NCBI GenBank assembly: GCA_031425655.1
Contig: JANPJS010000279.1
Location: forward strand, 1-33,924
Reading direction: 5' to 3'
DNA length: 33,924 nt
Source: Abditibacteriaceae bacterium
Lineage (GTDB): Bacteria; Armatimonadota; Abditibacteriia; Abditibacteriales; Abditibacteriaceae
The position numbers and the translations under genes are program-made. Numbering within the stretch: the first letter of the stretch is position 1; each line of letters opens with the position of its first letter. Below the pieces are notes generated by a model. The model was not told the origin of the DNA, made no database searches, and worked only from the letters and a program-made list of their open reading frames with translations. Positions 1-33,924 of the stretch are shown piece by piece.

Positions 1-57
1 TTTTGATCTTTGACAAAATAATCCGCAGATTGAGGATTATTTTGTCAAAGATCAAAA
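1..57. repeat. Perfect AT-rich inverted repeat (24-bp arms, 9-nt loop), possibly truncated by the window edge
   Basis: 1-24 TTTTGATCTTTGACAAAATAATCC is the exact reverse complement of 34-57. Confidence 0.9.
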
Positions 58-163
58 GTCGCCGGGCTAAATCGCCGGGCCGATTAGATTGCAACCCGAT
101 TCCTATCGTGCTGTCTGATGCGATACGGTTATTGACCAAACACTTTGCTGTTTCGCATTCCAG

Positions 164-2698
164 ATGCTCGTTCCTTCGTTTTTCAGGTGCCTTATCAAAT
201 TCATCCAAAACCGCACCGACTTCTGCCCATTTCAGACTCGCCGGTGGGTGCCGATGGCGGGCGCGGCGGTGTTCGGCTCGGTGTTGTTTTCGGGCGTCGT
301 GCTTTATGCGGCCACGGCGCCGCAGACGCGCTACGTGCCGGTGAATTCGGCTCATAAGCCCGCTGATAAAAGCGCGTCCGCAACCAAAGCAGCGGCGGTT
401 AAAGTTGCTCCGGCGGGTCAAGCGAAGGCAACGCCGCTTCAAGCCAAACCAACAAAGACCAAGCCGAGTTTCGAGCGCGATGTGGCGCCGATTATCAAGC
501 AATACTGCCTTGATTGTCATGGCACCGAAGAGCCTGCTGCCGAAATTTCGTTGAATGATCTTAAAACGGCTGCTGTGCTGAAACACCGCGACGTGTGGGA
601 TTTAGTGGCGCAAAACGTGGATTCGGGCCATATGCCGCCCAAGCGCAAACCCGGCCCGACACGCGCGCAGCGAGATCGCTTGGTTGAGTGGATTCAAAGC
701 ACGCTTTCCGCGGTGGACTGCAATATCAAAGACCCCGGTCACGTCACGCTTCATCGCCTGAACCGCGAAGAATACAACAACACCATCCGCGACCTCATCG
801 GCGTGGACTTCAAACCGGCTGCCGATTTTCCCTCGGACGACGTTGGTTACGGCTTCGATAACATCGGCGATGTGCTTTCGATTTCGCCTCTGCTGATGGA
901 AAAGTATCTGAGCGCCGCCGAGCAAATCACCGAAAAAGCCATTGTCGTTCCCGAATCCAAAACAGTGCGTTTCAGCGCCGACCGTCTTAACGGCGATGAC
1001 GACGGCGGCACCGGCGCGAACGTATTGCTTGGCATCACCGGCAGCGAAGCGGCGGTCGAACACGAATTCAAAAAGGACGGCGATTATATTCTGCGCGTCC
1101 GCGCTTTTGGCCAGCAATTCGGGCCAGAGCCGGTGCGAATGGCCATTCGTCTCGATGATAAGCGGTTGCGCCGGGTTGATGTCACGGCTGTCGAAGCGGC
1201 GCCGGCCACCTTTGAAGAACCCATCACAGTGAAGGCCGGCAAGCACAAATTGTCGGTTGTTTACACCAATAATTTCAAAGTAACGGACGCGCCCAACCCC
1301 AAAGATCGCGGCGACCGCAATTTGCTCGTCGAATATATCGAAGTCACCGGCCCGCTTGGCCAGCCGGGCCAGCCGGATTTGCCGGAATCGCACAAGCGCA
1401 TTATTTTCCAAACGCCAACGGAAACTAACCGCGTAGAAACGGCGCGAACCCTTTTGCGTGCCTTCGCGCGCCGCGCTTATCGCCGGCCCGTTTCCGATGC
1501 CGAAGTCGAGCGATTGCTGCGCTATGTGAATCTGGCGCAAAAGGAAGGCGAAGGCTTTGAGCGTGGTATTCAACTGGCTGTGCAGGCCATTTTAGCCTCG
1601 CCGCACTTCCTGTTTCGCGTCGAAACCGACCCGAAGGTCACGGATGGGAAAAAAGTAGGTTTGTTAGACGATTATCAAATCGCCACGCGGCTTTCGTATT
1701 TTCTGTGGAGCAGTATGCCGGACGAGGAATTGTTTGATTGCGCCCAGCGCGGCCTCTTGAAAGACCCGGTCGTGTTGGAACAGCAAGTGCGGCGGATGCT
1801 GAAAGACACCAAAGCGCAGGCTTTGGCCGACAACTTCGCCAGCCAATGGCTGACACTGCGCAACTTGGACACTATCGCGCCCGACCCCGACTATTTTCCC
1901 GCTTTTACCGACGGTTTACGCACCGCGATGCGTCAGGAAACTCAGCTATTTTTTCAAGCCATCGTGCGCGAAGATCGCAGCATTATGGACTTTTTGGATG
2001 CCAAATATTCGTATTTGAATGAGCCTTTGGCTCGCCATTATGGGATTGAGGGCATTAGCGGCAGTGAATTTCGGCGTGTAATTTTCGATGCCAAACAAGC
2101 CGAGCAGCGCGGCGGCTTGCTGACGCAGGCCAGTGTGTTGACGGTGACTTCCAATCCGACGCGCACTTCGCCGGTCAAGCGCGGAAAATGGGTTTTGGAA
2201 ACGATTTTCGGAACGCCGCCACCGCCTCCGCCGCCCGACGTGCCTGAACTCGAAGAACCCAAGCAGGCAAGCACCGCCGCGTCGGTGCGGGAACGCTTGG
2301 AAGAGCATCGTAAAAATCCGGCCTGCGCTTCGTGTCACGCCCGCATGGACCCGATTGGTTTTGGGCTGGAAAACTATGATGCGGTTGGCGCCTGGCGCAC
2401 CCGCGATGGTAAATCGGCGGTGGACTCTTCGGGAACCTTGAGTAGCGGCGAATCATTTCGCGGCGCGGCGCAACTCAAGAATATCTTGAAGTCTAAAAAG
2501 AGCGAATTCGCCACGGCTTTGTCCGCCAAACTGCTCACTTACGCATTGGGTCGAGGGCTGGAATCTTACGACAAGTGCGTAGTTCAGGACATCGCAAAAT
2601 ACGCGACTCAGCAGGATTACCGCTTTTCGGCCTTAATCGTTGCCGTCGCGCAAAGCGACCCCTTCCGCAAGAGGAAGAGTAACGGAGGAAATAAATGA
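164..2698 (+). CDS. DUF1592-family (PSD/PSCyt: DUF1587/1595/1592/1588/1585) exported cytochrome c-like protein; start may be ATG 254
   Basis: CLDCH and CASCH heme motifs; HRLNREEYNNTIRDL, GYGFDN, RLSYFLWSSMPD, TSPVKRGKWVL, DPIGFGLENYDAVGAWR; hydrophobic N-terminus; coupled to the DUF1552 gene. Confidence 0.88.
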   Translation: MLVPSFFRCLIKFIQNRTDFCPFQTRRWVPMAGAAVFGSVLFSGVVLYAATAPQTRYVPVNSAHKPADKSASATKAAAVKVAPAGQAKATPLQAKPTKTKPSFERDVAPIIKQYCLDCHGTEEPAAEISLNDLKTAAVLKHRDVWDLVAQNVDSGHMPPKRKPGPTRAQRDRLVEWIQSTLSAVDCNIKDPGHVTLHRLNREEYNNTIRDLIGVDFKPAADFPSDDVGYGFDNIGDVLSISPLLMEKYLSAAEQITEKAIVVPESKTVRFSADRLNGDDDGGTGANVLLGITGSEAAVEHEFKKDGDYILRVRAFGQQFGPEPVRMAIRLDDKRLRRVDVTAVEAAPATFEEPITVKAGKHKLSVVYTNNFKVTDAPNPKDRGDRNLLVEYIEVTGPLGQPGQPDLPESHKRIIFQTPTETNRVETARTLLRAFARRAYRRPVSDAEVERLLRYVNLAQKEGEGFERGIQLAVQAILASPHFLFRVETDPKVTDGKKVGLLDDYQIATRLSYFLWSSMPDEELFDCAQRGLLKDPVVLEQQVRRMLKDTKAQALADNFASQWLTLRNLDTIAPDPDYFPAFTDGLRTAMRQETQLFFQAIVREDRSIMDFLDAKYSYLNEPLARHYGIEGISGSEFRRVIFDAKQAEQRGGLLTQASVLTVTSNPTRTSPVKRGKWVLETIFGTPPPPPPPDVPELEEPKQASTAASVRERLEEHRKNPACASCHARMDPIGFGLENYDAVGAWRTRDGKSAVDSSGTLSSGESFRGAAQLKNILKSKKSEFATALSAKLLTYALGRGLESYDKCVVQDIAKYATQQDYRFSALIVAVAQSDPFRKRKSNGGNK

Positions 2699-4047
2699 GT
2701 AAACAAATCGCACGACGCACTTTTTTACGCGGTATTGGAACCGCCATGTCTCTCCCGTTGCTGGAAGGAATGCTGCCTTTGCGCGCTCTGGCGCAATCGG
2801 AAAAAGCCGCTGCCGCGGGGAAAATCATCCGGCCCAACCGGATGCTCTTCGTTTTCGTGCCCAACGGAATGCACATGGCCGATTGGACTCCTGCCGGCGA
2901 AGGCGCTTTCGAGTTGCCGTGGATTATGGAGCCGCTCAAAAATGTCAAGAACGACTTGACCATTTTATCGGGCCTGGCGCAGCATAACGCTCACGCTTTG
3001 GGCGACGGCGGCGGCGATCATGCCCGCTCGACGGCGACGTGGCTGACCGGCGTTCATCCCAAGAAAACCGACGGCGCCGACATCAAAGCCGGCGTTTCGG
3101 TAGATCAACTGGCGGCGCAGAAAGTCGGGCAGCTAACGAAGTTTCCGTCGTTAGAAGTCGGCATCGAACGGGGTCGGCAGGCCGGCAGTTGCGACACGGG
3201 TTATAGCTGCGCGTATTCATCGAGCATTTCGTGGCGCTCGGAATCCACGCCGGTCGCCAAAGAAGTCAATCCGCGCCTGGTTTTTGAGCGATTATTCGGC
3301 AACGGCGCCGCGCCGGAAGAAGCCGCCAGCCGCCAGCGCCGCGATCTTTATAACAAGAGCATTCTTGATTTTGTTTTGGAAGACGCCAACAGCTTAAAAG
3401 CCCAGCTTAACGCCCGCGATCAGCGCAAATTAGACGAATATTTCACCGGCGTGCGCGAAATCGAGCAACGCTTGAATCGCGTTGAGCAGGAGCAGAGACA
3501 GGTCGCTCTCATGACCAAGCCGTCCGGCATTCCTCAAGACCCCGGCGAGCATATTCGCCTGATGAGCGACATGGTTATCTTGGCGATGCAGGCTGACTTG
3601 ACGCGCATTTCCACCTTTATGTATGCCAACGACGGCAGCAATCGCAGCTATCGCAACATCGGCATTTCCGAAGGGCATCACGAGATTTCGCATCATGGCC
3701 GCGACCCGGTGAAACAGGAAAAGATTCGCCAGATCAATCGTTTCCACGTCACGCAGCTTGCTTATATGCTGGAGAAAATGAAGTCCATCAAAGAAGGCGA
3801 AGGCACGATGCTCGACAACTCGATGGTCGTCTTCGGCGCCGGCATCAGCGATGGAAACCGCCATAATCACAACGATTTGCCGATTCTATTGGCCGGCGGC
3901 GGTGCCGGCACCATCAAGCCGGGCCGTCACATTCGCTATCACAAGGACACGCCGCTCAACAATCTGTATCTGGCCATGCTCGACCGCGTCGGCGTGCCCG
4001 TAGACAATCTGGGCGACAGCACAGGCCGTTTGGAGCAGTTGTTTTAA
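2695..4047 (+). CDS. DUF1552 (HXXSHH) protein with Tat-like RRTFLRG leader
   Basis: RRTFLRG, FVPNG, GSCDTGYSCAY, P..VFERLFG, HHEISHH; GGAGG SD; 4-nt overlap with the upstream gene; usual partner of DUF1592. Confidence 0.9.
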   Translation: MSKQIARRTFLRGIGTAMSLPLLEGMLPLRALAQSEKAAAAGKIIRPNRMLFVFVPNGMHMADWTPAGEGAFELPWIMEPLKNVKNDLTILSGLAQHNAHALGDGGGDHARSTATWLTGVHPKKTDGADIKAGVSVDQLAAQKVGQLTKFPSLEVGIERGRQAGSCDTGYSCAYSSSISWRSESTPVAKEVNPRLVFERLFGNGAAPEEAASRQRRDLYNKSILDFVLEDANSLKAQLNARDQRKLDEYFTGVREIEQRLNRVEQEQRQVALMTKPSGIPQDPGEHIRLMSDMVILAMQADLTRISTFMYANDGSNRSYRNIGISEGHHEISHHGRDPVKQEKIRQINRFHVTQLAYMLEKMKSIKEGEGTMLDNSMVVFGAGISDGNRHNHNDLPILLAGGGAGTIKPGRHIRYHKDTPLNNLYLAMLDRVGVPVDNLGDSTGRLEQLF

Positions 4048-4114
4048 GCCATTTCGCAGACGAGTCGGGCCTCAAACGGCGGATGGGATCGGGCGTATTA
4101 AAAACCGTTTTGGT

Positions 4115-5011
4115 TTAGGGTTCCAGTGCGGTTTCAGAGGTCAGAAGTTGTGTGAGCAAACTGCCTTTTTCTGGCACCAAAGTGATGCGCGCGGCGCTGT
4201 CGAGGAGCTTTTGCGTTTCTAAAATCTCGAACATGACGTTTACGACTTGTTGGTCTTCCGAAATTTTGTGCAGCGCCGCGCCGACAATCAGCGGGCGCGT
4301 GGCCTGAGCTTTAGCGAATTCAATGGCGGCTTGCCGGTCGGCGGTGCTGGTGATGATGCTGACTTGGTTCGCGCCGTCCTGCTTGATGGCCGAAGTCACT
4401 TGGCGCAGGCGATTGACGACCTTTTCTTCGATTTGGCGGATCATGCCTTCATCGCGGAAATGGACTTTACGAATGTAAACCGAACCAAGTTTGTAACCCC
4501 ATTCGTGAGACTTCGGAGAAACTTCGTGGCGCACGACAAGGCTCATTTTATGGCGGGTTTCCAGCATATCCGCGAGCGGCATATTGCTGAGGCAGCGCAC
4601 CGTCGTATTGCTGACGTTGGCCGCTAAAGAGCCTTGCGGATCGGCGTTTTTGAAGATGTAGGAAACCGGGTCGCTGATATACATTTCATACCAGATGCCG
4701 ATTCCCATCGGAGCGCCTTCTTCAGAGTTCACGGCCTGGCTGCGCAGATATTGCTGATCGAGGCGCATATCTATAACGTGGCAGCGTCCCAACCAGTTGA
4801 CGATCAAGCCGCGTGCGCCGAGTTTGGACCAGAGAAAATACAGTCCCGGCTCGTTGAGAATGGCGATGACTTTCCCAAACAGCACGTAAACATGGCAGCG
4901 ACCTTCTTCAACCACGGTATACACGCCAAACGCGCGTGAAAACGCCGCTAAAATCGGCAGGAAAATGAACATTCCAATGAAAGTGATTAAAAAGCCGGTT
5001 GTAAAGCTCAT
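4115..5011 (-). CDS. SPFH/band-7 domain membrane protein (second of pair)
   Basis: N-terminal TM helix, V-V-E..V.VLFGKV....EPGLYF SPFH-type start, helical C-terminus; ATGA overlap with partner. Confidence 0.8.
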   Translation of the reverse strand: MSFTTGFLITFIGMFIFLPILAAFSRAFGVYTVVEEGRCHVYVLFGKVIAILNEPGLYFLWSKLGARGLIVNWLGRCHVIDMRLDQQYLRSQAVNSEEGAPMGIGIWYEMYISDPVSYIFKNADPQGSLAANVSNTTVRCLSNMPLADMLETRHKMSLVVRHEVSPKSHEWGYKLGSVYIRKVHFRDEGMIRQIEEKVVNRLRQVTSAIKQDGANQVSIITSTADRQAAIEFAKAQATRPLIVGAALHKISEDQQVVNVMFEILETQKLLDSAARITLVPEKGSLLTQLLTSETALEP

Positions 5012-6015
5012 TGTTGGCTCCCCTTGACTTCGAGAATAGCTTGCTGCGCGCGGCTGTAAAGATTGAGTCGGACGTTGCGCAAATAAGCGGGCAGGGCATC
5101 GGGGCCGTTCTTTTTCAGTTCGCCAAGCTGCTCGGCCAGAGCTTGAAGCGGCTCGACTTCGGCATAAGCGTTGAGCGTTTCGATTTCGACCGCGCGCTTC
5201 GACTGCACGATTTTCTGATCCGCCGAGGCCTGAGCCAGGCTAATATCGGAGGAAACGTGGTTGTGAGCGGTGTTGATAGCGGCCAGCGCCGATTCGACTT
5301 CAGGCGGCGGGTCAATCCCCGTTATCAGCGAAGCGTCGAGTGTGATGCCGTAACGCGCCACAGACGACAGACACTCGCGCTCCATGTGTTCGTTCAAGTC
5401 GCGCAGGTTTTTACGCAAATCGTTGATGGAAACGCCGGTCACGACGCTGGCATCCATCGGCTGAGAACCGAGAGGCGCGGTTGGATCGGCGTTGGCGGGC
5501 GCTTCAAAATTGGCGATGCGCTCTCGTAAAACGGAGACAAAGTAGCCCATCACATGAATAATTGGCCGCTTGACGCCGAAAAGATACGCGTATAAATTGC
5601 GCTCGGAAATACGATAGCGAATTTGGCCGTTCAGGCCCGTATTAAGCTGATCTTTGGTGACGGCTTCGAGAACCTGCCCGCCGTTATTGGCCGCCGGATT
5701 TTCCGGGTCGGTAGCCATATTGATGGTCTGGGTGGCAATCGAAACTTTGTAAATGCGCTCCCACGGCCACTTGAAATAAGGGCCGCCGGCGGGAATAACG
5801 CGCACCTGAGGATAAACGTAGCGCTCTTTTTCTTCATCCCGCAAATGCTCGGCAATCGGGTCATCCAAAGTGGTGACGTTCGGGATGCGTTCGGCGCGCC
5901 CGAAGACGGTTTTTACGGCGCGCTCGTTTTGATCAACGGTGTAGAGGCCGGCTAAAAAATATCGCACTAAAAACCATGCGACAAAGCCGAAAATGCTGCC
6001 CAAAATAAAAGACAT
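5008..6015 (-). CDS. SPFH/band-7 domain membrane protein (first of pair)
   Basis: N-terminal TM, YTVDQNERAV..FG, GPYFKWPW, AVTKD, YGITL...ITGIDPPPEVESAL, Ala-rich coiled coil. Confidence 0.85.
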   Translation of the reverse strand: MSFILGSIFGFVAWFLVRYFLAGLYTVDQNERAVKTVFGRAERIPNVTTLDDPIAEHLRDEEKERYVYPQVRVIPAGGPYFKWPWERIYKVSIATQTINMATDPENPAANNGGQVLEAVTKDQLNTGLNGQIRYRISERNLYAYLFGVKRPIIHVMGYFVSVLRERIANFEAPANADPTAPLGSQPMDASVVTGVSINDLRKNLRDLNEHMERECLSSVARYGITLDASLITGIDPPPEVESALAAINTAHNHVSSDISLAQASADQKIVQSKRAVEIETLNAYAEVEPLQALAEQLGELKKNGPDALPAYLRNVRLNLYSRAQQAILEVKGSQQ

Positions 6016-6339
6016 GATGCCAATCTTCCCCGTAAAGCAGAGTGTTTAACAAAATAAAGCATCCGAATCGAAAGTAGTATAACGCTCTGGGCGAATACTC
6101 CCGCTGCCGGAGTTTTCGAACCTCCAACACCCGGCTTTGCCAAGAATCCTGCGCACACAACCATACACCAACTGATGACAACCCTCAAAGCTCCTGGCAA
6201 CGACCTAAAACCACCTTTAGCTCAGAACTTTTCAGAAGTCGGGCTAATGGTTTCCAAGACGATAGAGGCGGATTGCGCGCTCTTTTTGACTTATGCAAGA
6301 AGTCTATTCTCGAATATTATCTGGTGTGCGCTACCGCAC

Positions 6340-6368
6340 TTCCACAGAAAGCGAAACAATGGCATAAT
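6340..6368 (+). promoter_or_regulatory. Putative sigma70 promoter of the 6411 gene
   Basis: TTCCAC-N17-CATAAT with extended -10 TG. Confidence 0.35.
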
Positions 6369-6410
6369 GAGCGTTGGCGTCAACGCCAATCCTCGTTTGT
6401 GAGGCCGTCC

Positions 6411-6800
6411 ATGAAGCAACGCAGAATACGCGCCGTCGTAAAAGTCACTGCCCGTAGAATTCATGCCCGCCGCGCCGAAAAGAAATCGAGCGACCCGGCG
6501 GATAGCGCGACTTACAAGGAGTTCCTCGAACAAGCCGAAGTGTGCCGCGAGCAAGCGCACAACGCGGTGCGACTCAAACGTTTTAAAGCCGCCTGCGGCC
6601 TGTTTTCCACCGCCATCGCGCTGTGCAGCCGCGCCGTGACGATGGGCGGCGAAGCCTGCACCGACGCCAAAGACGCGCTGCGCCAAATGCAAATGGAGCT
6701 GGCGACCTATAGCGAACTTGCGCGCAGTATGGAACGCCCTTTAATGTCGCCGATGCTGCGCGCCGATAGAGGCGAACCGATGGAGCCGCGCTCTTTTTAG
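6411..6800 (+). CDS. Hypothetical 129-aa helical protein (basic N-terminus, TPR/MIT-like helices)
   Basis: GAGG then ATG at 6411 in the 6273..6800 frame; host-like codon usage; followed by a terminator. Confidence 0.6.
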   Translation: MKQRRIRAVVKVTARRIHARRAEKKSSDPADSATYKEFLEQAEVCREQAHNAVRLKRFKAACGLFSTAIALCSRAVTMGGEACTDAKDALRQMQMELATYSELARSMERPLMSPMLRADRGEPMEPRSF

Positions 6801-6846
6801 AACTTCCGCTTTTTGAAACAGCGACTTCGTCACTCGCTGCCTCCTG

Positions 6847-6891
6847 ACAACAACGCCCGAAGCGAATCGCTTCGGGCGTTGTTGTTTTTTG
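6847..6891 (+). terminator. Intrinsic terminator between the 6411 gene and convergent rtcB
   Basis: 18-bp perfect stem ACAACAACGCCCGAAGCG/CGCTTCGGGCGTTGTTGT running into a T-tract. Confidence 0.8.
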
Positions 6892-6917
6892 CTATACGCA
6901 GAGCGGTTCCCGTTGTA

Positions 6918-6950
6918 ATCGAGCATCAAGAATCGAGCATCAAGCATCAA
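6918..6950. repeat. Heptamer tandem (ATCRAGM) x~4.5 overlapping the rtcB stop
   Basis: ATCGAGC ATCAAGA ATCGAGC ATCAAGC ATCAA. Confidence 0.7.
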
Positions 6951-8383
6951 ATCTGGCCCGGCTCGTCGGCCATGCGCACAATGCGCGGCATGAAGCGCGC
7001 GACGACTTCGACCAAGTCGTTTTGCGCCGCTAAAACACTTTCGATGTCTTTGTAAGCTTGGGGCGCCTCATCCAAGCTGCCGCCTAACAAAGTCACGCCG
7101 CGCTCTTGCAAATAGCGGTCGCGCATCAAATGAGTCAGCGAGTTGATCGCGGCTTTGCGGCCCATTTTGCGGCCCGCGCCGTGCGAGGCCGAGTTGATCG
7201 AACTTCCCACGCCTTTGCCGCGAACGACGTAGCCGGGATCGCCCATTGAGCCGGGAATCACGCCGAAAACGCCATGCCCCGCTGGAGTCGCGCCCTTGCG
7301 GTGCGTGACGACCGGCGTGCCGTCGCTTAGCGTTTCCTTCCACGCGAAGTTGTGGTGATTTTCGACTCTTGCGACTTCTTCCACGCCCGCCGCTTTGGCC
7401 ACGCGTTGATGAATAATGGCATGGTTTGCCGAAGCGAAGCGGCCTGCCAACTCCATCGAAAGCCAGTATTCCTGACCCGGTTCGCTCTCCAGCGGGAGCC
7501 ACGCAAGATGACGAACCGCGTTTTCCAGAGTCGGATGCAAGTTCATGGCAATGCGCGAGTATTCGTTGGCGATTTTCATCCCGACAGCGCGCGAGCCGGA
7601 GTGCGACAGCAGCGCCAGATATTTGCCCGGCTTGAGCTTCAATTCCGGCGTGTATTGCAGCACTTCGATTTCGCCCCACTCGACAAAGTGATTGCCGCTG
7701 CCCGATGAACCAAGCTGCTCCATCGCTTTGAACTGCAAGCCGCGCAGTAGCTTGGTCGCTTTCCACGCCGGGTCGTCCAAAACTTCGTGAACCGGGCGGT
7801 CGTTTTTCTCCCACGCCGAGCCGACGCCAAAGCGCGTTTGCTCACGCAAAGCCCGCTCGAATTGCGTCTTTTTCTGGCCCATGACGTGCGGCGAAAGGTC
7901 GTAAACCGACAACCTCATGCGACAAGCGATGTCCACACCGACTGCGTAAGGAATGACAGCTTCGCTGGTCGCCAAAACGCCGCCGATGGGCAAACCGTAG
8001 CCGACGTGCGCGTCCGGCATCAGCGCGCCGGCTGCCGCGACCGGCAAACGCATCGCGTTGCGCATTTGCACCAGAGCGCCTTCGTCAATGCCTTCCGCGC
8101 CCCAGATTGGAAATTCCAGCGGCTCCGGGCGCAGCGCGCTTTGAATTTTGTCCATCTCCACCGATGTGCGGCGCAGCATCTCGCGCGCCACGTCGCCCAG
8201 TGTTGGATCGGCCAAAAATTCGCCCGGCGCGGCCAAAACTGCGTCTAACTTTTGCAAAGCGGCATCGCGCTCGGCGCCCAAAGCCATCAATTTCGTGCCG
8301 GCGTCTTTCGCCAGCCCGATGACCTTGCCTTCAGCCCAACCGCGCTGCTTGAGCATTTTTCCTGTGATTATTTTCTCGTCCAT
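6947..8383 (-). CDS. rtcB: RtcB RNA 2',3'-cyclic/3'-phosphate-5'-OH ligase with N-terminal extension
   Basis: MPDAHVGYGLPIGG, VGVDIAC, LGSSGSGNHFVE, HSGSR, NHHNFAW, HRKGATPA, IPGSMG, SHGAGR, DEAPQAYK; GAGGA SD before ATG 8383. Confidence 0.96.
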   Translation of the reverse strand: MDEKIITGKMLKQRGWAEGKVIGLAKDAGTKLMALGAERDAALQKLDAVLAAPGEFLADPTLGDVAREMLRRTSVEMDKIQSALRPEPLEFPIWGAEGIDEGALVQMRNAMRLPVAAAGALMPDAHVGYGLPIGGVLATSEAVIPYAVGVDIACRMRLSVYDLSPHVMGQKKTQFERALREQTRFGVGSAWEKNDRPVHEVLDDPAWKATKLLRGLQFKAMEQLGSSGSGNHFVEWGEIEVLQYTPELKLKPGKYLALLSHSGSRAVGMKIANEYSRIAMNLHPTLENAVRHLAWLPLESEPGQEYWLSMELAGRFASANHAIIHQRVAKAAGVEEVARVENHHNFAWKETLSDGTPVVTHRKGATPAGHGVFGVIPGSMGDPGYVVRGKGVGSSINSASHGAGRKMGRKAAINSLTHLMRDRYLQERGVTLLGGSLDEAPQAYKDIESVLAAQNDLVEVVARFMPRIVRMADEPGQI

Positions 8384-8393
8384 GATTCCTCGT

Positions 8394-8487
8394 TTAACCG
8401 CCAAGACACCAAGAGCGCCAAGAAGAAAAAGAGGTTTGAGAAGTTTTCACTTCAATCTCTTGGCGCACTTGGCGTCTTGGCGGTTAA
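8394..8487. repeat. Palindromic mini-element with 9-nt periodic arms, in the rtcB leader
   Basis: TTAACCGCCAAGACACCAAGAGCGCCAAGA ... TCTTGGCGCACTTGGCGTCTTGGCGGTTAA; TTAA at both ends; related to 24304-24362. Confidence 0.85.
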
Positions 8488-8525
8488 TAAAAAAGGCGCG
8501 GGTGTCGAAAGCGACACCCGCGCCT
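8487..8525 (-). terminator. Intrinsic terminator upstream of rtcB (putative attenuator)
   Basis: Minus strand AGGCGCGGGTGTCG-CTTT-CGACACCCGCGCCT then TTTTTAT; U-tract only in the rtcB direction. Confidence 0.88.
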
Positions 8526-8568
8526 GAATGGTGAAAACAGTTCACCAAAGCAGATCGAAATTGGCTGG

Positions 8569-8664
8569 TCAGGGAAAGCGTTTTCCGAGATGCGCCAATT
8601 GCAAACGGGGCCGCGCATGAAGATGCGGAGCAAATCTGGGTAAATAACTGTGATTGAATTCCAT
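8569..8664 (-). CDS. 31-aa leader ORF MEFNHSYLPRFAPHLHARPRLQLAHLGKRFP (not in the ORF track)
   Basis: GGAGGT SD 6 nt before ATG 8664; ends CCC-TGA; lies between the promoter and the terminator. Confidence 0.7.
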   Translation of the reverse strand: MEFNHSYLPRFAPHLHARPRLQLAHLGKRFP

Positions 8665-8709
8665 GCGTGAACCTCCCTCAAAATTGGCCGTCCGGAGCGG
8701 CGGACACTC

Positions 8710-8738
8710 AATATAACGAGTGCCAAGCGATTTGTCAA
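8710..8738 (-). promoter_or_regulatory. Near-consensus sigma70 promoter for leader/rtcB
   Basis: TTGACA (8738-8733), 17-nt spacer, TATATT (8715-8710). Confidence 0.8.
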
Positions 8739-8777
8739 CAAAAATTATTACTGTAATTGTTCTCTTTAGAATTCGTT

Positions 8778-9212
8778 ATGACCGTTCTCTTTTCGCCACT
8801 GGGCCTGACCTACGGCACTCTTTATTCCGCGATTTTATTGGTGCGCCCGCAGCGCGTCGTCATTGTTACATCTGAGCAGGCGGCGCATCTGCTCCATTCG
8901 GCGGTGGACGCGGCGCGTTTTTATCACAGCGCGTTTACAGTCGAAACGCACGTTCTGAGCGATCCTTTTCTTGGCTTTCCGGCAGGCCGCTCGCTCGCGC
9001 ACCGTCTCATTGAGCGCGCCGGCGACAGCAACGTGGTCAATCTCACGGGCGGCACCACGGTTTTGCAGGATTGCGCCCATTCGATCTCCATTTTGCTGCG
9101 CTCCGAAAACAAAGCCGTGCGCGAAGTCGCCGTTGTGGATGGCCGCGACGGCGACGAGCAGGCTCGCCAACCTTTGGCTTTAGGCCAACTGGTCGAAGTC
9201 CCGCCGCTTTAA
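8778..9212 (+). CDS. Stand-alone CARF-like Rossmann-fold protein (144 aa)
   Basis: Strand-1 motif VLFSPLGLTYG, P.RVVIVTS, and the CARF motif VVNLTGGTT; no HTH or effector domain; TAGAAT 5 nt before ATG. Confidence 0.7.
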   Translation: MTVLFSPLGLTYGTLYSAILLVRPQRVVIVTSEQAAHLLHSAVDAARFYHSAFTVETHVLSDPFLGFPAGRSLAHRLIERAGDSNVVNLTGGTTVLQDCAHSISILLRSENKAVREVAVVDGRDGDEQARQPLALGQLVEVPPL

Positions 9213-9278
9213 AGTGCGGAGTGCGGAATTCGGAGTGCGAAGCTTGATTCCTCATTCCGAATTCCGCACTCCGCACTT
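9212..9278. repeat. Heptamer-based palindromic element (GTGCGGA)n...(TCCGCAC)n
   Basis: AAGTGCGGAGTGCGGAATTCGGA ... TCCGAATTCCGCACTCCGCACTT; same family as 31437-31508. Confidence 0.88.
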
Positions 9279-9420
9279 GCTACACTGGGAACGGAAGCGC
9301 GATTTTCGAGTCTGTGAATGCAGTTTTAGAAGCTCTTTAGCCCGGTCGCAAAATGTCGCGCCGGGCTTTTTACGGCGTGGTTCAGGCCAAATGGAACCAC
9401 GAAAATGAGGGAGAAACGCT

Positions 9421-11976
9421 ATGTGGCAACGATTTACCGAACGGGCGCGGCGCGTGATTTTGCTCGGCCAAGAAGAGGCCAGCAAGATGAACAACAGCCA
9501 CGTCGGGACGGAGCATTTACTTTTGGGATTGGTGCGCGAAAACGAAGGCGTTGCCGCGCAAGTGCTGCAAAAAATGGGCGTGTCTTTGCAGCGCGTGCGG
9601 CAGGAAATTGAAGACGAAGTTGAACCTTCCGACGAAGGCGCGTCGAGTGAGCCGAAGCTCACGCCGCGCGCCAAGCGCGTGCTGGAATTGGCCGCCGACG
9701 AAGCGCGCCGGATGCGCCACAACTACATCGGCACCGAGCATCTTCTTCTGGCTTTGCTGCGCGAGAAAGACGGCGTTGCCGCCAACGTGCTGCGTAAACT
9801 CGGCCTCAATTTGGAAAAAGCGCGCCATCAAGTGATGGAATATCTTGGCCCCGAAGCGCCGACAGCGGAAAAGCAAGGCGCCGAAAAAGGCGCGCCCGGC
9901 GGCGGCCCTGCGGGACGCACAGGCCGTTCGCAAACCCCGGCGCTCGACCAATTTGGACGCGACATCAATCAGCTCGCTATTGACGGCAAGCTCGACCCGG
10001 TTATCGGTCGCCAGCCGCAAATTGACCGCACCATTCAGATTCTCTGCCGCCGCACCAAAAACAACCCGGTGCTCGTCGGCGAGCCGGGCGTGGGCAAAAC
10101 TGCCATCGTCGAAGGTTTGGCGCAGCGCATCGTTTCGCGCGACGTGCCGGAACCGCTGCTCGACAAGAAAATCATCGCATTGGACTTGGCAACGGTCGTC
10201 GCGGGCACCAAATATCGCGGCGAATTCGAAGAGCGAATGAAGCGCATCATGCAGGAAATCCGCGCCGCCAACGGCAAAATCATCGTGTTTATTGACGAAT
10301 TGCACACGATTATCGGCGCCGGAGCCGCCGAAGGCGCCATTGACGCCAGCAATATGCTGAAACCGGCCCTTGCGCGTGGCGAAATGCGCTGCATCGGTGC
10401 CACGACGTTGGACGAATATCGCAAATACATCGAAAAATCCGGTGCCTTAGAACGGCGTTTCCAGATGGTTTTGGTGCCCGAACCGACAGTCGAAGATGCC
10501 ATCGAAATCATGAAGGGCCTGCGTCCGCGCTACGAAGAATTTCACGGCGTGACGATTACGGACGAGGCGCTTCAGGAAGCCGTAGACCTGTCGCAGCGTT
10601 ACATCACGGCGCGCCAACTGCCGGACAAGGCCATTGACCTGATTGACGAGGCCGGAAGCCGTGTCAAGCTGCGCGTGGCATTGCCGCCTAAAACCTTGCG
10701 CGAATTGCAAAAACAGCTCGACGAGTTGAATATCGAGAAGGAATCGGCGGTCAACAACGACGAATACGAAAAAGCCGCCGAACTGCGCGACCGCGCGCAG
10801 GAATTGGAAAAAGCTCTCGAAGACGCCCAAGAAGCGTGGCAAGCCGAGCGCAACGGCACCGACGAGCAGCCGAAAGTCACTGAAGACGACATCGCGCAAA
10901 TCGTGAGCGATTGGACGGGCGTGCCGGTGCGTCGCCTGACCGAAGCCGAAACCGCCAAATTGTTACGCATGGAAGACGAGTTACACAACCGCATCGTCGG
11001 ACAAGACGAAGCGATTAAAGTGATTTCCAAAGCGGTGCGACGTGGGCGGGCCGGTCTTAAAGACCCCAAACGTCCGACCGGCGTGTTCATGTTCGTCGGC
11101 CCGACCGGCGTCGGCAAAACCGAACTGGCGCGTGCCCTTGCCGAATTCCTTTTCGACGACGAAGCGGCGCTGATTCGCTTGGACATGAGCGAGTATTCGG
11201 AACACTTCAACGTGTCGCGGATGCTGGGTTCGCCTCCCGGCTACGTCGGCTACGACGAAGGCGGACAGCTTACCGAGCAAGTGCGCCGTCGCCCGTATTC
11301 CGTCGTGCTTTTCGACGAAATCGAAAAAGCGCACCCGGAAATTTTCAACACGCTGCTGCAAATCTTCGAGGATGGCCGTCTGACCGACGCGCAGGGCCGC
11401 GTGGTGGATTTCAAGAACACGGTTATCATCATGACGAGCAACGTCGGCACGTCGGGCTTGGACAAGAGCCTCGGTTTGCGCGATATGAGCACATCGGGGC
11501 AGGATTCCGAAGCGGCTCATAACACGATGAAAAGCCGCGTCATGGAAGCGTATTCGCGGATGTTCCGCCCCGAATTCCGCAACCGTTTGGACGAGGTTTT
11601 GGTTTTCCATCACCTGACGCACGACCAGATTTTGGAAATCGTGAGCTTCATGTCGAAGCGTGTGGAAAAAGAGTTGGCGCGGCGCGAGATGAAACTGGAA
11701 TTCCTGCCCGCCGCCAAAGAACTTTTGGCCAAAGAAGGCTACGACCGGCAGTTCGGAGCGCGCCCGTTGCGCCGCGCCGTGCAGCGCCTGATCGAAGACC
11801 CGTTGGCCGAGCGCATCCTGATGGGCGACTTCAAAGCCGGCGACACGATTTACGTGGACGCGCAAAACGGCGAAACCGTATTCACCACCGAATTGCCGAC
11901 CGACCTGCCCAACCCCGATGAAATCGTGCCCGACGAGGACAAAGAGCGACTCTCAGCCATGATGGGCGAGGCGTAA
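9421..11976 (+). CDS. clpC: ATP-dependent Clp protease ATPase ClpC
   Basis: Two Clp_N repeats (GTEHLLL), Walker A GEPGVGKT and GPTGVGKT, short UVR-type middle domain (YEKAAELRD), [16 protein letters not shown]. Confidence 0.93.
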
Positions 11977-11992
11977 ACATCGAGTCTTAAAC

Positions 11993-12033
11993 GAAAACAG
12001 CGCGCGATTGAATTTCAATCGCGCGCTGTTTTC
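11993..12033. terminator. Perfect 41-bp palindrome, probable bidirectional terminator; copy 1 of a local repeat
   Basis: GAAAACAGCGCGCGATTGAA-T-TTCAATCGCGCGCTGTTTTC between convergent stops. Confidence 0.8.
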
Positions 12034-12049
12034 ATTGCGCTAAAAAGCC

Positions 12050-12376
12050 CTAATATTCTTCCCAATGCACCACTGTTTCAGTCTTTGGATCAACGTGAGC
12101 CGAATATAATTTGTCTCCTACTTGAATACGACCATAAATGAGCGAATGGTTGCAAAATGCAATCAAAGCTGCCTTTCGTTTCATAAGCCGTTTTGTCCAA
12201 TCCACTCCTCTGACGCCAAGTTGTATCTGGCCCTCAAGGAACTCGATATAGCTTTCATCGAATGAGCTATGTTCAACATATTTTGCCTCTGACACATTTG
12301 CCCGAAAGCTTTCTGGAAGTTGCTCGGCTTTTTGGACAACAAAAACAAACGTTTCAAATACATCCATGTCGCTCAT
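12050..12376 (-). CDS. Hypothetical AT-rich protein (~105-108 aa; start 12376 or 12367)
   Basis: Open frame with globular composition, visibly lower GC than flanks; TAAAAT 7 nt before ATG 12367. Confidence 0.6.
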   Translation of the reverse strand: MSDMDVFETFVFVVQKAEQLPESFRANVSEAKYVEHSSFDESYIEFLEGQIQLGVRGVDWTKRLMKRKAALIAFCNHSLIYGRIQVGDKLYSAHVDPKTETVVHWEEY

Positions 12377-12455
12377 TTTATGGCATGGAGCTAAATGGCG
12401 CAGCAGCGGATTCTGTGCACAGTCGCCGCCGAACTGGCGGGCGATTCGGAGCCAA

Positions 12456-12496
12456 CAAAACAACACGCGATGGAAATTCCATCGCGCGCTGTTTTG
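12456..12496. repeat. Copy 2 of the 41-bp palindrome
   Basis: CAAAACAACACGCGATGGAA-A-TTCCATCGCGCGCTGTTTTG. Confidence 0.85.
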
Positions 12497-12501
12497 CGTC
12501 C

Positions 12502-12756
12502 TCAGTGTTCCTCTTCAGGATTCGGAGGCAATTCGCGGCCTGAGCGCAGAAGTTCTATTTCTAACCGTAGAGCTAACTTTTCCCGCTCGTGCGCTTCTTT
12601 ATCCTGTGCGCGCTGAACTTCATAAATTAAACGCTGCATTGCGGCAGTCAACTCACGCATTTCTTGTTGAAGTTTTTCAATATCGCTGCGATTTCGTTGT
12701 AATTCTTCGGCGAAGTTGAAGATGAGCTTGATGGCTTCGTAGAGTTTTTGTCCCAT
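12502..12756 (-). CDS. Hypothetical 84-aa coiled-coil protein
   Basis: Heptad-like E/Q/L/R-rich sequence; AAGG before ATG; 15 nt after the upstream stop. Confidence 0.65.
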   Translation of the reverse strand: MGQKLYEAIKLIFNFAEELQRNRSDIEKLQQEMRELTAAMQRLIYEVQRAQDKEAHEREKLALRLEIELLRSGRELPPNPEEEH

Positions 12757-12771
12757 GACGCTGCATGACCT

Positions 12772-12969
12772 TTAAGCCGCCGCCCACTTGTCCAGTGTCG
12801 CGTTGATTTCGGCCAGCATGGCGCGTGTCTCACCGCGCAAATGCTCGATGTTGCTCTGGCTTTCGCTCAACTGCCCGTTGATTTGCTTCATCTGCGCGAT
12901 GTAACGGTCAATTTCAGCTTCGTAATCCACATTTTGAGGCGTGGAATTCGCTGTGGTCGCTTTATTCAT
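12772..12969 (-). CDS. Hypothetical 65-aa coiled-coil protein
   Basis: GGAGG SD before ATG 12969 (MNKATTAN...), TAAAAT just upstream; C-terminal part of ORF 12772..13386. Confidence 0.65.
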   Translation of the reverse strand: MNKATTANSTPQNVDYEAEIDRYIAQMKQINGQLSESQSNIEHLRGETRAMLAEINATLDKWAAA

Positions 12970-13010
12970 CTTCGTGGCCTCCGCTGTGCATTTTATCATC
13001 TCGGCACAGC

Positions 13011-13048
13011 CAAACAGCGCGATTGAATTTCCATCACGCGCTGTTTTG
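13011..13048. repeat. Copy 3 (degenerate) of the 41-bp palindrome
   Basis: CAAACAGCGCGATTGAATTTCCATCACGCGCTGTTTTG. Confidence 0.8.
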
Positions 13049-13061
13049 TCTTTGCTCTCAT

Positions 13062-13937
13062 TCAAACCTCGTGCGCCAGACAAACCAACTCGGCTAAAGT
13101 CAGCAAATCGAGCGCGTTGTGGTGGATAATCGGCGCTAAAAGCGAGGCGGCTTCGAGGCCGGCGCTGCGCCGTTCGATGAAGCGCTCGTATTCGATGGGA
13201 ATGCGATAGGAGGGCACGTCGCCTTGTCGCGCACGACCGCACAAAAAGCGTTCGAGAGTTTGCAGTCGGCAATCGGGAAACTGGCCTTTCCACAAACGCC
13301 GCGCTTCGTGCAGCATATCGAGATGCTGCGGCGGCTCGGCGAAAGGCACATTCAAACGCTCGCTGCGCTTTCGCACGTAAGGCCAATCGAACGATTTGCC
13401 GTTGAAAGTTACCAGTCGTTTGCCACGCGCCCGCTGATGAAACGCGGCTAAGGCAGCCGCCTCTTCGTCGTAATCGCGCGCTAAAAAGAATTCGAGGTGC
13501 GGCGTGTTGTGCTCGAAATGCAAGGCGCCGATGAGAAACAGCGGCCCACTGGCCGAAACGCCGGTTGTTTCGATGTCAAGCATCAAAACGTCGCGCGGAA
13601 TTGCGTTAGTTAAGGCCAAAAAGCGCGGATTATCGAGAACGCTTTGCAAGTTGTTATGAAGTTCGGCAAACGGCGCATCGTATTCTCCCGCCGGACGTGA
13701 GATTTCCAAATGAGCGCCGCGTCGGGCGCAGATTTTTTCGATGCCGCCCAACGCGATTTCCAGCGAAGTGCCGCGCACGCACGGCGGGCACGGAATGACT
13801 TTGAGCGCGCTTTCGGGCCGTTCGATGGGCCGCTGCCACTGCGAACGCGACGGGCCACGTCGCGCGCCCGTTGCCAATCCGCTGACGTTCATTTCCGGCG
13901 GCACGACTTCGTTTGCAATCTCTTCCCAACTTGGCAT
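13062..13937 (-). CDS. Ribonuclease H-like domain protein (RNase_H_2/YprB-type DEDD exonuclease)
   Basis: LDIETTG, LVTFNGKSFDWP, HLDMLH, L.TLE..L, HN..D. Confidence 0.88.
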   Translation of the reverse strand: MPSWEEIANEVVPPEMNVSGLATGARRGPSRSQWQRPIERPESALKVIPCPPCVRGTSLEIALGGIEKICARRGAHLEISRPAGEYDAPFAELHNNLQSVLDNPRFLALTNAIPRDVLMLDIETTGVSASGPLFLIGALHFEHNTPHLEFFLARDYDEEAAALAAFHQRARGKRLVTFNGKSFDWPYVRKRSERLNVPFAEPPQHLDMLHEARRLWKGQFPDCRLQTLERFLCGRARQGDVPSYRIPIEYERFIERRSAGLEAASLLAPIIHHNALDLLTLAELVCLAHEV

Positions 13938-13940
13938 GGT

Positions 13941-14822
13941 TTATCCAAACGGCAGTTCACAGACGGTCGCGGTTTGTGCGCCGTCGGGCGCTTGCGCCGT
14001 CAGTTCCTGCCCCGGCGCTTGCCAGTCGCCACGCACGAATCCAAGTGCAATCGGGCCGAAACGCGGCGAAAGCACGCTGCTGGTGATAAATCCGGCGTCG
14101 CGCCCATTGGCTTGCAATTTCACCGGCGCGTTAGCCAGTTGCGCCATCGGAATCGCGCGCTCCAATTTCAGGCCCATTAAGCCCTGTTTAATCTTCTTGT
14201 AGGTGTGCAAGCGCGCGATAACTTCCTGCCCGTTGTAACAGCCTTTATCTAACGAAATGGCGAAATCCAGCCCAGATTCCCACGGATTGATGCTTTCGGT
14301 CAGTTCCAATCCGGCGACGGGCAATCCGGCTTCGACGCGCAGCAGATTATAAGTTTCGTCGTCGCACAGCGGCTCCGGCGAAGACGTGCCGTCCAGCACG
14401 AAAAAACCGCCGCCGGGCAAACGTCGCGTGGCAAAATGCGCGTCGTTTGCCCCAATCGCGGCTGCGGCTTGCGGCCCGAAAACGCCCCATAAATTTGTGC
14501 TGTCCGTGATGTCTTCGATAGTCACGTCTTGCCGGAATAGAATGAATTTCTCGGCATGAGCTTTAAGAATCGCGCGGCGATTGGGCGAAGTAATCACCAA
14601 AAAGTCGCTGTCACGGCGCAAAATCGTCAGCCAATCCAGCACGCGCGCCTTGTGATTGATGAGAACCGCTTCCGCTGCTGCGCCGGGTTTCAATGCTTTG
14701 ATGTTGTTGGTCGTGAGGTGATGCAGCAGCGTTGCGGCATCGGCGCCCGCGAAGCGAAATCGCCCAAAATGTGAAAGGTCGCGCCAGACGGCGGCGCTTT
14801 GTGCGGCAGAATAAGAGTCCAT
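13941..14822 (-). CDS. ygfZ: YgfZ/GcvT-family folate-binding protein
   Basis: KGCYNGQEVIAR signature, LRVEAG.P, DLS.FGR...G.DA. Confidence 0.85.
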   Translation of the reverse strand: MDSYSAAQSAAVWRDLSHFGRFRFAGADAATLLHHLTTNNIKALKPGAAAEAVLINHKARVLDWLTILRRDSDFLVITSPNRRAILKAHAEKFILFRQDVTIEDITDSTNLWGVFGPQAAAAIGANDAHFATRRLPGGGFFVLDGTSSPEPLCDDETYNLLRVEAGLPVAGLELTESINPWESGLDFAISLDKGCYNGQEVIARLHTYKKIKQGLMGLKLERAIPMAQLANAPVKLQANGRDAGFITSSVLSPRFGPIALGFVRGDWQAPGQELTAQAPDGAQTATVCELPFG

Positions 14823-14824
14823 GA

Positions 14825-14884
14825 GAGTTTTGAGTTTTGAGTTTTGAGTTGAGATGGGAACTCAAAATTCAAAACTCAAAACTT
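14825..14884. repeat. Heptamer palindrome (GAGTTTT)3...(AAAACTC)3 filling the intergenic gap
   Basis: Read directly from the sequence; inverted arms around GAGATGGG. Confidence 0.9.
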
Positions 14885-14886
14885 TC

Positions 14887-16476
14887 CTAAATCGGTCTGA
14901 CTAAGGGCGCGAGTCCTGCGGCCATGAGAATGCTTTGCGCGATTTGCAAAGCTAAAAGAGTTCGCCAGCGCGAACTTCGCTCCGGCGATAGAGAGGCAGC
15001 GGCTAAAGCGCAAAGCGGCGGGACGAGAAATAGCCACAATCGTTCCACCTCGCCGCGCACGTTGCCCGATAATGTCAGCACGACAATCGCCGCTAATGCG
15101 GCGCCGCCAAGCAAAAACGCGCCTGCTTCGCTGCCGCGCGGAACCCCCAACCCCCTTGCTAAGGGGGCTTGGGGGTTCCGCCTTAACGAAGCGAAGCACG
15201 CCACAACGACGGGCCAGCCGCAAAATGGCAGGAAGAAAACCAAGTTCATGAGCGGCCACAGCGCGCCGGTGCGATGCACCAACGTCGCGTTGCGATGCGC
15301 GGCCATCGCATTTTCAAAAATCGCTAAAGGCTGCATCGGAAACAGCGCGAGCAGCATCAGCCATGCGGCCACAAAACCGACGCCGAAAAAGAAAAGCCCC
15401 GTTGCAAAATCACGCGCCGAATTGGTTTCGCGCCGCGCCGAAAACAGCATCGCAAAAACGACAATCGCGCCGGTCGCCAGAGCCCCTATCGAGAGAAAAC
15501 TGGTCAATCCGAGCACGATTCCGGCGCCGATGAGCCACAAACGGCTGCCATTTTCGTGGCGGCTGGCGATGGCTTTAGCGACAAAAGCCAACGTCCACGC
15601 CGCGCCACACGCGATGAGCGCATCTAATGTGAACGCGAACATCCCGACGGCGGGTGCAAAAGCGAACAGCGCCGCAGCGAGCAGGCCGCGCGCTTCGTTG
15701 GGCGTGTTTTGCAACGGGTGGCCGGACGCGATCCAGTAAATCGCCGGAACTGTCAGGCCCAGCGCCAGCGAACACAAAAGCGCGCTCCACAACGCCGCTG
15801 AAACGGCACCGACTGGCAGCACTTGCGACGGCGGAGCTTTGGCCGAGCGGGCTGCGGCTTCGCGCACTTCATTGGCGGTGTCGGCAATCGAGTCGAGTTT
15901 GCCGCCGATCAGCCATTCCGCGAACGCCTCGAAGGCGCTTTGCAATCGCGGCGAGTTTTCGATGCTCTTTCGCGCGCCGTAGAAAAACAAAGTGGCGCCC
16001 GGCGGATGCGTGGCGACGTGCGATTGAATAAACGACGCCGGAGTCTGCCATTGCTCCGCATATTCGCGGCTGAACTGGCGGGCATCGTCAATGCGATACG
16101 CCGTGCTGAAATACTCGTTGGAAAGGTCGCTCCAGAACGCTTCGACTAATGTCAGTCCGCCCTGCGGCCCTAAAAGCGCCCAGGGCCAGACGGTAGCGAA
16201 CGTCATCAGCATGAGCAGGCTGAGAAGTGTGGATTGCGTTTGCTCTTTGCGCGATTTGGCGCGGCGAAAGCGGTCGAAAGCGGCTAACGCTGCCAGACCT
16301 CCAAAGAATCCCAGCACGATGAACGGCACGATCCATTCGCGCCATTCCCAGAGCGCAGTGTTGGGCGCAATCGCCCAGCCGTCGTAAGTCAGCGGGCGGC
16401 GCAAGGCAAAAAGCCACAGCGCGGTGAGCATTAAAAGCACCGCGCTGCAAATCGTCAGAACCCGAAAACGGCGCAT
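14887..16476 (-). CDS. Polytopic membrane protein, GT-C glycosyltransferase-like
   Basis: Many TM segments, THPPG and GEVERLWLF motifs; likely start MRRFRV at 16476. Confidence 0.65.
   Translation of the reverse strand: MRRFRVLTICSAVLLMLTALWLFALRRPLTYDGWAIAPNTALWEWREWIVPFIVLGFFGGLAALAAFDRFRRAKSRKEQTQSTLLSLLMLMTFATVWPWALLGPQGGLTLVEAFWSDLSNEYFSTAYRIDDARQFSREYAEQWQTPASFIQSHVATHPPGATLFFYGARKSIENSPRLQSAFEAFAEWLIGGKLDSIADTANEVREAAARSAKAPPSQVLPVGAVSAALWSALLCSLALGLTVPAIYWIASGHPLQNTPNEARGLLAAALFAFAPAVGMFAFTLDALIACGAAWTLAFVAKAIASRHENGSRLWLIGAGIVLGLTSFLSIGALATGAIVVFAMLFSARRETNSARDFATGLFFFGVGFVAAWLMLLALFPMQPLAIFENAMAAHRNATLVHRTGALWPLMNLVFFLPFCGWPVVVACFASLRRNPQAPLARGLGVPRGSEAGAFLLGGAALAAIVVLTLSGNVRGEVERLWLFLVPPLCALAAASLSPERSSRWRTLLALQIAQSILMAAGLAPLVRPI
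15138..15181. repeat. Palindrome inside a CDS, read in frame
   Basis: GCGGAACCCCCAACCCCCTT-GCT-AAGGGGGCTTGGGGGTTCCGC. Confidence 0.8.
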
Positions 16477-16513
16477 AAGTAGGAAGGTGCGCGAATGGGA
16501 GCGGCTCAGTGAG

Positions 16514-16593
16514 GTGGGGCGGGGCTTCGCCCTCTTCCAAACAGTAAAGGCACCAGTAACCCGTTTGGAAGAGGGCGATAGCCCCGCTCTTAC
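16514..16593. repeat. REP/REPIN-like inverted repeat
   Basis: GGGCGGGGCTTCGCCCTCTTCCAAAC ... GTTTGGAAGAGGGCGATAGCCCCGCTC; GTGG.../...TTAC ends. Confidence 0.8.
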
Positions 16594-17900
16594 TCGTCCC
16601 AAGCGCGTTTAATTTTGCGCGATAACGGATGCGAAGGCTTTTGAGGCCTGTCGGTGCTTGGCGGACGCTCTGAGCGCGGCTTTTCTTCGCGGGGTTTTAC
16701 GGATTTTGGCCTATCGGCGCGCGAATTGGGTCGGGGCCGGCTAAAGCCCATTTTGTCGTTGGTCGGCTTATCCGAATTGGGCCGGATTCCTATTGGTTTG
16801 GTTGGGTCGGCGCGGTTCGACTTTACGCGGCCCGATTTAGGCATTCGCACCGAGGGCCGCGCAGATTTGCTTTTCTCTGCGCGGTCTTTCGAGCTTCTCG
16901 GCTCGGCAGTTTTGCGTAATTGGCGCACTTCGGTCGGCAGCAATTCGCGAAATTCGCCGGTCGGCAAGCCTTCTAAATCTAAGTTGCCGAAACGCACGCG
17001 GCGCAAGGCGCGCACCGGATAGCCGACCGCTTCCAACATTCGCCGCACCTGACGGTTGCGCCCTTCGCGCAAAACCACCTCGACAAGCGCATTTTTATCG
17101 GTTTCGGCGCGCAATCGCACCTGACAGGGCGCCGTCGGCCCGTCTTCAAGCGTGATTCCGTGCGCCATTTTTTGCAGCGCCGCTTTATTCGGCTGGCCTT
17201 GAACGCGCGCCCAATAAGTCTTGGTGACGCCGTGCGAGGGATGCGTCAGCAGGTTGGTTAACTCGCCGTCGTTGGTTAAAAGCAGCACGCCCGCCGTCTC
17301 GAAATCGAGGCGCCCGACCGGATAAAGATGCTGATATTTCTTGGGCAGCAAGTCCATGACCGTCGCGCGGCCTTCGGGGTCGGAGCGCGTGCTGACGTAG
17401 CTTTTGGGCTTGTGCAACAGCAAAACGATGGGAGCGCCGGGCGGCTTGAGGGGCTTGCCGTCTACCACGATTTTGTCGTTGAGCGGGTCGGCTTTGGCGC
17501 CCAATTCTTTAATCGTGTGGCCATTTACCGAAACGCGGCCTTCAAGAATCAGCACTTCGGCGGCGCGGCGCGAAACCACGCCCGACTGCGCGATCAGCTT
17601 TTGCAGTCGCTCTTGACCTCCGGCCCATTCAAGGGAATTTTCAGTTCCAGCGGCGCGCTGGGCTGGAGTGCGTGCGCTGCGAGGTGAGGTCGCGGCTTTC
17701 GGCTTCGGCGGCGAGGTGCTGCGCGATGAACTGCTCGCCGAGGCACGGTTCGCGCCGCTCGGTCGAGGGTTGCGAGGCGACGCGGCTTGCGTCGTTGATT
17801 CGAGAGGTGTTTGTGTGCGCGCGGCGGGTTTGGACGCGGGGCGCGGCGGACGTGGCGCGGCGGGTTTTGCGTCTGGCCGCCGTGCGTTTTCTTTTCTCAT
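16590..17900 (-). CDS. rluB: RsuA/RluB-family rRNA pseudouridine synthase with disordered N- and C-tails
   Basis: S4 domain ERLQK..A.SG..SRR.AE, HKP, YPVGRLD, GVLLLTNDG, EGRNRQVRRM. Confidence 0.88.
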   Translation of the reverse strand: MRKENARRPDAKPAAPRPPRPASKPAARTQTPLESTTQAASPRNPRPSGANRASASSSSRSTSPPKPKAATSPRSARTPAQRAAGTENSLEWAGGQERLQKLIAQSGVVSRRAAEVLILEGRVSVNGHTIKELGAKADPLNDKIVVDGKPLKPPGAPIVLLLHKPKSYVSTRSDPEGRATVMDLLPKKYQHLYPVGRLDFETAGVLLLTNDGELTNLLTHPSHGVTKTYWARVQGQPNKAALQKMAHGITLEDGPTAPCQVRLRAETDKNALVEVVLREGRNRQVRRMLEAVGYPVRALRRVRFGNLDLEGLPTGEFRELLPTEVRQLRKTAEPRSSKDRAEKSKSARPSVRMPKSGRVKSNRADPTKPIGIRPNSDKPTNDKMGFSRPRPNSRADRPKSVKPREEKPRSERPPSTDRPQKPSHPLSRKIKRAWDE

Positions 17901-19125
17901 GAGATAACTTCAAGCCGCTCATCGCCAAAAGGCTGAGCAGCAAAACAGGGATTTGCAAGCGCCCGCCCGGAAGCGCAGGCAGCATCGAAGCGGGCAGAAC
18001 CCGCGCCGCGATGGAAACCGGCACTTCACTCTGCGCCACTAAAGGTAACACGGCGACGGCGCGTTTTCCGGCAAAATAAGTCAGCGTCCCGACCGCTTGT
18101 CCGGCACGCACCGGAGCCACTAAGTCGTTGAATTTCGTCGCGCTACGCAGCGAGTTTTCTTCTCCGGCTCGTAAGGTCAGCAGAGCATCGCGCGGCAAAA
18201 TTGCCTGCGCCGTCGCGCCGTCCTGCACGTTGGCGTTGCCGAAAACTTCGCCGGAAGACGCCGCTAAATACGGTTGAAAACGCCCAAATCCGTGTCGCGC
18301 CAACAAGTTTTGCGAATCCTGCCACGTATTCGGCGAACGCAAAACCACGCTCAGTAAACGCCAGGACGTGTTGTTTACGGCATCGAAACGCGTAGCCGAA
18401 GCGATTAAGCAGCGCCCGGCTTGTTTAGTGTAGCCCGTTTTCACGCCGTCGCATTCGGCCCAGCGAAAGAGCAGGCGATTGCGATTGAGAAGTGGACGAA
18501 CCGGCCCCATTTTCCAATTTCCATGCACCTGCGAACGCTGCGTCCGCACCATTTCGTTGAATTCGCGGTGCTGCATCGCCGCCCGCGCGATGAGCGCCAG
18601 ATCGTAAGCCGTCGTGTAATGGTTCGGGTCGTGCAAGCCGTGCGGGTTGACGAAATTGGTGTCCAATGCGCCGATTTGCCTGGCCTTTTCGTTCATCAAT
18701 TTGGCGAACGCCGGAACACTTCCGGCGATGCCTTCGGCGACGGCTACGCAAGCGTCGTTGGCCGATTTTATCATCGCCGAACGCACCAAATCGCGCAGCA
18801 AAAAGCGTTCGCCTTGCAGCAAATGCAGGCTTTGCTCGCCGGTTTTGGGCGGATTCGCGCCGATGGTCACGACTTCGTCGAGTTTGCCGCTTTCGATGGC
18901 GACTAAAGCCATCAAGGTTTTGGTGGTCGAAGCCGGGAACATTCGCTGACGTGAGTTGCGCTCTTTAAGAATCCGCCCGCTGACCGGATCAAGCAGGATG
19001 TAGGACGGAGCCAGCACCGCATCCGGCGAAACCGGAACAGGTTTTTGCACGCCACGCGCCTGAGTGGAAAGCGTGAAGGCTGCGATGGAAAGGGCAATGA
19101 TGGAGCGGGCGACATGCGGTTTCAT
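17641..19125 (-). CDS. Serine D-Ala-D-Ala carboxypeptidase (peptidase S11, DacA/DacF-like)
   Basis: Signal peptide, PASTTK (SxxK), SAN, NPHGL, KTG, PBP5 C-terminal domain, C-terminal hydrophobic anchor. Confidence 0.92.
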   Translation of the reverse strand: MKPHVARSIIALSIAAFTLSTQARGVQKPVPVSPDAVLAPSYILLDPVSGRILKERNSRQRMFPASTTKTLMALVAIESGKLDEVVTIGANPPKTGEQSLHLLQGERFLLRDLVRSAMIKSANDACVAVAEGIAGSVPAFAKLMNEKARQIGALDTNFVNPHGLHDPNHYTTAYDLALIARAAMQHREFNEMVRTQRSQVHGNWKMGPVRPLLNRNRLLFRWAECDGVKTGYTKQAGRCLIASATRFDAVNNTSWRLLSVVLRSPNTWQDSQNLLARHGFGRFQPYLAASSGEVFGNANVQDGATAQAILPRDALLTLRAGEENSLRSATKFNDLVAPVRAGQAVGTLTYFAGKRAVAVLPLVAQSEVPVSIAARVLPASMLPALPGGRLQIPVLLLSLLAMSGLKLSHEKRKRTAARRKTRRATSAAPRVQTRRAHTNTSRINDASRVASQPSTERREPCLGEQFIAQHLAAEAESRDLTSQRTHSSPARRWN

Positions 19126-19181
19126 CGCCCGCAGTTTAACCAAGCGTTAAGGAAATGACTATTGAGTGAAACCTCGTTTGT

Positions 19182-19236
19182 TTCACCACAAAGACACAGA
19201 GACACAAAGGTTGAATTTTTGTGTCTCTGTGGTGAA
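19182..19236. repeat. Palindromic mini-element with 9-nt periodic arms (CACAGAGAC)
   Basis: TTCACCACAAAGACACAGAGACACAAAG ... TTTTGTGTCTCTGTGGTGAA. Confidence 0.82.
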
Positions 19237-19237
19237 T

Positions 19238-22200
19238 CTACGGCTCGTAATTCAAGTTCGGCGCCAGCCAGCGTTCCATGTCGCTCACTTCGCGGTTTTG
19301 CCGCGCGGCGTAATCTTCGACTTGATCGCGGTTAAGCTTGCCGACAGCGAAATAATGCGCTTGCGGATGCGCTAAATAGATTCCGCTGACCGAACTGGCC
19401 GGGAGCATGGCGAAACTTTCGGTTAGCTCGATATGCGCTTTGCGTTCCGCGTCCAATAAGTCGAAAAGCGCGCGTTTGGGCGTGTGATCGGGGCACGCCG
19501 GATAGCCGAACGCCGGACGGATGCCGCGATATTTTTCCGCCACCAAGTCTGCGTTTTGTAAGTTTTCCCCGGCGCCGTATACCCAGTCTTTGCGCGCTTG
19601 CGCGTGCAAATATTCGGCGAAGGCTTCGGCTAAACGGTCGCCCAACGCTTGCGCCATCAGCGCGCTGTGATCGTCGTGCTGCTTTTTAAAATCGGCGACC
19701 AATTTGTCCAGACCGATGCCCGTCGTGACGGCGAAAGCGCCGACGTAATCGGGCAAATTGGTTTCGCGCGGCGCTACGAAATCGGCTAACGATAAATCGA
19801 AACGGCCTTCGGCTTTGTCAATTTGCTGGCGCAGCATCGGAAAGCGCACCAATTCTTCGTCGCGCGCCTCGGATTTGTAAAGCACGATGTCGTCGCCGAC
19901 CGAATTCGCCGCGAAAAAGCCGTAAACCGCCCGCGCCGTCAGCGATTGGCGCTTGACGATGCGGTCGAGCAGCTTTTGCGCGTCTTCAAAGGTTTCTCGT
20001 GCGACTTTGCCGACAATTTCGTCCTCGAAAATTTGCGGATATGTGCCTTTTAATTCCCACGTCGCAAAAAACGGCGACCAATCAATGAAAGGCACGATTT
20101 CTTCGAGCGGCACTTTGTTCAGCATCCGCAAACCCAGAAAATCGGGCTTGGCGAGGTCTTCCGCCTTCCATTCAATCGGAAAGCGGCGTTTGCGCGCTTC
20201 GGCGATAGGCAGCAGCGGTTTGGCATCGCGTTTGGCGGCGTGCGCGGCGCGATCTTTGGCCTGCGCTGCTTCGGTTTTGGCGACAAAATCGTCTTTTTGG
20301 TCGTCGCTGAGTAAATTGGAAACAACGCCGACGGCACGCGAGGCATCCAAAACGTGAACCACGGTTCCGCTATAATGCTGCGCGATTTTCACGGCGGTAT
20401 GAATGCGACTCGTCGTGGCGCCGCCGATGAGAAGTGGAACCGTGAAATCTTGGCGCGTCATTTCGCGGGCGACGTGGGCCATTTCGTCGAGTGAGGGCGT
20501 AATCAGGCCGGAAAGCCCGATAATATCGGCGTTTACTTCACGCGCTTTGTCTAAAATCTTCTCGCAGGGCACCATGACGCCCATATCAATCACTTCGTAA
20601 TTGTTGCAGCCCAAAACCACGCCAACGATGTTTTTGCCGATGTCGTGAACGTCGCCTTTGACGGTCGCCAGCACGACTTTGCCTTGCGCTTTAGCGCCCG
20701 TTGCGGCCTTTTCTTCTTCCATAAAGGGCAGCAAATACGCGACGGATTTTTTCATCACGCGCGCCGATTTCACGACTTGCGGCAGGAACATTTTGCCCGC
20801 GCCAAACAAATCGCCGACGATGTTCATGCCGTCCATCAACGGCCCTTCGATGACCGAAAGAGGCCGTCCATATTTCGCCCGCGCTTCTTCGGTATCGGCG
20901 TCCACAAAGGCGTCAATGCCCTTGACTAAAGCGTGCGAAAGGCGCTCTTCAACAGTGCCTTCGCGCCATGCCTCGGTTTGCACTTCGCCTTTGGCTTTGG
21001 CCTTGACTGTTTCCGCGAAATCCACCAATCGTTCGGTGGCGTCCGGGCGGCGATTCAAGAGCACGTCTTCGACAAGAACCAGCAATTCCGGCTCGATTTC
21101 TTCATAAACTTCGAGCATTCCGGCGTTGACGATGCCCATATCCAGCCCGGCTTCGATGGCGTGCTTCAAAAACGCGCCGTGCATCGCTTCGCGCACCGTG
21201 TTGTTGCCTCGGAAGCTAAAACTGATGTTGCTAACGCCGCCCGAAACCTTGCAGCCGGGCAGGTTGGCTTTAATCCAGCGCGTGGCGTTGATGAAATCCA
21301 CCGCGTAATTGTTGTGCTCTTCCAGCCCGGTCGCAACCGTGAGAATATTTGGGTCGAAAATAATATCTTCGGGCGGCACACCGACTTGTTCCGTGAGGAT
21401 TTTGTAGCAGCGCGCACAAATGTCAATGCGCTTTTGATAATCGTCGGCTTGGCCGTTTTCGTCGAAGGCCATGACCACCATGCCGGCGCCGTAACGACGA
21501 ATCAGCCCGGCGCGACGACGAAATTCGTCTTCGCCTTCTTTGAGCGAAATCGAATTGACGATGCCTTTGCCCTGCAAACATTTCAGCCCGGCTTCCAGCA
21601 CGCTCCACTTGGAACTGTCCACCATGAACGGCACTTTGGAGATGTCCGGTTCGGCGGCGATGAGGTTGAGAAACGTGGTCATCATCGCTTCGGAATCAAG
21701 CATTCCCTCATCGAAGTTCACGTCAATGATGTTGGCGCCGTTTTCCACTTGCTGGCGCGCGATAGCTACGCCCTCTTCCAAATTTCCTTCTCGCACCAGA
21801 CGCGCGAATTTCGGGCTTCCCGTCACGTTCGTGCGCTCGCCGACCATCGTAAAGTTGCTTTCAGGGCGAATCGTGAGTGCTTCCAAGCCGCTGAAGCGCG
21901 ACAATTTTTCGGTCGGAGTCGCGCGACGCGGCGCAAACTCCTGAACTGCTTCTTTGATGGCGCGAATATGGTCGGGCGTGGTGCCGCAGCATCCGCCGAC
22001 GATGTTCAGCCAGCCGTTTTGCGCCCATTCTTTCAGATAAGGCGCCATGCTTTGCGGCGTTTCGGGAAATCCGGTTTCCGACAACGGATCAGGCAGCCCG
22101 GCGTTGGGATAAACGCTGAAATAAACCGGTGCGATGGCCGTTAATTCCTCGACGTAAGGCCTCATTTCCTTTGGCCCCAGCGCGCAGTTGAGACCGACGC

Positions 22201-22918
22201 TGAGTAAAGGAACGTGCGACAACGAAGTCCAGAACGCTTCGATGGTTTGCCCGGTCATGGTGCGGCCCGAAGCATCAACGATGGTGCCTGATGCCATCAG
22301 AGGAACACGCTCTCCGCGCGCCTGAAAAACTTCTTCGATAGCGAAGAAAGCGGCTTTCATGTTCAGCGTATCGAAGCCGGTTTCGACCAGCAGCAAATCG
22401 GCGCCGCCGTCGAGTAGCGCCTGCGTTTGCTCAAAGTAAGCGGCGCGCACTTCTTCAAAAGTCACGTTGCGCTGGGAGGCATCATTCACGTCAACAACGG
22501 TGCTTAAGCCTTTGGTCATCGGCCCCAGAGCACCCGCTACGAAACGCGGCTTGCCGTCGCGTGCAATGGCCGCGTCTACGGCGCGGCGTGCCAGACGAGT
22601 TCCGGCAAGATTAATTTCCTCAACCAAATCGGTCATGCCGAAATGCGCCAAATCAACTGCGCTGGAGTTAAAGGTGTTGGTTTCGATGATGTCGGCGCCA
22701 GCATCGAGATAAGCGGTGTGAATCGCTTCGATTACATCAGGACGCACCAAGTTCAGCACGTCGTTGTTGTTTTGAAGGTCAACGGGATGCGCGGCGAAGC
22801 GCTGGCCGCGATAATCGGCTTCTTGAAATTTGTGGCGCTGAATCATCGTGCCCATCGCGCCGTCTAAAATTAAAATGCGCTCGTCCAGCAGAGCGCGAAT
22901 TGTCGTCAAAGTGTCCAT
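19238..22918 (-). CDS. metH: Cobalamin-dependent methionine synthase (start ATG 22918 or TTG 22924)
   Basis: [63 protein letters not shown]. Confidence 0.98.
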
Positions 22919-23007
22919 AAGCAATAACAGATTTTAGCAAAAGGCGGCGTTTTAGCATTTTTGGTGGGATATTTCGGCGCTTTTAAACGTATGATGGAGC
23001 ACTTCCC

Positions 23008-24297
23008 ATGAGTCGTTTCCAAACCCAACTTTTACGCGCCGCGCCGCTCGTTTTCGGACTGGCGCTGGTGTTTTTCGGCGCCGCGAAATTGCGCGCCGAT
23101 TTTCAAGGCTCGTCGTATTTAGTGCCTTACGACGACGCGCCGTTTAGTTACAGCCAAAGCGAGCCGCGCGATGTGGTTTTCGCGCTGCAAGCGAAGTTGG
23201 ATAAAGGCGACGCGCAACTCAAATTCGAGCCGCAGCACGGCTACTTGCTGTCGCTGCTCGACGAACTCAAAGTGCCGAAATCGTCGCAATTATTGGTGTT
23301 TTCCAAGACTTCGCTGCAGCGCGATCATATTTCTCCCGAAACGCCGCGTGCGCTTTTCTTCAACGACGACGTTTACGTCGGCTACATTCCCGGCGCGCCG
23401 ATCATCGAAGTTTCGGTCGCCGACCCGAAACTTGGCGCGAACTTTTACACGCTCGAACAGGAAAAGCCGGGCGCGCCAAAATTGACGCGCTCGACGCAGT
23501 GTTTGGAATGCCATGCATCGTCGCGCAGCTTAGGCGTTCCGGGCCATTTGGTGCGCTCGTTCCTGACGTATGACAGCGGCATGGTGGATTTCGGCACCGG
23601 CCCGAAAATGGTGAACGACCGCACGCCTTTGTCCGAACGCTGGGGCGGTTGGTATGTGACGGGCACGCACGGAAATCAAGCGCATTTGGGCAATTTAATC
23701 GGCGAAAAAGCCTTTGTGCAGCATGAAAAAGACGCGAAAATCGGCGCCAACGTCACGGATTTAAAGCCTTATTTCGACACGCAGTTTTACGTTTCGCCGC
23801 ACAGCGATATTGTGGCGCACATGGTCTTGAATCATCAATCGCATATGCACAATTTTTTGGCGCGCCTCAACTACGAAGCGGCTACACGCATCGCGCGCTA
23901 CGGCGAAGTCAAATACACCGACAGCATGGTCGAATCGTTTTTGAAATACCTGCTTTTCACCGAAGAAACGCCGCTATCGGCGCCGGTCAAAGGCACGTCC
24001 GAATTCGCCAAAGAATTCGCCGCACGCGGCCCGAAAGACAAAAAAGGCCGCTCGCTGCGCGACTTCGATTTGCAAACGCGCTTGTTCAAATATCGGTGCA
24101 GCTTCCTGATTTATTCGGAAGCGTTTAACGCGTTGCCTCCGAAGCTCAAAGAGAATATCTACCGCCGATTATGGGAGATTCTCAGCGGCAAAGACACTAA
24201 GCCGGACTTCAAGAATCTCTCTCCCGATGACCGCCGCGCGATTTTAGAAATCTTGGCGGACACGAAAACCGATTTACCGGATTATTGGAAGAAATAA
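23008..24297 (+). CDS. Exported hypothetical protein with one CxxCH heme motif
   Basis: Signal peptide, CLECH, VFSKTSLQ, PRALFFNDDVYVG, ERWGGWYVTG, SDIVA.MVL.HQ; GGAG SD. Confidence 0.75.
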   Translation: MSRFQTQLLRAAPLVFGLALVFFGAAKLRADFQGSSYLVPYDDAPFSYSQSEPRDVVFALQAKLDKGDAQLKFEPQHGYLLSLLDELKVPKSSQLLVFSKTSLQRDHISPETPRALFFNDDVYVGYIPGAPIIEVSVADPKLGANFYTLEQEKPGAPKLTRSTQCLECHASSRSLGVPGHLVRSFLTYDSGMVDFGTGPKMVNDRTPLSERWGGWYVTGTHGNQAHLGNLIGEKAFVQHEKDAKIGANVTDLKPYFDTQFYVSPHSDIVAHMVLNHQSHMHNFLARLNYEAATRIARYGEVKYTDSMVESFLKYLLFTEETPLSAPVKGTSEFAKEFAARGPKDKKGRSLRDFDLQTRLFKYRCSFLIYSEAFNALPPKLKENIYRRLWEILSGKDTKPDFKNLSPDDRRAILEILADTKTDLPDYWKK

Positions 24298-24303
24298 ATT
24301 CAC

Positions 24304-24362
24304 CGCCGAGACGCCAAGCCGCAAAGAGATTTAAATTTCCTTTGCGACTTGGCGTCTCGGCG
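24304..24362. repeat. Palindromic mini-element between convergent genes
   Basis: CGCCGAGACGCCAAGCCGCAAAG ... CTTTGCGACTTGGCGTCTCGGCG; shares its core with 8394-8487. Confidence 0.85.
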
Positions 24363-24369
24363 AGAGATT

Positions 24370-25380
24370 TTAAAGCGGCAAGCTCATGGTTTGGTCCGAA
24401 TCGGCGGCGCGTTTGCCGGCTTCTAAAATTTCCTGCGCGTCTCGGCTGACTTGCATTGAGCAGAAGCCTTCGGGCTGCGTGTTGTTTTCGATGCAATGAA
24501 TCAGATATTCCGGCCCGTTGCGTTTGGGCGATTGCATTTCGCGCGGCTCGATTTCTTCGGTTTTGCCGGGCGTTTGCAGAATCACTTTGCTGCCCGAAAC
24601 GGCCAAGCTGCCGCCTGTTCCATATGCAACGGGATTGGGCGTGGCGTAGCCGACGGTTTGCGTCCAACACGCTTCGGCGACGCCAAAACCGTTGGTGTAT
24701 TTCATCAGAATCATGGCGTTGTCGTCGGGAATCGCGTAATCCTTGACGAAAACGCCCCGGAAGCCCGTCACTTGCTGCGGCAGGCCTTGAAAGCGCGCGT
24801 TCATATTGGCCGAGTAGCCGCAATAATCCATCAGCGCGCCGGCGCCGTTTTTTTCCTCGTCGTAAAGCCACTCCCAAAAATGCGGATCGCAGCCGATTTC
24901 CTTCGGGCCGTTGTGGGCGCTGCGCTGCTTGAAATAAAACAGCTTGCCGATGGCGCCAGCGAGAATTTGCGCTTCCATTTCCTGAATCGCCGGATTCCAC
25001 GCCGTCGGCCAGTTAATCAGTAAAACGATGCCGGAATCCTGCGCGGCCTTCACCATGCGCTCGGCTTGTTCGAGCGTTGCGGCCATCGGCTTTTCGGAAA
25101 TGACATGAATCTTTTTGGCGGCGCACGCTTCCACGATGTCGGCGCAGACGTTGTTTTCGCTCGCGGCCTGCACGATGTCGAGTTCTTCGCTGGCGATCAT
25201 TTCCTGCCACGAATCGTAGACTTTCGGCACCTGATATTCGCGCTGAATCTTTTCGCGCAAATCCTGATTTATGTCGCCGGCGGCCACGATTTCCACATCG
25301 TCGCGCTGCGCCCAGTGGCGCATTTCACCCCAAACGTGATCGTGAACCATCGAGGCCACGCCCAATCGGTATTTTTTCAT
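24370..25380 (-). CDS. Gfo/Idh/MocA-family oxidoreductase
   Basis: HVISEKPMA, GAGALMDYCGY, DDNA; AGGAG SD before ATG 25380. Confidence 0.9.
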   Translation of the reverse strand: MKKYRLGVASMVHDHVWGEMRHWAQRDDVEIVAAGDINQDLREKIQREYQVPKVYDSWQEMIASEELDIVQAASENNVCADIVEACAAKKIHVISEKPMAATLEQAERMVKAAQDSGIVLLINWPTAWNPAIQEMEAQILAGAIGKLFYFKQRSAHNGPKEIGCDPHFWEWLYDEEKNGAGALMDYCGYSANMNARFQGLPQQVTGFRGVFVKDYAIPDDNAMILMKYTNGFGVAEACWTQTVGYATPNPVAYGTGGSLAVSGSKVILQTPGKTEEIEPREMQSPKRNGPEYLIHCIENNTQPEGFCSMQVSRDAQEILEAGKRAADSDQTMSLPL

Positions 25381-25477
25381 GGTTTTCTCCTGAATTTTCT
25401 TCGGCACGGCGTAGCTTACCGAAATTTCAGTGCTTGTTGTGTTCGCATCAATGGGATTTCTAATTCATTGCTAAGAG

Positions 25478-27673
25478 CTACGTAGCGTGCGCCCTTTCAA
25501 TGATGGCAAGCTCTTTGGGAGCAAGATGAATGATGGCGAAAGATTTTCCGTTTTCGGAGGTTAGCACCACGTTTGTGGGTCGTGGTATGAGAGTGCCATT
25601 TTCATCGTAAATGCTCACCGTAAGCCGCGAACTATCGTTCCAGCCATACTTGCCTGACCTAATAGTTATAGTCTTTTCAGCGCCGATTATATATCCAGCA
25701 TGGAGTTCTAAAGGCGTTACAGGATAAATCTTTTGCATGGGATTATTGCTTCCAATATAAGGCAAGAGCGAGTAATACAATAGTCCTCCGTAATTAAGGT
25801 AATTCCGAATCGTGCTGGTAATGTCCTTATCACTTTTAATACTTTGACCGTATCCAATTGGGGAGAATAAATGGGCCATAGCCAAAGCTTGGCCTTCGGG
25901 ATTACGTTGATTGTCGGTGAACTCATTCGTTTCTACGAAGCGCGGAAAATGGAAAGCCATACTCTCGCGGGTAATGGGGGGATAATTGGCAACCATCACG
26001 CCACCAAGCCGAGTAATTTGTTCAACCATCTGTGATTGAGTAATCAAGCTGCTTATTGAAATGTCGGCCTTCTGAGCTGTTATTGCAAAGGTGGAAGGAT
26101 TGATATCGGCACTGTTTTGGTCTGATTGGCTGCTTTTGCCATAAGAGTAAAACCGGCGGAACAGCGCCGGATGCGTATACCCCACCTCCCCCTTGCCCCA
26201 ACCAGGCACATGGCCCCAGATTCCTTCCATCTCGTCAAAGTAAATTCCATTTACTTTCAATTCACTCATTGCCCAAGTGATAATTTTAGGGAGTTGGGCT
26301 GTATAAGAACGGCCAGGATCGTTAATAAATCCCTTGAAGGAATAAGTCGTCTCGGTGCCGCCAGCCGGCCCTCCGGTGAGAGTGCCACTATATTGTGTCT
26401 TATTCACGTTGACAAGCAAGGTGGAGTCTGGATACTTGGCCGGAGCTTGTTCTTCGCTGTTGAGCCAACGATCCAAGTAAAGAAGCACCTGGACTTCTGG
26501 AGCTTGAGATCGAATGCGTTCAATGATCTTTTTAAGACGAGAAGTCTCTTCGGGTGCAATTTCCGTTAGTAGAGCACTCCCAAACGCCCGTTTTACGCCA
26601 GTAGCTCCGCCAAAATCCCTCGTGCGTGGGATGTAGAGAAGAACGTATTTGATGCCACCGGTGCGAAGGTAATTTTGCAAATAATTCTTACTTAGTTCCG
26701 TAGTTCCCCAAAAATTGTCAGCACCAATATAAAGTGAGGGGGCATTATTATTTCTAAAGAATCCTTTCTGTTCGCTATTAGCAGACCAAATATCAGCAGT
26801 AATCGAGGAGCCGTCAAGGCGAAAATTAACCTTCAAATCTTTGCGTAGCACATTGATGAAGTCATAGTAATCCGATGATCCGGTTGGATAGGCGGCCCAG
26901 GTGCGAGTAAATGACGCGCCGGACTTGAGTAAAAATTGATCATCAACAATGCCACCTTCAGCAACCGCGCCAACTTCGAACTGCTCACTGGCGTGAACAC
27001 GATAGATATTGTCCTCGGCGAACAATCCGATACTATTAGTGCCGTCTGTGTAATAAAATGTCGAATTCAGACCGTTTGGATTTTTAAACTTACCCGCCGG
27101 CTGTGATATTTCGAACCCGCCCTTATTTACTGGTATGCCTCCCAGTCTTATTGAATTCGGATTGTATTGGGTGCTGGGCAGCCGGACATAATTCTTCATG
27201 ACGATGCCCACATCCGAGGTAGTAGGGTTAGAAAAGGAGTCAGTAAAATATATTTTAGACCCCTTCTTTTCTATCATGCGGATTAGAGAATAGTGTTGCC
27301 CCTTAGCCGTGACATGATAGGTGGCTCCCGGAATTATTTCTTTTACAACAGGTCGCCAGAGAGGGTCGGCGGTTGTCTGAGTAGAAAAAGCGTTGAACCC
27401 CGGTTTCAGAGAGATTCCCTCAGGATGAGAAAAGAAGGAAATCAGACTAAAGGTGCTGGAATTCACTTTGATCTGCACGTTGCCACTCGATTGCACAGCT
27501 ACGGAAAAAGATGTATTCCAGTTAGTGCGAGGGGTAATAAGGGGGAGTGAATCATTGGTAAGGTCAAGAGCTTTGGGGCTGTGAATACATATAAGGAATG
27601 CGACAGAAGCGAGCAGCGTGATGCTTAGAATTGTCGGTAAATTAAGCCGCGAGTGGTTAGCGAAGGCACGCAT
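25478..27673 (-). CDS. AT-rich 731-aa secreted or anchored hypothetical protein, possibly a glycoside-hydrolase-like barrel
   Basis: Long ORF, N-terminal hydrophobic helix, GIYFDE motif, aromatic-rich; composition differs from flanks. Confidence 0.65.
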   Translation of the reverse strand: MRAFANHSRLNLPTILSITLLASVAFLICIHSPKALDLTNDSLPLITPRTNWNTSFSVAVQSSGNVQIKVNSSTFSLISFFSHPEGISLKPGFNAFSTQTTADPLWRPVVKEIIPGATYHVTAKGQHYSLIRMIEKKGSKIYFTDSFSNPTTSDVGIVMKNYVRLPSTQYNPNSIRLGGIPVNKGGFEISQPAGKFKNPNGLNSTFYYTDGTNSIGLFAEDNIYRVHASEQFEVGAVAEGGIVDDQFLLKSGASFTRTWAAYPTGSSDYYDFINVLRKDLKVNFRLDGSSITADIWSANSEQKGFFRNNNAPSLYIGADNFWGTTELSKNYLQNYLRTGGIKYVLLYIPRTRDFGGATGVKRAFGSALLTEIAPEETSRLKKIIERIRSQAPEVQVLLYLDRWLNSEEQAPAKYPDSTLLVNVNKTQYSGTLTGGPAGGTETTYSFKGFINDPGRSYTAQLPKIITWAMSELKVNGIYFDEMEGIWGHVPGWGKGEVGYTHPALFRRFYSYGKSSQSDQNSADINPSTFAITAQKADISISSLITQSQMVEQITRLGGVMVANYPPITRESMAFHFPRFVETNEFTDNQRNPEGQALAMAHLFSPIGYGQSIKSDKDITSTIRNYLNYGGLLYYSLLPYIGSNNPMQKIYPVTPLELHAGYIIGAEKTITIRSGKYGWNDSSRLTVSIYDENGTLIPRPTNVVLTSENGKSFAIIHLAPKELAIIERAHAT

Positions 27674-27886
27674 ATATCAAATTGTATCTCATACTTTGTA
27701 ATTTACAAATCGAACTCAATTGGCGCTCCCCGTTAGTGACAAAATTCCAATGTGAGTCCTGCACAAAGGTCGCACGGCGAAGAACGCAGTCGGGAATCGT
27801 GTTTCGGCGGCGTATGAAAAATTCCTTCTCTGTCCTACCAGAGAATACCCGAACGGCGTCCGAATTTCGCTCCAAATAACCTCTGA

Positions 27887-28095
27887 GAGCCTGTCTTCAT
27901 GCAGCGAGAAATTCGTTGTGTTCGTTAGGAAAAATGTGGAGAATGAAGAGGGAGAAGGACGGTTATTCTCTCAACGATTTCGCTGTTTTTACCCACTTTT
28001 CTTTCTGTTTTTCTGCTATTTTTGCCGAATTCGTGCCGTAATCAGCGTTCGCCGCACTCTGGAACACTTTTCCTTGAAAGCGTGAAGACAGACTC
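27887..28095. mobile_element. 209-bp MITE (IS5/IS1031-like ends)
   Basis: TIRs GAGCCTGTCTTCATGC / GCGTGAAGACAGACTC (14 of 16 match); TGA on both sides; no ORF of 60 aa or more inside. Confidence 0.7.
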
Positions 28096-28160
28096 TGAGA
28101 GAACGAATCAAAATCATTCTTGGGTGCCTGTAGCGTCGTTTCGCGGCTATGATTTAATTC

Positions 28161-29222
28161 ATGAACGAATTTCGTGGTGTGTGGCTGGCCACAGTCGCTA
28201 ATATTGACTGGCCCTCGAAGCCATCTCTGGCAATGGAACAGCAGCAGGCCGAACTGCTGAGAGATTTCGATTTATTCGCCAATTTGAAACTCAACGCCGT
28301 GGTGTTTCAAGTGCGGCCCTGCTGCGATGCGTTTTACGAATCGAGCCTTGAGCCGTGGTCGGAATTTCTCACGGGTGTGCAAGGCCAATCGCCGGGCTAT
28401 GACCCTCTGGCGTTTGCCATCGAAGCCGCGCACGCGCGCGGCATGGAACTTCACGCCTGGCTTAATCCTTATCGAGCGCGCTTTTCTAAACCGCTTTCGC
28501 CTCCCGACCCCAATCATGTCAGCCAGACGCAGGCGCACCTGGTGAAAGAATACGGGCCTTATCAATGGCTCGATCCCGGCGAAAAGGCGACGCAGCAGCA
28601 CAGTTTGAACGTGGCGCGCGACATCGTGCGGCGATATAACGTTGACGCGCTGCACATGGACGACTACTTTTACCCTTACAAAGTCGCCGGGCAGGACTTT
28701 CCCGATGAGCCGAGTTGGGCGGCCTATGGCGCCGGCCCGCTTTCGCGCAGCGATTGGCGGCGCGACAACGTCAATCGCTTTGTTCAAGACCTTTACAATC
28801 TCATCAAAGCCGAAAAACCTACGGTGAAACTGGGCATTTCGCCGTTTGGCATCTGGCGGCCCGGCAACCCGCCGAGCGTCAAAGGATTCGATCAGTTTGC
28901 CGAACTTTACGCGGATGCGCGTTTGTGGCTGCAAAGCGGCTGGGTTGATTATTTCGTGCCGCAGCTTTATTGGAAAATTTCGGCTCCGGCCCAAAGCTTT
29001 CCCGCACTGTTGGAATGGTGGCAAGAGCAAAACCCGAAAATTCCGATTTGGCCCGGACTGTTTACCAGCCGCATTTTCGATGCGAAGTCGCCTTGGCCCG
29101 CTGAAGAGATCGTCAACCAAATCCTGATTACGCGCGAACGCAAAGCCAATGGCCACGTTCATTTCAGCGCCAAAGCCTTGCGCGACCCCAAAATGCAAGC
29201 CGCGCTGCGTGCAATTTATTGA
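28161..29222 (+). CDS. GHL10/DUF187 (YddW/DigH-like) glycoside hydrolase
   Basis: EFRGVWLATVANIDWPS, FQVRP, ELHAWLNPYR, HMDDYFYPY, GISPFGIWR, DYFVPQLYW. Confidence 0.92.
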   Translation: MNEFRGVWLATVANIDWPSKPSLAMEQQQAELLRDFDLFANLKLNAVVFQVRPCCDAFYESSLEPWSEFLTGVQGQSPGYDPLAFAIEAAHARGMELHAWLNPYRARFSKPLSPPDPNHVSQTQAHLVKEYGPYQWLDPGEKATQQHSLNVARDIVRRYNVDALHMDDYFYPYKVAGQDFPDEPSWAAYGAGPLSRSDWRRDNVNRFVQDLYNLIKAEKPTVKLGISPFGIWRPGNPPSVKGFDQFAELYADARLWLQSGWVDYFVPQLYWKISAPAQSFPALLEWWQEQNPKIPIWPGLFTSRIFDAKSPWPAEEIVNQILITRERKANGHVHFSAKALRDPKMQAALRAIY

Positions 29223-29227
29223 ATTCT

Positions 29228-30202
29228 ATGCCAACTCTCAAAGCCATCGTTTTTCCCGAAGCGAATAAAGTCGAAATTCAAGAATTCCCATTGCCGCAGC
29301 TTCGTGACGGCGAACTGCTGGTGAAAACCGAAGTGTCGGGCGTGAGTCAGGGCACCGAATTGTGGGCGCTGACCGCGCGGCGGCCCGAACTGGGATTTCC
29401 GACGATTCCCGGTTATCAAGGCGTCGGAACCGTCGAAGCCATCGGCGACGGCGTAACGCAATTCGCGCCGGGCCAGAAAGTGCTGTTCATTTCCAGCCGC
29501 GTGCCCGAAGCCACGACCGGCACTTGGATGGGCACGCACATGAGCCACGGCTTCGTGCGCGAAGCAAAAGCCATTGCTTTGCCGGACGGCCTTGATCCTA
29601 TCGGCGCGGTTTTGGCGGCGCTGCCTGCCGTTAGTTTGCGCGGCTTGAATATGCTGAACGTGAACCTCGGCGACCTTGTGGTTGTGACCGGTCAAGGCTT
29701 AATCGGGCAAGCCAGCGCGCAGTTGGCGCGTCTGCGCGGTGCGACGGTTATTGCGTCGGATGTTAATCCCAAGCGCCTCGAACTGAGTAAACGGTTCAGC
29801 GCCGACATCGTAGTAGACGTGCGAAGTGAAAACTTGGCGGACGCCGTAAAAAGCGTCAAGCCGGAAGGCGCCGACATCATCATCGAAACCACGGGCCGCA
29901 GCGATATGTTCGCGCCGATGCTCGATTTGATGCGCCCATTGGGCCAATTTCTCATGCAAGGCTGGTATCCCAACCCGATCACGTTTGATTTTCACGCCAC
30001 GCACGGCAAGCGACCGCACATCGCCATAACCTGCGGTTTCGATTTGGAAGAAACGGCTCTTTGCCTCGATTTGATGAAAGCGAATCGCCTGCGCTGGCGT
30101 GAATTGGCCACGCACGTCGCGCCCATCGAAGAAGCGCCTTCGCTTTATGCGCGAATGCTTTCCGGCGACCCGAAAATTTTAGGCGTAGTTTTTCGCTGGT
30201 AA
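29228..30202 (+). CDS. Medium-chain (zinc-binding ADH-like) dehydrogenase
   Basis: GroES-like N-terminus S.GTE...PGY.GVG.V...G; Rossmann GQGLIG; D.IIETTG. Confidence 0.88.
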   Translation: MPTLKAIVFPEANKVEIQEFPLPQLRDGELLVKTEVSGVSQGTELWALTARRPELGFPTIPGYQGVGTVEAIGDGVTQFAPGQKVLFISSRVPEATTGTWMGTHMSHGFVREAKAIALPDGLDPIGAVLAALPAVSLRGLNMLNVNLGDLVVVTGQGLIGQASAQLARLRGATVIASDVNPKRLELSKRFSADIVVDVRSENLADAVKSVKPEGADIIIETTGRSDMFAPMLDLMRPLGQFLMQGWYPNPITFDFHATHGKRPHIAITCGFDLEETALCLDLMKANRLRWRELATHVAPIEEAPSLYARMLSGDPKILGVVFRW

Positions 30203-32052
30203 AAAGCCATCGCGCAAAAGCTCAGAGCGCACAGCGACACAAAAGCGCCGAAGCGAAAGGTTTCCGGTTGATAGCGCCCGTTTTTCCATCCGGGATAAAA
30301 ATCGCTGCCGTTGACACGCGCTGCGGTGCTGGTTTTTCGCTCGTAAATCAAGCAGTTTTCCGCGCTCAAAACGAGTGTTTCGCCGCTTTCGCCGCTTTCG
30401 CCGCGCGGACGCAACGACACGACGTAGCGCACGTTCATCGCGTCGAGCGCGGACTGCGGCAAATCTTCCAGCAAAATCATGTTGCCGTTCCATTCGGGCG
30501 AGATTTTAGAGGTGAACTGCGCCAGCCATTCACGATAAGCGCGCGGCGCGAGGGAATCGTAGCCGTTAATATCGTTGAGGCCGTAAACCGTAGCGCCGTT
30601 GGGCGGCAAAACGCCCGGCGGATGATTATGCTGATTCTGTTGCAATGCTTCGCTTGTCAGCCAGCCGCCGCGCGGCGTGATGAACCAGATTCGCTCGCCA
30701 TCGCGTGCCTTTTTCTGCAAAAACGAGGTGACTTGCGTATGGGGATAAATCGCCTCGCGTGGCGCCGTCGGCTGAGAAATCCAGCCGAAAACAAAAAGTT
30801 CGCCTGTTACCAAAAGCAAAGCGAGCAGCGAAACGGCAGAAGACCCGAACTTTTTGCGGAGCGCGTCGAGTCCGAAACCGGCCAGCAAAGCGGCGCCGAG
30901 GCTCCACAAAAACAGCGCCCGCCCGACGCCGCCCATTTGCGAAAGGCCGGGCACGTTCCAATAAAGCAGTTGCGACAGTGGCGTGGCGAGCGCGTAGAGC
31001 AAGCCTACGGCGGCAAGACACACGGAGACACGGAGACCCGGAGACCCGGAGGCGGTGGATTTCCATAGCGCCAGCGCACACAGTGCCAGCAGCGCAACGC
31101 CAAAGCCCGCGTAGCCGAAATTCTCGTTCGAACTGCCCCAGCGCATCGGCCAATCGGGAATCAGCAGCGCCGGCATTTCCATCGTGTCCAAAGCGCGCAG
31201 GGCGATGCCTTGCCAGCCGTCCGCTGTCGGCCCGCCGCCGACGGCGCGATGGCCGAGTTTGGCCAGTTCGAGCATCGGCAAAAGCTGAATCGCGCCGATG
31301 AGCGCGGCTAATCCGGCGGCGAAAAATAGTTGTTTCAGCGCCGCGATGCGCTGCGAGGCAAACAGCGCGTGCAGCGCCAATGCCAGCAGCAAAAAGAAAA
31401 AGATTTGCGGATGCCCGGCGAGCAGCGCACACGCCAGAAGTGCGAAGTGCGGAATGCGGAGTGCGGAGCGAGAAGGATTCCGCACTCCGCACTCTGCACT
31501 CCGCATTAACACGGGAAGCCACGCCGCCGTATTCGCCAATGTCGGCAGCATAATCCACGCCGATAGATAGCCGCAAAACGCGAACGCAACGGCGGAAAGT
31601 AGCGATGCGGCGCGCGACATTTTCCAGCGTTGCGCCAAAAAATAAGTGCCGAAAGCCGCCAATAAAGTGTGCAAAAACGCCGAAACGCCGAAGGCGTAAG
31701 CCGGGTCGAGAATCCAGAATACGAAGTTCAGCGGATAGAAAACCGCGCTTTGACCGTTGGCCAGCAGCGGCGTGCCGCAAAACTGGTGTGGATTCCACAA
31801 CGGCAGGAGTCCGGCGTGCAATTCGCGCGCGACGAAAGCGCGCCACGGATAATATTGGCCCAGCGCATCCCACTGCAAAATCGTCCACGGCGCCTGTGCA
31901 TCGCTGCCAAACGGCGCGAAGCCGCGCAAAAACGCGCCGGGCAAAAGCACTTGCCCGGTAAACAGCACGCGGCTCCAATAGGCGAGCGCCAGCAACGTGA
32001 GAATCAGCAGCGGCGCGCGGTGGCGCGGCGGCACGAAGGTGAAAAGGCGCAT
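30145..32052 (-). CDS. YfhO-like / GT-C polytopic membrane protein
   Basis: D...QYYPW, PLWNP...G.PLLAN.QSAVFYPLN, WLP...AGHPQ, GYDSL; many TMs; neighbours GtrA. Confidence 0.8.
   Translation of the reverse strand: MRLFTFVPPRHRAPLLILTLLALAYWSRVLFTGQVLLPGAFLRGFAPFGSDAQAPWTILQWDALGQYYPWRAFVARELHAGLLPLWNPHQFCGTPLLANGQSAVFYPLNFVFWILDPAYAFGVSAFLHTLLAAFGTYFLAQRWKMSRAASLLSAVAFAFCGYLSAWIMLPTLANTAAWLPVLMRSAECGVRNPSRSALRIPHFALLACALLAGHPQIFFFLLLALALHALFASQRIAALKQLFFAAGLAALIGAIQLLPMLELAKLGHRAVGGGPTADGWQGIALRALDTMEMPALLIPDWPMRWGSSNENFGYAGFGVALLALCALALWKSTASGSPGLRVSVCLAAVGLLYALATPLSQLLYWNVPGLSQMGGVGRALFLWSLGAALLAGFGLDALRKKFGSSAVSLLALLLVTGELFVFGWISQPTAPREAIYPHTQVTSFLQKKARDGERIWFITPRGGWLTSEALQQNQHNHPPGVLPPNGATVYGLNDINGYDSLAPRAYREWLAQFTSKISPEWNGNMILLEDLPQSALDAMNVRYVVSLRPRGESGESGETLVLSAENCLIYERKTSTAARVNGSDFYPGWKNGRYQPETFRFGAFVSLCALSFCAMAFYQRKTTPKIFGSPESIRA
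31437..31508. repeat. Heptamer palindromic element inside a CDS
   Basis: GAAGTGC GAAGTGC GGAATGC GGAGTGC ... TCCGCAC TCCGCAC TCTGCAC TCCGCAT; same family as 9212-9278. Confidence 0.88.
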
Positions 32053-32124
32053 GAGAAATCGGCGAATGGCCAAACGCGCCTGAGTGTGGAACAAATGGGA
32101 CAGAGAGCGCAAAGTTTGGTTGTG

Positions 32125-32185
32125 TGACCCTCATCCTCCCCTCTCCCGCGAAGCGGATTGGGAGAGGGGCCGGGGGTGAGGGTCA
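32125..32185. repeat. GC-rich palindromic mini-element
   Basis: TGACCCTCATCCTCCCCTCTCCC ... GGGAGAGGGGCCGGGGGTGAGGGTCA. Confidence 0.8.
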
Positions 32186-32246
32186 ATAAGCCTCGCGTTT
32201 TTTGAAAGCGTCAGCACTTAAAAATCCGCATTTTGTGATATAACCA

Positions 32247-32783
32247 ATGCCAGCACTTTCCATGTCTTCCGAATCGTCTCCCGTTATTGCTTCCGGCTCG
32301 CCGTTGCAGCGTTTATTGCAGCGTCCGGGCGTGCGCCAGCTCATCAAATTCTGCATCGTCGGCGCCAGCAGCACGGTCATTGATAAAGGTTTGCTCTTTA
32401 TCCTCACCAAAAAATTGCTGGTGCTGAGCAGTTTGCCGTGGGTGCCGTGGTTTACCTGGAATACGCTGACTTTTTGTCTGGCTGTTTCAAACGGTTTCGT
32501 ATGGAACCGGCGCTGGACGTTTCGAGCGCGCGAGCAGGATGGCACTCAAGCCGGCGTCCGCGAGCAATACATCAAATTTTTTGTCACCAACGCGGTCGGA
32601 TTGGTGCTTAATTTGTGCATCACCAAAATGTTTCTCATCGGGTTTTCCGGCAAAGTTTTGCACGGCCAGAGCAATCCCAATCCCGACCATTTAATGATCG
32701 CTTCGATCTGCGCCATTCCCTTTGTGATGATCTGGAACTTCAGCGCTGCCAAATTCTGGACGTTCAAAGCGCCGAAATCGTAA
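32247..32783 (+). CDS. GtrA-family flippase-like membrane protein
   Basis: RQLIKFCIVG..STVID, NGFVWNRRWTF, WNF...KFWTF; four TMs. Confidence 0.9.
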   Translation: MPALSMSSESSPVIASGSPLQRLLQRPGVRQLIKFCIVGASSTVIDKGLLFILTKKLLVLSSLPWVPWFTWNTLTFCLAVSNGFVWNRRWTFRAREQDGTQAGVREQYIKFFVTNAVGLVLNLCITKMFLIGFSGKVLHGQSNPNPDHLMIASICAIPFVMIWNFSAAKFWTFKAPKS

Positions 32784-32794
32784 TTCCAGACAGC

Positions 32795-32829
32795 AAAAAG
32801 GCCGTCTTTCTTTGGAAGGACGGCCTTTT
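32795..32829. terminator. Bidirectional intrinsic terminator
   Basis: AAAAAGGCCGTCTTTC-TTT-GGAAGGACGGCCTTTT between convergent genes. Confidence 0.85.
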
Positions 32830-32839
32830 CAATTCTGAT

Positions 32840-33721
32840 TTAGGGCGCCGGTTCTTTGGGCGCGTTTTTCAACGTCGGCACGAATTTGTCTTCGAGCAGC
32901 GTTAGTTTGGGAATGCGCTCGGCGTCGTAGAAAACTGTGATGGAGTAAACCTGTCCGGCGACTAAATCCATCTCCTGCGTCAGCGCGACGTGCTGGCGCG
33001 GCTTCACGACAACGGGCGGTGCGGGCGTCACGTCCGGCGGCAAAATCGGCGTCGAGGCCACGACTGGCGCAAGGGATTCGGTGTAATCCACTTTCATGGT
33101 GTGGCGGCCCGGCGCGATGGTTTCGTAGTCGGTTGCGATGCCATAACCAACACTTTTGCGAAATGATTTGCCGTCAACGGTGATGCTGACGGGTGGCAGG
33201 CCTTTGGCCGCGTGCAGAAACGCGATTTTGGCTTTTCCGGCTGCCGAACCGTGATTTTTGTGCTTGAACGGCATCAAAACCACATTTCCGGGCACGCCGT
33301 TCACGACGACGGACAAATCTTCGCCTCCCGAAACCATCACCGGCATCGGCCCGGCGACTTTGGTATTGCCTTCGCCGAACGCCGAAATACGCAATTTCGT
33401 GCCTTTGTTTTCCTTCAGAGCGACTTCGACGAAGGGCGAAGCGTTGCCGAAAGTGGCGCCTTTGACCAGAGAATTGCTTTCCTCGCGCAGTTCGATAGGC
33501 CCGGCGCCGGGCACGACGTGAACGCCGCGCACGAAAGCTCCGGTCGCCTCGCTGGGACGTGCCGCGACGGCGTTTTCCATCGTCGTGGTCGTCGTCGTGG
33601 TCGTGACGGTCGTTTCCGGCGATTGCGGAACTTCCGTGACCGTAGTCGTTGATTCCTGCGGCGAATTGCAGCCGGCAAAAGCCAGCGCGAACACTGGTAA
33701 AAGTAAAATTCGACTTTGCAT
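32840..33721 (-). CDS. DUF4397-domain lipoprotein
   Basis: Lipobox FAGC, Thr-rich linker, two repeats VRGVHVVPGAGPI / IAFLHAAKGLPPV; AAGGAG SD. Confidence 0.78.
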   Translation of the reverse strand: MQSRILLLPVFALAFAGCNSPQESTTTVTEVPQSPETTVTTTTTTTTMENAVAARPSEATGAFVRGVHVVPGAGPIELREESNSLVKGATFGNASPFVEVALKENKGTKLRISAFGEGNTKVAGPMPVMVSGGEDLSVVVNGVPGNVVLMPFKHKNHGSAAGKAKIAFLHAAKGLPPVSITVDGKSFRKSVGYGIATDYETIAPGRHTMKVDYTESLAPVVASTPILPPDVTPAPPVVVKPRQHVALTQEMDLVAGQVYSITVFYDAERIPKLTLLEDKFVPTLKNAPKEPAP

Positions 33722-33853
33722 TTTTGCTCCTTGACGCGATGTGGGCTGGCAAAAGGCTATGCAAGTGGCGCGCCGCGTCTTTGCTAAACTGGCGTGGCGT
33801 TTTTCGCCTTAGGAGCAGTCTGAAAACTCAACATCAAGGCTCGAAGTCAGAGT

Positions 33854-33924
33854 TGTCATCCTGAGATTGCGAAGGATCTCGGCAGAAGAGGGCGAATTAC
33901 GCAGAGATCCTTCGCAATCTCAGG
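33854..33924. repeat. Palindromic element truncated at the window end
   Basis: 33860-33880 CCTGAGATTGCGAAGGATCTC is the exact reverse complement of 33904-33924; preceded by TGTCAT. Confidence 0.88.

Follow-up and report, generated by a model that had tools for sequence, protein, structure and literature searches.

A leader with a short open reading frame and an intrinsic terminator precedes rtcB in Abditibacteriaceae and is a likely ribosome-dependent transcription attenuator

Results

Organization of the rtcB locus

The window, i.e., the whole stretch of DNA that was analysed, comprises positions 1 to 33,924 of contig JANPJS010000279.1 (assembly GCA_031425655.1) from an Abditibacteriaceae bacterium. 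A previous sequence-only reading had proposed that the RNA-repair gene rtcB on the minus strand is preceded by a promoter, a Shine-Dalgarno (SD) sequence, a 31-codon open reading frame (the uORF), a small hairpin, a terminator and a palindrome. All of these elements are present at the minus-strand positions listed below, and this leader anatomy is confirmed. The features of the locus are as follows.

8778-9212, plus strand: gene for a stand-alone CARF-fold protein, divergent from the leader promoter
8738-8710, minus strand: sigma-70-type promoter, TTGACA-17-TATATT, matching 11 of 12 consensus positions
8676-8671, minus strand: SD sequence of the uORF, GGAGGT, 6 nt 5' of the ATG
8664-8569, minus strand: leader uORF of 31 codons ending in CCC-TGA; its presence and stop position are conserved, its peptide is not
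8614-8602, minus strand: predicted antiterminator strand, pairing with the terminator 5' arm
8600-8559, minus strand: inner hairpin around the uORF stop, belonging to the predicted multibranch antiterminator fold
8547-8529, minus strand: small 7-bp hairpin immediately 5' of the terminator
8525-8486, minus strand: intrinsic terminator (14-bp stem at 8525-8494 plus U-tract), beginning 43 nt past the uORF stop
8394-8487, no strand: REP-like dispersed palindrome between the terminator and the rtcB SD
6947-8391, minus strand: rtcB (478 aa; Pfam RtcB, E = 1e-80), including its SD at 8391-8387, with the start at 8383
6846-6886, no strand: 19-bp hairpin 3' of rtcB, likely a bidirectional terminator

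Transcription of the leader would be expected to start at about 8702-8701, and the leader RNA is approximately 215 nt long. The terminator stem alone has a folding energy of -27.7 kcal/mol. In a 5-kb scan, two promoter-like sites were found when 1.5 were expected. The leader peptide has no Pfam match and is absent from the protein collection searched; a comparison of the leader with Rfam gave only weak hairpin matches and nothing at the gathering score, and a search of the window for tRNA and tmRNA genes found none. The encoded RtcB, the only one in this genome, is extended N-terminally by about 95 aa, and the RtcB motifs can be aligned with those of P. horikoshii RtcB. A CIRCE-like repeat across the -10 box was rejected as a regulatory element since its spacing is 8 instead of 9 and it is missing from the promoter of L059, the metagenomic contig that is the nearest relative of the window.

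The palindrome at 8394-8487 was likewise rejected as a regulatory part: it belongs to a dispersed family with 13 complete copies on 12 contigs of the genome and lies in a spacer of variable length, which in relatives often contains other palindromes. As had been suggested, its removal brings the U-tract close to the rtcB SD, the stem then ending about 17 nt from the rtcB ATG. Further short palindromic or tandem intergenic repeats occur in the window at 9212-9278 and 6917-6944, and several unrelated repeat families occupy intergenic spaces in Abditibacteriaceae.

Conservation of the leader

An rtcB orthologue is present in all 27 genomes of the family. When the regions upstream of these genes were compared, in line with a check that the sequence-only reading had called for, a promoter, an SD, a uORF and a terminator of the GGCGCG/AGCGCG type with a U-tract were found directly 5' of rtcB in 26/27 genomes, although these genomes are kin and such counts overstate independence. 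The exception is G007, in which rtcB lies behind other genes and no promoter or terminator passed the filter within 5 kb. The 26 leaders, together with that of L059, form the set of 27 used below.

In this set, the promoter scores 9 to 12 of 12 in 26/27 leaders, and in one genome (G014) the -35 box is displaced. All 27 leaders have an SD-led ATG downstream of the promoter, and the first such ATG opens an ORF of 30-48 codons whose stop lies 18-52 nt 5' of the stem. The expectation from shuffled sequences is 0.145 per locus for this ORF/stop geometry given an ATG, and 0.004 for the whole leader. In 23/27 leaders the stop-to-stem distance is only 18-31 nt; it is longer in the window and in L059 because an extra hairpin sits there, namely the one at 8547-8529 and, at the equivalent position of L059, a hairpin of other sequence. 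Downstream of the -10 box, C occupies position 8 in 24/27 leaders and G position 9 in 20/27. Positions 6-9 read Y-Y-C-G in most rtcB leaders, and tRNA promoters are pyrimidine-rich before G; start-nucleotide control could be a second regulatory layer.

Two peculiarities of the rtcB genes were seen in passing. One genome (G002; L032 and L058) contains two rtcB starts with two different leaders, one of them cut by the contig end, reflecting either a duplication or a mixed bin. In five family genomes (L020, L021, L022, L023 and L025), RtcB is split at residue ~153-155 by a large in-frame insertion, probably an intein, giving open frames of 718-809 aa.

Leaders of this kind are not confined to one family. 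N-terminally extended RtcB also occurs in 41/151 sampled Ktedonobacterales genomes. Among the best 30 loci of this order, a GCGCG stem lies 5' of rtcB in 28 (one of them degenerate); 25 have an SD-led uORF, 27-54 codons long, whose end lies 17-44 nt 5' of the stem. In the wider distribution (75/80 loci, after removal of three Abditibacterium records and two records whose flanks were short), the terminator filter, which is biased against AT-rich stems, was positive at 1/15 loci labelled Anaerolineae and 4/44 labelled Bacteroidota.

Within the genome of the window, 4 of 427 strong terminators are preceded by a promoter of at least 10/12 and an SD-led uORF in the same geometry. With looser filters, a promoter was found at 30 of 1138 terminators and a short ORF in 12 of those 30; several of these 12 units are ordinary small genes. 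A single locus would therefore be weak proof, and it is the conservation before rtcB that points to more than chance. Inspection by eye of other rescue genes in this genome (two ABC-F genes, hflX, an ArfB-like gene and hen1) revealed no such leader. A 24-codon Ile/Val-rich leader with a terminator at G000:C70 (~9840-9981, plus strand) precedes a gene that, by eye, resembles a branched-chain synthase; this leader is probably a classical amino-acid attenuator.

Absence of RtcR and of a second promoter

RtcR was detected in none of the 27 family genomes in a search whose E. coli control was positive. Sigma-54 is present in all 27, and RtcA was not found in the genome of the window. The distance from the stem to rtcB ranges from 19 to 219 nt across relatives, and four loci have just 19-33 nt between the two, too little for an additional promoter. 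By consensus scanning, the best sigma-70 match 3' of the terminator was 8/12 over all 27 leaders, and no sigma-54 motif was present within 450 nt in any of them. The earlier view that no separate promoter lies between the terminator and rtcB thus agrees with the scan. Taken together, the sequences support the notion that the uORF-terminator leader may gate rtcB in a family without detected RtcR.

A predicted antiterminator within the uORF

By eye, no convincing antiterminator had been recognised. One is predicted inside the uORF: when the nascent RNA was folded (MFE) as far as the terminator loop, it formed a multibranch structure in which a core at 8614-8605, consisting of the last base of codon 17 and the R-P-R codons 18-20, pairs with the terminator 5' arm at 8511-8521. 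In L059, 10/10 core pairs are kept, two of them via a one-sided change. In the same two-sequence alignment, the inner hairpin at 8600-8559 shows one A-U to U-A change and several broken pairs. Folding of the nascent RNA thus predicts an antiterminator, but the window's own pairing was better than that of shuffled sequences in none of five tests (z = +1.0, +0.7, +1.4, +1.1 and -0.1).

Folding was repeated with a ribosome (30-nt footprint) at successive positions. The 13-pair antiterminator of the window persists with the P-site at codons 1-12, when capture of the arm gains -9 to -16 kcal/mol. From codon 14 onwards it no longer forms, and the gain falls to -7 to -9 kcal/mol through other partners. 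Capture is weakest with the ribosome at codons 18-20 or 31. The mean arm-pairing probability is nearly flat over ribosome positions (0.78 free, 0.69 at the stop), and the terminator fold beats the antiterminator fold by 14-23 kcal/mol at every position. As the terminator fold is the more stable one in every state, any switch must be kinetic.

Across 30 leaders, a whole-leader duplex test gave 3 cases at p<=0.05 (mean z -0.1), and the cognate arm beat other arm types in 15/30. When the inner arm was paired with an interval reaching from 66 to 12 nt 5' of the end of the stop, which was chosen after inspection, 8/30 exceeded shuffles. Signals were clearer in Ktedonobacterales. Using 15 leaders that passed a stricter filter (L253 being excluded as a repeat of L065), ungapped pairing of the inner arm exceeded shuffles in 3/15 versus 0/15 in a 5' control interval, and pairing of the whole arm with the 3' half of the uORF, a variant introduced only at this step, did so in 8/15 versus 1/15. 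A windowed duplex test was positive in 8/17 Ktedonobacterales leaders (control, 0/17) and in 1/27 family leaders (control, 3/27). The folding gain 3' of an initiating ribosome was above shuffles in 7/27 family and 7/15 Ktedonobacterales leaders.

Covariation was examined in 17 Ktedonobacterales leaders anchored on the uORF-side motif, an alignment in which the core positions are circular and one leader is probably mis-anchored. One flanking helix position alternates between U-A (7) and C-G (7), and a second, outside the terminator stem, between U-A (13) and C-G (3); the independent events are few, the seven C-G pairs at one position coming from one tight clade. The predicted antiterminator strand lies ~20-65 nt 5' of the uORF stop. 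In one Ktedonobacterales leader, L249, the predicted antiterminator is an unambiguous helix of 14 bp. These comparisons support a predicted antiterminator inside the uORF well in Ktedonobacterales and weakly in Abditibacteriaceae.

The uORF peptide is free while its stop is fixed

Across 45 leaders, the uORF peptides share no motif, sequence or length, and their stop codons are mixed. Between close pairs, non-synonymous changes are frequent and third-position changes are in mild excess. RtcB of the window is 84% identical to that of L059 over the first 150 residues, and the two leaders are clearly homologous; their central uORF bases are read in different frames, and the same CCC-TGA stop is reached. 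A free peptide combined with a fixed stop suggests selection on the open frame and the stop distance, not on an arrest peptide. The possibility that the uORFs sample all amino acids was rejected, as the numbers of distinct residues equal those expected (14.5 vs 14.6 in the family and 13.5 vs 13.8 in Ktedonobacterales).

Arrest-peptide attenuators of the TnaC or macrolide-arrest type carry a conserved arrest motif at a fixed position of the peptide; here, no arrest motif is conserved and the reading frame differs between the window and L059. The sequence-only reading had pointed to the RPR motif (R/K-x-R/K type) and to the Pro-UGA end as stalling contexts, and a ribosome arrested at either would, according to this explanation, turn rtcB on. 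CCC-UGA does end the uORFs of both the window and L059, and the uORFs are rich in Arg (14%) and Pro (9%). However, Pro-UGA occurs in only 2 of the 45 uORFs, and R/K-x-R/K is not enriched (9/27 family uORFs vs 13.0; 9/17 in Ktedonobacterales vs 7.2). Moreover, the RPR codons are the antiterminator strand, so that a ribosome stalled there would block, not cause, read-through, and codons 18-20 and 31 are precisely the positions with the weakest arm capture. We consider an arrest-peptide attenuator very improbable. What stands of the proposed leader-peptide attenuator is the conserved uORF-terminator leader; the specific stalling contexts are not supported.

A model for ribosome-dependent attenuation

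We propose, as the likely explanation, that the leader acts as a ribosome-dependent transcription attenuator responding to translation failure in general, rtcB being turned on when ribosomes falter. By analogy with described systems, we infer that the uORF is translated and that transcription terminates, and likewise which way the switch works and which stresses induce it. A strong housekeeping promoter would produce the ~215-nt leader. A ribosome traversing the uORF would melt the mid-ORF antiterminator strand and then stop at a codon slightly too far 5' to cover the terminator arm, allowing the terminator to form and keeping rtcB off. If initiation fails or the ribosome stalls early (in the window, at one of roughly the first 12 codons), codons 17-21 would supply the strand that captures the 5' arm first, and RNA polymerase would continue into rtcB. 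The peptide would be a by-product, with ribosome progress, and not an arrest motif, as the sensor; inducers might include antibiotics, cleaved tRNA or rRNA, and starvation. In a subgroup (G023, G021 and G012), the arm is captured most readily when the ribosome is near the end of the ORF, and capture falls away once it has reached the stop, suggesting that the sensitive interval differs between lineages.

Alternatively, there might be no switch at all, the unit being a small stand-alone gene or an sRNA whose leaky terminator keeps rtcB at a constant low level. Ordinary small genes do share this layout of promoter, short ORF and terminator; at equilibrium the terminator prevails, and close pairs show the mild third-position excess. 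We nevertheless find this quite unlikely: a gene product is difficult to reconcile with a peptide conserved in neither sequence nor length over 45 leaders, or with homologous bases that are read in different frames in the window and L059 up to the same stop place, and the unit is attached to rtcB in two phyla with an antiterminator pairing that covaries.

The CARF neighbour

The protein encoded at 8778-9212 has no Pfam or NCBIfam match; its predicted fold (pLDDT 90) best matches Csm6 CARF domains and ring nucleases. The gene is present in 20/27 family genomes, is head-to-head with rtcB in 14, and is adjoined by a Clp N-domain gene in 8/20 loci. A strong Cas10 match was obtained in 2/27 genomes. 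A link between the CARF protein and RNA repair is plausible; no paper on a stand-alone CARF protein beside rtcB was found in our literature search.

This neighbour brings up another logic for a translation-dependent attenuator, in which a protein (e.g., the CARF protein bound to broken RNA ends) or stop-codon read-through blocks the terminator, and cis pairing is merely secondary. The weak antiterminator signal in Abditibacteriaceae would agree with it, as would, for the protein version, the head-to-head arrangement in 14 of the 20 CARF-bearing genomes in a family with so few strong Cas10 matches. Yet the full cassette is found at rtcB in 6/7 genomes without a CARF match and in 5/6 genomes whose CARF gene is located elsewhere, and the cis antiterminator covaries in Ktedonobacterales. 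Read-through onto the arm is unsupported: the frame from the stop to the terminator arm is open in 25/27 leaders, near the 84% expected, more than one kind of stop codon is used, and a further in-frame stop of the window lies 16 nt 5' of the stem. We therefore regard this logic as unlikely and favour attenuation by ribosome progress.

A second leader family at tRNA arrays

The genome-wide control described above revealed a second leader with the same geometry, heading a tRNA cluster. The tRNA-array leaders of the genome of the window are listed here; the family set is L288-L303.

G000:C61, ~875-1140, minus strand: tRNA-array leader
G000:C317, ~20280-20565, minus strand: tRNA-array leader

The terminator pattern of this second family occurs in 16 copies in 11/27 genomes, with none in a reversed control. 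Fourteen of the 16 leaders precede tRNA genes, with up to 14 tRNAs within 1.5 kb; Hen1 is also encoded downstream of one of these tRNA leaders, and a Ro60/TROVE gene lies further along in two. One leader precedes a distant Ro60-like ORF (pairwise E 1e-5), and five Ro60 operons begin without the second-family terminator. An ATG-led ORF of 25-85 codons, ending 18-35 nt before the stem, is present in 16/16 leaders versus 1.3 expected, a clear SD being absent from many and four being leaderless. The number of distinct residues in these uORFs is as expected (16.6 vs 16.6), and arm pairing exceeds shuffles in 5/16 (control, 0/16). In the genome of the window, 11 of the 12 tRNAs behind the two leaders duplicate anticodons present elsewhere. 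The rtcB leaders and the second family have no detectable common sequence. This difference, the five Ro60 operons without the terminator, and the lack of such a leader at the hen1, ABC-F, hflX and ArfB-like genes of this genome speak against a neatly defined regulon.

The second family hints at an attenuator-run RNA-repair response. Going further, we suggest tentatively, and with a little more doubt than confidence, that the translation-damage response of Abditibacteriaceae may be largely wired through RNA, with rtcB, the tRNA arrays and some Ro60, Y-like RNA and Hen1 loci co-induced by poor ribosome progress, and that the leader may have travelled with rtcB between two phyla. If true, RNA wiring would join RtcR/sigma-54 and TrcR as a third way of controlling this gene set.

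Some of the RNAs are unusual in themselves. Three tRNAs with Leu anticodons in the G000:C61 array are only 74 nt long and have no long variable arm. At G000:C249 1-2912 (L279-L287), a Ro60/TROVE gene lies behind tRNAs and tRNA-like elements with long insertions; these elements, with a recurring GGGCCG...GGGTTATC motif, are probably Y-like RNAs, and Rfam calls some of them only tRNA.

Discussion

If the proposed model is right, what cells measure is not the broken RNA end but a consequence of RNA damage, i.e., ribosomes that fail to advance. No new protein would be needed, which suits a signal that itself blocks translation. With a leader of ~215 nt and a housekeeping promoter, the model is testable in a reporter, and the natural leader variants separate the features that matter (stop position and pairing) from the peptide. 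Matching leaders on spare tRNA arrays also make array regulation testable outside cyanobacteria.

An attenuator on an RtcB-like gene is already described for P. aeruginosa PA5471.1-armZ (PA5471)-PA5470 (PMC12057347, PMC3516279, PMC3575510). That system resembles the one proposed here in having a translated leader and a terminator before an RtcB-family gene, with read-through proposed under ribosome disturbance; its leader, ~250 bp upstream, is of 13 aa, and the controlled gene, which has a linked release-factor gene, encodes an anti-repressor. The uORF described here, in contrast, has 27-54 codons of free sequence with the predicted antiterminator inside, and it precedes the sole rtcB, whose motifs are intact, in two phyla other than that of P. 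aeruginosa. The RtcB of the window scores below the cut-offs of the release-factor-linked RtcB models, and there is no release-factor gene in its operon: a terminator follows rtcB, and RF-1-family matches are on other contigs.

The best mechanistic match, by analogy, is the whiB7 uORF attenuator of mycobacteria (PMC10274678; 10.1101/2025.10.10.681568), which is induced when translation is poor, also when the start codon has been lost. Both systems have a long uORF of variable length and sequence, an antiterminator (here a predicted one) overlapping uORF codons, and an intrinsic terminator; in mycobacteria the target is a transcription factor that feeds back positively, and the uORF is rich in alanine. 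Unlike whiB7, the leader described here would gate a repair enzyme directly, and the amino-acid diversity of its uORF is not above chance. Judged by sequence and operon, the rtcB leader belongs to neither the PA5471.1/armZ nor the whiB7 system. In the literature covered, which lacks most subscription journals, attenuators of a canonical rtcB or of a tRNA array are not described; PMC4007540 mentions both terms with no link between them.

In E. coli and Salmonella, rtcBA is controlled by RtcR and sigma-54 (PMC7790460). The target gene, the presumed stress (damaged RNAs of translation) and a CARF domain encoded divergently from rtcB are shared with that system. Here, however, the CARF protein is without an AAA+ or HTH part, control would be exerted after initiation, and RtcR (0/27 genomes), RtcA (in this genome) and a sigma-54 motif were not found.

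In Anabaena, as reported in PMC8421152 and PMC10272220, rtcB and a spare tRNA array, the trn L-array, are co-induced under translational stress as members of the TrcR regulon, and hen1-pnkP is induced late. TrcR is described there as a DNA-binding repressor acting at promoter repeats, whereas in Abditibacteriaceae rtcB and the tRNA arrays are preceded by uORF-terminator leaders that belong to two sequence families unrelated to each other. Direct repeats over the -10 box are a feature of the TrcR regulon. A slipin gene is on the TrcR list. In the window, two SPFH/Band 7 genes (4115-6015, minus strand) lie 1 kb past rtcB, cut off from it by a terminator and an opposite-strand ORF.
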